DNA from: Ruminococcus sp.
Lineage (GTDB): Bacteria > Bacillota > Clostridia > Oscillospirales > Ruminococcaceae
DNA length: 64,000 nt
Assembly: GCA_017543595.1 (NCBI GenBank)
Contig: JAFYFU010000019.1
Span: 35,622-99,621 of the forward strand
Direction of reading: 5' to 3'
A model generated the notes under the pieces. It had not been told where the DNA came from. It did no database searches and was given only the letters and a program-made list of their open reading frames with translations. Positions 1 through 64,000 of the stretch are shown piece after piece; position 1 is the stretch's first letter, and each line of letters begins with the position of its first letter. Position numbers and translations under genes: made by a program.

Positions 1-35
1 TCAGAAAAACGGCACAGACAATGTGCCGTTTTTTA

Positions 36-64
36 TTGAAATTTCTTAAATCATATGCTATAAT
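36..64 (+). promoter_or_regulatory. sigma-A promoter of histidine kinase gene
   Basis: TTGAAA(36-41)-17 nt-TATAAT(59-64) with extended TG; a terminator-like hairpin lies just upstream (5-35). Confidence 0.7.
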
Positions 65-98
65 TTAATTATACTTAATCAAGGGGGGCTTATTTTTC

Positions 99-1652
99 TT
101 GCTTAAAATATTTTCGGTTTTTCTTCTTATTTTCGGGCTTTTCGGTATGCTTGGCTCTCTTGCGTGGATTCTCCGCAGAGGAAACACAAATAAAGTAACA
201 ATATGCTTTGCCGTCTGTCAGGGTGCTATTGTTCTGTGGATTATCTCTCAGCTTATGATATTGTTTTCCGTCACGAAATATCAGCTATGGATAAGCTATA
301 TTGTGGGCAATATCGGGATAAGCGTATTTTCTCCCATGTGGCTTATATTCTCGTCTGAATTTTCCGACATAAAACATAAGTATATCGGATTTGCACCCGT
401 GATATCACTTTTTTCGATTATAATAACCGTCACAAACCCTTTTCACAGTCTTTACTATGCGGAATTTGAAAAGGGAAACATATCTTACGGATTGTTATTC
501 TACGTCTTTCAGGTGATATATTATATTTTTATAATAGCAGGCATTACTATGATGTGCATTAAGCACATAAGGGGCAAATCAAAAATAACAAAACAGATTA
601 TGCTTTTAACGCTGTCTGCGGCTGTTCCCATGGCTGTAAACACTCTCACGGTAACAAGAATAATAGATGTAGGAATAGAGCTTACACCGCTGTTTTTCGC
701 CTTTTCAAGCATTATGATTCTCATAGCCATAAGCCGTTTCGGACTTCTTAACATAAACAGGATAGCAATTAATGATACTATAAATAACATATCTTCCGGG
801 GTCATAGTCTTTGACAGTGAGGATAATCTCTCATACATAAACAGATATGCTGAAAATATTTTTCCTGATATATATAATTTCAATGACTTTTGCAAGAAAA
901 ATAATATCAGCAATCCCGAAAACTTAAATGAAATAAATTTAAATAATAATTATTACCATATTGAACAAAGCTTTTGCGAAAACAAATCAGGCGAATTAAT
1001 GGCGAGAATCATCGTTATAAACAATGTCACAAAATATTACGAACTCGCCGAAACCGAAAGACAATTGAGCATTGAACAGGAAAGAAACCGCATAGCTCAG
1101 GAAATTCACGACTCCGCAGGGCATACTTTCACCATGATTAGTTCCCTTGCAAGAATGTTACAGGTAAAAGCCTCGGAAAATCGGGAAATTGCTGAGTATA
1201 TCAGCGAAATAGACGGACTTTCAAGGAGCGGTGTAACTCAGTTGAGGTGTTCAATAAATAATCTCCGTGACGATACTTTTATGACTTCCGTAACGGGCGC
1301 AGTCCGTTCAATTGCAGATGCCGTCAGAAATATAAAGATAGATTTGTGTATTCAGGGTACTGAGGACGAAAAATATTCTTTCTGTATCCGTCAGGTCTAT
1401 GACAACTGCCGTGAAACCGTCACAAATGCCATGAGATATTCAAATGCCGAACATATCGACATAATTATAAAATTCCTGCCCGAAAGACTTGAAATATATA
1501 TTCTTGACAACGGCAAGGGCTGTAAAAATATAAAAGAAAACAACGGTCTCAGCGGTATAAGGCAAAGAACAGAATCTCTCGGCGGTACGGTGCGTTTCAG
1601 TTCCGTTGAGGGCGAAGGTTTTACAACAATAATGAAATTTCCGGTTAAATAA
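99..1652 (+). CDS. Membrane sensor histidine kinase (N-terminal 7TM-type domain, HisKA_3/NarX-like kinase core)
   Basis: Multiple TM helices in first ~215 aa; ERNRIAQEIHDSAGH H-box; ETVTNAMRY N-box; DNGKG and GLSGIRQR G-boxes; TTG start. Confidence 0.9.
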   Translation: MLKIFSVFLLIFGLFGMLGSLAWILRRGNTNKVTICFAVCQGAIVLWIISQLMILFSVTKYQLWISYIVGNIGISVFSPMWLIFSSEFSDIKHKYIGFAPVISLFSIIITVTNPFHSLYYAEFEKGNISYGLLFYVFQVIYYIFIIAGITMMCIKHIRGKSKITKQIMLLTLSAAVPMAVNTLTVTRIIDVGIELTPLFFAFSSIMILIAISRFGLLNINRIAINDTINNISSGVIVFDSEDNLSYINRYAENIFPDIYNFNDFCKKNNISNPENLNEINLNNNYYHIEQSFCENKSGELMARIIVINNVTKYYELAETERQLSIEQERNRIAQEIHDSAGHTFTMISSLARMLQVKASENREIAEYISEIDGLSRSGVTQLRCSINNLRDDTFMTSVTGAVRSIADAVRNIKIDLCIQGTEDEKYSFCIRQVYDNCRETVTNAMRYSNAEHIDIIIKFLPERLEIYILDNGKGCKNIKENNGLSGIRQRTESLGGTVRFSSVEGEGFTTIMKFPVK

Positions 1653-1685
1653 ATTCGGAATTAGAAATTCGGAATGCGGAATTAT
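1651..1685. repeat. Short heptamer tandem repeat (RAATTCG-like x5)
   Basis: AAATTCG GAATTAG AAATTCG GAATGCG GAATTAT directly after kinase stop. Confidence 0.55.
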
Positions 1686-1735
1686 TAAAAATTTAAGTAA
1701 AGGGGGCTTGGGGGCGAAATTTCCCCATTCAAAAT

Positions 1736-2362
1736 ATGATAAATGTTATTATTGCCGATGATGTGAAAATTCTGCGTGAGGGGCTTAAAGCCGTTCTCTC
1801 ACAGGAAGAATCAATAAAAGTTATAGCAGAGGCTTCAAACGGAAAAGAGGCTTTTGAAATGAGTGTCAGATATAAGCCCGATGTTGTTCTTATGGATATG
1901 CGTATGCCCGAATATGACGGCAGCTACGGCACACGGGAAATAAAACAGAAATTAAACGGCGTTAAAGTCCTTGTGCTGACTACCTTTGACGACAAGGAAA
2001 CTGTAAACAAGGCGATGTCAAGCGGTGCGGACGGCTATATCCTCAAAGAAATGGACAACGAACAGATTATAAATTCAATAAAAGCCGTTGCGGGCGGTAT
2101 AAATGTTTTCTGCGACAATATTTTCCGTTCAATAAAAAAAGAAACATCTGTTCCGCAGGATTCAAGGAGCTTCGACCTCACAGAACGGGAGAAAGATTTT
2201 CTGCGCCTTATATGTGACGGCTGTGACAATAAAGAAATAGCGTCAAAATTATTTCTTGCGGAGGGTACTGTCAGAAACGGCATTTCAAAACTCCTCGAAA
2301 AATTAAATCTCAAAGACAGAACACAGCTTGCGGTTTTCGCAATAAAAAATAATATAATTTAG
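1736..2362 (+). CDS. NarL/FixJ-family response regulator
   Basis: REC domain (ADD, VLMDMRMP phospho-Asp, GYILK) plus LuxR HTH (LTEREKD...NKEIA...L.EGTVRN). Confidence 0.95.
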   Translation: MINVIIADDVKILREGLKAVLSQEESIKVIAEASNGKEAFEMSVRYKPDVVLMDMRMPEYDGSYGTREIKQKLNGVKVLVLTTFDDKETVNKAMSSGADGYILKEMDNEQIINSIKAVAGGINVFCDNIFRSIKKETSVPQDSRSFDLTEREKDFLRLICDGCDNKEIASKLFLAEGTVRNGISKLLEKLNLKDRTQLAVFAIKNNII

Positions 2363-2371
2363 ATATTATTC

Positions 2372-2473
2372 AAAATGGGGGCAATTTTCGCCTTTTGAGG
2401 CTTGCCTGTTCACTCACTTCATTGCATTGCGTTCGTTCATACGGCAAGGGCGAAATTTCCCCCAAGCCCCCTT
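2372..2473. repeat. REP-like structured repeat copy, flanked by 30-bp direct repeats
   Basis: Nested inverted arms AATTTTCGCC/GGCGAAATTT and CTTGCC/GGCAAG around TTCACTC...CGTTC core; homologous to 14775-15090 and 43749-43848. Confidence 0.7.
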
Positions 2474-2626
2474 GAATTTTCGCAATAAAAAATAATATAA
2501 TTTAGACACATTTTGTTAATCATGTCAAAACTCACTAAAAATTATAAATATTTTGTGCATGATTATGAAATTTTTTTAAAAATTTTGGAATTTTAAAAAC
2601 TTTTTGTTAATATTAGTTCGCAATTA

Positions 2627-2655
2627 TTGACAAATCGCAAAACAAGTGGTACAAT
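2627..2655 (+). promoter_or_regulatory. sigma-A promoter of degV
   Basis: TTGACA-17 nt-TACAAT. Confidence 0.75.
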
Positions 2656-2707
2656 ATAAATAATAAATTTTTATTATTTATATTACGATATGAAGGGAAT
2701 GAACTGA

Positions 2708-3577
2708 ATGGAACGTGAAAAAATTCTTATCACTTGTGACAGCACTGCTGATTTGCCAAAAGAATTAATTAAGAAATACGGCATAGAAGTACTGCCTCTG
2801 AATGTTACCCTCGGCGACAAAGTTTACCATGACGGAGTTGACGTAAACCCTGACGACATATTTTCTTTTGTTTCAACAAAAGGGACTCTCCCTAAAACAA
2901 CAGAGCCTACTTCTGCGGAAACTTTCAAGTTCTTTGCACCTCTTGTGCGTGAAGGTTATCATATAATACACTTCACTATCAGCTCACAGATGTCACAGTC
3001 ATACACAAATGCAGAGATAACTGCAAAGAAACTCGGAAATATAACTGTTATCGACACGGGAACAGCTTCATGTGCAGAGGGTATGATTGTACTCAATGCC
3101 GCACAAATGCTTGAAGAAGGTCATTTTTTCAACGAAATAGTTGACAGTTCCAATTTTATGATAGGCAAGATAAGAGCGACTTTCGTTGTTGATAAAATGG
3201 ATTTTCTTTATAAGGGCGGAAGATGTTCGGCTCTCGCAAGATTTGGTGCAACAATGTTCAATATAAAGCCGAATATAATTGTTACAAAAGAGGGAAAACT
3301 CGATGTTGACAAAAAATACAGAGGAAAATTCCCTGATGCCGTTGAAAAGTTTCTTAATGAAGAACTCGGTGATGGCAGCAGCATCGACAACGACAAATTT
3401 TTCCTTGTGCATACGGGCGCAGACAGCGATATACTTGAAATGTGCGAAAAGCGCATAAAGTCCGTAGTAAAGCCGAAACACCTCTATACAGTCAAATCAG
3501 GCTGTACAATTGCATCTCACCTCGGTCCGAATGTAATTGTCCTTATATTCATGAAGAAATTCGGCGGAAGCTGGTAA
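2708..3577 (+). CDS. DegV family fatty-acid-binding protein
   Basis: ITCDSTADLP N-terminus, PKTTEP, FTISSQMSQSY, LYKGGRCS, IASHLGP motifs. Confidence 0.92.
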   Translation: MEREKILITCDSTADLPKELIKKYGIEVLPLNVTLGDKVYHDGVDVNPDDIFSFVSTKGTLPKTTEPTSAETFKFFAPLVREGYHIIHFTISSQMSQSYTNAEITAKKLGNITVIDTGTASCAEGMIVLNAAQMLEEGHFFNEIVDSSNFMIGKIRATFVVDKMDFLYKGGRCSALARFGATMFNIKPNIIVTKEGKLDVDKKYRGKFPDAVEKFLNEELGDGSSIDNDKFFLVHTGADSDILEMCEKRIKSVVKPKHLYTVKSGCTIASHLGPNVIVLIFMKKFGGSW

Positions 3578-3600
3578 TTATTTGAATTTTTAAATCTTAA

Positions 3601-3638
3601 AAAAAAATTCCCGAAAGCTTAATTGCTTTCGGGTTTTT
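3601..3638. terminator. Bidirectional intrinsic terminator
   Basis: CCCGAAAGC/GCTTTCGGG stem with A- and T-tracts between convergent genes. Confidence 0.85.
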
Positions 3639-3643
3639 GATTA

Positions 3644-5155
3644 TTACATAAGTCCAAGCTGTGATTTTTTGGAAAGTATCCTGTAAACGCTGTCATTAAT
3701 TCTGCTTTCGGAAATTGTACCGTTTCTTACGGCGTTGCATACACCCTCAACGGCTGCCGAAAGGTCATAGGGCATAAGGACTATATCAACACCTGCCTGT
3801 ATTGCCATTACCGCAGAATCTCCCGAACCGTAAACATTCGCAATAGTATTCATCTGGTGGGAATCCGTAATTATAATTCCGCCGAATCCGAGTTCATATC
3901 TGAGGAGATTTGTAACGACTTCATAGGACAAATCCGAAGGGAGATTGTCGCCTACTCCCGAAATTATCTGATGACCTACCATTATACAGCTTACACCGCC
4001 GTTTATTCCGCTCTGAAACGGGATAAATTCTTCTGCACGGAGCTGGTCAAGGGTTCTGTCTATGGTAACAAAAGAATCCGTATGAGTATTTCCGCCCTCT
4101 GCGCCAAGTCCGGGGAAATGTTTAAGCGTAGCGCAGACACCTGTGCTTTGCAGACCCCAAACAACATTATTTATCATATCGGCAACTATCTGCGGATTAC
4201 TGCTGAAAATTCTTTCGCCGAGTTCGTTGTAGGGATTTATGTTCACGTCCGCAACAGGCGCAAAATCAAGGTTGAATCCGAGATTGCTGAGATATCCGCC
4301 TATTGTACTGCCTATGTTATAGGCTGAGGCTGTATCGTCCGTTGCCCCGTAATAAGCCATATTATAGAAAGAAGTCATTCCGAGGTTATCGGCAACACGG
4401 TTTACATAACCGCCCTCCTCATCAACGGAAATAAACATTCCCACACCGCAGGTATCTTTTGCATACTGCTGGGAATTGATTATCATGCTTGCGGTCTGTT
4501 CGGAGCTTTCTATATTATTTGCAAAATAAATAATACCGCCTACGGGGTAATTTTTTATTCCCTTTTTAGTGTCCTCGCCTGCGTAGTTATCGCTGTAACC
4601 TGCAAGCTGTTCGGGGGTTACTATAAACATCTGGCAGACTTTTTCTTCAAGCGTCATATAATCCATCAACTCCTGAACGGAGGCATTTTTCGGGGGAGTT
4701 CTTTTCTCGGAGGATTCCTGAGAGTTTTCATTGTTTTCGCTGTTGTTTTCCTCATCTGAAACGATTTCGCCGTTTTCGTTGGTAGTTTCTTCTTTTTTTT
4801 CTTTTTTCTTGCCTGCATCGGGATTTTCCACGACAAGACCGTTTTCGGGGGGGGCAAAAGTCGGGAGTTCCTCTGTATTCACGGCAGTTGTTTCGGTATG
4901 TTCCTGTTTCTTTTCCTGAGTTGCAGTCTGGACAGTTTCATTTCCTGCGCCTGAACGCTTTTTGGATTTACCGCTTACAGCCTTTGTAAAGGGCGGTTCT
5001 GTTAATTCTTCCGTACTTTCCTCCGTACCTGTCTGAATATCCGTTGAAACTATCTGCGGTTCAAAATCGGAACTTTCAGCAACATCAACTTTTCCGCAGC
5101 CGCTTAAAATCATACAGCAGCCAAGTGCGGCAGTGAGAATTTTTTTGATATTCAT
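3644..5155 (-). CDS. Lipoprotein, glycoside hydrolase family 3 (NagZ-like beta-N-acetylhexosaminidase)
   Basis: Lipobox LSGC; low-complexity E/T/N linker; ISVDEEGGYVNR, APVADV, KHFPGLG...H, IITDS motifs. Confidence 0.85.
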   Translation of the reverse strand: MNIKKILTAALGCCMILSGCGKVDVAESSDFEPQIVSTDIQTGTEESTEELTEPPFTKAVSGKSKKRSGAGNETVQTATQEKKQEHTETTAVNTEELPTFAPPENGLVVENPDAGKKKEKKEETTNENGEIVSDEENNSENNENSQESSEKRTPPKNASVQELMDYMTLEEKVCQMFIVTPEQLAGYSDNYAGEDTKKGIKNYPVGGIIYFANNIESSEQTASMIINSQQYAKDTCGVGMFISVDEEGGYVNRVADNLGMTSFYNMAYYGATDDTASAYNIGSTIGGYLSNLGFNLDFAPVADVNINPYNELGERIFSSNPQIVADMINNVVWGLQSTGVCATLKHFPGLGAEGGNTHTDSFVTIDRTLDQLRAEEFIPFQSGINGGVSCIMVGHQIISGVGDNLPSDLSYEVVTNLLRYELGFGGIIITDSHQMNTIANVYGSGDSAVMAIQAGVDIVLMPYDLSAAVEGVCNAVRNGTISESRINDSVYRILSKKSQLGLM

Positions 5156-5291
5156 TTTGTTAAATCATATCCTTTCAGCCCCGTTTTTATCTTTATCTTG
5201 CGGGTATAATATTATTCTGACACATTATGATATTTAAATACAAAAAAAGCGAAAAACAAGCGGATATGCAATATATCCGCATTTAATAATT

Positions 5292-5780
5292 TTATCGGTT
5301 ATTTGTTTCGTTACCGAGATTCGGAGAAGTTTTGAGAGCAGCGGCTACTCTTTCCTTTGTACGCTTTATATCCATGAGGTTCTTGTTATAGGAAGTTTCG
5401 GTTTCGTTGAGCATTTTAGCCACTGAAAGTGCAGCGGCAGCCTCTATGTTTTTTGCAGAAGCCTGCGCCTTTGAAAGAATTTCGTAAGCTTTTTTCTTAG
5501 CCTCCTCAACAACAGCCTCCTTTGAACATATCTGGGCTGCTCTTTCCTCGGCTTTTCTTATGATAGCCTCAGCATTTATTTTAGCCTCATTGAGTATTCT
5601 CTGGCAGTCGTATTCGATTTTCTTTGCCTCTTTGAGTTCGTGGGGCAGGTTAAGCCGTATATCATTAATAAGCTCCTTCATGCGTTCGCCGTCAATAAAT
5701 TTCTTATGACCTCCAATCGGAAGCGTCATGGCTTTGTCAAGCAGAGCTTCCATTTCTTCAAGTATTTCGTCAATGCTCAT
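5292..5780 (-). CDS. Conserved coiled-coil protein downstream of coaD (DivIVA/ATPase-subunit-like)
   Basis: Helical A/E/K-rich protein, IRLNLPHELKEA motif; typical third gene of clostridial rsmD-coaD operon. Confidence 0.7.
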   Translation of the reverse strand: MSIDEILEEMEALLDKAMTLPIGGHKKFIDGERMKELINDIRLNLPHELKEAKKIEYDCQRILNEAKINAEAIIRKAEERAAQICSKEAVVEEAKKKAYEILSKAQASAKNIEAAAALSVAKMLNETETSYNKNLMDIKRTKERVAAALKTSPNLGNETNNR

Positions 5781-5799
5781 AATATCAACCTCTCAAATT

Positions 5800-6291
5800 T
5801 TATTTTTCCTTTACAAGTCTGTCCGTTATATCGCCGAGAATCTGTGACGGTACAAAGTGGCTTATATCTCCGCCGAAATAGGCTATCTGTTTTACAACGC
5901 TTGAACTGAGGTACATATTTTCCGCCGCCGTTGTCAGGAAAACAGTTTCCGCACCTGCATAGAGTTTCTTGTTTGCGAGAGCCATCTGAAATTCATACTC
6001 AAAATCGCTGACGGCACGCAGACCCTTGACAATTGCGATTGCTCCGACATTTCTCACATAATCCGCAAGCAGTCCGTCAAGAATATCAATAACGACATTA
6101 TCGAGGTCTCTTGTCACAGCCTCTATCATGAGCATACGCTCGGTAGCGGTAAAGCTCGGTGCATTTTTTCCCGCATTTCTTGAAATAAGCACAATAACCC
6201 TGTCGAAAAGCTTTGAAGCTCTTGTAATTATATCAAGGTGTCCCAGTGTAACGGGGTCAAAACTTCCGGGGCAGACGGCAATTCTTCTCAT
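5800..6291 (-). CDS. coaD: Pantetheine-phosphate adenylyltransferase
   Basis: PGSFDPVTLGHLDII, GLRAVSDFEYEFQMA, LSSSVVKQIA. Confidence 0.97.
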   Translation of the reverse strand: MRRIAVCPGSFDPVTLGHLDIITRASKLFDRVIVLISRNAGKNAPSFTATERMLMIEAVTRDLDNVVIDILDGLLADYVRNVGAIAIVKGLRAVSDFEYEFQMALANKKLYAGAETVFLTTAAENMYLSSSVVKQIAYFGGDISHFVPSQILGDITDRLVKEK

Positions 6292-6845
6292 TCTTCATCT
6301 TCCTCCTCAGAGGGCTTTATAAATATTGCAATATTTATTTTGCCATAGCTGTAAATTTTTCTGAGTTTCATATTATCGGGCGCAGAGGGTTCGGGAGCAT
6401 CTTTTTCGTATTCGCATATAATTGTTCCGCCGTCCCTGAGCTTTACGGCACACAGGGGGAGTATTTTTTCTATATGCCCGTGTCTGTAAGGAGGGTCAAG
6501 AATTATTATATCAAAAGTTTCTGATGTACTTTTAATGTAGTCATAGCTGTCTCTTGCAACAACGGCTGAACTTGACACAAAGCCAGTATTTCTGATATTT
6601 TCGTTCACACAGCTTAAAGATTTTCTTGAACTGTCAACAAAAACGGCTTTTTTTGCGCCTCTGCTGAGAGCCTCAATGCCCATCTGACCGCTTCCCGCAA
6701 AGAGGTCAAGAACACAGGAGCCTTCTATATCAAATTGTATGGCTGAAAAAACAGCCTCCTTTACTTTGTCGCCCGTAGGTCTTACGTCCATGCCTTCGGG
6801 GGCGATAAGTTTTCTTCCTCTTGCCGTACCTGTGATAACTCTCAT
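6288..6845 (-). CDS. rsmD: 16S rRNA m2G966 methyltransferase
   Basis: MRVITGTARGR, RPT.DKVKEAVF, LDLFAGSGQMGIEALSRGA, DPPY. Confidence 0.95.
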   Translation of the reverse strand: MRVITGTARGRKLIAPEGMDVRPTGDKVKEAVFSAIQFDIEGSCVLDLFAGSGQMGIEALSRGAKKAVFVDSSRKSLSCVNENIRNTGFVSSSAVVARDSYDYIKSTSETFDIIILDPPYRHGHIEKILPLCAVKLRDGGTIICEYEKDAPEPSAPDNMKLRKIYSYGKINIAIFIKPSEEEDEE

Positions 6846-7012
6846 AACAAAATCCTTTCCGTATCAGTTTACACACACTACATTATACAATATTTTCCTT
6901 AATTTGTCCATATAATTTTCAAAAATAAGTTATATCCCACAAAAAAAATATATTTTCTGTCTCTTTTTTTTACATAGCAAAAACTGATTAATGCCAAAAT
7001 TAACAAATACTA

Positions 7013-7041
7013 TTGACTAATGCAGCTTTTTGGTGTATTAT
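7013..7041 (+). promoter_or_regulatory. sigma-A promoter of GH25-ROK operon
   Basis: TTGACT-17 nt-TATTAT. Confidence 0.6.
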
Positions 7042-7083
7042 ATATAGTGTACAGGTAAAAATCTACGGGAGCAGAATCTATAA

Positions 7084-7818
7084 ATGATAAAAAAATTAAC
7101 TATTATAATGCTGGGTTTCTTCATGATTATGTGCTGTCTTGTTGTGTGTTACAGATATTCGACAGTTGTGCTGAACAAGAAAAAATACCCCGTTTTCGGC
7201 GTTGATTTGTCGCACTATCAGGGAGATGTGGACTGGAAGAAACTCGAACGGCAGGGCGTTCAGTTCGCTTTTATCAAAGCTACCGAGGGAAGCGGTCATG
7301 TGGACGAATCCGTTGCGGATAACCTTAAAAATTCCGCAGACACAAATATTGCCGTTTCCTGCTATCACTTTTTCAGTTTCGACAGCGCAGGCGAAACTCA
7401 GGCGGAAAATTTTATAAATACCGTCCCTGTTGAAAGTATTGATATGCCTCCCGTCATAGATATAGAATATTATGCGGATAAAAGCCGTAACAAGCCAAGT
7501 TTTGAGCATACGGAGGCTATTCTTACTCCTCTGCTTGAAATTCTCGAAGAACATTACGGAAAAAAGCCGATAATATATGCAAACCACTCCGTCTATCTCA
7601 GATACATCAAGGAAAAATATTCCGATTATCCGCTATGGGTCAGAAATACCCACGAAGAACCAACTTTCGCAGAATGGAAGTTCTGGCAGTATTCCGACAA
7701 GGGTATGCTTGAAGGCTATTTCGGAAAAGAAAAATATATTGACTATGATGTATACTGCGGAAGCAGAGAGGAATTTGAAAAAGAATTTGATTTATCCACA
7801 AGGAGGACCAAAAAATGA
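7084..7818 (+). CDS. GH25 lysozyme/muramidase with N-terminal membrane anchor
   Basis: GVDLSHYQG, FIKATEG, YHFF, DIEY motifs. Confidence 0.9.
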   Translation: MIKKLTIIMLGFFMIMCCLVVCYRYSTVVLNKKKYPVFGVDLSHYQGDVDWKKLERQGVQFAFIKATEGSGHVDESVADNLKNSADTNIAVSCYHFFSFDSAGETQAENFINTVPVESIDMPPVIDIEYYADKSRNKPSFEHTEAILTPLLEILEEHYGKKPIIYANHSVYLRYIKEKYSDYPLWVRNTHEEPTFAEWKFWQYSDKGMLEGYFGKEKYIDYDVYCGSREEFEKEFDLSTRRTKK

Positions 7819-8780
7819 AATACTATGTAGGAATCGACCTCGGAGGTACTAATATCGTTGCGGGCGTTGTTGATGAGGATTATAACATCATCGCCAAGGC
7901 AAGCACCAAGACAAACTGCCCCCGCCCCGACAGGGAAATTGCAAACGATATGGCTAAAATGGCTGTGCAGGCTGTAAAAAATGCAAAACTCACTCTCAGC
8001 GATATTGAATGGATAGGCATAGGCACTCCCGGTATCGCAAACAGCAAGACAGGCATTATTGAGTATTCAAACAACCTCGGATTCAAAGATACTCCGATGG
8101 TAAGATACATTGAAGAAGCTATCGGCAGAAAAGACACTCCCGTTTTCATTGAAAATGATGCAAATGCTGCGGCTTACGGTGAATTTGTCGCAGGTGCGGC
8201 AAAGGGCGCAAAAAATGCCGTATGTATCACACTCGGTACAGGCGTTGGCGGCGGAATTATCATTGACGGAAAAATTTATTCGGGTTCAAATTTCGCAGGC
8301 GCAGAAATCGGTCACACTGTTATCGAAGTTGACGGCGCACAGTGTTCATGCGGAAGAAAAGGCTGTTTTGAGGCTTATTCCTCGGCAACGGGTCTTATCC
8401 GTATGTCAAAGGAAGCTATGGAGGCATTCCCCGACAGTATCATGAATAAAATGGCTCAGGAAAAAGGAAAAGTTACTGCAAGAACTTCATTTGACGCTAT
8501 GAGGGCAGGCGACAAAACCGCAAAAGATGTCGTTGACAAATACATAAAATACCTCGCAGCAGGTATCACAAATACCATAAACATTTTCCAGCCCGATGTA
8601 CTTTGCATTGGCGGCGGCGTATGCAATGAGGGCGACCCGCTTCTCCTCCCCATGAAAGAACTTGTAAAGAAAGAAGTCTACACAAGAAATTCCGAAAAGA
8701 ACTGCGATATCGTTATCGCAAAACTCGGAAACGATGCAGGCATAATCGGTGCGGCTTTCCTCGGCAGAGCTAACCAGTAA
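7815..8780 (+). CDS. ROK-family sugar kinase (glucokinase)
   Basis: GIDLGGT, ENDANAAAYGE, TLGTGVGGG, EIGH, CSCGRKGCFE. Confidence 0.93.
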   Translation: MKYYVGIDLGGTNIVAGVVDEDYNIIAKASTKTNCPRPDREIANDMAKMAVQAVKNAKLTLSDIEWIGIGTPGIANSKTGIIEYSNNLGFKDTPMVRYIEEAIGRKDTPVFIENDANAAAYGEFVAGAAKGAKNAVCITLGTGVGGGIIIDGKIYSGSNFAGAEIGHTVIEVDGAQCSCGRKGCFEAYSSATGLIRMSKEAMEAFPDSIMNKMAQEKGKVTARTSFDAMRAGDKTAKDVVDKYIKYLAAGITNTINIFQPDVLCIGGGVCNEGDPLLLPMKELVKKEVYTRNSEKNCDIVIAKLGNDAGIIGAAFLGRANQ

Positions 8781-8923
8781 CACAAGAATACAGATATTTT
8801 CGGCTGTATGCACAAAGATATTTCCATAATTTTGTGCATATGGCTGATTTTTTATTTCATATGCAACATTTCCCCCTTTTTTTTACACTGTATTTATGAA
8901 TCGGTTCAAAGGAGGGGATTTTT

Positions 8924-9433
8924 ATGAACGATTTCCCGAAAGATGTGAAACTTGCCCGGCAGGGCGACAGTCAGGCTTTTGCAAGACTTTATGCCCTTGT
9001 ATACAAAGATATGTACCACATAGCACTTTACAGCCTCAGAAATTCCCATGATGCCTGTGATGCCGTAAGCGATGCGGTACTTGACGCATTTTCCTCAATA
9101 GGAAATTTAAGGGACGAAAACGCTTTCAGAAAATGGATATTCAAAATACTTACCGTGAAAATCAAAAACTATCAGGCGGAATATTACTCGGATACGGAGG
9201 ATTTAAACGAAATCAATGAACCCGTTGAGGAGTTTGATTACGAAAAAACAGAACTCGGTCAGGCTCTCGACAAACTCGACCCGCAGTCAAGGCTTATACT
9301 TTCAATGTCCGTCTTGGAGGGCTACACAAGCGAGGAAATTTCAAAAATATGCAGTCTCAAATCAGGTTCGGTGCGTTCAAGGCTGAAACGCATAAAGGAA
9401 CGCTTAAAGCTTGAACTTGCCGAAAAATTTTAA
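8924..9433 (+). CDS. ECF RNA polymerase sigma factor
   Basis: Regions 2 and 4.2 only; DAVSDAVL..F, FRKWIFKI, GSVRSRLKR. Confidence 0.92.
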   Translation: MNDFPKDVKLARQGDSQAFARLYALVYKDMYHIALYSLRNSHDACDAVSDAVLDAFSSIGNLRDENAFRKWIFKILTVKIKNYQAEYYSDTEDLNEINEPVEEFDYEKTELGQALDKLDPQSRLILSMSVLEGYTSEEISKICSLKSGSVRSRLKRIKERLKLELAEKF

Positions 9434-9451
9434 AGGACGGGAGATGTTCTT

Positions 9452-12109
9452 ATGAATGAAAATAATAAAAAAGTAAGGGATTACCTCGAAAAAGAGGAAG
9501 TCCCCGAAAAATTAAGCCCCGAAAATATCGCAGAAATGCTCGGTGAAAACGCTCCGCAGAAGAAAAGAAAAAATATTTCCGCTGCGGGAAGAATTGCCGC
9601 ACTTGCGGCTGCCTGCGTAGTCATAGTCGGCGGAACTGTCCACTTTGCAGGTCAGAAAAATCTTTTCAATAAAAAACAGAATACACCCGATACTGTCATA
9701 AAAACCGACAATCAGGATTCGGGAAATTCAAAAGATGACGATTCCGAAACCACTACCAAAGCAAATACTGAAAACCCCACGGAGCAGGTTGTTGTAAAAT
9801 CTTATATGAACGGTGCGGAAAGCTACGAACAGATTTATACCATGTTTGAGAAATCCGCTAAAAGATATAACAAAAAATACAACTCAACACGTTCTTATGG
9901 TGCAAAATCAAACGGCTTTACCGATGATGTTATTGAATATGCCGTGGAAGAATCAGGTGATGATTCCGAGGGCGTTTATTATGACAACAGTGAAGTTTTA
10001 GCTCCAAAAACGAACTCCGATATGTACGATTCTCAGATGAATGGAGCAGTAGGCGGTATGGGCGGAGATATCAGCCCAAATGATGAATTTATAGCCGCTC
10101 CCAAAAATTCCGATGAAGAACCGACAGAAGAACCCACACAGGAAATTACTGAAACTCCCACAGAAGAACCGACAGAAGAACCTACTCAGGAAATTACTGA
10201 AACTCCCACGGAAGAACAGACAGAAGAACCCACGGAGGAAATTACAGAAACTCCCACGGAAGAACAAACAGAAGAACCTACCGAAGAATCTGCCGTAACT
10301 TCAACGGAAAGCACAAATCTTTCCACATCTGCAATAACTTCAACCGTAACTTCCGCAACTACTGCCGTAACTACCGAAACAGCAGAGGACGATTTTTCCG
10401 ATACCTACTCTCAGGAAGAAAATGTCCGTGAGGCTGATATTGTAAAAACTGACGGAAAAAATATTTACTATATCCGCAACAATTACAACTATAACGACGT
10501 AGACTGGACAAATGAATGTGTTCCGCAGATGAATATAGTTTCCGTTGACAGCGGAAAATTTGTGAATCCGCATACCGTTGACCTCACTCCCGATATGAGC
10601 AGATTCGGTGACGGTTACAGCAAAAGCGCAACAGTACAGGATATGTATATATACAACGATATGCTTATAGTTATCGGTTCGGAGTCCTCATATTATGATG
10701 TTGACTATTACTATACTGACGGCAACGGAGATGTTCTTGATGACAGTGCATGGTTCGACAGAAGTTCAGGCTGTTTTGTATCATTCTACACTCACGAGGC
10801 TGAACCGAAATTAATCGGCACTTATTATCAGGACGGATATTACAATGATGTGAGAATCTCCCCTGACGGCTATATGTATCTTGTTTCCAACCACTCCACA
10901 GCAACTTTTGAAAACGTCAGAAGTCAGGAAAACACAGGAAGATATATTCCCTCCTGCGGAACAGGTCAGGATATTGAGTTTATGCCCCCCGAAGATATTC
11001 TCCTCCCGAAAAGATTCAGCGATGAATCAGATACAATTGAATATACCGTGATAGGCGGTATAGACCTCACGGAAAAAGGCACTTTCAAACCCGTTGAAAC
11101 AAAAGCCCTCGCAGGTTACACAGGTCAGTTGTATATGTCCGAAAACAATATATATACTTCCGCAAACGATTACAGCAGCGATATCACAGAGACCGAAATA
11201 ACAAGAATCTCCGTAAATCAGGGAAATATTGACCCGCAGGCTTCCGGAAACGTCATGGGATATATAAAAGACCAGTTTTCAATGAGCGAATATGACGGAT
11301 ATCTCAGAGTTGCAGCCACAAGGCGTGGAACTTTAAAGGACGGCGGTATTATAAGCGATATGTTCGGCACTACCGAATATGAATACATTAACGACAACTG
11401 CGTTTACGTCCTCGATATGGATATGAATATTGTCGGCACGGCTGATGGTCTCGGCGAAAACGAAACTATAAAATCCGTAAATTTCAGCGGAAATATGGGA
11501 TATGTCGTAACTTACAGACAGACTGACCCCCTCTATGCAATAGATTTCAGCAACCCTGAAAGCCCTGTTGTCCTTGACGAATATAAAATCCTCGGTTACA
11601 GCAATTATATGCAGAGCTGGACGGAAGGCTTGCTTCTGGGATTCGGTGCGGACGCTGACGAGGACGGAATTGAAACAGGTGTAAAGCTTGTAATGTTTGA
11701 CAACTCCGACCCCGAAAACCTCAAAGAAGTCGGCTATTACAGCATTAACCACGATGATGACGGCTACATCTATTCAAACGCTATGTGGGACAGAAAATCA
11801 CTTTTGATTTCCCCTGAGAAAAATATAATCGGTGTCCCGATAAATGAATATCATTACTATGATTACTATTACGATGATGCCGAAGAATCCGAAGATGATT
11901 ATGCAAGTTACAGCAACGTATCAAAATATATGTTCTTCTCATACAATGACGGAAATTTTGAACTCATAGGCGAACTTAAATGCAACGGCGATTTGACCAC
12001 TCTCGAAAGAGCAATATACATAGGCAATTATGTCTATGCGCTCTCCGAAAATACTTTCGTTGCCGCAGATATGAAAACCCTCAAAGAAACAGACAGAATC
12101 AAATTCTGA
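9452..12109 (+). CDS. Putative anti-sigma factor with extracellular beta-propeller domain
   Basis: Short cytoplasmic N-terminus, one TM, acidic/Thr linker, QEENVREADIVKTDG, DQFSMSEYDGYLRVA, TYRQTDPLYAIDF..P motifs; follows ECF gene. Confidence 0.8.
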   Translation: MNENNKKVRDYLEKEEVPEKLSPENIAEMLGENAPQKKRKNISAAGRIAALAAACVVIVGGTVHFAGQKNLFNKKQNTPDTVIKTDNQDSGNSKDDDSETTTKANTENPTEQVVVKSYMNGAESYEQIYTMFEKSAKRYNKKYNSTRSYGAKSNGFTDDVIEYAVEESGDDSEGVYYDNSEVLAPKTNSDMYDSQMNGAVGGMGGDISPNDEFIAAPKNSDEEPTEEPTQEITETPTEEPTEEPTQEITETPTEEQTEEPTEEITETPTEEQTEEPTEESAVTSTESTNLSTSAITSTVTSATTAVTTETAEDDFSDTYSQEENVREADIVKTDGKNIYYIRNNYNYNDVDWTNECVPQMNIVSVDSGKFVNPHTVDLTPDMSRFGDGYSKSATVQDMYIYNDMLIVIGSESSYYDVDYYYTDGNGDVLDDSAWFDRSSGCFVSFYTHEAEPKLIGTYYQDGYYNDVRISPDGYMYLVSNHSTATFENVRSQENTGRYIPSCGTGQDIEFMPPEDILLPKRFSDESDTIEYTVIGGIDLTEKGTFKPVETKALAGYTGQLYMSENNIYTSANDYSSDITETEITRISVNQGNIDPQASGNVMGYIKDQFSMSEYDGYLRVAATRRGTLKDGGIISDMFGTTEYEYINDNCVYVLDMDMNIVGTADGLGENETIKSVNFSGNMGYVVTYRQTDPLYAIDFSNPESPVVLDEYKILGYSNYMQSWTEGLLLGFGADADEDGIETGVKLVMFDNSDPENLKEVGYYSINHDDDGYIYSNAMWDRKSLLISPEKNIIGVPINEYHYYDYYYDDAEESEDDYASYSNVSKYMFFSYNDGNFELIGELKCNGDLTTLERAIYIGNYVYALSENTFVAADMKTLKETDRIKF
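10113..10290 (+). repeat. Coding tandem repeat, 48-nt unit (TEE[PQ]TEEPT[QE]EITETP), ~3.5 copies
   Basis: Near-identical repeated DNA units in linker. Confidence 0.85.
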
Positions 12110-12114
12110 TTAAT

Positions 12115-12146
12115 AAAAATCCCCTGCAAAAGCAGGGGACTTTTTT
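12115..12146. terminator. Bidirectional intrinsic terminator
   Basis: TCCCCTGC/GCAGGGGA stem with flanking A/T tracts. Confidence 0.85.
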
Positions 12147-12465
12147 ACTTAATAACGTTTGCAAATTCAAGAGCTTTTCCGATATCGCCGTTTACTTTGA
12201 GTTTGCCAAGAGTAAATGCTGCAACAGGGTCAAGCTTGCCTTTTACAAGCTTAATGAAATTGTCCATAGAGATGACAAGTTCGCACTGTCTGTCGATGTA
12301 TTCGTAAGGTTCAATGCTGATTCTTCCGTCTTTTATCTCAGCATAGAATACACCTGCATTTTCTCCTGTGATAGTAATTTGAGTAGCCAAAAAACCATGA
12401 TTTGAAAAATCCTTTTTCGCTGCCTCTTTTCTGAGTTCTGTAATAACTTCGTTGATTGTTGCCAT
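12145..12465 (-). CDS. SCP2 sterol/lipid-binding domain protein
   Basis: GKLDPVAAFTLGKLKVNGD motif; start reassigned to ATG 12465 after AGGAGA RBS. Confidence 0.88.
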   Translation of the reverse strand: MATINEVITELRKEAAKKDFSNHGFLATQITITGENAGVFYAEIKDGRISIEPYEYIDRQCELVISMDNFIKLVKGKLDPVAAFTLGKLKVNGDIGKALEFANVIK

Positions 12466-12560
12466 AAGTCTTCTCCTTTTGATATATTCTGCCGTCAAAC
12501 TACGACTTTAATATTATACCCTTATTCGGAAAAAAAGTCAATAAACATTTTGTAAACTTT

Positions 12561-13328
12561 TTACATATCAATTTTTTCAATAATTTCAAGACCGAATTTT
12601 TCAGCCAGTTTATGGCATTTTTCGATATTTTCATTATCTGCGAGGGCGGAGGGATAATGTGCGTCAACGCCCACAATTGCGGTATTTCCTATTCTTTGGG
12701 CTATTTTCAGGAATTTTTCGGAGGTGTAATGTCTGCCGTCACGAACCCCTATGCCGTTTATTTCAACGGGCAGATTTTTGCTTTTTAAATATTCGCAGAG
12801 CCTTGTAAAATGTTTTTCATATATTTCGTCACTCCCTGTGAAATAAACCAAATCGGGGTGTGCAACGTATTTATATCTTCCGCTTTCCATGCCCTCTATG
12901 ACGGAATCCACATATTTAACAAGTCTTTCCTCACTCGGCGAAGGTCGTCCCACATAATGGGCATAGGGTTCTCTTTCAATGAAATGCTGACCGAGTATCA
13001 TATAATCAACAGGATAATCTTTAAGGAATTTATCCTGTGCCTCGACAAGTTCGGGAATATATTCCGCCTCAAAGCCGATATATATTTTTATATCTTTTTC
13101 GTATTCTTTTTTCAGGTCTGTAAGCGACTGAAAATAGCCGTCAACCGTCTGCGGACTCATTCTCATGTCGGAAACATAATTATCGGGAAATACCCAAGGG
13201 CAGTGGTCGGAAAATCCAAGTATCTTAAAGCCGCTCTTTACAGCCTGTTCAACGTATTCCCTGTCCTCACCGATTGCATGAAAACATCTTTTTGTATGCG
13301 TATGATAATTTGCAAACATAAATTTCAC
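12561..13328 (-). CDS. PHP-family phosphoesterase (HisJ-like histidinol phosphatase)
   Basis: NYHTHT, GFSDHCP, LGQH, AHPD, GVDAH metal ligands. Confidence 0.88.
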   Translation of the reverse strand: MKFMFANYHTHTKRCFHAIGEDREYVEQAVKSGFKILGFSDHCPWVFPDNYVSDMRMSPQTVDGYFQSLTDLKKEYEKDIKIYIGFEAEYIPELVEAQDKFLKDYPVDYMILGQHFIEREPYAHYVGRPSPSEERLVKYVDSVIEGMESGRYKYVAHPDLVYFTGSDEIYEKHFTRLCEYLKSKNLPVEINGIGVRDGRHYTSEKFLKIAQRIGNTAIVGVDAHYPSALADNENIEKCHKLAEKFGLEIIEKIDM

Positions 13329-13393
13329 CTCCTGATGAAAACGGGGAAGCCTTTCTTTCAGACTTCCCCCAAATCCCCTGCCGTTAATTCAAA

Positions 13394-14764
13394 TCAAACT
13401 TTGGGGAGTTTTGCTGTTGATTTCTGTATTTCCTCATCTGTGGGGATATAGTCGCTCATTTTTCCGTCATTGTAAGCCGCATAAGCGTACATATCGAAAT
13501 AGCCCGTACCCGTAAGACCAAAGAGAATAGTTTTCTCCTCGCCTGTTTCCTTGCATTTGAGAGCCTCATCAATTGCCGCACGGATTGCATGACTGCTTTC
13601 GGGTGCAGGGAGTATTCCCTCAACTCTTGCAAACTGCTGTGCAGCTTCAAATACTGCTGTCTGCTCAACCGAACGAGCCTCCATGAGTTTCTGGTCATAG
13701 AGTTCCGAGAGAATCGCACTCATTCCGTGATATCTCAGACCACCTGCGTGGTTGGGCGAGGGCATGAATCCGCTGCCGAGAGTATACATTTTCTGTAAGG
13801 GGCAAACTTTTCCCGTGTCGCAGAAGTCATATGCATAGACACCTCTGGTAAGGCTGGGGCATGATGCAGGTTCAACGGCAACTATCTTATAATAAGCCTC
13901 TCCCCTGAGTTTTTCGCCCATAAAGGGAGCAATAAGTCCGCCGAGATTTGAACCGCCGCCTGCACAGCCTATGATAATATCCGGCTTTATGCCGTACTTG
14001 TCCATAGCGGTTTTTGTTTCAAGACCGATTACTGTCTGGTGCAGAAGTACCTGAGAGAGAACGCTTCCGAGAACATAGCGGTAGCCCTCTTTTGAAGTTG
14101 CAGCCTCGACAGCCTCGGAAATTGCACAGCCGAGACTTCCGTTTGTATCGGGAAATTCCGCAAGAATTTTTCTGCCGACTTCCGTTGTGTTTGAAGGCGA
14201 AGGAGTTACGGACGCACCGTAGGTACGCATTACTTCACGCCTGAAAGGTTTCTGCTCATAGGATACCTTTACCATGTAAACATTACAGTCAAGGTTAAAA
14301 TACGAACAAGCCATAGAAAGTGCAGTACCCCACTGACCTGCTCCCGTTTCGGTTGTAACGCCTTTAAGACCCTGTTTCTTTGCATAGTAAGCCTGAGCGA
14401 TTGCGGAATTTAACTTATGGCTTCCGCTTGTGTTGTTTCCCTCGAATTTGTAATATATTTTAGCGGGAGTGCCGAGAGCTTTTTCAAGGCAGTAAGCTCT
14501 TACAAGCGGGGAAGGTCTGTACATCTTGTAAAAGCTTAAAATCTCATCGGGAATATCTATATAGGGTGTTGTTTCGTCAAGTTCCTGCTTAACGAGTTCA
14601 TCGCAGAAAACGTGACCGAGTTCCTCAGCCGTTACGGGCTTTAAGGTTGCAGGATTGAGGAGGGGTGCAGGTTTTTTCTTCATATCTGCCCTTACATTGT
14701 ACCACTGTTTAGGGAGTTCCTCCTCCGAGAGATAAATTTTATAGGGTATTTTTTCGTTTGACAT
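13394..14764 (-). CDS. trpB2: TrpB-like PLP-dependent enzyme (tryptophan synthase beta type 2)
   Basis: SGSHKLNSA PLP lysine, TETGAGQWG, GGGSNLGG, PAPESSHAI; no trpA adjacent. Confidence 0.92.
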   Translation of the reverse strand: MSNEKIPYKIYLSEEELPKQWYNVRADMKKKPAPLLNPATLKPVTAEELGHVFCDELVKQELDETTPYIDIPDEILSFYKMYRPSPLVRAYCLEKALGTPAKIYYKFEGNNTSGSHKLNSAIAQAYYAKKQGLKGVTTETGAGQWGTALSMACSYFNLDCNVYMVKVSYEQKPFRREVMRTYGASVTPSPSNTTEVGRKILAEFPDTNGSLGCAISEAVEAATSKEGYRYVLGSVLSQVLLHQTVIGLETKTAMDKYGIKPDIIIGCAGGGSNLGGLIAPFMGEKLRGEAYYKIVAVEPASCPSLTRGVYAYDFCDTGKVCPLQKMYTLGSGFMPSPNHAGGLRYHGMSAILSELYDQKLMEARSVEQTAVFEAAQQFARVEGILPAPESSHAIRAAIDEALKCKETGEEKTILFGLTGTGYFDMYAYAAYNDGKMSDYIPTDEEIQKSTAKLPKV

Positions 14765-14774
14765 AATAGTCCTC

Positions 14775-15090
14775 CTTATTTAAAATCGTCAGATTTTGCC
14801 TTTTTAGGCTTGACATTTCATTCACTCCGCTGTTGCTCCGTTCATTCCCATGTCAAGGGCAAAATCTTCCTCTTATTTAAAATCGTCAGATTTTGCCTTT
14901 TTAGGCTTGACATTTCATTCACTCCGCTGTCGCTCCGTTCATTCCCATGTCATGGCGCAAATCTTCCTCTTATTTAAAATCGTCAAATTGCGTCATTTAG
15001 GCTTGACACATTCACTCAAAAATCAAAGATTTTTTCGTTCATTTGTGTCAAGGACGCAATTTTCCTCTTATTTAAAATCGTCAGATTTGC
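14775..15090. repeat. Tandem array of three 97-98-nt REP-like structured units plus a fourth boundary motif
   Basis: CTTATTTAAAATCGTCA starts at 14775, 14872, 14969, 15067; each unit has nested inverted arms. Confidence 0.9.
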
Positions 15091-15098
15091 TAACTTAA

Positions 15099-16016
15099 TT
15101 AACGGTGAGAACCGCCGCCTCCGTGACCGCCGCTGTGCGAATGACCGCCGCCTCCGCTTCTTGTTCCGCTGTCTGACTGTATTTTTGTTTTTGTCGTATG
15201 AGTACGCAGGAAAGTATCCGTCTGCACATTGAAATTTGATTTCTGCTGTGAAACATATACGTCAGGGCTTGCAGATGCCTTGAATTTATAATGGCTTTTT
15301 ATGCAGGATTTTGTTATCAGTGAGGTTATCAGACCTATGATAAAGGCTATAAAAGTGATAAGCATAACGGTTGAGGGGGCATTTCCCTTTGTTATGTAAA
15401 GCTGACCGCCCTTATAGTAAAATACTTTTCCCGATGAACGGTCTTTGTAATGCTTTGAAAAGCTTTGGCTTTCGTCTTTCTGATTCAGGAGAAAATCGCA
15501 GAAAGTTGTAATTGCCTCATGAATCTGTCCTGCTTCTATTGCCTGACCTGACGGGGGAAGCACTCCGTTCATGGTTGTTTCAAAAGTCCTGTCATCTATT
15601 TTTTTCTGATACCATAGTACAGCCTTTCCGCTTGTGGAAATATAATCATAGGCAGGAGATTTTCCCGATATGTCTATATAGTAGAAAACTCCGTCAGTAT
15701 CCTCTCCGAAAGTTTCGTCATAGGAATCATCTGCAAATATTTCCGTTTCGTAGTCGTAATATCCCGAATATGAACTGTCGGGAAGAAATACAGCTATATT
15801 CATTTCAAGCAATTCAGCATATGAATCAATCATTTCTTCAATTTCGCTGTATTCGTCCTCGTCAAAAAGTCCGTATTCGTCATAAAGGCCCGATAATTCC
15901 GTGCTTCCGTCCCAGCCCTTTGCATAATTTTCAGCCGCATTTGTTTTCAGAGCATCAAATGGTACGATAAAAAGCAGAATCATTACCGTAACTGCGGAAA
16001 ATATAAATTTTTTCAT
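15099..16016 (-). CDS. TPM domain-containing membrane protein
   Basis: Signal peptide, LYDEYGLF, DG.FYYID....YDYISTSGKA, C-terminal TM and Gly/His-rich tail; start ATG 16016 overlaps upstream stop. Confidence 0.8.
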   Translation of the reverse strand: MKKFIFSAVTVMILLFIVPFDALKTNAAENYAKGWDGSTELSGLYDEYGLFDEDEYSEIEEMIDSYAELLEMNIAVFLPDSSYSGYYDYETEIFADDSYDETFGEDTDGVFYYIDISGKSPAYDYISTSGKAVLWYQKKIDDRTFETTMNGVLPPSGQAIEAGQIHEAITTFCDFLLNQKDESQSFSKHYKDRSSGKVFYYKGGQLYITKGNAPSTVMLITFIAFIIGLITSLITKSCIKSHYKFKASASPDVYVSQQKSNFNVQTDTFLRTHTTKTKIQSDSGTRSGGGGHSHSGGHGGGGSHR

Positions 16017-17083
16017 ATAATGCCCGTACCTCCCAGAATAAATCCTATAAGGGTTATTGCACCGCATATTCCCCAGCAGAAAAGATTTAACTTTGTCTTG
16101 TCAAGGGGCGGAGTACCTGCGAGTTTTCCCGTCTGACCGTTAAGTGCAAATTCATATACTTTGTCGCCGTACTTGTATGACATGAACCACACGGGCAGCA
16201 TCATATACTGCCATTTGGTACTTCTTATGTTATAAGTTTCAACATTCGGGGAAACGCCCGTATAAGCCGAAAAAGTTGATTTCATCGTATCTTTTCCCGC
16301 CTTTGTGACACGTTCCTTGACTCTCGGAAAGACAGCCACCTTGTCAACGTCATACTTGTCGGCATAGAATCCGCTTAAATAGGACATCTCGAAATTTTTA
16401 GCCTCATCATATTTAAAGGGCTCAATGGATTCCATGAGAACATCTTCTATTTTGCTTTCGCCGTCCGCAGGAACACCGCTAACATATATATTGCCGTGTC
16501 TTTCAACCTGATACTCTTTTGTTTCGGTATACCTGTAACCGTTTGAGGTCCATGTGCGGATATTTTTTCCTATGCCTGAAAAATCCGCTTTAACGTCACA
16601 GTCTGCAATCCAGAACGGAACATAAAGACCCGTCATTTTTTCAAGCTGCTGTTCCGATTTAAAATCTTTCGGGACAAATTTTCTTTTTTCGCACCATTTC
16701 TTGAACATATCAACGGCACTGTCCCTTGTTATTTTGAATCCTATTACTTTATCGGGCTTGTAGTCGCCTGTAAGCTTTCCCGAAAGTATTACGGGATTAT
16801 GGCAGTAATAGCAGAAAAGCGCAGTCTGTCCGTCCTCAGCCATTATATCCGCACCGCAGCTTGAACAATGATAAAGACCTGTACCGTCCGCAAATTCATC
16901 GGCGGCGGCAACCTGTTCGGGTGTCTGTTCCTGCGGCTGCATATCCGCATAAATTTCTCTTATTTCCTCAATTGTAAATTCGCTTCCGCAGTATTCACAG
17001 CTTAATTTCTGCGATGTCGGGTCAAATTTCAAATCCGCCATGCAGTTTGGGCATTTATATTCCGCAGCGTCCAAAAAAACCAC
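16013..17083 (-). CDS. Zinc-ribbon-containing membrane protein
   Basis: CPNC, CEYC, CSSC, CYYC pairs; YVPFW, GQTGKLAG, C-terminal TM; start uncertain (GTG 17083 or TTG 17074). Confidence 0.78.
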   Translation of the reverse strand: MVFLDAAEYKCPNCMADLKFDPTSQKLSCEYCGSEFTIEEIREIYADMQPQEQTPEQVAAADEFADGTGLYHCSSCGADIMAEDGQTALFCYYCHNPVILSGKLTGDYKPDKVIGFKITRDSAVDMFKKWCEKRKFVPKDFKSEQQLEKMTGLYVPFWIADCDVKADFSGIGKNIRTWTSNGYRYTETKEYQVERHGNIYVSGVPADGESKIEDVLMESIEPFKYDEAKNFEMSYLSGFYADKYDVDKVAVFPRVKERVTKAGKDTMKSTFSAYTGVSPNVETYNIRSTKWQYMMLPVWFMSYKYGDKVYEFALNGQTGKLAGTPPLDKTKLNLFCWGICGAITLIGFILGGTGII

Positions 17084-17222
17084 TCCCTTTAATGCATTTT
17101 AAATGCAAAAATATCACATTATACATAATAGCATATTATTGTTTTGTTTGCAAGAGAAATTTACAAAATAAGACTTGTCTTCAAATATTTTTATATAATA
17201 TGCATTGAGATTTTTTTAATGC

Positions 17223-17251
17223 TTGACAATTTTTGTAAAATAATGTATAAT
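17223..17251 (+). promoter_or_regulatory. Consensus sigma-A promoter of citrate synthase operon
   Basis: TTGACA-17 nt-TATAAT. Confidence 0.85.
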
Positions 17252-17325
17252 GATATGGACGAGTGCTGTTTTCTTTATATAAAAAGAAAAAACTTAAAAA
17301 ATATTTTACAAGGAGATGATGTATC

Positions 17326-18675
17326 ATGAGTTATAAATTTTCAAACGTTACAGACGAAATTTCAGAACTCGCCGAAAAATCAATAGAGGGGTATAAAATA
17401 GACCCTTCTCTTTATACTCAGTATGACGTTAAAAGAGGTCTGCGTGACATAAACGGAAAAGGCGTTGTCGCAGGTCTTACAAATATCAGCACTATTCAGG
17501 TTGACCCCGAAACAGGGGACGGAAAACTCTATTACAGAGGCATTGACGTTGAGGATATCGTTGAGGGCTTCATAAAGGAAAAACGTTTCGGCTTTGAAGA
17601 AACCGTATATCTTCTGCTTTTCGGCACTATGCCGTCTTTTCACGAGCTTTCCTCATTCAAGAAAATTCTTGCGAATTTCCGCAGTCTGCCCCCGACTTTC
17701 ACCCGTGATGTCATAATGAAAGCCCCCAGCGACAATATGATGAATACCCTTGCAAAGAGCGTTCTTGCGCTTTATTCCTATGATGACAAGGCTAATCTCA
17801 TAAATATTCCCAATATTTTAAGACAGTGCATTGAACTTATAACACTCTTTCCGCAGCTTGCAGTTTACGGCTATCACAGCCACAGATATTCAAAATACGG
17901 CGGAAGTCTTTTTATACATGACCCAAGACCCGAACTTTCAATTGCGGAAAATCTTCTATATATGCTCCGCCCCGATAAAAAATTCACGGAACTTGAAGCA
18001 CGTATTCTTGACCTTGCGCTTGTTCTCCATGCCGAACACGGCGGAGGAAACAATTCAACTTTTACCGTCCATGTTGTTTCCTCATCGGGTACGGATACCT
18101 ATTCGGCAATTGCTGCGGCTCTGGGTTCTCTCAAAGGTCCAAAGCACGGAGGCGCAAATATAAAGGTTGCAAAAATGTTTGAGGATATGAAACACAATGT
18201 CAGCGACTGGACTGACGAGGAAGAAGTTAAAAATTATCTCCGCAGACTCCTCCATAAAGAGGCTTTCGACAAGGCTGGACTTATTTACGGAATGGGTCAT
18301 GCCGTTTATTCACATTCAGACCCAAGGGCAAAAGTTTTCAAGAACTTTGTTGAAAAACTCAGTTCGGAAAAAAACAGGCATGACGAATTTGCACTTTATT
18401 CGCTTGTCGAAAAGCTTGCCCCCAATGTAATCGCAGAGGAGAGAAGAATCTACAAGGGCGTTTGTGCGAATGTCGATTTTTACAGCGGTTTCGTTTACAG
18501 AATGTTGGGCATACCCGATGAACTTTTTACTCCCCTGTTTGCAATTTCAAGGATTGCAGGCTGGTCAGCACACAGAATAGAAGAATTAATCAATTCAAAC
18601 AAAATAATACGTCCCGCCTATAAGGCTATTTCCCCCATGCGTGAATATACCGACATGGAAAACAGAATGGACTGA
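17326..18675 (+). CDS. gltA: Citrate (Si)-synthase
   Basis: LHAEHGGGNNSTF, GPKHGGAN, GMGHAVY..DPRA, NVDFYSG. Confidence 0.93.
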   Translation: MSYKFSNVTDEISELAEKSIEGYKIDPSLYTQYDVKRGLRDINGKGVVAGLTNISTIQVDPETGDGKLYYRGIDVEDIVEGFIKEKRFGFEETVYLLLFGTMPSFHELSSFKKILANFRSLPPTFTRDVIMKAPSDNMMNTLAKSVLALYSYDDKANLINIPNILRQCIELITLFPQLAVYGYHSHRYSKYGGSLFIHDPRPELSIAENLLYMLRPDKKFTELEARILDLALVLHAEHGGGNNSTFTVHVVSSSGTDTYSAIAAALGSLKGPKHGGANIKVAKMFEDMKHNVSDWTDEEEVKNYLRRLLHKEAFDKAGLIYGMGHAVYSHSDPRAKVFKNFVEKLSSEKNRHDEFALYSLVEKLAPNVIAEERRIYKGVCANVDFYSGFVYRMLGIPDELFTPLFAISRIAGWSAHRIEELINSNKIIRPAYKAISPMREYTDMENRMD

Positions 18676-18695
18676 AATTAAATTAGGAGGTTTAT

Positions 18696-19370
18696 ATGAA
18701 ATGTAACTATTGCGGAAAGGAAATTTCCGACAACGCAAAATTCTGCAACGGCTGCGGTGCGCCCGTTGCACAGACAAACGGCACTGTTAATCTTTCAAAG
18801 CCGTCAGAAAATATTGACAGGAATATTAACAATACTCCCAACGTTCCCTATACTGCCCCAAACAGTACGATAAATACGGGTGAATCACCGAAATATGTTG
18901 ATTTTGGCGAGGCAATAAGCCTGTTCTTCAAAAACTATGTGAATTTTTCGGGACGTTCCACAAGAAGCGAATACTGGTTTGCCGTACTTTTCATGTTTAT
19001 TATCGGATTTGTTCTCGGAATTATGGGCGAAAAAGTTGAGTTTATCTCACGCCTCTGGACACTTGCAACATTCCTCCCTTCGCTTGCTATTGCGTGCAGA
19101 AGATTTCACGATGCGGGAAAAAACATAACACCGCTTATAATTCTCTACGCTGCGGAAGTTGTCATGGGAATACTTGCCTTTGCCGCATTCGGTTCGGCAA
19201 TTTTCGGGTTGAGCGGTTCAAGAAGTGCAGCCACAGCAACAGGCGGATTAATTATAATTTTTGCTTTGGTCGCACTTGCAACTCTCGGAATAGCTGTATA
19301 TAATATAGTGATACTCTGTCAGCCCTCTCAGCCCACAGATAACAAATACGGCAGACCGCCTATGAAATAA
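18696..19370 (+). CDS. Zinc-ribbon plus DUF805 membrane protein
   Basis: CNYC...CNGCG ribbon; FSGRSTRSEYW, RRFHDAGK, NKYG DUF805 motifs. Confidence 0.85.
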   Translation: MKCNYCGKEISDNAKFCNGCGAPVAQTNGTVNLSKPSENIDRNINNTPNVPYTAPNSTINTGESPKYVDFGEAISLFFKNYVNFSGRSTRSEYWFAVLFMFIIGFVLGIMGEKVEFISRLWTLATFLPSLAIACRRFHDAGKNITPLIILYAAEVVMGILAFAAFGSAIFGLSGSRSAATATGGLIIIFALVALATLGIAVYNIVILCQPSQPTDNKYGRPPMK

Positions 19371-19384
19371 TACATATTTTTAAC

Positions 19385-20164
19385 ATGAACAATAACGACA
19401 AATATAAAGTAATCAACAGGGATATGATGAAATACCTTGCAATAAGTCTTATGTTTATAGGACATACTATTGCATGGCTTAATTTAATGAAATATCCCCA
19501 TGACGACTATGCAGTATATCATATGCCTTTATGGCTGATTGTTATAAGTATGCTGTCGCTTTTCTGTCCGCCCGTAATGTTTTTCTTTATTGCGGACGGC
19601 TACAAATATACAAGGGACAGGAAAAAATATGCTCTCAGATTATTTGTATTTGCCTGCATAACTCAGCCTTTTCACTGGCTTCTGTTTCAGCCCGTAAACG
19701 GCTGGCGGAGTACAAATGTAATGTTCACGCTGTTTTTCGGACTGCTTGCAATTATGACATGGGAAAGCAGATATAAGCTCTGGCAGAGAATATTATTGAT
19801 AATTCTCTGTGATGCGGCAACGGTTGTTATATTTTCAGACTGGCTTGTAACAGGAGTTTTATTTATATTGTTCCTGCATATTTTCCGTGAACAGCCGAAA
19901 AAAAGACTTATTGCATATACATCTCTTGTGCTTTTAAACTATCTGCTTAATTTGTTTTCGCTCGGAAAAGTCCCGACATATAAATTAATCACAAATATAA
20001 TTGTGATGATTCTTGTATCAATGGCGGCATATTTCTGCATGACGACTTTTTACAACGGAAAAAAGGGAAAACACCCTGTTTTTGCGAAATGGTTCTTTTA
20101 CTGCTTTTATCCCGCACATCATTTAATAATTTATTTAATAAAGATCCTTATGGATAAAAAATAA
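19385..20164 (+). CDS. TraX-family membrane protein
   Basis: KYLAI..M.I.H, F.IADGY.YTRD.KKY..RLF.FA, NVMFTLFFGL, FY.FYPAH. Confidence 0.8.
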   Translation: MNNNDKYKVINRDMMKYLAISLMFIGHTIAWLNLMKYPHDDYAVYHMPLWLIVISMLSLFCPPVMFFFIADGYKYTRDRKKYALRLFVFACITQPFHWLLFQPVNGWRSTNVMFTLFFGLLAIMTWESRYKLWQRILLIILCDAATVVIFSDWLVTGVLFILFLHIFREQPKKRLIAYTSLVLLNYLLNLFSLGKVPTYKLITNIIVMILVSMAAYFCMTTFYNGKKGKHPVFAKWFFYCFYPAHHLIIYLIKILMDKK

Positions 20165-20191
20165 AATTTTAAACAGAAAGGAATGTTTTAA

Positions 20192-21205
20192 ATGAACAAT
20201 TCTGCACAGAAAACCACTTTCAACGATATTCCCTGCATACAGCTCAAAGCAGGCGGATATGAGGCTTTAATCGCCTACGAAATCGGCTCAAACGTAATAA
20301 GACTCCAAGACAGGAAAAACGGAATGGAATTTTTCCGTTTCAATCCCGAAAATACTCTCGCTGTTATAAAGCAGTCCGCAGAAGTATGGGGTCTGCCTAC
20401 TCTCTATCTGCCGAACAGATTCGCTGACGGAGTTCTTAAAACTTCCGATGCGGTTTATCAGCTTCCCGTGAACGAAAAAGCCCCCTATAACAACCATATT
20501 CACGGCTTTATCCACAAGAGAACCCATGAAGTCGTTGAACTCAATGCGGACAGCAATTGTGCATGGGTAAAGACAAGATATGTCTATGACGAAAATGACG
20601 AATTTTTCAAGTATCTCCCCGTACCTTTCACCGCTGAATATACTTTCACGCTTTCAGAAAACGGTCTTGAACAGAATATAAGCTTTACAAATAATTCGGG
20701 CGAAAAAGTTCTCCCCATGTCGCTTGCATCGCATACGGCAATAAACGCTCCCTTTGCAGTCGGTGGAAAAGAAGAAAATATCCGCCTTACCGTTCCGATT
20801 GGAAACAAGTGCGAACTCAATGAACGCTGTCTGCCTACCGAACAGTTCAAGGAACTGACAGAATGGGATTTGGAATACAAGAACGGCACAAAATGCCCTG
20901 TTTTGCAGGTCGTTGACAATGATATGTATTTCGGCGAATATATCGACATAAACGGCGAAAAATTCCACGGCATAATCGCCGAGGATACCGCAAGCGGAAA
21001 GAAACTCTGCTATGAAGTTTCAAAAGAGTATAATTTCTGGATTATCTGGAATGACAGAGGATTCAACCATTATTTCTGTCCCGAACCTATGACGGCTATG
21101 ATTGACGCTCCGAATCTTTCGCTTCCTGCGGAAATGACAGGCTATGTTGAAATAAAGCCCTCTGAGACTTTCACTTCACATCAGAGATTTTTCACAAAAT
21201 TATAA
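20192..21205 (+). CDS. Aldose 1-epimerase (mutarotase) family protein
   Basis: PNRFADG, NHIHG, SHTAIN, CPEP motifs. Confidence 0.85.
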   Translation: MNNSAQKTTFNDIPCIQLKAGGYEALIAYEIGSNVIRLQDRKNGMEFFRFNPENTLAVIKQSAEVWGLPTLYLPNRFADGVLKTSDAVYQLPVNEKAPYNNHIHGFIHKRTHEVVELNADSNCAWVKTRYVYDENDEFFKYLPVPFTAEYTFTLSENGLEQNISFTNNSGEKVLPMSLASHTAINAPFAVGGKEENIRLTVPIGNKCELNERCLPTEQFKELTEWDLEYKNGTKCPVLQVVDNDMYFGEYIDINGEKFHGIIAEDTASGKKLCYEVSKEYNFWIIWNDRGFNHYFCPEPMTAMIDAPNLSLPAEMTGYVEIKPSETFTSHQRFFTKL

Positions 21206-21209
21206 TATC

Positions 21210-21242
21210 AAAAGCGTCCCGAAAATTTCGGGGCGTTTTTTT
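21210..21242 (+). terminator. Intrinsic terminator
   Basis: GCGTCCCGAA/TTCGGGGCGT stem followed by T-tract. Confidence 0.8.
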
Positions 21243-21249
21243 AAATTCC

Positions 21250-21288
21250 TGTCCCTTTTTCGTCCTGTCAAACGAATATACATACAGA
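21250..21288 (+). promoter_or_regulatory. Putative alternative-sigma promoter (TGTCCC-N17-CGAATA)
   Basis: Near-identical bipartite motif with same spacing recurs at 32610-32648 on the minus strand. Confidence 0.5.
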
Positions 21289-21341
21289 TGACATAAGTCA
21301 TATGAAAAAAATCAAGAGATTAAAAAAGGAGTATTAAAAAA

Positions 21342-22346
21342 ATGGATATCGAATACCTTCTGCTTTTACAGCGATTCAGAAACTCAATCAATGACGCACT
21401 TACACCTTTCATGGAAGCAATTTCGCTTTTTGCGGTGACCTACCTCATTATAGTGCCTGCTTTCATATACTGGTGTATCGACAAAAAAAGCGGTCTTTAC
21501 ACGATAGGCTCATACAATGTCAGTGTTGCATTCAATGCGGTGTTAAAGCTTACAGCCTGCATTTACCGCCCGTGGATAAGAGACAGCCGTGTAATTCCCG
21601 CAGGTGATGCAATAACAACTGCAACGGGATATTCTTTCCCTAGCGGACACACAACAACAGCCGTTCCGATTTACGGAGGACTTGGAGTTTGTGCAAGAAA
21701 AGTACACAAATGGATTACAACTCTCTGCATTGTATGCCTTGTTCTTACAGCCTTTTCAAGAAACTATCTCGGAGTACACACTCCGCAGGACGTAGCAGTT
21801 GGAATCTTAATCGGAACACTTACACTTTTCGGTATGTCAAAGCTTTTCAAGTATGTTTCCGCACACCCCGAAAAAGAAAACTATTTCCTCCTCGGCGGAA
21901 TTTTATTCGGAATAGGTTCAATAATTTATATAACATTAAAATCCTACCCTATGGACTATGTTGACGGAAAACTCCTCGTTGACCCTCAGAAAATGATGAA
22001 GGACGGCTACGGAGATGTAGGTATGCTCATAGCTTTCTGCACAGCAAGATTCATTGAAAAAACATGGGTAAAATTCAAGCCCGTACTCACAAAGGATTCT
22101 CTCGCAGTAGGACTTGTCGGAGCTGTAATAACATTCTTCCTTGTACAGATGATTGGCTCTCCCCTTCAAACATTACTCGGACTTCACTGGGGCGCATTCG
22201 CAAAGAGTTTCATCATAATCACATTTATAGTAGCAGTATGGCCCGCAGTAATGAAACATTCCGCATCAAAACACGCTGAAATCCCCGAAAATACAGAGAT
22301 TCCCGAAAGAATCCAAATCACTGAAAAATCTGAAATAGTTGCATGA
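21342..22346 (+). CDS. PAP2-family membrane phosphatase
   Basis: K....IYRP, SFPSGHT, SRNYLGVH..QD motifs. Confidence 0.9.
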   Translation: MDIEYLLLLQRFRNSINDALTPFMEAISLFAVTYLIIVPAFIYWCIDKKSGLYTIGSYNVSVAFNAVLKLTACIYRPWIRDSRVIPAGDAITTATGYSFPSGHTTTAVPIYGGLGVCARKVHKWITTLCIVCLVLTAFSRNYLGVHTPQDVAVGILIGTLTLFGMSKLFKYVSAHPEKENYFLLGGILFGIGSIIYITLKSYPMDYVDGKLLVDPQKMMKDGYGDVGMLIAFCTARFIEKTWVKFKPVLTKDSLAVGLVGAVITFFLVQMIGSPLQTLLGLHWGAFAKSFIIITFIVAVWPAVMKHSASKHAEIPENTEIPERIQITEKSEIVA

Positions 22347-22451
22347 TTCAAAAGCCCGACAAATATGTCGGGTTTTCTTTTACGGGGCTTTTTGTTGAAA
22401 ATGCACAAAAACTAACTCAAAATACCTACACTATGAATTTTCAATAATCTA

Positions 22452-22480
22452 TTGTAATATTTTTGTATATGTGTTATAAT
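22452..22480 (+). promoter_or_regulatory. sigma-A promoter of cbp
   Basis: TTGTAA-17 nt-TATAAT with extended TG. Confidence 0.7.
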
Positions 22481-22548
22481 ATACTCAGCGCATTTTGTCC
22501 GCCTTGTCGGATACTTGCTGTAATGTATATAACAAAGGAGTACAAATT

Positions 22549-25005
22549 ATGAAGTTCGGATTTTTTGACGATGCTAATAAGGAATATGTCATCAACTCTC
22601 CAAAAACACCCTATCCTTGGATAAACTACCTCGGAAATCAAGGATTTTTCTCACTCATCTCAAACACAGCAGGCGGTTACTGCTTCTATAAAGATGCCCG
22701 CCTCAGAAGAATCACCCGTTACCGCTATAACAATGTTCCGATAGATATGGGCGGACGCTACTTCTACATAAACGACAACGGTACAATCTGGAACCCCGGC
22801 TGGTCACCCTGCAAGACAGAACTCGATTCATATGAGTGCCGTCACGGTATGGGCTACACTGTCATCACAGGTAAAAAGAACGATATAAAGGCAGAAGTTA
22901 CTTTCTTCGTTCCTCAGAACTATGACGGTGAAGTTCAGCAGGTCGTTCTCACAAACGAGGGCAGCGCAGACAAGACTTTCAAATTCTTCTCATTCGCTGA
23001 ATGGTGTCTCTGGGACGCTCAGGACGACTGCACAAATTTCCAGAGAAATTTCTCGACAGGTCGTGTTGAAGTTGAAAACAGCACTATCTACCACAAGACA
23101 GAATACAGAGACAGAAGAAATCATTTCGCTTTCTATACCGTAAATGATACCATTGACGGCTATGACACAGACCGTGATTCATTTATCGGTCTTTACAACG
23201 GATTCAACGACCCGCAGGCTGTTACGGCAGGAAAAGCAAATAACTCCTTCGCTGACGGCTGGTCGCCCATAGCTTCACACTACAAAGAAATTACCCTCAA
23301 AGCAGGCGAATCAAAGACTCTTGTTTTCATTCTCGGCTATGTTGAGAACCCCGATGACAAAAAATTCCTTGAAGACGGCGTTACAATCAACAAGGAAAAA
23401 GCCTATGCAATGATTGAAAAATACAATACTCCCGAAAAGGTTGCCGCAGGTCTTGAAGAATTAAAGGCTGCATGGAACGAACTCCTCGGAATATTCAACG
23501 TAAATACTCCCGATGACAAGGTAAACCGCATGGTTAATATCTGGAATCAGTATCAGTGTATGGTAACATTCAACCTCTCACGTTCTGCTTCATACTTTGA
23601 AAGCGGTATCGGTCGTGGTATGGGATTCCGTGACTCCAATCAGGATATTCTCGGTTTCGTTCATCAGATTCCCGACAGAGCAAGAGAAAGACTTATTGAC
23701 CTCGCTGCTACTCAGCTTGAAGACGGCGGCTGCTATCACCAGTATCAGCCCCTTACAAAGAAGGGCAATTCCGATATCGGCGGCGACTTCTCAGATGACC
23801 CGCTCTGGATGATTCTTTCAGTAGGCGCATACATCAAGGAAACAGGCGACTGGTCTATCCTTGACGAAAAAGTTCCCTATGACAATGACGAATCAAAGGC
23901 TCAGTCAATGCTTGACCACCTCACTGTTTCATTCTATCATATCGTAAACAATCTCGGACCTCACGGACTTCCCCTCGCTATGCGTGCTGACTGGAACGAC
24001 TGTATCAACCTTTCATGTTTCTCGGACAAGCCCGGCGAGAGCTTCCAGACATATACAAACCCGAAATTCGCAGCAGAAGGCGGTTATTCAAAGATTGCCG
24101 AATCCGTTATGGTTGCCACACTTTTCACATATGCAGGTCCTTCATATGTAGGTATCCTCAAACACCTCGGAAAAGATGATGAGGCTGCAAAGGCTCAGGC
24201 TGAAATCGACAAGATGAAGAAGAATGTTATGGAATCTGCTTTTGACGGCGACTGGTTCCTCAGAGCTTATGACGCTTACGGCAACAAGATGGGTTCAAAG
24301 GAATGTGAAGAAGGCAAAATCTTCATCGAACCACAGGGATTTGCTGTTATGTCAGAAATCGGCAAGGACGAGGGCGCAGACATCAAGACACTCAATTCCA
24401 TTGACAAGTACCTCAATACAAAGTACGGTCTTGTTCTCAACAATCCCGCTTTCACAAAATACTATATACAGTACGGCGAAATTTCCACATACCCCGGCGG
24501 TTACAAGGAAAATGCAGGTATCTTCACTCACAACAATGCATGGATAATCTGTGCTGAGGCTTATGCAGGTCGTGGCGACAAGGCTTTTGAATACTATTCA
24601 AAGATTGCTCCCGCATTCAATGAGGATATATCAGAACTCCACAAGACCGAACCCTATGTTTACGGTCAGATGATTGCAGGTAAGGACGCAAGCCGTTTCG
24701 GTGAGGGCAAAAACTCATGGCTTACAGGTACTGCTGCATGGAATATGGTTGCTATTTCTCAGTATATTCTCGGTGTTCAGCCCGCATTTGACGGTCTTTC
24801 GGTTGACCCGTCAATTCCTCACGAATGGGACGGATTTACCGCTGTACGTAAGTTCCGTGGCGCAACATTCAATATCACTGTAAAGAACCCGAATCACGTT
24901 TGCAAGGGCGTTAAGTCAATGACTGTTGACGGAAAGGCAATTGAGGGAACTGTTATCCCTGCTTGTGACGGCGGAGTTCACGAAGTTGAAATTATAATGG
25001 GCTGA
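22549..25005 (+). CDS. cbp: Cellobiose phosphorylase (GH94)
   Basis: [16 protein letters not shown]-terminus, [14 protein letters not shown] catalytic Asp, SWLTGTAAW; start ATG 22549 after AAGGAG. Confidence 0.92.
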
Positions 25006-25021
25006 TTCCTCCTCTTTATAT

Positions 25022-25055
25022 AAAAAGGCAGGCTCTTTCGGGAGCCTGCTTTTTT
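25022..25055. terminator. Bidirectional intrinsic terminator
   Basis: GCAGGCTC/GAGCCTGC stem with A/T tracts. Confidence 0.88.
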
Positions 25056-25084
25056 GTTGTATAATTAAATTGAAATTTAACAAA

Positions 25085-25582
25085 TTAAAGATTGGATAAT
25101 ACCCAACATATTTCCACTAAAACAAATAAAATCATTATAAGTGCTATTGCCCCTAACGCATTGTTTCTTCTATCTCCTGTCAATGCTTTATTAACAATAT
25201 CTGCTTCATTTTCTGTGGGATTGTAATTACCCACACAACTTTCAGTAGTGCCGTCTGTATAGGTTACTTCAATACCACCTACACGAATATAACGCATTTG
25301 TGTGGTATACCACCAAGGTGCAGCTGAACCTGTATTTCTCAATTTTCCTGCCGGCAACAAATCAAAATCACTTGTAACTGCCTCACATTTGCCAAATTGG
25401 TCAATAAGTGGCTCGTCTGCACCATTATAAGGGACAAACATTATTGTGTATTTTTTTATGTCTTTAGTTCCGCAATTTATTACACTGTAAGTTAAATCGA
25501 TTCCACCTGCCGAATTTGACCCTGCTACCATAATATTGTTTTCATTATAGTGTCCAAATTTTATGTTTTCAACTCTAAGCAT
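25085..25582 (-). CDS. Hypothetical protein, beta-rich domain with C-terminal TM helix
   Basis: 165-aa ORF with GGAGGG RBS; AT-rich; no recognised family. Confidence 0.65.
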   Translation of the reverse strand: MLRVENIKFGHYNENNIMVAGSNSAGGIDLTYSVINCGTKDIKKYTIMFVPYNGADEPLIDQFGKCEAVTSDFDLLPAGKLRNTGSAAPWWYTTQMRYIRVGGIEVTYTDGTTESCVGNYNPTENEADIVNKALTGDRRNNALGAIALIMILFVLVEICWVLSNL

Positions 25583-25721
25583 TTATTTTCCCTCCTTTCA
25601 GTTCACCGCATTAATGCAGTTTTTATTTCCAAGTAAATTATATCATAAAAAAATCAAATTGTCAACATATGTGTTCAAAAAATTTTATTTTTCGGTATAT
25701 CATATTATCAGGGGTGATAAT

Positions 25722-25955
25722 ATGTACAGTCCGACTTTGGATTCTAAAATTGTCGGAAAGGTAATCGCAGATTTCCGAAAAAAGAAAGGCTTTTCACAAG
25801 AAGTTTTAAGCGGTTTTGCCGATATAGGCAGAACACATCTGAGTGCAATAGAAAGGGGCGAACGCAAACCCACTCTTGAAACGCTTTACAGAATTTCCTC
25901 AGCCCTTGATGTAAAAATGAGCGAAATTGTCACTGAAATTGAAAAGTTTATCTGA
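25722..25955 (+). CDS. XRE-family HTH regulator
   Basis: RKKKGFSQEVLS...IGRTHLSAIERGERKPTLETL; start ATG 25722 after GGGGTG. Confidence 0.9.
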   Translation: MYSPTLDSKIVGKVIADFRKKKGFSQEVLSGFADIGRTHLSAIERGERKPTLETLYRISSALDVKMSEIVTEIEKFI

Positions 25956-26117
25956 CATCAATTAAAAACCTTATTTTCTCCCTGAATCAAGCCCTTATTT
26001 ATTATAACACACGAATTTTCCAAAGTATAGAGTTATTTAAGAAGCAGAAAGCGAATCGTTTCCGAATACAAATCCGCACACAAAAAAAGACCGCCTTTCG
26101 GGGCAGTCTTTTTTAGG

Positions 26118-26369
26118 TTATTCTTCCTCTTCCTGCGGCTTTTCGCAATAAAGATTCTTCAAGGCAAACTCAATGCACTGATTGACAAGTTTGTTAAAAG
26201 AAATCATATTTTCCGCCGCAAGTTTTTCAAGATATTCTGCTTTTTCCTCAGACAGCCTTATAGTTTTTGACACGCTTGAGTAACCTTTTGCAATTTTGAA
26301 CATCTTATCCTCCGAAAGTATGCAGAAGGACATATCCTTATTGATTATGGAGTCATTTTGAGACTGCAT
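26118..26369 (-). CDS. Ribbon-helix-helix (Arc/CopG-like) DNA-binding protein
   Basis: SKTIRLSEE...LEKLAAENMISFNKLVNQCIEFAL pattern; start uncertain. Confidence 0.65.
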   Translation of the reverse strand: MQSQNDSIINKDMSFCILSEDKMFKIAKGYSSVSKTIRLSEEKAEYLEKLAAENMISFNKLVNQCIEFALKNLYCEKPQEEEE

Positions 26370-26595
26370 TTTTTCTGAAGTGACCTCCTTTCACTGTCTG
26401 TATTCTCCTTAACCTTATATTATAACAAATACAGAACAATATGTCAATAAAAATTTCAAGTTATAATATAAAAATAAAGAAAGAACAGTTTTTACAGTAA
26501 AATTATAACATTTTATGCATATAAAGTATAGATTCAGTTTATGAATCAAAAAGCGATTCTTTAACGCTTAAAAAACGATTTTTTTACAAACAGGC

Positions 26596-26624
26596 TTGAC
26601 TTTTGGGGATAAATATGTTATAAT
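26596..26624 (+). promoter_or_regulatory. sigma-A promoter of HEPN-like gene
   Basis: TTGACT-17 nt-TATAAT. Confidence 0.75.
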
Positions 26625-26653
26625 TATATAAATAATTGCTAAGGAGAATCTGT

Positions 26654-27106
26654 ATGGCTGAAAAAAATTACATAAAATATGAACTCTACAAAACACACAA
26701 AACAAAGCTTTCAAAGGCTATGAAAAATGAATTTTACTTTGAGGCTGTTCTTATTGAATACTCAATAATCGAGGACAGAATTGATTCACTTTTCCGCTCG
26801 GTCGGCTGCAAACTTGATAATAAGCTTTATAAAAACCTGAACAAAATGAAATCAAATCCAATATTCACAAACGATAAATTTATCCGTGAAAGAATAACAA
26901 TTGAACTTGTAGAAAAGCTCCATGAATGGAGAATCGCAAGAAATGAAGCTGTCCATGCACTTTTCAAAGAACAAAATATCGACACTGACTACAAAAAACT
27001 GGCTGAGGACGGCTATGAACTGCAAAGAATACTTGACAATAAAGTCAGCTCAATAACAAGGCATTTTGACAGAATCAAAGAAAAAGAAGAAAACAATAAA
27101 CAATAA
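26654..27106 (+). CDS. Hypothetical protein with HEPN-like Rx4H motif
   Basis: All-helical; N-terminal EAVLIEYSIIEDR and RNEAVH motif; start ATG 26654 after AAGGAG. Confidence 0.6.
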   Translation: MAEKNYIKYELYKTHKTKLSKAMKNEFYFEAVLIEYSIIEDRIDSLFRSVGCKLDNKLYKNLNKMKSNPIFTNDKFIRERITIELVEKLHEWRIARNEAVHALFKEQNIDTDYKKLAEDGYELQRILDNKVSSITRHFDRIKEKEENNKQ

Positions 27107-27133
27107 AAAAATCCCCCTTTTCAGGGGGATTTG
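27105..27133. terminator. Bidirectional terminator, sequence shared with 46703-46734
   Basis: AAAAAATCCCCCTTTTCAGGGGG hairpin. Confidence 0.8.
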
Positions 27134-27134
27134 C

Positions 27135-28547
27135 TTATTTATCGGATTCGGCACACAAAGCACCTGCAACTGCCCAGAATATCGGGGAAAATCCTATACT
27201 TCCGCAGCCTATTAAGAATATAAGTATTCCGCTTATTGATGCAAAGAAAAATACTGTTTTCGTCCATGAGTGATTTTTTTTCAGTTTTTTCAAGCCTATG
27301 GAAATAACCGAAACAAGCACGCATATCAGGGCAATAAGTGAAGGCACGCCCCTTGTTGCGGCTGTATACAGGTATTCATTGTATACCCTGTCGAAAGTTC
27401 CTTTATTTCTTGAAACTATATCGCTTATATCGGAAGTTTCAATGTCAAGGTCAGCAGTTGTGTAAAGCTGGGGATATACAAGCTGGTCAGGACCTGTACC
27501 CGTTAAAACTCTGTCTTTGATTATATTAATTGTCTTTTTGTTTAACGTATAATAAACGTCATAGGTATCAGTTATATCGACAACTTTTGAATCAGGTTCA
27601 CCGCAGGCAGAAATACGCATATAGCCGTCCGCCCACCATAAAATCTGACCGTCACGAAGTTTATAATTTCCCGCATTTCCGACAATTCCGCCGTTTACAA
27701 GGAGTACCGACAATACTGCGGGAATTATTACGGAAAGCACCGACAAAAGCCTTATTTTCGGGGCTTTTTCTTTTATTACGGCTGTTACTGCCATTATTAC
27801 GCTTAATGCAAGACCGCAGATTCCTATAAACGAATAAGTGAATATCATTACAAACGAATACAGGCAGGAACATATTATGAAAAATATTCTTTTCTTTTTG
27901 CTGTCCGAAAGCGCATATCCCAGAAGTGCCGTAACAAGGCAGATTGTCAGGAACATTGCCAAAAACAAGGGCGACTGCATAAGACCCGATGCCGCATTTA
28001 TTTCCGTATTGATTGAAGCATATATGTAATGGCTGAAACTCCCTGTAAATATCTGTATAAGACTCCAAAGCGAATTGAAAATACCTGCGCCCGTTATGCC
28101 GTAAACAAGCGTTTCAAAGGCTTTTTCCTTTTTTATTGCCGAAGCCGTCACGAAAAAACCAAAATAAAACAATATCGCAAGAAATCCCTCTCCCCTGCCG
28201 ACATAGCCGTTAAGGGAAATATTTATATCATAGGAATTTATCAGCGATACAACGCACCACAGAACCATTGCGCCAAAAGCACACACGGGAAACATTATCT
28301 TTCTGACATATTTTTTAATAATCGCTATCAGTGCAAGAATAAGGCAGATAACGCCCGATATTGCAAGACCTGCGCCTGACATCGAATAAAATCCCCTGTT
28401 CATGGTAATTTCGGGTATCATAGTAAAAAGCGATACTCCGAAACAGGCGCACATAAGCCCTACTGATGCTATTTTGGAATATTTTTCCTCTGTCATGTTG
28501 AGGATAAAATTTGATTTTTCAGATGAATTGAATATTGTCTTAGCCAT
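27135..28547 (-). CDS. O-antigen ligase (Wzy_C/WaaL-like) family membrane protein
   Basis: ~12 TM, GRGEG, LTGTGPD periplasmic loop, DRVYNEYL...ATRG motif. Confidence 0.72.
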   Translation of the reverse strand: MAKTIFNSSEKSNFILNMTEEKYSKIASVGLMCACFGVSLFTMIPEITMNRGFYSMSGAGLAISGVICLILALIAIIKKYVRKIMFPVCAFGAMVLWCVVSLINSYDINISLNGYVGRGEGFLAILFYFGFFVTASAIKKEKAFETLVYGITGAGIFNSLWSLIQIFTGSFSHYIYASINTEINAASGLMQSPLFLAMFLTICLVTALLGYALSDSKKKRIFFIICSCLYSFVMIFTYSFIGICGLALSVIMAVTAVIKEKAPKIRLLSVLSVIIPAVLSVLLVNGGIVGNAGNYKLRDGQILWWADGYMRISACGEPDSKVVDITDTYDVYYTLNKKTINIIKDRVLTGTGPDQLVYPQLYTTADLDIETSDISDIVSRNKGTFDRVYNEYLYTAATRGVPSLIALICVLVSVISIGLKKLKKNHSWTKTVFFFASISGILIFLIGCGSIGFSPIFWAVAGALCAESDK

Positions 28548-28562
28548 TGTAAAAGCCTTTCC

Positions 28563-30344
28563 TTATGTATTTTCAACAGTTATTTCATAGCCGTTTTCTG
28601 TGAGTTCGCCTATAATTACTCGCACTTTTGCGTCAACTGTTTCGTTTCCGCTTTCGTCATAAAAGCAGAATCCCTGAACGGAACTGTCTATTATATCGCC
28701 CGTGTGGTAGTAATTGTCATAATCCGCAAAGTCATCTGTTATTCTTATAAATCTTCTGCCTTCCTCACCGCTGTAAAAGCCGTTTCCGCTTTCGTATTTA
28801 TACGCTGTCCAGTAGCCGTTGTCATAGATTTCGGCATCTACATGATAAATTCTTATGCCGTTTCCGTAATTGTACCAGTTATCCCTTATATAAGAATTAT
28901 TTGCCTCATTCGTATTATATTCTATTACGAAATATTCGGATTTATATTTGCTGTCGAGTTCTCCGCAGGGAATTATAAGGCAGTTTCCGTTTTCGGTCTG
29001 AGAACTTTTAAGTGTATATGTCTGTGTTCCCTTTGAATAGTCATAAACGTTCACCTGATTTTTTCTGTACCAGCCGAGATGAAGTTTTGAAACAGCACCA
29101 AAGTCGCTGAGTGCATCGTCCATGAGTTCAATTCCCGCAAGACCGTGAAGCCCTTCAAAATCGGAATCTTCGGATTCAAGATATTCATAGTAGTCGGGAA
29201 GCCCCATTCCGTGTGCGAGTTCATGAGAATATATCCTTACAAATTCCGTATAGTCACAAAGTCCTGCTATTTCGGAATTTCCCGTTATCACATGACCGAT
29301 TTTCATATTATCTACTTTGAAGGCTTTGAGACTGCTTGAACCTGCCGAGGGCCACCATATATCGGTATCCGAACCTGCGGGAACATTTATAAGCGTAGCG
29401 TCTATAAATCCGTTTTTATCGCCGTCAAACTGCGAAAAATCGACCTGATTCTCAAAAGCCTTGTAACATTCTTTAAGGAGTTTTCCCTTGTCGTCCTCGT
29501 ATTCCTCAATATTTTCCTTTGCGGTATACCTGAAAGTTTTTCCCTTTACTGACGAAACACCTTTTGAGGCACGGCTGTAAAAGGCTGAAATACTCTCAAA
29601 CGGATAATTTGAATCATTTGTGTTTTCCGCACCGAAAGCAATTTCGTCTATCTGTTCGGCTGAAAGTTCGGCAGAATATTTGCAGTTCGGAAAATCAACA
29701 TAAAATATGACAACTTCGCTGTCGCCCTGCGAGGGAATATTTCTGAGAACATCATTCACGGGAGGAGATATAAACGAATTGTCATCTGTTACGGAAACTG
29801 TCATAGTTGTTTCGGGGGGGGCTGTTTCTTCGGGGATTTCCTCGGTAAATGAATCAACTATATAGGAAACCGTTGCAACGGTTGTTGTTTCCGTTTCGGA
29901 GGATACAGTTGTCATCTCCGTTGAAACAGTTGTTTCCTGCGGAATTTCTTCATCTTCAAACCATTCACGGACAGATTCGGAAAACAAATTGCTTACATAT
30001 TCTTTAAGCATTATGAGGTCATATATATCAATTTTCCCGTCCGTATTCATATCGGCTGTGCTGAAAAATCGTTCGCCCTGCAAAGCCTCGCCCTTTGTAC
30101 CGATATACGAATAATCAACACGGTACATATTTTCATCTGTTAATTTTTTTTGGCTGTTAAGATGCTGTGTCATAATCACAAGGTCAGCAACATTTGATTT
30201 TCCGTCATTGTTCAAATCGCCTAAAACGCCTGTCTGATACAAGTCAGCCTGTGCAACGGTGACAACGGACATCGCCGAGATACCTGCTGCTGCGGTAATA
30301 CTGACAGATTTTTTAAGCAAATTTTTTCTTCTCATCGGAAACAA
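28563..30344 (-). CDS. Dockerin-containing M6-family (immune inhibitor A-like) metalloprotease
   Basis: Signal peptide; dockerin repeats GDLNNDG/ADMNTDG; Thr/Glu linker; HELAHGMGLPDYY zinc motif. Confidence 0.85.
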   Translation of the reverse strand: MFPMRRKNLLKKSVSITAAAGISAMSVVTVAQADLYQTGVLGDLNNDGKSNVADLVIMTQHLNSQKKLTDENMYRVDYSYIGTKGEALQGERFFSTADMNTDGKIDIYDLIMLKEYVSNLFSESVREWFEDEEIPQETTVSTEMTTVSSETETTTVATVSYIVDSFTEEIPEETAPPETTMTVSVTDDNSFISPPVNDVLRNIPSQGDSEVVIFYVDFPNCKYSAELSAEQIDEIAFGAENTNDSNYPFESISAFYSRASKGVSSVKGKTFRYTAKENIEEYEDDKGKLLKECYKAFENQVDFSQFDGDKNGFIDATLINVPAGSDTDIWWPSAGSSSLKAFKVDNMKIGHVITGNSEIAGLCDYTEFVRIYSHELAHGMGLPDYYEYLESEDSDFEGLHGLAGIELMDDALSDFGAVSKLHLGWYRKNQVNVYDYSKGTQTYTLKSSQTENGNCLIIPCGELDSKYKSEYFVIEYNTNEANNSYIRDNWYNYGNGIRIYHVDAEIYDNGYWTAYKYESGNGFYSGEEGRRFIRITDDFADYDNYYHTGDIIDSSVQGFCFYDESGNETVDAKVRVIIGELTENGYEITVENT

Positions 30345-30446
30345 CTCCTTTTTAAAAGGTCGGGATTATAAATGAAAAGTGAAAATACGGCTGTATGCTT
30401 ACTTGCAAAAACTGCGGACAGCGATATGCAGTCCGCAGTCATAAGC

Positions 30447-32033
30447 TTATTTTGCGTAGTCAGTGACACGGCTTTCACGAATAAGATTGACTTTGATTTG
30501 TCCGGGATAATCCATTTCTGTTTCAATCTGCTGTGCAATCTGTCTTGCAACGAGAACCATTTTCTCATCGTTGATGACTTCGGGAAGAACCATAATTCTG
30601 ACTTCACGACCTGCCTGAACGGCAAAGCATTTTTCAACGCCCTCGTATGAAGTACAGATTTCTTCAAGTTTTTGCAGACGCTTGATATAGCTTTCATAAT
30701 TTTCGCTTCTTGCGGCGGGTCTTGCGGCTGATATGGCATCTGCCGCCTGAACGATACAGGCGATAACGGTTTTGGGTTCAACGTCATTGTGATGAGCCTC
30801 AACAGCGTGAATAATCACGGGGCTTTCGTTGTATTTCTTACATACATCAACGCCTATCTGAACGTGTGAGCCTTCTATCTCGGAAGTGAGAGCCTTTCCT
30901 ATATCGTGGAGAAGTCCCGCACGTCTTGCAACGTTCGCATCGACTCCGAGTTCAGAAGCGAGAACTCCGCAGAGTTTAGCCACTTCAATAGAATGGTCAA
31001 GGACATTCTGTCTGTAACTTGTACGGAATTTCAGACGGCCGAGCAATTTAATGAGTTCGTGGTTAAGACCGTGAACATTTGTTTCAATGACTGCTCTTTC
31101 GCCCTCCTGCTTGATTCTGTACTCGACTTCACGGCGGGCTTTGTCAACCATTTCCTCAATGCGTGTGGGGTGGATACGTCCGTCAGCAATGAGTTTTTCG
31201 AGAGCGATTCTTGCGACTTCACGCCTTATCTGGTCGAAGCAGGAAAGTGTGATGGCTTCGGGAGTATCGTCAATGATAAGGTCAACTCCCGTAAGGGTTT
31301 CGAGTGTGCGGATATTTCTTCCCTCTCTGCCTATGATTCTGCCTTTCATTTCGTCATTGGGCAGGGGGACAACGGAAACAGCCGCCTCTGATACCTGGTC
31401 TGCGGCGACTTTTGCGATAGCAAGTGATATATAGCTCCTTGCTTTTTCGTTACACTCGTCTTTGAGTTGTTGTTCATATGAAGCAATCTTGACAGCTTTT
31501 TCGTGTACAAGGTCATCTTCAAGTTTGGAAATGATATATTCTCTGGCTTGTTCTCTTGTAAATTCTGAAATTCTTTCGAGAACGTCCATTTCGCTTTTCT
31601 TGATAGCCTCTGCTTCTTTGAGTTTTTCGTCAGCGGATTTGATTTTATTGCTGAGGACTTCCTCTTTCTTTTCGAGGTTATCGTTTTTCTTATCGAGATT
31701 TTCTTCTTTTTGCTGCATACGTCTTTCCTGACGGGAAAGTTCGGAGCGGCGGTCTTTTATTTCCTTATCGGCTTCGGTACGGAGCTTATGTATTTCGTCC
31801 TTAGCTTCGATGAGTGCGCTTTTCTTTTTGTTATCGGCATCTTTCTCGGCATCTTCGATAATACGTTTAGCCTGTTCCTCGGCTGAGCCTGTAATAGTTT
31901 CGGCATCGTGCTTGCGTTTTTCGACACCTGCCTCAACGCCTTTTTTATAGGCAAGGGAATACCCTATGGCAAGACCTGCAACAAGGGCAACAATGATAAG
32001 AATAACTGCGACAATCGTTTCCATAAAGTGCAT
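30447..32033 (-). CDS. rny: Ribonuclease Y
   Basis: N-terminal TM, coiled coil, KH ([13 protein letters not shown]), HD domain (GLLHDIGK). Confidence 0.97.
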
Positions 32034-32278
32034 ACCTCCTTTTCAAAAAATAATAAGTTTGTATTTCATAAACTATTATTACCAAAGGCGGTAAATGCCG
32101 CATTATTTTATTCACTTTTCAGATATATCAATCAAAGTCCCGAAACGGGACTGCAAAAAACAGCGGACTTTAAACAAGCCCGTATATTATTCATGCACAA
32201 AAAAGCATGAAAACAAAAATGTAAAACAAGGCTGCATTACTGCCGTAGTAATATTTTTGTAAATAATACAACACCTTA

Positions 32279-32307
32279 ATTATACACTTTTTTTCAAATA
32301 ATGTCAA
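32279..32307 (-). promoter_or_regulatory. Consensus sigma-A promoter of rny giving ~240-nt leader
   Basis: TTGACA(32307-32302)-17 nt-TATAAT(32284-32279). Confidence 0.8.
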
Positions 32308-32609
32308 TAGTATTTTGACAAGGATTCAACCTGCGGGATTAAAATTTTGTTTTAACTTATAGAAAATATATCCCTCCCGACAAAAATTGCATACAGGGGT
32401 CAACGCTGTCCGCACAATGCCATGATGATAAAAAAGCATATACAGACAATGTTCACCCCTGTGAATTGCTCACAAAAATATAAAATAAATATAAAAATAT
32501 ACTGTAAAATAAAGACTATAAAATATAATTAAAATAATATAATAAGAACAAGCTTGTTAAAAATAATATAAAATAATAAAAGACTTTGTTTTTACTCCTT
32601 TCTTTTGTT

Positions 32610-32648
32610 TCTGTATATATATTCGTTCGGAGATTCCAAAAAGGGACA
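32610..32648 (-). promoter_or_regulatory. Second copy of putative alternative-sigma promoter
   Basis: TGTCCCTTTTT-N11-ACGAATATATATACAGA, matches 21250-21288. Confidence 0.5.
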
Positions 32649-32661
32649 AATTTTTTAAAAT

Positions 32662-32690
32662 AAAAAAGGCAGTATAAAAATACTGCCTTA
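32662..32690 (-). terminator. Intrinsic terminator of heptad-repeat gene
   Basis: AAGGCAGTAT/ATACTGCCTT stem. Confidence 0.75.
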
Positions 32691-32702
32691 TGATTATATA
32701 AA

Positions 32703-35339
32703 TTATTCAATTCCGTCAAACATATAGATAAATTTAACGCTTCCGTCCATATCCTCGGATTTTCCGCTGAAAGTTCCGTAATCCTGAGACACTTCCCTGA
32801 GTGCCTTGAATCTGTCGGCAATATCGGGGAGTTTTTCGTCAGCGACTTCGGATATTTTTGATATACCCTCCTTGTTGAATTTAATCATTCCGTCATTGAG
32901 TTCCTTTGAACCGTCTTTGAGTTTTCCAACTCCGTCAAGGAGTGCGGGCATATTGTCTTTGAGAGTAACTATACCCGTATCGAGTTCGGCTGCACCGCCT
33001 GTAAGAGTTCCTGCACCCTCACTGAGTTTAAGCAGAGAATCATAGAGAGTTTCAGCACCGCCCGAAAGTTTGCCGCTGCCCGAAAGTATCTGTGAAATAC
33101 CGCCGTCAAGTTCTCCTGCGCCTGAATTAAGCTGTACAAGACCTTCGCTCAAAGTTTCCGCACCTGATGAAAGCTGACCCGTACCGTCTTTAAGGTCAAC
33201 CGCACCTGCCTCCAATTTTGCAAGACCTGCGTTAAGCTGTGCATTTCCGCCCGAAAGCTGTTTTATGCCGTTGATAAGTCTGTCAAGACCGTCCGTAAGA
33301 GTTCCGCTTCCCTTTGCAAATTCGGATATACCGCTGTCAAGGGCTTTTGTGCCGTCAGAAAGATTTCCTGCTCCCTGTGAGAGAAGTTCTGCGGAGTCAG
33401 AAATTGTCTGTGTACCTGCGGAGAGTTGTTTTCCGCCGTTGTCGAGAGTTTCAAGACCCTGACTTAAAGCCTGTGAACCGCCCTGAACGGTTTCAAGACC
33501 TGCTGAAAGCTGACCTGCACCGCCTTGTAACTGCTGTACACCTGCGGAGAGTTTTTCTGCGCCGTCTTTAAGCTGACCGCCGTCTTTCATTGATGCGGAT
33601 ATCTGTTTCTGTGATTCTATGGTTTTCTGCAAAGTTCCTATTGAAACGGCAAGTTCCTGAGAGGGATTCTGTTCATAGAGAGCCTGCAAAGCTGTAAGAG
33701 CCTGTTCATTTGCGGAAATTGTAGCGTCAAGGCTTGCGCCTGCGTAAGCTATACCGCCTGCCAGATTGTCTGCGCCTGCGGAAAGGGATTCCGAACCGCT
33801 TGTAAGGCTGTCTGCACCGTCTTTAATCTGGGATATTCCTGCGGAAAGGCTGTCTGCGCCGTCTTTTGCGGAAGATATTCCCTGTGAGAGTTTCTGTGCC
33901 GACTGGTTGAGAGTTTCCGTGCCTGCGGAGAAAGTATTCATATTTTCTGAGAGTTTTTCCGCACCGTCCTTAACCTGTGAACTGCCTGCGGAAATTTTTT
34001 CAACACCGTCTTTTAATGTATCACTACCGCCCGAAAACTGCGATAATCCTTCGTCAAGCTGTGCGAATCCGTCAACGAGAGCGTCAGAGCCTTTTTTAGC
34101 GTCTGAAATTCCGTTTGAAAGTGCGTTTGCACCGTTGTTTACTTTAACTGCACCGTCCGAGAGAGTTTTTGCGCCGTTGTTTGCGGAATTAACACCCTCT
34201 TTGAGTTTAGCCGAGCCGTCTTTTACCGTCTGTGCGCCGTCTTTGAGAGTTACTGTTGAATCGGAGAGAGTTTTTGCGCCGTCTGCAATCTGTACAGCAC
34301 CGTTATTAAGTTCATCTGCACCGTTTTTAAGTTTTGATGAACCGTCAGCAAGTTTATTAACACCGTCCGATAAATCTTTTGACTTTTTAGAGAGTTCGTC
34401 TAAACCGTTGTAAAGCTGTGCAGTACCGTCAGCAAGCTTGTTTGCACCGTCACTTAATTCTTTTAATTTGTCTTCGAGTTCTCCGAAATCGAAATTATCA
34501 TCAATATCAAGGTCTGAGAATATCTCATTTGATACGACCGTAACGGAATTTGTCATTTCAAAATTATCAACGTCTGCGGAAATTTCAAAATAATCGGGGA
34601 GAGATACGTCAAATTCGCTTATTTCGTCAAGTCCGAGGCTTTCGCTGAGTTTCGGGAAACCTATTCCGACAGCTATAACTCTTTCACCGTCAGAAATTAT
34701 TTTTCCGTTTGTTGCCTCAACGTTGAGGAATTTTCCCGTATCGAGAACAACTGCGCTTGCAGTCATGAACGGAACGTACATAGTTCTTTTTTCACCGTTT
34801 ATTGTCTTGGTTACCTGTGCCTTGTTCGTGTAGTCCCAGCGGATAGTTACATGACCACTTTTTCCCTTTAAATCTTCGGGGGAAATTTCATTTCCGTCAA
34901 GGTAATAAGTAATATTTACATCAACGGGGAGTTCCTTGTCTGTTGTGCCTTTGTAGTATATATCATTTCCGTCAGCGTTCCATTCAAGGTTTTCGCCGTC
35001 CTGAGAGAAATCCTCATCGCCCTTTACGTTGATTATATCCGTGAGTGAAGAAATATCCGAAAGTTCTCCCGATGCGGGGGCATTTTTGAGCCAGTCGCTT
35101 ACGACAACATTCTTAACGGAAGAATCGTTATTGCAGAGAACATAGACTGTTTCGTCTTTTTCGGCATTTTCTCCGTTTGACTGTCTTTCGGAATCTTCTG
35201 TATTTTCAGCCGTTTCCTGTATATTTTCCGTTGTGTTTTCTTCGGATTCGTCATTATTTGCGTATGTTATTACACCTGTTGTGACTGCGGAGACAGCAAC
35301 TGCTGTAACGGCTGCGATTATTTTCTTATAATTTTTCAT
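32703..35339 (-). CDS. Secreted long coiled-coil protein with X-X-X-L-X-X-G heptad repeats (YhgE/Pip-like MMPL partner)
   Basis: Signal peptide; KDETVYV..VSDWLKN N-domain; ~500 aa of A..L..G heptads; conserved TFSGK...GSVKFIY C-terminus. Confidence 0.8.
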   Translation of the reverse strand: MKNYKKIIAAVTAVAVSAVTTGVITYANNDESEENTTENIQETAENTEDSERQSNGENAEKDETVYVLCNNDSSVKNVVVSDWLKNAPASGELSDISSLTDIINVKGDEDFSQDGENLEWNADGNDIYYKGTTDKELPVDVNITYYLDGNEISPEDLKGKSGHVTIRWDYTNKAQVTKTINGEKRTMYVPFMTASAVVLDTGKFLNVEATNGKIISDGERVIAVGIGFPKLSESLGLDEISEFDVSLPDYFEISADVDNFEMTNSVTVVSNEIFSDLDIDDNFDFGELEDKLKELSDGANKLADGTAQLYNGLDELSKKSKDLSDGVNKLADGSSKLKNGADELNNGAVQIADGAKTLSDSTVTLKDGAQTVKDGSAKLKEGVNSANNGAKTLSDGAVKVNNGANALSNGISDAKKGSDALVDGFAQLDEGLSQFSGGSDTLKDGVEKISAGSSQVKDGAEKLSENMNTFSAGTETLNQSAQKLSQGISSAKDGADSLSAGISQIKDGADSLTSGSESLSAGADNLAGGIAYAGASLDATISANEQALTALQALYEQNPSQELAVSIGTLQKTIESQKQISASMKDGGQLKDGAEKLSAGVQQLQGGAGQLSAGLETVQGGSQALSQGLETLDNGGKQLSAGTQTISDSAELLSQGAGNLSDGTKALDSGISEFAKGSGTLTDGLDRLINGIKQLSGGNAQLNAGLAKLEAGAVDLKDGTGQLSSGAETLSEGLVQLNSGAGELDGGISQILSGSGKLSGGAETLYDSLLKLSEGAGTLTGGAAELDTGIVTLKDNMPALLDGVGKLKDGSKELNDGMIKFNKEGISKISEVADEKLPDIADRFKALREVSQDYGTFSGKSEDMDGSVKFIYMFDGIE

Positions 35340-35366
35340 AAAATAACTCCCTTTCCAATGACATTA

Positions 35367-37472
35367 TCAGTGTGCAAAATGAAGTTTGTGACTTTGATTT
35401 TTCTTTTCTTCTTCGGGAAGAAATCCCGCACTTGTCTTGCAGATTACCTTGTCAAATACCATGAACATTGAAGGCAATACCGTCAGGACAACCACCATTG
35501 AAATCAATGCGCCCCTTGAAAGAAGTACGCAGAGTGAAGAAATCATTCCTATTTTTGAATATACCGCAACGCCTACCGTTGCCGCAAAGAATCCGAGTGC
35601 AGAAGTGAAAACGGATTTTATTGAAGTGCTTACCGCAATTCCTATGCTTTCTTTTTTGTCTTTTCCAGATGAGCGTTCAGTCCTGTATCTTGTTGTCATG
35701 AGGATAGCATAGTCAACTGTTGCACCAAGCTGTATAGTTCCGATTACGACAGATGCGATAAACGGAAGTGAAGTATTTGTATAGTAGGATATTCCGAGAT
35801 TTATCATTATTGCAAGTTCGATAACCGATACAAGTATCACTGGAAGCGATACCGAGCGGAATGTAAGTGCTATTATTATGAATATCGCTGCTATTGAGAG
35901 AATACTTACTGTTTTGAAGTCGTGGTTTGTTATTTCAATCAAATCTTTTGTCGCAGGTGCTTCACCTATGAGCATTGAATTTTCGTCATATTTTTCAATT
36001 ATATTATTTAACGTTGTTACCTGTTCGTTTACTTCATCGGAGGCAACTTCATATTCCGAACCTATAAGCATTAACTGCCATTCATCGCCTTTGAGGATAT
36101 TTTTAACGTCATCGGGGATAATTTCTTCGGGAATTGCCGAACCTACGAGAGAATCAAATCCCATGGCGAATTTAACGCCGTCAACCTCTTCGATTTCGTT
36201 CATCATTTTCTTAGCCTTTTTTGAATCAAGCTTTGAATCGGCAAGGAGAATATGCGTGCTGTTCATGTTAAATTCTTCGGCTAATTTTGTATTTGCTATG
36301 ACGCTTTCAAGGCTTTTCGGGAGAGTGCTGTCAAGTTTATAGTAAACGCCATAGTGATTGTAACCGTAAAGGGCAGGAATAAGAACCGCAACAGCCATTG
36401 CAACAAATACCCCTGCGTTCTTTACGATTAAATGAGAAGTATGGCAGAAAGTCGGCAGAAAATCTTTGTGAGAAGTCTTTTCAATTGCTTTGTCAAATAT
36501 AAGTATCATTGAGGGGAGAACCGTAACGCAGGCGATAACTCCGCATACAACACCCTTTGCCATTACAATTCCGAGGTCAAGTCCGAGTGTGAAACTCATA
36601 AAGCACATAGCAAGGAATCCTGCTACTGTTGTGAATGAACTGCTGACAACGGAAGTTATTGTTGCGGCTATTGCGTGTGCCATAGCCTCTTTTTTGTCGG
36701 AATAAGTTTCCTGCTGTTCCTTGTAGCTGTGCCAGAGGAATATTGAATAGTCCATTGTAACGCCAAGCTGTAAGACAAGCGCAAGTGCCTGAGTTAAGAA
36801 GGAAATCTCACCCATTGCGAAATTTGTTCCTAAATTCCATACTATTGCAAGACCTATGCTTAACATGAAGAATACGGGTATAAGGAAAGAATCCATTGTA
36901 ATTATCAAAACTATGCTTGTGAGGATTACTGCGATTACAGCGTAAATTATTGATTCACTGTCCGAAAGGTGTTTCATATCCGCTGTTATAGCCGACATAC
37001 CGCTTATAAAGCACTGTTCGTCTGTTATATCTCTCATTTTGTCGATAGCCGCAAGCGTGCCGTCAGCGGAAGTTGTATCGTCAAAGAATACAGCCATAAG
37101 GGTTGTATCGCCTTTGTTGAAGAAATCATATACTTTCTGCGGAAGAATTTCTTTCGGTATATTCAGGTCTGTAAGGGATTCATAGCATACAACGCTTGAA
37201 ACGTGTTCGACCTCCGAAATTTTATCGGCAGTATCTTTTATTTGTTTCTCGGTCATTCCGTCAACCATTACAAAAGAAAAACCGCCCTGTCCAAATTCGT
37301 CTTTGAGAATATCCTGACCGACCATAGTATTTATATCTTTCGGGAGATATGAAAGTATATCATAATTTACCCTTGTATTGAGATAACCTATGGCGGAGGG
37401 TACAAGCATTAAAATTCCGATAAAAAGTATCAGAACACGGTGCTTTGAAATAAATTCGCCGAATTTAAGCAT
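35367..37472 (-). CDS. MMPL/RND-superfamily transporter
   Basis: Two TM bundles with LQLGVTMDYSIFL and IQLGATVDYAILM motifs; start ATG 37472 after GGAAAGGA. Confidence 0.88.
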   Translation of the reverse strand: MLKFGEFISKHRVLILFIGILMLVPSAIGYLNTRVNYDILSYLPKDINTMVGQDILKDEFGQGGFSFVMVDGMTEKQIKDTADKISEVEHVSSVVCYESLTDLNIPKEILPQKVYDFFNKGDTTLMAVFFDDTTSADGTLAAIDKMRDITDEQCFISGMSAITADMKHLSDSESIIYAVIAVILTSIVLIITMDSFLIPVFFMLSIGLAIVWNLGTNFAMGEISFLTQALALVLQLGVTMDYSIFLWHSYKEQQETYSDKKEAMAHAIAATITSVVSSSFTTVAGFLAMCFMSFTLGLDLGIVMAKGVVCGVIACVTVLPSMILIFDKAIEKTSHKDFLPTFCHTSHLIVKNAGVFVAMAVAVLIPALYGYNHYGVYYKLDSTLPKSLESVIANTKLAEEFNMNSTHILLADSKLDSKKAKKMMNEIEEVDGVKFAMGFDSLVGSAIPEEIIPDDVKNILKGDEWQLMLIGSEYEVASDEVNEQVTTLNNIIEKYDENSMLIGEAPATKDLIEITNHDFKTVSILSIAAIFIIIALTFRSVSLPVILVSVIELAIMINLGISYYTNTSLPFIASVVIGTIQLGATVDYAILMTTRYRTERSSGKDKKESIGIAVSTSIKSVFTSALGFFAATVGVAVYSKIGMISSLCVLLSRGALISMVVVLTVLPSMFMVFDKVICKTSAGFLPEEEKKNQSHKLHFAH

Positions 37473-37545
37473 ACAAATCATTCCTTTCCATAATTTATGG
37501 TTTATATAATTGTTTTTGTTTCTGTAATATATTATATACTCAAAA

Positions 37546-37644
37546 TGACCGTTAGTCAATATCAAAAAGCAGAAAAAATGACTTTCAGTCATATTTTTGT
37601 AGACCTGCACAAATTGACTGCTTTTTATTTGTGACTGTTGGTCA
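37546..37644. promoter_or_regulatory. Three TGAC-N5-GTCA palindromes, putative TetR operators
   Basis: Copies at 37546-37558, 37579-37591, 37632-37644; first overlaps -35 of MMPL promoter (TTGACT-17-TATAAT, minus strand); tetR promoter TTGACA-17-TATAAT at 37656-37684. Confidence 0.75.
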
Positions 37645-37729
37645 GTTTTATCTTCTTGACACTATCCATAATATGCGATATAATAAAAATATGATAAAAA
37701 GCTTTATTCAAAGCTTATGAGGTGATACT

Positions 37730-38341
37730 ATGGGAAAAATTGACATTAACAAACAACTTAAAGAAAATTCTCTGCTTAAAACGGCTTTTGAATTTTTCAC
37801 AACAAAGGGATTCAGCAAGACTTCCATTTCCGATATAGTCAACAAGGCAGGCGTTGCAAAGGGGACTTTCTATCTCTATTTCAAGGACAAGTACGATATA
37901 AGGAACAGGCTTATCGCCCACAAGTCAAGCCAGATATTCCGCACAGCCCTTGATGAAACAAAGGAAATAAGACAGTCTCTCCCTTTTGATGACAGGATAA
38001 TTGCCGTCATAGACAATATAATTGACCAGCTTACGGAAAATCAGTCGCTTATGACTTTTATTTCCAAGAATTTAAGCTGGGGAATATTCAAATCCGCCCT
38101 GATAACTTCAAAAGATGAGGGCGTGAATTTCCTTGACATATACTATGAACTCATAGAGGAAGCACCTTTTGAGTTTAAAAACCCCGAAATTATGCTGTTC
38201 ATGATAATAGAACTTGTTTCGGGAGTATGCTATTCTTCTATTCTGCATGAAGAACCCTGCAATATAAATGAAATGAAGCCCTATCTTTACAACTCAATCA
38301 AGGCGATTATAAATCAGAATAAATTTGATGAAAAACAATAA
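37730..38341 (+). CDS. TetR/AcrR-family regulator
   Basis: AFEFF..KGF.KTSISDIVNKAGVAKGTFYLYFKDK HTH. Confidence 0.95.
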   Translation: MGKIDINKQLKENSLLKTAFEFFTTKGFSKTSISDIVNKAGVAKGTFYLYFKDKYDIRNRLIAHKSSQIFRTALDETKEIRQSLPFDDRIIAVIDNIIDQLTENQSLMTFISKNLSWGIFKSALITSKDEGVNFLDIYYELIEEAPFEFKNPEIMLFMIIELVSGVCYSSILHEEPCNINEMKPYLYNSIKAIINQNKFDEKQ

Positions 38342-38342
38342 C

Positions 38343-38374
38343 AAAAAAGGCAGTCTGTAAAGACTGCCGATTTT
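38343..38374. terminator. Bidirectional intrinsic terminator
   Basis: GGCAGTCT/AGACTGCC stem. Confidence 0.8.
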
Positions 38375-38376
38375 AT

Positions 38377-40647
38377 TTATATCCTGACTGCGCCGACAGT
38401 CCATGTTACAGGCTGATTTCTGAGGTTTGCGGGCAAGTCCGTCATAAGACCCTGACCCGTGGGAATCATATATTTTATGCGGAATCCGCTTAGTCTGAGT
38501 TCTTCGGTTATGCTTTCCCTGTCAAAGAAAACATCATAGATATTATATTTTTCCCAGCCCTTTAAATGTTTTAACGGAAGTTCAAAATCTATGTTCGGAA
38601 CATCAAAAATAAGTATTCCGTCCTCGGTGAGAATATTTCTGAACTTATTGTAAATTATTTTTCTTGACGAATATTCAAAGTGCCTTATGTACCTGAAACA
38701 AGTTACTGCGTCATATTTTCCCTTTATTTTGTCGGCAATAACGTCAATCATTCCGACATCGGGGGGATTTGTGCTGCCCTTGAAACGGTTCTTGACGAGT
38801 TTAAGCATTTCTGCGCTTGCGTCTGCGGAAATGCATTTTCCGTGCCTGATACATTCAGCGGTAATTCTTCCGTCACCGCAGGCGACATCAATTATAAGCG
38901 GAGAAACTTCCCCGAAATAATTCTCAAATATTGCGCCTATGTTCTGTCTTTCGATAAAGTCAAAATATTTAAGTGCAGGTGAAGTGAATCTGTCCTGAGT
39001 ATAATTTTCCGCAATTTCAAGCTGACTGTAATATTCTTTCATAGCCCTGTGACCCATTACAAGGTATTTTCCGTCATTTTCAAGCCGTCTGTTCCATTCG
39101 TAGAGTGATACGGGCTTTACGGAGCGGTTTTTCTCGGCTTCGTGTTCTATTATATCGGTTATATTCTTATTGCAGATTATATCGTCAAGTCTCTGCTTTG
39201 TAACGGGCGTGAGGTAGTCATTATAGCGTTTCTTAATTTTTCTGAGTGCTGACGAGACGGATTTCTCGTCATTTTCGGCAACTTCTCCCATTCCGCATTT
39301 CTTGACGATTTCCGAAACTCCCGAAACAGATGTACATACAACGGGCATGAAATTCTTCATAGCCTCGATTGCGGACAGCGAGCAGGCATGATTATATTCA
39401 AGAGAATTGTACGGAATTATTATGCAGTCGATTTCCGAATAGAATTTCCCCATATTATAAGAACCGCTGATTATTTCGCAATTTGAAGAAACCGTCATTA
39501 TATAGGGCAGTTCAACGTTTTCATATCTCCATAGAATTTTGAATTTTATATCAGGGTTTGCCTTTATGACACTGCAAAGCAGATTTATGCCCCTTGCCTC
39601 GGACTGTTCAAGTTTCATGGGAGAGGACGCAAAGCCCACCGTAAATTTTTCAGGGGAAAATCTCCTGTTTCTCAGATATACTTTGCTGTCGGAAGTCAGG
39701 GGATAGGAAATCTCAGGTCTGCGGAAACCTTTTTCCTCCATGATATCTGCGGCTTTTTCGGATTGTACAAGATATCTGTGCTGTCCGAAATCGTTGAAAT
39801 GTATGAGTTCTTTCAGGGTATTTTCGCTTAAATTACTAAGGGGATTCTGTCCGCTCAATTTAAATATTATATGTTCCGCAAGCATTGAGCAGTTATCTTG
39901 AAGGACTATATTCGGGGTGGATTCGCAGAGTATGCAGAGTGACAGGTCAAGTGATTTTATTATCTCCCCTGCTCCCTTTTCGGGGACGAGCATAAGACCG
40001 CCTTTTATCTGCATTTCCGATATGCCTTTTTCGATAGAAATAAATTTAAGGTTATACGAGCAGGTTCTTTTGAGGAGCTTGTAAAGTTCAAGAGCCTCAT
40101 TTCTTACGGCATCTATACCCCTGCTCATGAGGAAATTCATGCATACTATGGCGACAGTGCCTTTTTTTCGGGTATTTTCAGAAATTTCGTCTATAATTTT
40201 CTTTCTGTATTCTTCTCCCCATGTTTCGAGGTTTTCGTCATCAACAGAGGAAATACCGCCCGTAAGCCTTGCAATGACGGAATTGTCTATTTCTCCCTTT
40301 ATGCTTGGGGATATCTGCTTTCTGAGTTCGGGTTCGGAAAGGCGCATATATTTATTCAGAGTATCATTTGTTGCGTTTATTTTTTCATTCAGCGCACGGA
40401 CTTCATTTTTCAATACTTCTGCGATATATTTTGTAACATCGTCATTTGCGTCAATTCTCTCCGAGAGTTCGGCAATACCCTTTGCGGATTCCTTATTGAA
40501 ATTATTCTGTCTTTCTCCGAAGGGATTCACATACCAGAAAGTTAATTTTCTTCCGAGCCTGCGGAAAATATTTCCTATACCGCCTTCGGGGAGTTCTCCC
40601 TGATTATAGGATTCGGCATTTTTCTTTATCTTATCATATTCACTCAT
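38377..40647 (-). CDS. Coiled-coil / GT-B glycosyltransferase-like / class I SAM methyltransferase fusion
   Basis: N-terminal helical segment; SLSAIEAM..MPVV.TSV.G..E GT4-like motif; IIDVACGDGR, DASAEML, YDAVTCFRYIRH MTase motifs. Confidence 0.72.
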   Translation of the reverse strand: MSEYDKIKKNAESYNQGELPEGGIGNIFRRLGRKLTFWYVNPFGERQNNFNKESAKGIAELSERIDANDDVTKYIAEVLKNEVRALNEKINATNDTLNKYMRLSEPELRKQISPSIKGEIDNSVIARLTGGISSVDDENLETWGEEYRKKIIDEISENTRKKGTVAIVCMNFLMSRGIDAVRNEALELYKLLKRTCSYNLKFISIEKGISEMQIKGGLMLVPEKGAGEIIKSLDLSLCILCESTPNIVLQDNCSMLAEHIIFKLSGQNPLSNLSENTLKELIHFNDFGQHRYLVQSEKAADIMEEKGFRRPEISYPLTSDSKVYLRNRRFSPEKFTVGFASSPMKLEQSEARGINLLCSVIKANPDIKFKILWRYENVELPYIMTVSSNCEIISGSYNMGKFYSEIDCIIIPYNSLEYNHACSLSAIEAMKNFMPVVCTSVSGVSEIVKKCGMGEVAENDEKSVSSALRKIKKRYNDYLTPVTKQRLDDIICNKNITDIIEHEAEKNRSVKPVSLYEWNRRLENDGKYLVMGHRAMKEYYSQLEIAENYTQDRFTSPALKYFDFIERQNIGAIFENYFGEVSPLIIDVACGDGRITAECIRHGKCISADASAEMLKLVKNRFKGSTNPPDVGMIDVIADKIKGKYDAVTCFRYIRHFEYSSRKIIYNKFRNILTEDGILIFDVPNIDFELPLKHLKGWEKYNIYDVFFDRESITEELRLSGFRIKYMIPTGQGLMTDLPANLRNQPVTWTVGAVRI

Positions 40648-40715
40648 ATTAATCTCCTGTTCAATTTAAATTCGGAATTTCATATTTACTCACATTGATT
40701 TTTTATTTAACTATC

Positions 40716-40818
40716 AGTGACGTAAGTGACCTTAATTCTCTTTTTATACTCTTTTAAAAAAAAAATATAAATATAAATAAGATATATAAAACGGGTCATT
40801 TTAGTCACTAAGGTCACT
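40716..40818. repeat. Inverted 9-bp-periodic repeats flanking AT-rich core
   Basis: AGTGAC at 40716 and 40725; GTCA at 40795, 40804, 40813. Confidence 0.7.
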
Positions 40819-40837
40819 TTTATTTAAAAATTCCGCA

Positions 40838-42040
40838 TTAATCAAAAGTCCACTTATGGTCAAGCTTTGCAACTCCTACTTCATCAATCGTTGAATAAAC
40901 CGTAAACTCAACGGCTTTCGCCTTATAGTCATATGCGAACATATCCTTTGAACGTATGGCAATATCAAGCCGATAAGAGCCTTTGACAAAGTTCAGCTTG
41001 TCTATTTCGCAGGTTATTTCTCCCTGCTCTTTGAGATTTATATAGTCTATTCTCTCACGGACGGTATTTGTTCCGTAGCAGTTGAGGTTATCGCTCCTGT
41101 AAAAAGCAAGCCCTATTAAAACTCCGTCAAGCTTTGAGGGGTCTGCTTTGTAATATATTTTAAGGGTAACTTTTTCGCCTGTCCTGTACTTGCATGAAGC
41201 TGTGCCGTCCTCGCCGATGATTTCGGCTTTGGTAATTTCTGCGAAAAATTCCTTTTCCTGATTCTCCTCTTTTACTTCCTGAGATTTCGGAGCGGTTTTG
41301 GTATTTCTGCGTTTCAAGCCCATATATTCGAGATATTTCGGGTGTACTTCATTCGGACTTCCGTCCATTCTGATTTTCCCCTTGTCAATCCAGACGGTTC
41401 GCCCGCAAATCTGCTCAACCTGAGAGAGAGAATGTGAAACTATCACGATTGTAGTGCCTTTGGATTTTATATCGAGCATTTTCTCAAAGCATTTCGCCTG
41501 AAAAGCCGCATCGCCCACGGCGAGTATCTCATCTACCAGAAGAATATCAGCGTCAACGTTTATGGCAACCGAAAACGCAAGCCTCGTGTACATTCCCGAA
41601 GAATAAGTCCTCACGGGATTGTCTATAAATTCTTCAAGTTCGGAAAATTCTATTATATCATCAATTCTGCTTTCGATTTCTTTTCTTGTCAGTCCGAAAA
41701 TAGAAGCATTTGTATAAATATTTTCCCTGCCCGTCATATCGGGGTGAAATCCTGCACCGAGTTCCAGAAGGCTTGAAATTCTGCCCGTAATCTTAATATT
41801 TCCGCTGTCGGGATAGATTATCTTGGTCAGGAGTTTTAACAAGGTGCTTTTTCCGCACCCGTTATGCCCGACAAGTCCGACAGCCTCGCCCTTTTCTATA
41901 TCGAAAGATATGCCGTCAAGGATAACTCTTTCTTCATATCTTCTGCGATTGCTGAAAAGAAGTTTTTCCTTAATGGTCTGACCCTTGTCAAAATAGACTT
42001 TAAAGCTTTTCTTAACATCTCTTACTTCAATGACAGCCAT
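40838..42040 (-). CDS. wzt: ABC polysaccharide exporter ATP-binding subunit with C-terminal domain (Wzt/TagH-like)
   Basis: GHNGCGKST, YSSGMYTRLAF, ILLVDEILAVGD; ~150-aa Wzt_C-like extension. Confidence 0.9.
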   Translation of the reverse strand: MAVIEVRDVKKSFKVYFDKGQTIKEKLLFSNRRRYEERVILDGISFDIEKGEAVGLVGHNGCGKSTLLKLLTKIIYPDSGNIKITGRISSLLELGAGFHPDMTGRENIYTNASIFGLTRKEIESRIDDIIEFSELEEFIDNPVRTYSSGMYTRLAFSVAINVDADILLVDEILAVGDAAFQAKCFEKMLDIKSKGTTIVIVSHSLSQVEQICGRTVWIDKGKIRMDGSPNEVHPKYLEYMGLKRRNTKTAPKSQEVKEENQEKEFFAEITKAEIIGEDGTASCKYRTGEKVTLKIYYKADPSKLDGVLIGLAFYRSDNLNCYGTNTVRERIDYINLKEQGEITCEIDKLNFVKGSYRLDIAIRSKDMFAYDYKAKAVEFTVYSTIDEVGVAKLDHKWTFD

Positions 42041-42816
42041 TATAATTCCTCCGCAAAGTGCTTTTTAAGCTTTCCGAATATTAAAAGCCCTGCAAAAAAT
42101 ATAATCATGCTTTCGGCAAAGGCAAGGAAAACTATTTTAAATTCGGGGAACGTCCCGCAGTACAATATATCCCTGTATGCGATTATGACGGGCGACATGG
42201 GATTTATTAAATACAATGACATATACTTTTCGGGAATATAACTCACAGGATAAACAACAGGCGATACATACATAAGAGCCATATTCAGGACAGACATTAT
42301 ATGCTCCAAATCACGCAGATATACCGTAAGCGATGAAGTTATAAGAGTTACTCCTGCGACAAGAAAAAGCTGTATAATCATTATTACGGGGAGCATTAAA
42401 AGCGGTGCGGATTTCAGTTCCATAGGGGATATAAAATAAACCGCAAAAATAACTATGAAAGACAATGCCATATTTACGAAACTGCTCAAAGTATAGGAAA
42501 GAGGAAGTACCTCACGGGGAAAGTATATTTTTTTAACCATATTTGCCTGACCAAGTACGGCTTTTGAACCTGTTGTAAGGGCTGAGGAAAAAAATATCCA
42601 CGGAACAAGTGCTACAAACAAGTGCATATAGTAATTTGGCATGGGGTTTTTGAGTATCACCTGAAAGACAAGAGTATACACACCAAGCTGCAAAAGCGGA
42701 TTTATGAAAGTCCAGAGAAAACCCAGTACAGAGCCTTTATATCTGCCTTTCAAATCTTTTTTGACAAGTGAAACCGTCATTGTCCTGTACATATACAATT
42801 CCCTTATAAGTTGCAT
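42040..42816 (-). CDS. wzm: ABC polysaccharide exporter permease (Wzm/TagG-like)
   Basis: DLKGRYKGSVLGFLWTFINP, VKKIYFPR, NPM; start ATG 42816 after AGGAGG; promoter TTGCAT-17-TATAAT at 42855-42883. Confidence 0.9.
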   Translation of the reverse strand: MQLIRELYMYRTMTVSLVKKDLKGRYKGSVLGFLWTFINPLLQLGVYTLVFQVILKNPMPNYYMHLFVALVPWIFFSSALTTGSKAVLGQANMVKKIYFPREVLPLSYTLSSFVNMALSFIVIFAVYFISPMELKSAPLLMLPVIMIIQLFLVAGVTLITSSLTVYLRDLEHIMSVLNMALMYVSPVVYPVSYIPEKYMSLYLINPMSPVIIAYRDILYCGTFPEFKIVFLAFAESMIIFFAGLLIFGKLKKHFAEEL

Positions 42817-42940
42817 TTCAGCCTCCTGTAAAAAATCTTCATAATCTAACATATATTATATCAGATTTTTTATTAAAATGCAAGTTCAAATTAAAACTGC
42901 CCCATATTTCAGGGACAGCAGATTTTTAAATTTATTTAAA

Positions 42941-43741
42941 TTATTCTTCTTCGGGTATTCCTGAGATTGTGAAATTAACTTCAACTTCTTTCCAAGTTGA
43001 GAAATCCGATTTATTTACAATCATTGGAGAATAAGCGGCGGCGGCTTCTGTCGGTGTGCCGTCAACAACAAGTGCGCCCTCTGTCGATACTGCATCTTCG
43101 GGGAGAGAATCAACCCAGCCGTTATATATATTTGACCTGAGTTCTTTTCCGTCATCGGAAGATGTATAATTCTTTGCGGTCATTTCAATTTCCTGACCGT
43201 CAATCTTGATTGAATCAATGGTTATAACCGCATCGGGGAACAGAGTTTTTCCGTCCTTAATCATAACAGCCGCAAACATAAGACCTGACGGAACTGCACC
43301 CGAATCCGTTGCATCTCCCGTGGTATCATAGCGGAAACCGTTCGTATCGGTTGTTACGCTTACGGTATAGCTTCCGTTGCCCTCTATATGGGGAACTCCT
43401 GCGTTATATGTGAGCATAGTGTCAGCTGCGCCCCAATACTGAATCCAGCCCTGTTCTTCATTTATGGCAAGATAAGCGTCACCTGATTCAGCGACAACGG
43501 GGTCTTCAAATTCAACATCATCTGCAACGGCAATCGGAACAGCTTCTTCCTCGGTTGTATCCTCGGTGACTTCTTCGCTTGATTCTTCGGTAGCTTCCTC
43601 AGTTGCCTCTGCGCTTGATTCCTCTGCCTTTGATGACTCGGCAGTTGATGAAGAACTGTTTTCCGTGGCTGTTCCTCCGCAGGATACAAAAGCCGAACAC
43701 ACAACAGCCGATAAAATAACACATGAAATTAACTTTCTCAT
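42941..43741 (-). CDS. Lipoprotein with uncharacterised Trp-containing beta-rich domain
   Basis: Lipobox FVSC; S/E/A/T linker; WIQYWG, GNGSYTV, RSNIYNGWV. Confidence 0.75.
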   Translation of the reverse strand: MRKLISCVILSAVVCSAFVSCGGTATENSSSSTAESSKAEESSAEATEEATEESSEEVTEDTTEEEAVPIAVADDVEFEDPVVAESGDAYLAINEEQGWIQYWGAADTMLTYNAGVPHIEGNGSYTVSVTTDTNGFRYDTTGDATDSGAVPSGLMFAAVMIKDGKTLFPDAVITIDSIKIDGQEIEMTAKNYTSSDDGKELRSNIYNGWVDSLPEDAVSTEGALVVDGTPTEAAAAYSPMIVNKSDFSTWKEVEVNFTISGIPEEE

Positions 43742-43748
43742 AAGAACA

Positions 43749-43848
43749 CCTCATTTAAAATCGTCAAATTTGCGCTTTTAGGGCTTGTGCTTTCGTTCAC
43801 TCCGCTTTGCTGCGTTCACTTTCAGCACAAGGCGCAAATTTTCCTCCC
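43749..43848. repeat. REP-like structured repeat copy forming the lipoprotein 5' UTR
   Basis: AAATTTGCGC/GCGCAAATTT and CTTGTGC/GCACAAG arms; minus-strand promoter TTGACA-17-TACAAT at 43865-43893. Confidence 0.8.
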
Positions 43849-43970
43849 AAAATCAATTAACATAATTGTATCATGTTTTTCGGAATTTGTCAAGTTATCA
43901 TGCATATAATACAAAAAATACGCAATAATATTATTGCTCCGCATTTAAAAGATATTCAGGAGGTGATTCA

Positions 43971-44987
43971 GTGGCTGAATATATCGGTCAGGGAGTTTTC
44001 ACTCTTTCAAATCCCGTCAGAATCGAGAGTTACGCCTCTGTCGCAGGCAAAAAAGAATCAGAAGGTCCTCTCGGTTATTGTTTTGATGAAATCATTCAGG
44101 ACAGCCATTTCGGAAAACAGACTTGGGAACAGGCAGAAAGTCAGTTTCAGCTTGAAGCGGTAAGTCTCGCCGTCAGAAAAGCAAACCTTACAAAAGAAAA
44201 CATAGATATCATTTGTTCGGGCGATTTGATAAATCAGTGCATAGGCTCGGCATACGGTCTCAGGGAACTTGAAATACCGTTCATGGGGATTTACGGGGCT
44301 TGTTCAACTATGGCGGAGGGTCTTTTAACATCATCTGCATTTATAGATTCGGGAATGGCAAAACGTGCAACAGCCGTTACTTCTTCTCATTTTTCGACCG
44401 CAGAAAGACAATTCCGTGCGCCTTTATCCTACGGCGGACAAAGAACACCTACTTCCCAATGGACTTGCACGGCTTCGGGAGCGGTAATATTATCCTCGGA
44501 AAAAGGAAAATCCGCCGTGACGGGCGGTTGTATCGGGAAAATTGCCGATATGGGCATAAGCGATATGACAAATATGGGCAGTGCAATGGCTCCTGCGGCT
44601 GCCGAAACTTTAAGGCGTTACCTTGAATCAACAAATACAAATCCCGAAAACTATGACTATATAGTAACGGGCGACCTCGGAACTGTCGGAAGTACCCTGT
44701 TTCTTGAATTAATGCAGAATACGGGCAGAAATTTAACCAATCACAAAGACTGCGGAGTTATGATATTTGACAGCGAAAAACAGGACACTCAATGCGGAGG
44801 TTCGGGGTGCGGTTGCAGTGCAGGCGTTCTCTGCGGATATTTCCTCCCCATGCTTGAAAACGGCAAAGCCGAAAATATTTTATTTATTGCAACAGGTGCT
44901 TTAATGTCGCCAATGTCATTACAGCAGGGTGAATCAATTCCCTCAATTGCACATCTCGTAAACATAAGGAGAATTTATGATAACTGA
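43971..44987 (+). CDS. spoVAD: Stage V sporulation protein AD
   Basis: GKKESEGPL, WEQAES, GDLINQC, GACSTMAE, SSHF.TAERQFR.P, GGSGCGCS. Confidence 0.95.
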   Translation: MAEYIGQGVFTLSNPVRIESYASVAGKKESEGPLGYCFDEIIQDSHFGKQTWEQAESQFQLEAVSLAVRKANLTKENIDIICSGDLINQCIGSAYGLRELEIPFMGIYGACSTMAEGLLTSSAFIDSGMAKRATAVTSSHFSTAERQFRAPLSYGGQRTPTSQWTCTASGAVILSSEKGKSAVTGGCIGKIADMGISDMTNMGSAMAPAAAETLRRYLESTNTNPENYDYIVTGDLGTVGSTLFLELMQNTGRNLTNHKDCGVMIFDSEKQDTQCGGSGCGCSAGVLCGYFLPMLENGKAENILFIATGALMSPMSLQQGESIPSIAHLVNIRRIYDN

Positions 44988-45339
44988 AATTATAAGGGCA
45001 TTTCTCATAGGCGGAACAATCTGCGCCATAGGTCAGCTTTTAATAGACTATACAAAACTGACACCCGCAAGAATTTTAACGGGCTTTGTCGTTGCGGGAG
45101 TTATTCTCTCGGCACTCGGAATATATCAGCCGATAGCGGATTTTGCAGGAGCAGGGGCAAGCGTTCCCCTTACGGGATTCGGTCATCTGCTTGCGGAAGG
45201 CATAAGAAAAGCCGTGGACAGGGACGGCTTCATAGGAATACTCACAGGCGGAATGACTGCGGCGGCAGGCGGAATTACTGCGGCTTTGCTTTTCGGGCTT
45301 TTATCGGCATTTATTTTCAGGCAGAAAGACAAGGCATAA
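44977..45339 (+). CDS. spoVAE: Stage V sporulation protein AE (SpoVAC/VAEb family)
   Basis: AFLIGG.IC.IGQLLID.TKLTPARIL, AGAGASVPLTGFGH. Confidence 0.9.
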   Translation: MITEIIRAFLIGGTICAIGQLLIDYTKLTPARILTGFVVAGVILSALGIYQPIADFAGAGASVPLTGFGHLLAEGIRKAVDRDGFIGILTGGMTAAAGGITAALLFGLLSAFIFRQKDKA

Positions 45340-45371
45340 AAAAACGGCTTACCTATTGGTAAACCGAATTC

Positions 45372-45458
45372 TGGTGCGAGTGACGGGACTTGAACCCACA
45401 CGTCGTTTCCAACACTAGCACCTCAAGCTAGCCTGTCTGCCTATTCCAGCACACTCGC
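45372..45458 (-). tRNA. tRNA-Leu(GAG)
   Basis: GCGAGTG acceptor stem, anticodon arm CTAGC-TTGAGGT-GCTAG, long variable arm, GGTTCAAGTCC T-loop, encoded CCA. Confidence 0.95.
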
Positions 45459-45589
45459 ATATAACCTCTGTCTCACGACTGCTTTATTATTATATCACAA
45501 GGATTTTGATTTGTCAAGTGTTTTTTGAAAAAAATTTCAGAAATTTTAAAAAAATTTTCTGCTGTCCTAAAAGACAGCAGAATTTTTTA

Positions 45590-46249
45590 TTATTCCAATC
45601 TCCAATTATGAAGAATAAACCATACATATTCATCGCCTGCATTGCTTATTTTAAGCCATTGACAATTCTCAACATTAACAGTAAAATCAAAAGGAACTGT
45701 TGTTCTCGTCAATTCATCAGTAGTGTATATTATATTATTGTCGGCTGATATGTACAATTGTCTTGACCTATCTTTGTCTGTAATATCATCTATTGCAATT
45801 GTACCACTCAAAGTTTTATATTTTCCCCCAAGATAATAAATACCATATGATTCATGGTTTAACGTACTGCCACCCAAAAGGTTTAAATGTCCTGTATATT
45901 TATTTCCAAGTGTATCTTCTCTACTACTGTCATCTCCGATATATCCTTCTGTAACCTTCAATTCATCAAGATATACAACAGACGGTTCAGCAGGCTGTGG
46001 TATTTCTTCAACAGATGATTCATCAGCAACATTAATCTCAGGCGAAACATTATTTTCAGCAGGAATTGTTTCTTCGGGCTTTACTTCAACAACAGATGAT
46101 TTTATTTGAGATGAAGAACTTTCAGATTTATCATTAAACCAAGATTCTTTTATCTGTCCCAGATTTGCAAAAAATGCCACTACTGCACCTACGCCGAGTA
46201 TAATTGTTGTAATGCTAAATGCTGTTTTTTTGTTTTTTAAATCTCCCAT
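45590..46249 (-). CDS. Membrane-anchored protein with NPCBM/NEW2-like C-terminal domain
   Basis: N-terminal TM, S/E/P linker, YLDEL, Y.LGGKYKTLSG.I..DD, FTVNV..C.WLKI; start ATG 46249. Confidence 0.7.
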   Translation of the reverse strand: MGDLKNKKTAFSITTIILGVGAVVAFFANLGQIKESWFNDKSESSSSQIKSSVVEVKPEETIPAENNVSPEINVADESSVEEIPQPAEPSVVYLDELKVTEGYIGDDSSREDTLGNKYTGHLNLLGGSTLNHESYGIYYLGGKYKTLSGTIAIDDITDKDRSRQLYISADNNIIYTTDELTRTTVPFDFTVNVENCQWLKISNAGDEYVWFILHNWRLE

Positions 46250-46389
46250 AAAACAACCTCTTTTCTTTGAAATCAATTCTATAAGATGTATTTTTATAAA
46301 TTATACCATAAATAAAATTGAATGTCAACAATAAAATGCAATATATGATATAATTTCATTATATTAAACAATGGAAAAGAGTGCTGTTT

Positions 46390-46704
46390 ATGGGATATTA
46401 CCAAAGATTAAAAGACCTCAAAGAAGATGCAGACCTGACACAAAAAGATGTAGCCGAAATAATCGGCGTTTCCGTAAATCACTATGGAAAATATGAACGT
46501 GGGGAAACTGACATTCCTTTTGAAAAAGTAATATCACTTGCCGAATATTACGGTGTATCACTTGATTATATCGCAGGACGAACAAATTCCAAAAACCCAA
46601 ATGAAAATTTAACTATTTCAGATATATATAATAAACTCAGCGAAAGAGACAAGGGAAAACTTGAACTTTTCGCAGAAATGCTTATGGATAAAAGATTAAC
46701 ATAA
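46390..46704 (+). CDS. XRE-family HTH regulator
   Basis: RLKDLKEDADLTQKDVA...YGKYERGETDIP...LAEYYGVSLDYI. Confidence 0.92.
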   Translation: MGYYQRLKDLKEDADLTQKDVAEIIGVSVNHYGKYERGETDIPFEKVISLAEYYGVSLDYIAGRTNSKNPNENLTISDIYNKLSERDKGKLELFAEMLMDKRLT

Positions 46705-46734
46705 AAAATCCCCCTTTTCAGGGGGTATTTTTTT
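46703..46734. terminator. Bidirectional terminator, sequence shared with 27105-27133
   Basis: AAAAAATCCCCCTTTTCAGGGGG hairpin. Confidence 0.8.
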
Positions 46735-48622
46735 AACTTAATTCAAACATTCCCGTATAAAGCTGGTAATATTTGCCTTTCTGGGCGATAAGTTCGTTAT
46801 GATTTCCACGCTCAATAATTTTTCCGTTTTCAAGAACCATTATAGCCTGCGAATTGCGGACTGTTGAAAGTCTGTGGGCGATTACGAAAACAGTTCTGCC
46901 CTCCATGAGACTATCCATTCCCTTTTCGATGAGTGCCTCTGTTCGGGTATCAATTGAAGATGTCGCCTCATCGAGAATAAGCACAGGCGGGTCTGCTATG
47001 GCTGCCCTTGCGATTGCAAGGAGCTGTCTCTGTCCCTGAGAAAGATTTGAGCCGTCAGCGGTAAGCATGGTATTATAGCTGTTTTCGAGGTGAGTTATGA
47101 AATTGTCGGCATTTGCGAGTTTTGCGGCTGCATAGACTTCATCGTCTGTTGCGTCAAGTTTTCCGTATCTTATATTATCCATTACAGTACCCGTGAAAAG
47201 GTGTGTATCCTGCAAAACTATTGACTGCGAGTGGCGCAAATCATCTTTTTTGATTTTGTTTATATTTATTCCGTCATAGCGGATTTTTCCGTCAGGGACA
47301 TCATAGAATCTGTTGATGAGATTTGTTATGGTTGTTTTTCCTGCGCCTGTCGAGCCTACAAAGGCGATTTTCTGTCCCTGTTTCGCATAGAGGCTTATGC
47401 CGTTGAGGACAATTTTTTCGGGTTCATAGCCGAACACAACGTTATCGAGTTCAACCATGCCTTTAACTTCTGTATAAGTTATTGTACCCTCTGCCTTGTG
47501 GGGGTGTTTCCAAGCCCAGTGACCCGTATGCTTGTCGGTTTCCTTTATATTGCCATTGCCGTCAATTTCAGCGTTTACAAGAGTTACATATCCGTCATCT
47601 GTTTCGGGCTGTTCGTCAATTACTTTAAATATTCTCTCTGCACCTGCGAGTGCCGTAAGTACGGAGTTCAACTGCTGAGATACCTGTGTTATGGGCTGAG
47701 AGAAAGAACGTGTGAATTGCAGATATGAAACAACCGTTCCTATTGTCATTCCGCCTATGCCCTTTACGGTCATTATACCGCCTACTATTGCGGTTATTGC
47801 GTAGTGCAGATATGATAAATTATTCATAATGGGCATTAACACATTTGCAAAAGTATTCGCACGGGTAGAGGCTTCACAGAGTTCATTGTTAAGCTTTTCA
47901 AATTCTTCAATTGCGATATCCTCATGACAGAAAACTTTAACGACTTTCTGACCGTCTATAAGTTCTTCTATGTAGCCGTTAGCCTTTCCTATGGCTTTCT
48001 GCTGTTCAATAAAGCCCTTGCTGCTTCTTGCACCTATGAATCCTATAACTCTTATTACCACCAATAACACTACGACAACTATTATAGTGAGCTGCCAACT
48101 GTATATCAGCATAGCCGTAAATACTCCGACTATTGAAATTGCGGAGCTTATGAACTGTACAATACTGTTGCTCAACATTTCACGGAGAGTATCGGTATCA
48201 TTTGTGTATAAACTCATGAGTTCGCCGTGTGTGTGCTTGTCGAAAAACCTTATCGGGAGAGATTCCATTTTTGTGAAAAGGTCATTTCTTATTCTCATAA
48301 GAGTTGTCGTTGAAATTTTCATCATTATCCTTGCATACACAAAGGACGACAAAGCACCGAGTATATATATTCCTGCCATGACGGAAAGAATTGATATGAA
48401 TTTTGTCTTGTCCCAACTGCCCGATTTTACGGCTTCTTCTATGTTGTCAATAAGAGGCTTTAAGAGATAATTTCCCGCAATTCCCGCAAAAGAACTGAAT
48501 ACAACGCCTATGACGACAATTATAAACTGCGCCTTGAATCCGTACATATAGCTGAAAATACGCTTCATGGTATTTTTGACGTTCGAGGGTTTCTGCGGAG
48601 CTTTCTGATTTCTTGGCGGCAT
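46733..48622 (-). CDS. Heterodimeric ABC exporter subunit (consensus site; TMD+NBD)
   Basis: GSTGAGKTT, LSQGQRQ, LILDEATS, IAHRLST. Confidence 0.92.
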   Translation of the reverse strand: MPPRNQKAPQKPSNVKNTMKRIFSYMYGFKAQFIIVVIGVVFSSFAGIAGNYLLKPLIDNIEEAVKSGSWDKTKFISILSVMAGIYILGALSSFVYARIMMKISTTTLMRIRNDLFTKMESLPIRFFDKHTHGELMSLYTNDTDTLREMLSNSIVQFISSAISIVGVFTAMLIYSWQLTIIVVVVLLVVIRVIGFIGARSSKGFIEQQKAIGKANGYIEELIDGQKVVKVFCHEDIAIEEFEKLNNELCEASTRANTFANVLMPIMNNLSYLHYAITAIVGGIMTVKGIGGMTIGTVVSYLQFTRSFSQPITQVSQQLNSVLTALAGAERIFKVIDEQPETDDGYVTLVNAEIDGNGNIKETDKHTGHWAWKHPHKAEGTITYTEVKGMVELDNVVFGYEPEKIVLNGISLYAKQGQKIAFVGSTGAGKTTITNLINRFYDVPDGKIRYDGININKIKKDDLRHSQSIVLQDTHLFTGTVMDNIRYGKLDATDDEVYAAAKLANADNFITHLENSYNTMLTADGSNLSQGQRQLLAIARAAIADPPVLILDEATSSIDTRTEALIEKGMDSLMEGRTVFVIAHRLSTVRNSQAIMVLENGKIIERGNHNELIAQKGKYYQLYTGMFELS

Positions 48623-50349
48623 TATTCATCAGCTCCTTTCTGCTGGGAATCGTAAACTTCCCTGTAAATATTATTATTTTTAAGTAATTCTTCGTGTGTG
48701 CCAACTGCACTTATTTTTCCGTTGTCCATTACAATAATTCTGTCAGCGTCCTGAACGGAAGAAATTCTCTGTGCTATTATAAATGTGGTGGTATCGGAGA
48801 GTTTCTCACGGAAAGCCTTTCTGATATTGCTGTCGGTAGCGGTATCGACTGCGCTTGTTGAATCATCGAGAATAATTATTTTCGGCTTTTTGAGCAATGC
48901 ACGGGCTATGCAGATTCTCTGTTTCTGTCCGCCCGAAACATTTACACCGCCCTGACCGAGGTCTGTATCGTATTTGTCAGGGAAACTTTCTATAAAATCG
49001 TGGGCGCAGGCTGATTTGCAGGCATCAATAATTTCCTCATCTGTTGCATTTTGATTGCCCCACCTGAGATTATCTTTTATAGTTCCCGAAAAAAGAACAT
49101 TTTTCTGCAAAACCATAGCGACCTGATTTCTGAGGGTTTCGAGGTCATATTCCTTTACGTTGTGACCGCCTACTATTACATCTCCCTCTGTTGCGTCATA
49201 AAGTCTTGGGATAAGCTGGACAAGGGAAGTTTTTGAAGAACCCGTACCGCCTATGATTCCGACAGTTTCGCCCGATTTTATGGTTAAATCTATTTTTTCA
49301 AGGGCTAAGTTCTTCATGTCGTTGAAATAGCTGAAACTTACATTCTTGAATATCACAGAGCCGTCCTTACATTCAGCCTTTGCATTTTCGGGAGAAGATA
49401 TAGTCGGTTCTTCCGTGAGGACTTCATAGACACGCTGTAAAGATGCCCTTGAAAGCACAAACATGATAAACATGAACGAAAGCATCATAAGTGCCATGAG
49501 TATCTGTGTTACATAAGAGATAAAGCTTGAAAGCTCGCCTGTTGCAATATTTCCGCCGACAGCCATATTTCCGCCGAACCATAATATCGCAACAATGCTT
49601 GAATACATTATGAACTGCATTGAGGGCATTGTCATAATTATTAACTTTTCCGCCTTAACCTGAGCCTCACGGACTTTTTCGGTATTTTCGGTAAATTTTT
49701 TCTTTTCGTATTCCTCACGAACAAAAGCCTTTACGGTTCTTATGCCCACAAGATTTTCCTGAACATTTGAGTTCATGCCGTCATAGAGTGCAAGCATAGC
49801 TTTGAATCTTGGGTGCGCCTTTGTCATGATAGTCGCAACAATTGCCGCAAGAACGGGTACTGCACATAAAAATACCACCGAAAGACTTGAATTTATTTTC
49901 AGTGCCGCCATAAGAGCGCATACAAGCATTATAGGCGCACGGAATGCCATTCTTATGAACATCATGAAAGCATTCTGAATATTTGTAACGTCTGTTGTAA
50001 GTCTTGTTGTAAGAGAGGCAGTTGAAAATTTATCGACATTCGCAAAAGAAAAATCCTGCACTTTTTTGAACAATGCTTTTCTGAGATTCTTTGCAAAGCC
50101 CATAGCCGCAACCGCACTCAGCCTTCCTGCTATTGCGCCGAAAAACAGCGATACAAGAGCCATTCCTACCATAAGTCCGCCCATTCCCGCAACATAGCCT
50201 ACATTTCCCTTTTTTATGCCGTTGTCTATTATAAGAGCCATAACCATGGGAATAAGAACTTCCATGAGGACTTCTCCTATTATTGATACAGGCGTGAGAA
50301 TTGCCTGTTTCTTGTATTCGCCAACATAAGAAAATATTTTTTTGAACAA
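48622..50349 (-). CDS. Heterodimeric ABC exporter subunit (degenerate site; TMD+NBD)
   Basis: GGTGSSKTS, SGGQKQR, ILDDSTSAVD (E to D), IAQRISS (H to Q); TTG start. Confidence 0.92.
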   Translation of the reverse strand: MFKKIFSYVGEYKKQAILTPVSIIGEVLMEVLIPMVMALIIDNGIKKGNVGYVAGMGGLMVGMALVSLFFGAIAGRLSAVAAMGFAKNLRKALFKKVQDFSFANVDKFSTASLTTRLTTDVTNIQNAFMMFIRMAFRAPIMLVCALMAALKINSSLSVVFLCAVPVLAAIVATIMTKAHPRFKAMLALYDGMNSNVQENLVGIRTVKAFVREEYEKKKFTENTEKVREAQVKAEKLIIMTMPSMQFIMYSSIVAILWFGGNMAVGGNIATGELSSFISYVTQILMALMMLSFMFIMFVLSRASLQRVYEVLTEEPTISSPENAKAECKDGSVIFKNVSFSYFNDMKNLALEKIDLTIKSGETVGIIGGTGSSKTSLVQLIPRLYDATEGDVIVGGHNVKEYDLETLRNQVAMVLQKNVLFSGTIKDNLRWGNQNATDEEIIDACKSACAHDFIESFPDKYDTDLGQGGVNVSGGQKQRICIARALLKKPKIIILDDSTSAVDTATDSNIRKAFREKLSDTTTFIIAQRISSVQDADRIIVMDNGKISAVGTHEELLKNNNIYREVYDSQQKGADE

Positions 50350-50405
50350 ACAGAATCCCCCTTTAAATTTATTCCCCGCAAAAAGCGGGGAAATTGTCGG
50401 TATAA

Positions 50406-51524
50406 TTATTTTTCAAGTGTTCCGTGTGAGAGTGATTTAAGGTAAGCGTTGATAAATCCGTCAATGTCTCCGTCCATTACAGCCTGAATATTGCCGTTTT
50501 CAAAGCCTGTTCTGTGGTCTTTTGCAAGTGTATAGGGCATGAATACATAAGAGCGTATCTGCGAACCCCATGCAATCTGATTCTGTACACCCTTGATATC
50601 CTCTATTTTTTCAAGGTGTTCACGTTCCTTTATTTCGACAAGCTTTGCACGGAGCATTTTCATGGCATAATCTTTGTTCTGGTACTGGCTTCTCTGTGTC
50701 TGACAGGAAACAACTATGCCTGTGGGCTTGTGGATAAGTCTTACAGCCGAACTTGTCTTGTTGACTTTCTGACCGCCTGCACCGCTTGAACGGTAAACTT
50801 CCATTTCGATATCTTCGGGACGGATATCAACTTCAATGGAATCGTCAATTTCGGGCATAACTTCGAGGGCTGCAAAAGATGTATGTCTTCTGCCCGATGC
50901 ATCAAAGGGAGAAATTCTTACAAGTCTGTGAACTCCCGATTCAGATTTCATATAGCCGTATGCGTTGTCGCCTTCTATCAATATAGATGCGGATTTCATG
51001 CCTGCATCATCACCGTCAAGGTAATCAAGGAGAGTAACTTTATAGTCATGTCTTTCAGCCCAGCGGTTGTACATTCTGTAAAGCATTTCAGCCCAGTCCT
51101 GAGCCTCCGTACCGCCTGCGCCCGCATGGAAAGTCAGGATAGCGTTTGAATTGTCGTATTCGCCGTTGAGGAGAGTAGCGAGCTTTTCTTCTTCGAGTTT
51201 TGATTTGAAAGCATTGGATTCGGAAGTTATCTCATCAATTGAACTTTCGTCATCTTCTTCAATGGATAATTCAATAAGCGTAATAATATCTTCAAGGCTT
51301 TCGTTGAGTCTGTTGAATTTTTCAATTTTCTTTTCGAGTGTTTTTGTTTCCTGCAAAACTTTCTGCGAATTTTCGAGGTCGTCCCAGAATCCGTCCTTTG
51401 CGGTTTCCTCATTGAGTTCGGCGATTCTTTTCTTTGCGCCTTTTATGTCGAGAACATCGGCAAGTTCTTCCATCTCTTTACGGTAGCCGACCATTTCGAC
51501 ACGCAGTTCATCGAGAATAATCAT
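50406..51524 (-). CDS. prfB: Peptide chain release factor 2 (continuous ORF, no frameshift)
   Basis: GGTEAQDW, GVHRLVRISPF (SPF anticodon), GAGGQ, IAWGSQIRSY. Confidence 0.96.
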   Translation of the reverse strand: MIILDELRVEMVGYRKEMEELADVLDIKGAKKRIAELNEETAKDGFWDDLENSQKVLQETKTLEKKIEKFNRLNESLEDIITLIELSIEEDDESSIDEITSESNAFKSKLEEEKLATLLNGEYDNSNAILTFHAGAGGTEAQDWAEMLYRMYNRWAERHDYKVTLLDYLDGDDAGMKSASILIEGDNAYGYMKSESGVHRLVRISPFDASGRRHTSFAALEVMPEIDDSIEVDIRPEDIEMEVYRSSGAGGQKVNKTSSAVRLIHKPTGIVVSCQTQRSQYQNKDYAMKMLRAKLVEIKEREHLEKIEDIKGVQNQIAWGSQIRSYVFMPYTLAKDHRTGFENGNIQAVMDGDIDGFINAYLKSLSHGTLEK

Positions 51525-51577
51525 ATTAACAAATCCTTTCTTATTGGTTTTACTATATTATAGCATAAATTTTCATG

Positions 51578-52870
51578 TTAATCAAGCTTTGACATAATTT
51601 TTGTCACACGGCATATTTCAACACGGTGATGTTTCAGTTCGGTTATGTCTATCCTGAGCATATCCGTATCAACGGAAGTTTTTGTGCCGTCTTTCGGGAT
51701 TTCTCCGAGAAGTGAAACGACATATCCGCCGAAGGTGTCATATTTTTCGGCAGGGAGTTTTATTTCGAGTTCTTCGGCAACTTCGGAAAGAGGAGTTATG
51801 CCCGGAACAAGCCATGTATTTGTACCTGTCTTTTCAAATTTTATTTCGGGTTCATCGAGTTCGTCATCGTCAAAATCCCCCACAAGCTGTTCAACAAGGT
51901 CAGTAACGGTAATTATACCGCTCATTCCGCCGTACTCATCAACAACGACAGCAAAACGGTCTGCGCCGTATTTTTTCATCTGTGCGAAAAGCCTGTCCGC
52001 TTTCATATTTTCATGAACGAAATAAGGTTCTCTCACGGCATTGTTCATTATATTAACAAGGCTTTTGTCATCAAGGCGGAAATAGTCCTTTGCGTTGAGT
52101 ATACCTGTTATATTGTCAATGCTTTCCCCGCATATCGGAAATGACGAATGTCTTGTGCGGTGAATGGTTTCCTCCCATGTTTCAATGCTTTCGTTCTCCC
52201 ACAAAATAGAAACATCTGTTCGGTGGGTGCATATCTGACCTGCGGTCATGTCATCAAAGGCGAAAACATTCTTGATTATGCGGTTTTCGTCCTCGTCAAT
52301 AGCACCTGTTTCCGCACCTGCATCTGACATCATAAGGATTTCTTCTTCCGTGACAGTATTATTTCCGCTGTCGGGGTCAACGCCCGTGAGTTTAAGTATT
52401 CCCCTTGCGGTCATTTCCGAAAGAAATGAAAACGGAACGAAAACAATATGCATAAGGTTTATAAAGCCCGCAAGTCTCAAAGCTGTCTTTTCGGGGTGCA
52501 TGGCGGCGGTTTTTTCGGGGATTATCCTGCCGAAAACAGTATTCAGAAACGCAAATATCAGAGAAAAGGCTATTATTATGACATACCGCCATTCGGTATG
52601 ATATATTTCTACAATGGACTCGCTGATTGGTACAGAAATATCTGCGGCAATAAGCGATGAGGCAATAATGCTTATTATGAAAAATGCCGAACTTATTGAG
52701 GAAAGAAACTCTGACGGTTTGTCTGTCAGTTTTTTTAATTTTTCAGCTTTTTTATTACCGCCTGCCGACATTTTTTCAAGCTTTGAATCGTTCATTGATA
52801 TTAAAGCTTTTTCCGATGCGGTAAGAAAGGCATTGACGACAATAAGAATTATCGGCACAAAAGCATACAT
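51578..52870 (-). CDS. Hemolysin-family CNNM/CorC protein (TM + CBS pair + CorC_HlyC)
   Basis: FLTASE.AL, FG.IIP, VTEEEI, HTRHS.FP, VVVDEYGG.SGIIT..DLVE, YDTFGGY; start ATG 52870 probable. Confidence 0.9.
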   Translation of the reverse strand: MYAFVPIILIVVNAFLTASEKALISMNDSKLEKMSAGGNKKAEKLKKLTDKPSEFLSSISSAFFIISIIASSLIAADISVPISESIVEIYHTEWRYVIIIAFSLIFAFLNTVFGRIIPEKTAAMHPEKTALRLAGFINLMHIVFVPFSFLSEMTARGILKLTGVDPDSGNNTVTEEEILMMSDAGAETGAIDEDENRIIKNVFAFDDMTAGQICTHRTDVSILWENESIETWEETIHRTRHSSFPICGESIDNITGILNAKDYFRLDDKSLVNIMNNAVREPYFVHENMKADRLFAQMKKYGADRFAVVVDEYGGMSGIITVTDLVEQLVGDFDDDELDEPEIKFEKTGTNTWLVPGITPLSEVAEELEIKLPAEKYDTFGGYVVSLLGEIPKDGTKTSVDTDMLRIDITELKHHRVEICRVTKIMSKLD

Positions 52871-53033
52871 ATATAACTCTTTAAAGAGTGTTAAAAAGAG
52901 CATTAAAAATATCCTCCGTAAAACTCCTTGACAAAATTTTGAAACACACTATATTATACATTATAATATTAATATTGTCAAGAGAAAATTATCACAATTA
53001 AAAATCCCTGCCGAATGACAGAGATTCTTAAAA

Positions 53034-53489
53034 TTATTTTGACTTTTTCCTGAGCCTTGCAAAAAATTCGGAGAGTATATGCGAACATTCCTCCTGCATT
53101 ATTCCGCCTTCCGCCTGCGGTTTGTGATTATAGGGCATATCGAACATATTCTGCACGGAAACGACAGAACCGCTTTTTTTGTCATATGCGCCGAAATAAA
53201 CATCATCTATCCTTGAATTTATTATTGCTCCGCAGCACATGGGACAGGGTTCAAGAGTAACATATATTGCACATTCGGGAAGACGCCAGCCTCCAAGGGT
53301 TCGGCAGGCTTCATCAACAGCTTCAATTTCGGCATGGGCGAGGGCATTTTTAGCGAGTTCACGCCTGTTTCTTCCTCTGCCGACAATTTCGCCCGTAGTT
53401 TTCTTAACAATGACAGCACCGACAGGGACTTCCCCCTCTGCGGCGGCTTCTTCTGCGAGTTTCAGGGCTTCTTCCATGTAATTAATCAT
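53034..53489 (-). CDS. tadA: tRNA adenosine(34) deaminase
   Basis: GEVPVGAV, HAEIEA, TLEPCPMCCGA; start ATG 53489 after AGGAG, overlapping upstream stop. Confidence 0.95.
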   Translation of the reverse strand: MINYMEEALKLAEEAAAEGEVPVGAVIVKKTTGEIVGRGRNRRELAKNALAHAEIEAVDEACRTLGGWRLPECAIYVTLEPCPMCCGAIINSRIDDVYFGAYDKKSGSVVSVQNMFDMPYNHKPQAEGGIMQEECSHILSEFFARLRKKSK

Positions 53490-54652
53490 CAGAAAACAAC
53501 TCCTACAAGTGCATAGACTATGCATACAAGCCCTACGGCTATATACGGGAATATCTTTACCGAGAACAGTATTCTCTTTCCGAGCGGAAATTCGGATTTG
53601 TATTCCGCAAGCATTTTTCCTTTTTTCCTGTTGTGCAGAAAACAAAGTATAGCTCCAACCGCCCCTGCAATAAACACAAGTGACATGAACATTCCCCTTG
53701 TCATGCTCATGCTTACGGAGGGTTCTGCCTCTATGACGGTCAGTGCAAGGACATACATTTTATATACTATGCTTACGGCTATGGGAGTGAAAATACTTCC
53801 GCTCCTCAGCATACCGTAAGAACCTATTACGGATATGAGGAAAACCGCTGCCATATCCCCGAAATCATGTGTTAAAAGGGCTGCCGTGAGAGATGTTATT
53901 ATTATTGCGAACAAGTCTCCGAACTGCCTGCACACCGCAAACACAGCACCGCAGAATATCATTCCGCTGAGTATCGACATGATTATTGTGTCGAATATGA
54001 TATATACAACAAATTCCACTTGTCCCCATACCGAAACGTCCGTGTCTATATTCCTGAAAAAGCTGTATATTTCTTTCGTATCGGGAGAAAATGCAGACGG
54101 TATGTTTATTATCGTACAGACAAGCAGGGCAAGGGATATTCCCGTGACAAGCCCTGACGGGTGATTCATTGTATGCATGAACTCAACTTTGAGAGGGACT
54201 TTGAAAGATTCATGCAGATAGAACATTGTGACAATCATTCTTATCAGGGACACCATTATTATAACCGTTACTATTTCAAGGCTTCCGCCGTAAATCGTAT
54301 TGTTAAAAAAGTTACTGTTTACATCTATCCCGATTATACTTAAAAATTTTACAAGAAATTTTACGACTATCGTATCTGTCACAAGCCATATAAGCATGGC
54401 ATTTCCTATGATGTTGAATATCCTTGCAAGGGTTCTCTTTTCGGCACTCACGGCACTTTCGCTTATAAACCCCTTGCCGTCAATGAAAATGCTTTCATCT
54501 TTATTTGACGAAAAACTGAAAGAAAATTTATTTTCCTTTTTTCTGCGCCATTTTATGAACTGCCCGTTATAGGAATCATTCTGTGTGGAGTAGTCAAATT
54601 CATCTATGACGTTTATTATTTTACTGTCAGAACATTCAGCAGTTTTGTTCAA
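53489..54652 (-). CDS. CPBP/Abi-like polytopic membrane protein, catalytic motifs apparently degenerate
   Basis: ~9 TM; layout resembles CPBP but EExxxR and H..N motifs not present. Confidence 0.5.
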   Translation of the reverse strand: MNKTAECSDSKIINVIDEFDYSTQNDSYNGQFIKWRRKKENKFSFSFSSNKDESIFIDGKGFISESAVSAEKRTLARIFNIIGNAMLIWLVTDTIVVKFLVKFLSIIGIDVNSNFFNNTIYGGSLEIVTVIIMVSLIRMIVTMFYLHESFKVPLKVEFMHTMNHPSGLVTGISLALLVCTIINIPSAFSPDTKEIYSFFRNIDTDVSVWGQVEFVVYIIFDTIIMSILSGMIFCGAVFAVCRQFGDLFAIIITSLTAALLTHDFGDMAAVFLISVIGSYGMLRSGSIFTPIAVSIVYKMYVLALTVIEAEPSVSMSMTRGMFMSLVFIAGAVGAILCFLHNRKKGKMLAEYKSEFPLGKRILFSVKIFPYIAVGLVCIVYALVGVVF

Positions 54653-54774
54653 TCGGACCGCCTCCTTCCGCTGAAAAATTTTCCGCCGAAATCGTACTTA
54701 ATATGATTTTAGCATATTCAGGCACATTTTATGTTATTATTTTCTCTATATAGTGTAAATTTTTTATTAACATC

Positions 54775-55125
54775 TTATTCCATTACGTGTTCCATAGCGT
54801 AATAGAATATTTTCTGTACATGATTATCGCAAAGCGAATAAAAAATAGTCTTTCCGTCCCTGCGTGTGCTTACAAGCCTTGCCTGTTTTAAAACTCTTAA
54901 CTGGTGGGAAATTGCCGATTGTGTCATATTTAAAAGTTTTGCTATGTCGCAGACGCACATTTCATTCTGGCAAAGCACAAATATTATTCTTATCCTTGTG
55001 GAGTCACCGAATACTTTAAGCAATTCCGCAGCATCATAAAGCACTGATTCATCAGGCATAATTTTTGATACTCTGTTTACGATGTCCTCATGTACACAAT
55101 TGTGTCCGCATATATGTTCTTCCAT
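54775..55125 (-). CDS. ArsR/SmtB metal-responsive repressor (CadC/CzrA-like)
   Basis: LKVFGDSTRIRI, ELCVCD-like EMCVCDIA, QSAISHQLRVL, DNHV; start ATG 55125 after GGAGGA. Confidence 0.9.
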   Translation of the reverse strand: MEEHICGHNCVHEDIVNRVSKIMPDESVLYDAAELLKVFGDSTRIRIIFVLCQNEMCVCDIAKLLNMTQSAISHQLRVLKQARLVSTRRDGKTIFYSLCDNHVQKIFYYAMEHVME

Positions 55126-55142
55126 TTTATCCTCCCTTTCCA

Positions 55143-55592
55143 TTATGCCGTAACCGCAAAAAATATATAGACCGTTGCCATTACAGCCAAATTACTGCAA
55201 ATAAGACCCACAACGCAGGTTATAACCGCCCATATGTCAAAGACTGCGTTCATTCTCTTATTGTAAAGCACCGTGCATTTTTTATTTTTCCTGTACAGTT
55301 TCTCCGTGAAAACCATTTCGCTCGGAAAAACACATGGATATTCCTCATTTTCTATTTTATAATATGCTACCGTAAAGGGCATTTTTTCGCTTTCTCTTTT
55401 TCCGAAATGCATGAACTCCGCCTTTTTTCTTTTTGAGAATACAAGCCTTATACAGAAATAAACAAAAAGCAAAGCCATGCCTATTATTGCAAGTTCAACT
55501 ATTCCCAGCGCACCAAGATACAAATAAAAATCGCTGACTCCGAAAATTTTGCAGAGAACAAAAATAACTGCTATAACAAGAATAAACTCCAA
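55143..55592 (-). CDS. Hypothetical membrane protein
   Basis: Two N-terminal TMs, small beta domain, C-terminal TM; TTG start with GGGGT RBS. Confidence 0.7.
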   Translation of the reverse strand: MEFILVIAVIFVLCKIFGVSDFYLYLGALGIVELAIIGMALLFVYFCIRLVFSKRKKAEFMHFGKRESEKMPFTVAYYKIENEEYPCVFPSEMVFTEKLYRKNKKCTVLYNKRMNAVFDIWAVITCVVGLICSNLAVMATVYIFFAVTA

Positions 55593-55858
55593 AAGGCATA
55601 CCCCCTCACATTACAATTATATCATAAAACTGCGTATAAGTCAATAATTTACGCTGTTTTGCCTTTGATAACATTAATTTTATTAAAAATAATTTATGCC
55701 TGAAAAGCAGTTTAATTCAAAAAAAATATTACTTATTCAATGAATATTAATTCTGCTATATTAAATTAACAATTAATCCACAGATTTTATGTGCATACTG
55801 CACAAATTAATGTCTCATAATTCTACAATCAGAGAATATACAATTTGCACAAATTACC

Positions 55859-55887
55859 TTGACTTTTTTCTACATCCATGTTAAAAT
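55859..55887 (+). promoter_or_regulatory. sigma-A promoter of GH5 gene
   Basis: TTGACT-17 nt-TAAAAT with extended TG. Confidence 0.7.
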
Positions 55888-55971
55888 TAATTTACATGAG
55901 AAAAGCCCCTTCTTTTAAAGGGTACGGTTTTGCACTGAACCGTATATTTACATATTTGGGAGGATATTAAA

Positions 55972-58164
55972 ATGTTTAAGAAATCAAAAATCACACGTTT
56001 CATAAGCTTGTCCGCTGCCGCTGTGTGCATGGCTTCGGCTATGAGCTTCGCACCTATCAGCATCTTGACCGCTGATGCCGCAGACCCTCTTACGGCTTTC
56101 GAGATTACCGAAGATATGAAGATAGGCTGGAACATAGGCAACAGCATGGACGCTACCGCAAGCGGCACAACAGCAGGCGTTGAGTCCGAAACAGCATGGG
56201 GCAACCCCAAGACAAATCAGGCTCTTATTGACGAAATAAAGGCAAGAGGCTTCAACACAGTCAGAATCCCCACAACATGGTACCAGCACCTCGATGCAGA
56301 CAACAACATTGACCCCGCATGGATGGCTCGTGTAAAGGAAATCGTTGACTACTGCTTCAATAATGATATGTACGTTATCCTCAACGTTCACCACGAAAAC
56401 TGGATTAACCGTGCAGACCTCGGTACTGCTTACAACGAAATGAAACCCAAGCTCATGAAAATCTGGCAGCAGATTGCAACAGAATTTGCAGAATATGACC
56501 AGCACCTCATCTTTGAGTGCATGAACGAACCCCGTGCAGCAGGTACTACTCACGAATGGTGGGGACCTCAGCAGGACGAAGTTGATACAATAAACAAGCT
56601 CAACGCTGATTTCGTTGAACTTATCAGAAGTACAAAATCGCCTTACAGCTCTACCCGTCTGCTTATGATTCCCGGCTACTGTGCGTCAAGCGACAAGACT
56701 ATCTTCTCAAAGATAGAAGTTCCCGATGACGACTATGTTGCAGTTTCAATCCACGCTTATTCGCCCTATACTTTCGTTATGGCAAAAGATGACGGAAACG
56801 GAAATCTCTATGACCACAGCACTTACACAGAGTCGTATTCCGCAGAACTCCACACAATTCTTGAAAATATCAGAAATACTTTCATAGATAAGGATATCCC
56901 CGTTGTAATCGGTGAGTTCAGTGCCTCAAACTATCAGAATACAGAGGCTCGCTGCGACTGGGCAACAGACTATATCTCAACAACAAAGAAATTCGGTATT
57001 CCCTGCGTTCTCTGGGACAATGACGCAAGAGGAAACTCTGACCCCTCGGAAGCTCATGACTATATCGACAGAAAAGCTGTCGTAAACAACGGCGCAACAG
57101 GCGATGCCGCATGGTATCCCGATTCCGTTCAGGTTGTTGATACAATGATGAAAGTTCTCGCAGACGATTCAATCGTATGGGGCAGCGAAGGCAAAGCTCC
57201 CGTTATAAAACATCAGGATATCTCAACAGGCAAGAAACTCCTTGACAAAGCTGTTTCCCTCGATGCAGCAATAGAAAACGGCAACTGCACACCCGGTCTC
57301 AATGCTACATGGGACGAACTCGAAAACAATGAAGTCGCTATCAAGTACACAGGCGATATCCCCGTTGTTGCGGTTTGTGACGGCAACTGGAAAGGCTGGA
57401 CCGAAATAAGCCCCTATGACGTTGACGAAGTAAACGGTATAGCTTACTACGCAGGCGACAGAATCAAGGCTGCATGGAGCGGTGATGCTTCCGAAATTCA
57501 GCACATCTTCGCAAGAACAAACACAAAGACCGAAATAACCGATATGGTTATCCTCGGTGCTTCCGAAATAGAAATCCCCACAGAAGAAGTGGACAAAACT
57601 ATTAAGTTTGACCTCAGCTTCAAAGATGTTTCAAGGACTGATAATCTTGTTTTCTCTTTCAAGACAACAGCAGGTTCTACAGCTAACGGCTGTGTAGGTT
57701 TCATGAACGGTGCAGACTGGGAAATGGTTGAATGGGAAACTGTTGCTGATTCAACAGGTACAGTTACTGTTGAAATCCCCATGAGCAAGATTCCCGAAAC
57801 TGTTGAAAACGGTCAGGCTCAAATCTGGTGGTGTGATAACGAAGTTTCAGACTTTACTTACGTTTTCAAGGGAAATCAGCCCGAATCAGAACCCACTTCC
57901 GAACCTACATCAGAACCCGATGTTGTACCGCCCACAGGCATTGTTTACGGTGATGCAAACGAGGACGGAAACGTAACTATCTCCGACTGCGTTACAATTC
58001 TCCAATACCTCGCAAACGGCGAAAAATATAAGCTTTCCGACCACGCAAAAGCTCAGGCTGACGTTGACGGCGTTGCAGGCGTAACAGGTAAGGACGCTGC
58101 TATTATTCAGCTTGTTGATGCAGGTATTTACAAGGCTTCCGAACTTCCCCTCAAAGCACAGTAA
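55972..58164 (+). CDS. Cellulosomal endoglucanase: GH5 (subfamily 4-like) + two putative CBM modules + dockerin
   Basis: Signal peptide; GWNIGN, ETAWGNP, VRIP.TW, ILNVHHE, CMNEPR (acid/base), IGEF (nucleophile), LWDN; C-terminal GDANEDG/ADVDG dockerin. Confidence 0.92.
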   Translation: MFKKSKITRFISLSAAAVCMASAMSFAPISILTADAADPLTAFEITEDMKIGWNIGNSMDATASGTTAGVESETAWGNPKTNQALIDEIKARGFNTVRIPTTWYQHLDADNNIDPAWMARVKEIVDYCFNNDMYVILNVHHENWINRADLGTAYNEMKPKLMKIWQQIATEFAEYDQHLIFECMNEPRAAGTTHEWWGPQQDEVDTINKLNADFVELIRSTKSPYSSTRLLMIPGYCASSDKTIFSKIEVPDDDYVAVSIHAYSPYTFVMAKDDGNGNLYDHSTYTESYSAELHTILENIRNTFIDKDIPVVIGEFSASNYQNTEARCDWATDYISTTKKFGIPCVLWDNDARGNSDPSEAHDYIDRKAVVNNGATGDAAWYPDSVQVVDTMMKVLADDSIVWGSEGKAPVIKHQDISTGKKLLDKAVSLDAAIENGNCTPGLNATWDELENNEVAIKYTGDIPVVAVCDGNWKGWTEISPYDVDEVNGIAYYAGDRIKAAWSGDASEIQHIFARTNTKTEITDMVILGASEIEIPTEEVDKTIKFDLSFKDVSRTDNLVFSFKTTAGSTANGCVGFMNGADWEMVEWETVADSTGTVTVEIPMSKIPETVENGQAQIWWCDNEVSDFTYVFKGNQPESEPTSEPTSEPDVVPPTGIVYGDANEDGNVTISDCVTILQYLANGEKYKLSDHAKAQADVDGVAGVTGKDAAIIQLVDAGIYKASELPLKAQ

Positions 58165-58174
58165 TTAATTGAAT

Positions 58175-58210
58175 AAAAAAAAAGCGGTTCTCGAAAGAGA
58201 GCCGTTTTTT
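58175..58210 (+). terminator. Intrinsic terminator
   Basis: CGGTTCTC-GAAA-GAGAGCCG then T-tract. Confidence 0.85.
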
Positions 58211-58290
58211 ATGTCCTTTTTCCGTATTCTGCATATAATGTAATGAGATTTATTCTCAGATTACGCCTTACGGCAGAATGGAGAGTTTCA

Positions 58291-59145
58291 ATGAACAATA
58301 TTTCCGAAATACTTATTGCAGGCGGTGATATGAGACAGATTTACTGCGCCCTTTCACTTTCTGAAAAATATGATATATCCGTTACGGGATTTGATGAGGA
58401 ATATATCCCGAAAAATCTAAAAAAAGCCGATTTGAACAAAAAATATGACTGTATAGTTCTCCCCGTCCCTGCGCTTGACGGAAAAGGTCTTGTTTCTTCT
58501 CCCTGCTTTTCAGGGGAGATATATTTAAATGATATAAAAAATATGCTCAAAGAAAACGGCATAATTTTTGCGGGGAGAGCTGACGAAAATACTAAAAAAT
58601 TTTTTAACAATCATGAATTTTACGACTACACGGAATATGAGGAGTTAAGCCTTAAAAATGCCGTTCCCACGGCAGAGGGGGCTGTAAAAATCGCCCTCGA
58701 AGAACTCCCCGTAACTTTAAACAGCCTTAAAATATTAATAGTCGGTATGGGGCGCATAGGTACTGCCCTTGCAAATATTCTCAAAGGTTTCGGTGCAGAT
58801 GTAACTGCCGCCGTCAGAAATGCAAAAGGTTCGGCAAAAGCCCGTATTTCAGGCATAAAATCCGTGTGTATAAAAGATATGGACAGCAATTACGGACTTG
58901 TATTCAATACCGCCCCGTCATTGGTATTCACAAAAGAAATTCTTGAAAAATTCAGTGATGATACACTTTTTATAGACCTTGCCTCAAAACCAGGAGGAAT
59001 AGATTTCGATTCAGCCGCAGAACTCGGAAAAAAAGTTATATGGGCTTTGGGTATCCCCGGAAAAAATGCCCCCGCAACCGCAGGAAAAATAATAGCCGAA
59101 ACTGTAATTTCTGTTTTGTCGGAAAGAGGTGCGGAATATGAGTGA
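58291..59145 (+). CDS. spoVFA: Dipicolinate synthase subunit A
   Basis: GGDMRQ, NAVPTAEGA..IA, GMGRIG, FNTAP, IDLASKPGG.DF, ALGIPGK.AP; start ATG 58291. Confidence 0.92.
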   Translation: MNNISEILIAGGDMRQIYCALSLSEKYDISVTGFDEEYIPKNLKKADLNKKYDCIVLPVPALDGKGLVSSPCFSGEIYLNDIKNMLKENGIIFAGRADENTKKFFNNHEFYDYTEYEELSLKNAVPTAEGAVKIALEELPVTLNSLKILIVGMGRIGTALANILKGFGADVTAAVRNAKGSAKARISGIKSVCIKDMDSNYGLVFNTAPSLVFTKEILEKFSDDTLFIDLASKPGGIDFDSAAELGKKVIWALGIPGKNAPATAGKIIAETVISVLSERGAEYE

Positions 59146-59722
59146 TATGTTAAAAAATCTTAAAATAGGCTATGCCCTGACGGGTTCTTTCTGTACCTTT
59201 GAAAAAAGCTTTGAACAGGCAAAAATTCTCCGTGATACGGGTGCGGAACTCATACCCGTAATGTCGGAAAATGCCTCCTCAACAGATACACGTTTCGGAA
59301 CAGCAGAAGAAAATATTAAAAAATTTGAGGAAATATGCGGCAGAAAAATTATATCCTCAATAAAAAATGCCGAACCCATAGGACCTCATAACCTTACGGA
59401 TTTGATGATTGTCGCCCCCTGTACTTCAAATACCGCCTCAAAACTTGCAAACGGTATCACCGATACAGCGGTGACTATGGCTGTAAAATCACATTTAAGG
59501 AGCGGAAAGCCCGTACTTCTTGCAATATGTTCAAATGATTCCCTTATGGGGTCGGCAAAAAATATAGGTGAATTATTTAACAGAAAAAATTATTATTTTG
59601 TTCCAATGCGTCAGGACGACTGCATAAAAAAACCCGCCTCTCTTGTTGCGGAGTTTAAACTCATTCCGCAGGCTGCCGAGGCGGCTTTAAAGGGCATACA
59701 GTTAAGACCGATTATTTACTGA
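59138..59722 (+). CDS. spoVFB: Dipicolinate synthase subunit B
   Basis: IGYALTGSFCT, AEPIGP, APCTSNT..KLANGITD.AV.MA.KSHLR, PMRQDD..KKP.SL. Confidence 0.95.
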   Translation: MSDMLKNLKIGYALTGSFCTFEKSFEQAKILRDTGAELIPVMSENASSTDTRFGTAEENIKKFEEICGRKIISSIKNAEPIGPHNLTDLMIVAPCTSNTASKLANGITDTAVTMAVKSHLRSGKPVLLAICSNDSLMGSAKNIGELFNRKNYYFVPMRQDDCIKKPASLVAEFKLIPQAAEAALKGIQLRPIIY

Positions 59723-60097
59723 TTATCTGTTGCGCTTTTCATATTCTGTTTTTTCTTTCCAGTCCTCGCCGATGTACTCTTTGCAGACATTTTCAAACCA
59801 TTTGATATCCGTAGTTTTTTCGGCAAGTTCTTTTTCTATTTCACGGCGGTGCTTTGCGTAGTAGAGCAAATCGTTGAGAAATTCTTCACGCCACTGTTTG
59901 AGTTTTTCCTCATCTAAGCCCTCACGCTCTGCAATTTCCGCTGTATCCGTGCCTTTAAGAATTTCTATTGCAACAGCATCTTTTTGTTCTCTTGACGGTT
60001 CGGGAGGCGGAGTCGGTTCTTTTCGGGGATAATAAATATAAATTATCCATATGATTATACAGCCGAATATTAAAAATATTACATGATTGTCCGTCAT
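59723..60097 (-). CDS. Small membrane-anchored protein with IS3-OrfA-like HTH
   Basis: N-terminal TM + Pro linker; EQKDAVAIEILKG...EIAEREGL....LKQWREEFL. Confidence 0.55.
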   Translation of the reverse strand: MTDNHVIFLIFGCIIIWIIYIYYPRKEPTPPPEPSREQKDAVAIEILKGTDTAEIAEREGLDEEKLKQWREEFLNDLLYYAKHRREIEKELAEKTTDIKWFENVCKEYIGEDWKEKTEYEKRNR

Positions 60098-60121
60098 ATT
60101 TTCCGCCCCCTGTCTGTCGGA

Positions 60122-62491
60122 TTATTTTCCGTATATACGGGCAGCTATGTCAACTGTCTGTTTAGCGTCCTTTGCATAGAAATCTGCGTGTATCTGTTCG
60201 GCATAGGAGGCAGTAAGAACCGCTCCGCCGACAACCGTTTTACATTCGGGATACTGTTCATTCAGCAGAGTTATGGTTTCCGCCATAGCTCCGAGAGTAG
60301 TTGTCATGAGGGCGGAAAGTCCCACAAGGCTTACCTTTTCTTTTATGGCGGTATCAACGATAAGCTGAGGGTCTACATCTTTTCCGAGGTCTATGACGGT
60401 GAATCCGTAGCTGTCGAGGAGGACTTTGACGATATTTTTTCCGATATCGTGGATATCGCCCTTTACAGTTGCAAGGACTACTTTTCCCTTTGACACGCTT
60501 TCGGAATTATTAAGTGAAAGTTTTGATTTTATTATTTCAAAGCAAGCCTGCGCCGCACCTGCCGTAAGTATAAGCTGCGGCAGGAAAATTTTTCCCTTTT
60601 CAAATTTTTCCCCTGCGCTGTCAAGTGCGGGAATGAGATAATTATTGATTATCTCCATAGGGTCTTTTTCCTTCATGAGTTCTTCTGCGGCTTTTGTGGC
60701 ATCATTTTTAAGACCGTTTTCAACGGCATACATAAGGTCGGGAGTGCCTTTGTCAGCCGTTACGGGCTTTGGTGCGCTGTCCGCATTTGCATATACCGAT
60801 ATAAATTCCTCGGAATTTTTGTCTATTCCCGTGAGAAGCCTGTAAGCCCTGACTGCGCCCATTATTGAATCTATATTCGGATTTATAATCGGAAGTGTCA
60901 GACCACTGTGAAGTGCCATTGTAAGGAATGTTCTTGTAATTGTTTCCCTGTTTGGAAGTCCGAAAGATATATTCGACACACCGAGAACGGTATTCAAGCC
61001 GAGTTCGGTTCTTACACGGTGAAGGGCGTTTATAGTTTCCATAACGCCGTCCTGCTCCGCTGATGCCGTAAGAGTAAGGCAGTCTATAAAAACATCTTCT
61101 TTCGGGATACCGTATTCAAGGGCTTTGTTTAAGATTCTTTCGGCAATTTTAAATCTCCCGTCTGCGGTTTTGGGTATGCCTTTCTTGTCAAGGGTAAGAC
61201 CGACAACAGATGCGCCGTATTTCTTTACAAGAGGGAGAATTTTTTCAAGGGATTCTTCCTCACCGTTTACGGAGTTTACAATGGGCTTTCCGTTGTATAC
61301 TCTCAGTCCTGCATCAAGGACTTCGGGAATTGTCGAATCAAGCTGTAAAGGTGTGTCACATATGCTCTGAATAGCCTTTACAGCCGTAACCATCATTTCT
61401 TTTTCATTTATGTCGGGAAGTCCCACGTTTACATCAAGGATTTCCGCACCTGCGTGTATCTGTTCAACAGCCTGACCGAGTATATAATCTATATCATGGT
61501 CAATGAGAGCCTGTTTGAAACGCTTTTTACCCGTAGGGTTAATTCTTTCGCCTATAACTCTCGGCTGGTTTATCTCAACACAGTTTACGGCTGAACAGGC
61601 TACACTTCGTTTTTTCGGTTTCTGCGGACAGTATTCGAGATTTTCAAATTTATTTGAAAGAGCCGCTATATGTGAAGGGGTAGTTCCGCAGCAGCCTCCG
61701 AACATCTTTACACCGAGCTTTACAAGCTTTTCATATTCATTCGCAAAATCTTCGGGAGACATATTGTATTCGTTGGTTGCGGGGTCGGGAAGTCCTGCAT
61801 TTGGCTTTGCTATGACGGGCAGAGATGTAAGTGAGCATATTTTCTCAAACACGGGATAGAGCTGTTCAGGACCGAGAGAACAGTTTACACCTATGGCATC
61901 AACTCCGAGACCTTCAAGAACTGCTACCATACATTCGGGCGATACTCCCGTGAATGTACGCAGATTTTCCTCAAAAGTCATGGTTACAAGTATCGGCTTG
62001 TCGGAATTTTCCTTTGCCGCAAGGACAGCCGCCTTGACTTCATACAGGTCTGTCATTGTTTCGATTACAATAACGTCTGCATCTTCACCTGCAAGGACAA
62101 CTTCCCTGTATATATCATAGGCTTCCTCAAATTTCAGAGAACCCGACGGTTCAAGGAGCTGTCCGATAGGACCTATGTCAAGGGCGACAAGAGCATCACC
62201 GAAAACTCCGTCCCTTGCATTTTTCACGGCAGCTTTTACGATTTCTTCGACTGTGTGTCCGCTTTCGGCGAGTTTAAGCCTGTTTGCGCCGAAAGTATTT
62301 GTATATACTATATCCGAACCTACTTCCGAATATATTGTATGTATATTCATTACGGACCACGGGTCTTCAATGTTTATAAGTTCGGGAATATGCCCCTCAT
62401 AATCCGTTGTTGATTGGAGCATAGTTCCCATTGCCCCGTCAAGGAAAACAAATTCCTTTGAACGGAGCAGTCTTTCAAGCTTTTGATTCAT
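60122..62491 (-). CDS. metH: Cobalamin-dependent methionine synthase (Hcy-binding + pterin-binding + B12-binding; no reactivation domain)
   Basis: GVNCS and GGCCGTT Zn ligands; IGERINPTGK; DIHDIGKNIV and SALMTT B12 motif. Confidence 0.92.
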   Translation of the reverse strand: MNQKLERLLRSKEFVFLDGAMGTMLQSTTDYEGHIPELINIEDPWSVMNIHTIYSEVGSDIVYTNTFGANRLKLAESGHTVEEIVKAAVKNARDGVFGDALVALDIGPIGQLLEPSGSLKFEEAYDIYREVVLAGEDADVIVIETMTDLYEVKAAVLAAKENSDKPILVTMTFEENLRTFTGVSPECMVAVLEGLGVDAIGVNCSLGPEQLYPVFEKICSLTSLPVIAKPNAGLPDPATNEYNMSPEDFANEYEKLVKLGVKMFGGCCGTTPSHIAALSNKFENLEYCPQKPKKRSVACSAVNCVEINQPRVIGERINPTGKKRFKQALIDHDIDYILGQAVEQIHAGAEILDVNVGLPDINEKEMMVTAVKAIQSICDTPLQLDSTIPEVLDAGLRVYNGKPIVNSVNGEEESLEKILPLVKKYGASVVGLTLDKKGIPKTADGRFKIAERILNKALEYGIPKEDVFIDCLTLTASAEQDGVMETINALHRVRTELGLNTVLGVSNISFGLPNRETITRTFLTMALHSGLTLPIINPNIDSIMGAVRAYRLLTGIDKNSEEFISVYANADSAPKPVTADKGTPDLMYAVENGLKNDATKAAEELMKEKDPMEIINNYLIPALDSAGEKFEKGKIFLPQLILTAGAAQACFEIIKSKLSLNNSESVSKGKVVLATVKGDIHDIGKNIVKVLLDSYGFTVIDLGKDVDPQLIVDTAIKEKVSLVGLSALMTTTLGAMAETITLLNEQYPECKTVVGGAVLTASYAEQIHADFYAKDAKQTVDIAARIYGK

Positions 62492-62501
62492 TTTTCAAGC
62501 C

Positions 62502-63362
62502 TCATTTTTTGTACGGGTGATATTTTATATTTTCAAAGACAAATGCAAGAGCCGCTATATGTGCGGGAGTAGTTCCGCAAGCACCGCCGAACATTTTTAC
62601 ACCGAGTTCCGTGAGTTCCGCACAGTGAAGCGCAAATTCTTCGGGTTCTACATCATATTCGCCTGTTTCGGGGTCAGGGATTCCCGCATTCGGCTTTGCT
62701 ATCACGGGCAGAGAAGTATTTGAAGATATTTTTTCAATTACGGGGCGAAGCTGTTTTGGAGAGAGAACACCGTCTGCGCCTATTGCATCAACTCCGAGGC
62801 TTTCAAGTGCCGTAACCATTTCTTCGGGGGATACACCGTCAGCGGTGAGTAAATTTTCACCGAATGACATAGTTACGATTATAGGCTTGCCTGAATTTTC
62901 CTTTACGGCACGGACAGCGGCTTTTGTTTCTTCAAGGCTTGTCATGCCCTCTATGGCAATTAAATCGGCATCTTTTCCTGCGATGACAATTTCCTTGAAT
63001 ATATCATAATATTCCTCATCGCTGAGTTTCTTTCCGACAGAACCGATATCAAGGGCGATGAGCGCATCGCCGAAAACGCCTTCCCTTGCATTTTCAACAG
63101 CAGACTTTACTATTTCCTCAACTGTATATCCGCTGTCTGCGAGATTCAATCTGTTTGCGCCGAAAGTATTTGTATAAACTATATCAGCACCGACTTCCGA
63201 ATATATCGTATGCATATTCATAACAGACCACGGGTCAATCATGTTCACAAGTTCGGGGATATTTCCGTCATAATCGGCTGTTACTTGAAGCATAGTTCCC
63301 ATTGCGCCGTCAAGAAATACAAATTCCTTTGAGTTAATCAGATTTTCAAGTTTTTCATTCAT
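62502..63362 (-). CDS. Stand-alone homocysteine S-methyltransferase-domain paralog lacking two Zn cysteines
   Basis: Closely resembles N-terminus of neighbouring metH; GADG replaces GVNC, GGACG replaces GGCCG; start ATG 63362 probable. Confidence 0.85.
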   Translation of the reverse strand: MNEKLENLINSKEFVFLDGAMGTMLQVTADYDGNIPELVNMIDPWSVMNMHTIYSEVGADIVYTNTFGANRLNLADSGYTVEEIVKSAVENAREGVFGDALIALDIGSVGKKLSDEEYYDIFKEIVIAGKDADLIAIEGMTSLEETKAAVRAVKENSGKPIIVTMSFGENLLTADGVSPEEMVTALESLGVDAIGADGVLSPKQLRPVIEKISSNTSLPVIAKPNAGIPDPETGEYDVEPEEFALHCAELTELGVKMFGGACGTTPAHIAALAFVFENIKYHPYKK

Positions 63363-63389
63363 TTTTTTATACCTCACTTTATAATAATA

Positions 63390-64000
63390 TCAATTTTTTC
63401 TGAATGTTCCGAGAACACGGAAGTATTCGAGATTTTCCTCCAAATCACGAATAAGAGCCTTTACCGAGGGGTCTTTGAGACTTCCGTTAAAATCAAGATA
63501 AAACCATGCGTCAAAGCTTCCGTCCTTTATGGGGCGGTTTTCAAGCCTTATCAGGTTCATTCCGTTCACATAGAATTTTGTGAGCAGTCTGTAAAGGCTT
63601 CCTTCCGTATGCGGAATTTTAAGCATCACAGATATAACGTCCGCATTTTCCGACGCCTGAATATCCTTTGCTATGCATATGAACTTTGTGCGGTTCACGG
63701 AACAGTCGGCTATATTTTCGGCAAGTATGCAAAGACCCATTTTTTCGGCACATTCAACAGAACATATTGCGGCGATATTCTCATCACTTTTTGAAACTTT
63801 TTCCGCTGCGAGGGCAGTATTTGAATATTCGGAAGTTTTAAGGTGATTGCCCGTAAGGAAATCATAGCACTGTGCGAGTGCCTGCGGGTGCGAATAGACT
63901 TTTTTTATCTCATCAAGGCTTATATTGTTCCTTGCCGCAAGACAGTGATTTATTTCAACATCTGTTTCGCTGACTATATAGACAGGATATTTTACCATTA
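63390..64000 (-). CDS. pheA: Prephenate dehydratase, 3' part (5' end beyond window)
   Basis: VYSHPQALAQC, SNTA.AA, N.TKF, ACT domain (PH..GSLY..L, NL..LE.RP). Confidence 0.9.
   Translation of the reverse strand, partial: MVKYPVYIVSETDVEINHCLAARNNISLDEIKKVYSHPQALAQCYDFLTGNHLKTSEYSNTALAAEKVSKSDENIAAICSVECAEKMGLCILAENIADCSVNRTKFICIAKDIQASENADVISVMLKIPHTEGSLYRLLTKFYVNGMNLIRLENRPIKDGSFDAWFYLDFNGSLKDPSVKALIRDLEENLEYFRVLGTFRKN

Follow-up and report, generated by a model that had tools for sequence, protein, structure and literature searches.

REP, BOX, ERIC, and Correia elements are known mostly from Proteobacteria and streptococci, where their spread and function are debated; Correia elements make a short TA duplication, and in Gram-positive bacteria 5' mRNA stabilisers block 5'-to-3' decay of the transcript. 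REPs measure 20-40 nt, with 8-9-bp stems and 4-5-nt loops; most of them form inverted (head-to-head) dimers, and they are found chiefly 3' of genes (Di Nocera et al. 2013, PMC3733652). The superfamily of CGTC-tagged REPs, which is not known to have a dedicated transposase, is recognised by a CGTC tag, with a CCTC variant, and by AT in stem positions 1-2 (PMC3733652). BOX elements of Streptococcus pneumoniae are reported to be enriched between genes that are transcribed towards each other (Croucher et al. 2011, PMC3049150), and in a passage of the same paper it is reported that the Correia (NEMIS) and ERIC elements, when inserted in transcribed regions, give rise to processing sites for RNase III or RNase E and alter the stability of the transcript (PMC3049150). 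As to the 5' stabilisers, the STAB-SD of cryIIIA (Agaisse & Lereclus 1996) and a polypurine stabiliser (Hue et al. 1995) are both listed in PMC3997798.

The repeat described here was found in a 64-kb stretch of DNA, hereafter called the window, and comes from abundant fibre-degrading rumen Firmicutes. It is a structured interspersed repeat belonging to no named family, given that it departs in defining features from REPs, MITEs, IS200/IS605-derived elements, and cis-regulatory RNAs alike; the explanation that we favour, with somewhat more confidence than doubt, is that of a structured, REP/BOX-like repeat which is tolerated in leaders and is mobile rather than a riboswitch-like regulator. Its unusual traits are the precise placement before the ribosome-binding site, an SD-like head of its own, and long target duplications. 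The initial annotation had listed five copies (three in tandem, the others at 43.8 kb and 2.4 kb), and all of them could be confirmed: a covariance model built from 22 family members and run over the 64-kb window with filters off finds exactly five units (E 6e-30 to 3e-14), with no match better than E 0.6 in the rest of the window. The repeat length of ~97 nt is likewise recovered by Tandem Repeats Finder (period 97 nt, 2.5 copies, 14770-15008); read by sequence, the array consists of three full units and a fourth, partial linker (15063-15098). The array contains four copies of the linker TTTAAAATCGTCA, one more than it has hairpins, at a spacing of 97-98, and one further copy is found at unit D. 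The unit is described throughout in the direction in which most sites are transcribed, which for units A-D means the minus strand, and the features of the window are as follows.

2334..2363, no strand: left copy of the 30-bp target-site duplication TTTTCGCAATAAAAAATAATATAATTTAGA, comprising the last codons and the stop of the response-regulator (RR) gene
2364..2476, minus strand: unit E, 'G5' subfamily, with a GGGGGCUUGGGGG head and CCCCC before the tail; 88 bits
2477..2506, no strand: right copy of the duplicated 30-bp target site, with no difference from the left one
13394..14764, minus strand: gene of the TrpB-like PLP enzyme (PF00291), directly downstream of the A-C array
14765..14791, minus strand: 3' tail of unit A (UGACGAUUUUAAAUAA), continuing into the SD of the TrpB-like gene
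14792..14866, minus strand: hairpin of unit A, with P1 GATTTTGCC/GGCAAAATC, P2 CTTGACAT/ATGTCAAG, and a GA-rich inner helix
14867..14888, minus strand: linker B/A, i.e. the tail of B and the SD-like head of A (AAGAGGAA)
14889..14963, minus strand: hairpin of unit B, degenerate or chimeric; 64.8 bits, partial model match; fold z -2.0
14964..14984, minus strand: linker C/B, i.e. a tail and an SD-like head
14985..15062, minus strand: hairpin of unit C, with arms AAATTGCGTC/GACGCAATTT and CTTGACAC/GTGTCAAG; 98.4 bits; fold z -6.4
15063..15098, minus strand: 5'-most linker of the array, after an outer 3' arm remnant (GCAAATC), with TTTAAAATCGTCA at 15071
42941..43741, minus strand: 266-aa lipoprotein-like gene, directly downstream of unit D
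43742..43765, minus strand: tail of unit D (UGACGAUUUUAAAU) and SD (GAGGUG) of the 266-aa lipoprotein-like gene, whose ATG is at 43741-43739
43766..43841, minus strand: hairpin of unit D, with AAATTTGCGC/GCGCAAATTT and CTTGTGC/GCACAAG; 116.3 bits
43842..43893, minus strand: SD-like head of unit D (GGGAGGAA) and near-consensus promoter (43893-43865)

Unit A obtains the best model score in the window (123.7 bits), its RNA fold being predicted at -27.4 kcal/mol (z -4.4, minus strand); beyond its tail, the TrpB-like gene has its SD (GGAGGA) at 14770-14775 and its ATG at 14764-14762. At the opposite end of the array, the 5'-most linker directly follows the stop codon of the upstream gene (15099-15101). 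The stem pairs that had been quoted in the initial annotation, namely the outer pairs GATTTTGCC/GGCAAAATC, AAATTGCGTC/GACGCAATTT, AAATTTGCGC/GCGCAAATTT, and AATTTTCGCC/GGCGAAATTT and the inner arms CTTGACAT, CTTGACAC, CTTGTGC, and CTTGCC with their complements, are all in the sequence, and its statement that the pairing is kept holds everywhere except in unit B, where the plus-strand 5' arm GATTTTGCC faces a 3' arm GGCGCAAATC (as in D-type units) and one P2 pair is broken; because of these mismatches in the outer arms and in one inner pair, unit B is to be regarded as a chimera or a decayed copy. In unit C the apical hairpin is replaced (AAAAATC/GATTTTT). No Y1/RAYT or other transposase was seen in the window, as judged from the ORF map and from a domain search of the ten unannotated ORFs, which agrees with what had been noted before; no Pfam domain was found in the 266-aa lipoprotein-like protein.

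From 5' to 3', the unit (~100 nt) comprises an SD-like head AAGAGGAA, a hairpin of ~75-80 nt, and a tail UGACGAUUUUAAAUAA, the hairpin being made of three helices, a 7-8-nt bulge, and internal loops. The outer stem P1 (9-10 bp) has an A/U-rich base and a G/C-rich top; the inner stem P2 (6-8 bp) always starts with CUUG and always ends with CAAG; the bulge GCCUAAAA (7-8 nt) is located on the 3' side, between P2 and P1. Above P2, a purine-rich internal loop is followed by an irregular helix, P3, made up by turns of Watson-Crick pairs and of what may be tandem G.A pairs; its module 5'-GAAC/5'-GUGA occurs one to three times and is followed by a GNA/GNA loop, the apical loop of the hairpin being 3-4 nt long. 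Two loop subtypes (i and ii) can be distinguished, and in the 'G5' subfamily the head is replaced by GGGGGCUUGGGGG and UGACG by CCCCC, adding an outer helix. The outer arms vary among copies (GATTTTGCC, AAATTGCGTC, AAATTTGCGC, AAGCCGCCC, and others) in a covarying manner; GAACG and AGUGA are unchanged in all of 38 distinct aligned units, and inside the hairpin the unpaired positions carry 1.38 bits of information versus 1.20 bits for the paired ones. On the transcribed strand the predicted fold gains 5-7 kcal/mol in stability over the opposite strand. Arrays are organised head-to-tail, with a spacing of 97-110 nt, and one 5'-truncated unit (L093, 187-237) matches positions 58-108 of the model.

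Several other identities of the unit were considered and rejected: a promoter through the TTGACA inside P2 (by reading, there is no matching -10 at the right spacing); an intrinsic terminator on the transcribed strand (the U-run lies 5 nt off the stem, and the terminator scan found none there); a small ORF (the units have no conserved start codon, and it is at the nucleotide level that the stems covary); an attC site of an integron (a GTTRRRY core could not be seen by eye, and the genes on either side belong to housekeeping operons); a CsrA sponge (the GGA motifs are not conserved in subtype ii); and a bulge pairing as an anti-SD (CCUC is present in some units only).

How do these units compare with the described systems? 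Like REP/BIME elements, they are imperfect palindromes that are numerous outside genes, differ in their stems, and are transcribed together with the genes next to them. A plus-strand CGTC or CCTC lies 1 nt from a stem starting with A/T, resembling the tag of CGTC-tagged REPs, the G5 subfamily having no such tag. This likeness may be coincidental. CGTC (GACG on the transcribed strand) is found 1 nt from P1 in most of the 38 units, with CCTC and CGCA as variants and GGGGG in its place in the G5 subfamily. The initial annotation had left the choice between a REP/BIME-like and a cis-regulatory family; the evidence favours the former, i.e. the mobile-repeat branch, but the size, the dimer organisation, and the 3' location of REPs are not found. 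Indeed, unlike REPs, the units are ~100 nt long and form a three-part bulged hairpin instead of a short simple palindrome; they are arranged head-to-tail, not as inverted dimers or alternating clusters; and at 19 of 24 sites they lie no more than 16 nt upstream of a start codon, REPs being mainly 3' of genes. Like BOX (PMC3049150) they are interspersed repeats of a Firmicute in which one module varies in tandem number (boxB in BOX), with a strong predicted RNA structure, a length that varies among strains, and co-transcription, BOX being also able to affect neighbouring genes; there is, however, no sequence relationship, the fixed boxA/boxC ends are a feature of BOX, and BOX is not tied to the SD/start-codon junction.

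Correia and ERIC elements are MITE-like, with conserved terminal inverted repeats, whereas here the arms vary and one duplication is of 30 bp. More in general, the units resemble MITEs in their presence/absence polymorphism at orthologous sites (the lineage L130 versus window site E; L089 versus L091) and differ from them both in having no conserved terminal inverted repeats, since the outer arms differ and covary, and in the duplications, which instead of being short and fixed are of 30 bp at E, ~27 bp at L058, and none clean at L089/L091. Elements derived from IS200/IS605 have two distinct subterminal hairpins, one at the left and one at the right end, and insert 3' of a short target, which is not duplicated; here each unit has a single hairpin, and site E a 30-bp duplication. 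By functional analogy alone, the units are like the 5' stabilisers, in which an SD-like polypurine and/or a stable leader structure does not serve initiation; those stabilisers are single and gene-specific, unlike a repeated mobile family. A cis-regulatory leader RNA, finally, would share the covarying structure, though the changes are here nearly all from Watson-Crick to Watson-Crick, and it would differ in the conserved link to orthologous genes across species, which is missing here as judged from the trpB-like orthologues.

A profile search over the window, two Ruminococcus MAGs, and nine metagenome contigs gave 51 units at E<=1e-5, in 33 arrays; no unit was found by profile search in 100 other loci (681 kb in total), including other Ruminococcus species. 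Among the matches listed for a degenerate pattern in representative genomes, at least seven loci belong to Ruminococcus sp. RGIG4914 and at least three to Ruminococcus sp. UBA4383, both rumen MAGs, with the accessions JAFUXL01 and DGRR01, respectively; this first pattern was too loose, the matches listed being mostly due to chance and the loci of these two genomes alone being real. A tighter pattern, applied to metagenomes, gave nine contigs with units, and a scan of viral/phage contigs gave two matches, both due to chance and devoid of stems. The closest relatives of the TrpB-like protein beside the A-C array (88-92% identity) are found in genomes of the Ruminococcus flavefaciens group and in rumen/gut metagenomes, and GCA_017441715.1 encodes an RR protein identical to that of the window, site E being likewise filled. 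In ENA, the window is contained in a metagenome contig of 116 kb. In one DNA metagenome the word depth is 100-400 over the repeat versus 9-10 on the flanks, so that the community sampled contains its conserved words tens of times over; the numbers of copies given for single genomes are estimates. Neither the window nor five element-rich loci gave any Rfam 15 family at the gathering score, in keeping with the earlier suggestion that the repeat might be an undescribed family (the only permissive matches, at E>1, were to C/D-box snoRNA and lncRNA models, the snoRNA ones being taken as noise that reflects the tandem-GA motif), and literature searches found no description of it. More likely than not, the repeats form a family of their own, specific to rumen Ruminococcus of the flavefaciens group, the members of which are small non-coding DNA units able to move and to expand in number.

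Leaders and spacers between cistrons are where the copies are found, in accordance with the UTR location assigned to them in the initial annotation. At 19 of the 24 assessable sites, only 3-16 nt, including the SD, separate the end of the last unit from the start codon of a long ORF of the same strand, and the orientation is sense at 22/24. At three sites the unit is sense and located elsewhere: in a 3' UTR, where a terminator-like hairpin follows it; upstream of ilvC, at a distance of 105 nt; and upstream of an ORF, at 277 nt. The two antisense sites (window E, and L089_7303, which is the same as L091_2609) both directly follow a stop codon. In many cases the unit lies between two cistrons, with 6-83 nt from the end of the upstream ORF to the unit. 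The loci entering this 24-site statistic were chosen by a sequence pattern which excludes the flanks, and the placement should therefore not be biased by the choice. On the opposite strand the hairpin is followed by UUCCUCUUAUUU, and the terminator scan flagged a terminator-like site once, at unit C. In L087 the upstream ORF runs into the repeat element.

As far as transcription is concerned, a promoter is predicted at unit D (TTGACA-17-TACAAT, with TG before the second hexamer; 11/12 matches; ending at 43865), placing the predicted transcript start ~18 nt before the hairpin. In three rumen metatranscriptomes, contigs join the CDS, the start codon, and the hairpin of unit D, extending as far as 43812, and the RNA depth is zero beyond 43866 in 4/4 runs (assembled contigs); unit D thus lies within the mRNA leader and is transcribed as such, the evidence consisting of assembled contigs and not of end-mapped reads. 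Repeat k-mers are also present in RNA contigs at 14765-15128.

With such a placement, a trans-regulated cis-regulatory RNA could be envisaged, that is, a protein-binding or riboswitch-like leader in which the GA-rich core would be the site of a factor controlling biosynthetic and housekeeping genes together as one regulon, and tandem units would act cooperatively. Covariation together with invariant unpaired positions, the sense orientation right before the SD at 19/24 sites, and the greater stability of the fold on the transcribed strand would all suit this reading, as would the presence downstream of hisD, hisC, hisA, argH, purM, purB, ilvC, gltX, and trpB-like genes. The downstream genes nonetheless look diverse: judged by their first residues, they include, besides hisD, hisC, hisA, argH, purM, purB, gltX, and the trpB-like gene, also ecfA, lipoproteins, a small DUF951-like protein, and a phage-type protein (the last, like the lipoproteins, counting against this reading; its assignment is by eye). 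A tie to the trpB-like gene was rejected, the unit being present, among 20 trpB-like loci, only at the window's own contig: no unit was found upstream of the orthologues at the 19 loci of other lineages, one of which has a T-box (110 bits), and others a plain promoter. The near-absence of G-U pairs, the lack of any Rfam match, the whole-unit presence/absence among near-identical strains, and a copy inserted antisense behind a stop codon, where it has duplicated 30 bp of its target, all speak against regulation, and we consider this reading unlikely. Two observations count on the other side, against a mobile repeat: the invariant GA-rich unpaired positions and the strand-biased stability would equally fit a protein-bound RNA, and the many biosynthetic genes downstream (his, arg, pur, ilv, trpB-like) are a possible hint of a regulon. 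An effector-sensing function is not indicated.

The mobility of the family is best seen at site E. Unit E, an insertion of 113 bp, immediately follows the RR stop codon and runs antisense to the genes on its two sides, which are both on the plus strand; the spacer between the RR gene and the DegV gene is of 345 nt in the window and of 344-345 nt in other contigs with an identical RR or DegV, wherever both genes are included. In a sister lineage (L130; DegV 87% identical, flanks ~94%) the spacer is of 202 nt, without any unit, and the empty site shows a single TTTTCGCAATAAAAAATAATATAATTTA(A)A followed directly by CACATTTTGTT. The difference of 143 nt is made up of the unit (113 bp) and of the repetition of a 30-bp segment; as the whole difference is accounted for and the two 30-bp copies are identical, E is an insertion with a 30-bp target duplication which includes the RR stop codon. 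The unit is likewise absent from this site in the more distant L131 (DegV 80% identical); in an exact search with the RR and DegV proteins, 14/14 other contigs spanning the site were filled, the empty site occurring only in the lineage with the 87%-identical DegV. A second duplication is suggested at L058, whose unit is bracketed by a diverged ~27-bp direct repeat including the end of the upstream ORF.

Instability is also evident between L089 and L091, which differ, within 1.5 kb and with flanks 95-99% identical, by four unit-level indels: before a start codon, a G5 unit is found in one contig and missing from the other; at a second place a single unit in one contig contrasts with two identical ones in the other; ahead of a small gene the count is one against three; and a deletion has taken away the hairpin only, with the 3' arm and the tail left behind. 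Similarly, the two units of L087 correspond, in L092, to nothing more than collapsed remnants of head and tail. Arrays mix subtypes (A versus C in the window; alternating in L050) and are therefore not simple tandem duplications. At the SD-proximal junctions of L089/L091, the two linkers around the new unit are nearer to the family consensus than to the empty site, and no clean target duplication was found at these sites; the junctions being thus non-uniform, a simple cut-and-paste mechanism with a fixed target duplication does not fit, and copy-choice (template switching), recombination between linkers, or enzyme-driven insertion are possible. It is the empty site with its 30-bp duplication, together with the presence/absence among strains and the absence of units at orthologues, that tips the balance towards a mobile repeat.

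The covariation reported in the initial annotation persists in larger alignments: with 22 units (MAFFT) 89% of the cells are paired, against 34-41% for slid controls, with double changes at 16/24 pairs; with 41 units, in a model-fitted alignment which leans to structure by construction, 94.3% are paired against 21-43%, with double changes at 19/24 pairs; shuffles reached these values in 0/500 cases each. The two P3 pairs flanking the tandem G.A step covary cleanly as well (AU to GC, 14 versus 20 units; UA to CG, 22 versus 12). The earlier proposal that this covariation denotes selection on an RNA or ssDNA fold needs some refinement: the covariation is strong, but alone it is no proof of selection on RNA, given the near-absence of G-U pairs (9/881 paired cells, with A-C mismatches in 16). 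The asymmetry between G-U and A-C by which the functional strand might be chosen (9 versus 16) is uninformative, both classes being rare; stem changes are often flips from GC to CG or from AU to UA; and, the pairing being Watson-Crick on both strands, a constraint at the DNA level or an arm-to-arm correction fits at least as well as selection on RNA.

It could accordingly be asked whether the unit is a selfish DNA palindrome without any RNA role, the arms of which would be kept by quasipalindrome correction (intra-strand template switching) or by the needs of a DNA enzyme, its placement before start codons reflecting nothing else than target preference and survivorship. The Watson-Crick-only covariation with its transversion flips, the quick gain, loss, and collapse of hairpins leaving solo linkers, and the chimeric unit B would be in line with this, as would an orthologous unit in strains L012 and L092 in which two substitutions, read by eye, each break a pair. 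The bulge and the asymmetric GA-rich loops, on the contrary, have never been 'corrected' into a perfect palindrome and are more conserved than the variable stem columns, 22/24 units are sense, and units are part of mRNAs, for which reason an effect on RNA is hard to avoid; a palindrome of this kind is unlikely as the whole explanation.

A bolder proposal, which we rate as distinctly improbable, is a self-propagating 'leader cassette' with a folded ssDNA or RNA intermediate, targeting the junction just 5' of the SD by a mechanism undescribed in bacteria; the marks of such an element would be the long and variable target duplications (up to 30 bp) and the head-to-tail stacking. If true, translation-initiation regions and mRNA stability would be rewritten genome-wide. 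A SINE-like mobility, in which hairpin RNA would be reverse-transcribed at nicked targets with long variable duplications and 5'-truncated copies, finds some echo in the unequal duplications (30 bp, ~27 bp), the A/U-rich 3' tail, the arrays beginning with remnants of 3' arm and tail only, and the one 5'-truncated unit, but no reverse transcriptase was seen near any unit and hairpin deletion explains the remnants equally well, so that we hold it very improbable; we know of no mechanism by which non-intron RNAs are mobilised through reverse transcription in bacteria.

Returning to the structured mobile repeat, its features could be explained as follows. The unit would persist before start codons since its A/U-rich unstructured tail and the SD keep the downstream gene translatable; in antisense orientation, the hairpin followed by a U-rich run would probably be a terminator, and as an antisense insertion in an operon would be polar, antisense units would be found only behind stop codons. 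The kept pairing and the conserved unpaired bases may reflect the needs of a putative propagation machinery acting on a folded ssDNA or RNA intermediate, the conserved asymmetric features being most simply what this machinery would recognise, and a DNA-level correction of one arm against the other may add to the kept pairing. No transposase, reverse transcriptase, or nuclease was found as a partner in the loci examined.

In the transcript, the RNA hairpin beside a decoy SD would most likely be a barrier to both 5'-to-3' and 3'-to-5' exonucleases, RNase J-type included; alternatively, the unit might be a processing site. Such roles would be expected from the likeness to STAB-SD, to the polypurine stabiliser, and to the effects of REP, ERIC, and Correia elements, and it is possible that the unit stabilises the leader or the intercistronic segment of the mRNA in which it lies. 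With its natural pairs of filled and empty sites, the family offers a tractable system in which to study the movement of a hairpin repeat without an obvious transposase and its effect on mRNA decay in an organism with RNase J/Y. In practice, the repeat misleads gene callers (as in L087), could mark strains, and breaks metagenome assemblies, which across the units are fragmented into contig pieces of 31-63 nt.

In a sister Ruminococcus lineage, a T-box leader (RF00230, 110.5 bits; positions 2868-3103 of locus L097) stands ahead of the trpB-like orthologue, downstream of the rnf operon, whereas in the window species the leader of the trpB-like gene (13394-14764, minus strand) carries no T-box, its place being taken by the array of tandem hairpin repeats (units A, B and C). 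Locus L087 holds two full units (1431-1800), while at the corresponding position of L092 (9330-9400) the units are collapsed to "solo" heads and tails, namely CAGGGGGTTCTCCCATTTTAAAATA and CAAATTTGACGATTTCAA. In L087 the open reading frame upstream of the element reads into it, so that its C-terminus is replaced. In a further locus, L093, each of three consecutive genes is preceded by one of three units, one of them truncated at its 5' end:

L093 187-237, repeat unit
L093 1580-1681, repeat unit
L093 3942-4038, repeat unit

Judged by eye, the N-termini of these genes resemble those of hisD, hisC and hisA, and the trio looks like part of a histidine-biosynthesis operon.

Within the array itself, one copy departs from the common fold:

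14889-14963, unit B, with mismatched arms, GATTTTGCC (A-type) versus GGCGCAAATC (D-type, after the distant unit at about 43.8 kb)

One inner pair is also broken in this copy, and the fold is therefore not kept in every unit; from its sequence, unit B looks like a recombinant of unlike array units. Public assemblies from runs X1, X6, X18 and X19 are broken at the repeat (14765-15128), with contig ends lying inside the units and word depth rising 10- to 40-fold; there are also RNA contigs that leave out one unit (joints 14902-14999 and 14988-15059), which fits either strain-to-strain differences in the number of units or a collapse of the assembly.

Across the window, Rfam and ARAGORN gave no match besides a single tRNA:

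45372-45458, minus strand, tRNA-Leu(GAG)

An identical 23-nt pair, AAAAAATCCCCCTTTTCAGGGGG (27106-27128 and 46703-46725, 19.6 kb between), lies at gene ends and is terminator-like, a hairpin adjoining an A/T run. Other repeats are coding: 48-nt and 96-nt tandem repeats (10115-10309) encode a Thr/Glu/Pro-rich linker (TEEPTQEITETP...) inside an 885-aa protein (9452-12109) with a Beta_propel domain match, and a degenerate 50-nt repeat in 13 copies, with 21-nt periodicity (32970-34450), lies within an 878-aa open reading frame (32703-35339, minus strand), probably a repetitive surface protein. Finally, two neighbouring paralogous genes (61619-63329; spacing 871-889) share 73-82% DNA identity across ~770 nt, and their N-termini, SKEFVFLDGAMGTMLQ, looked by eye like homocysteine S-methyltransferase or methionine-synthase domains.
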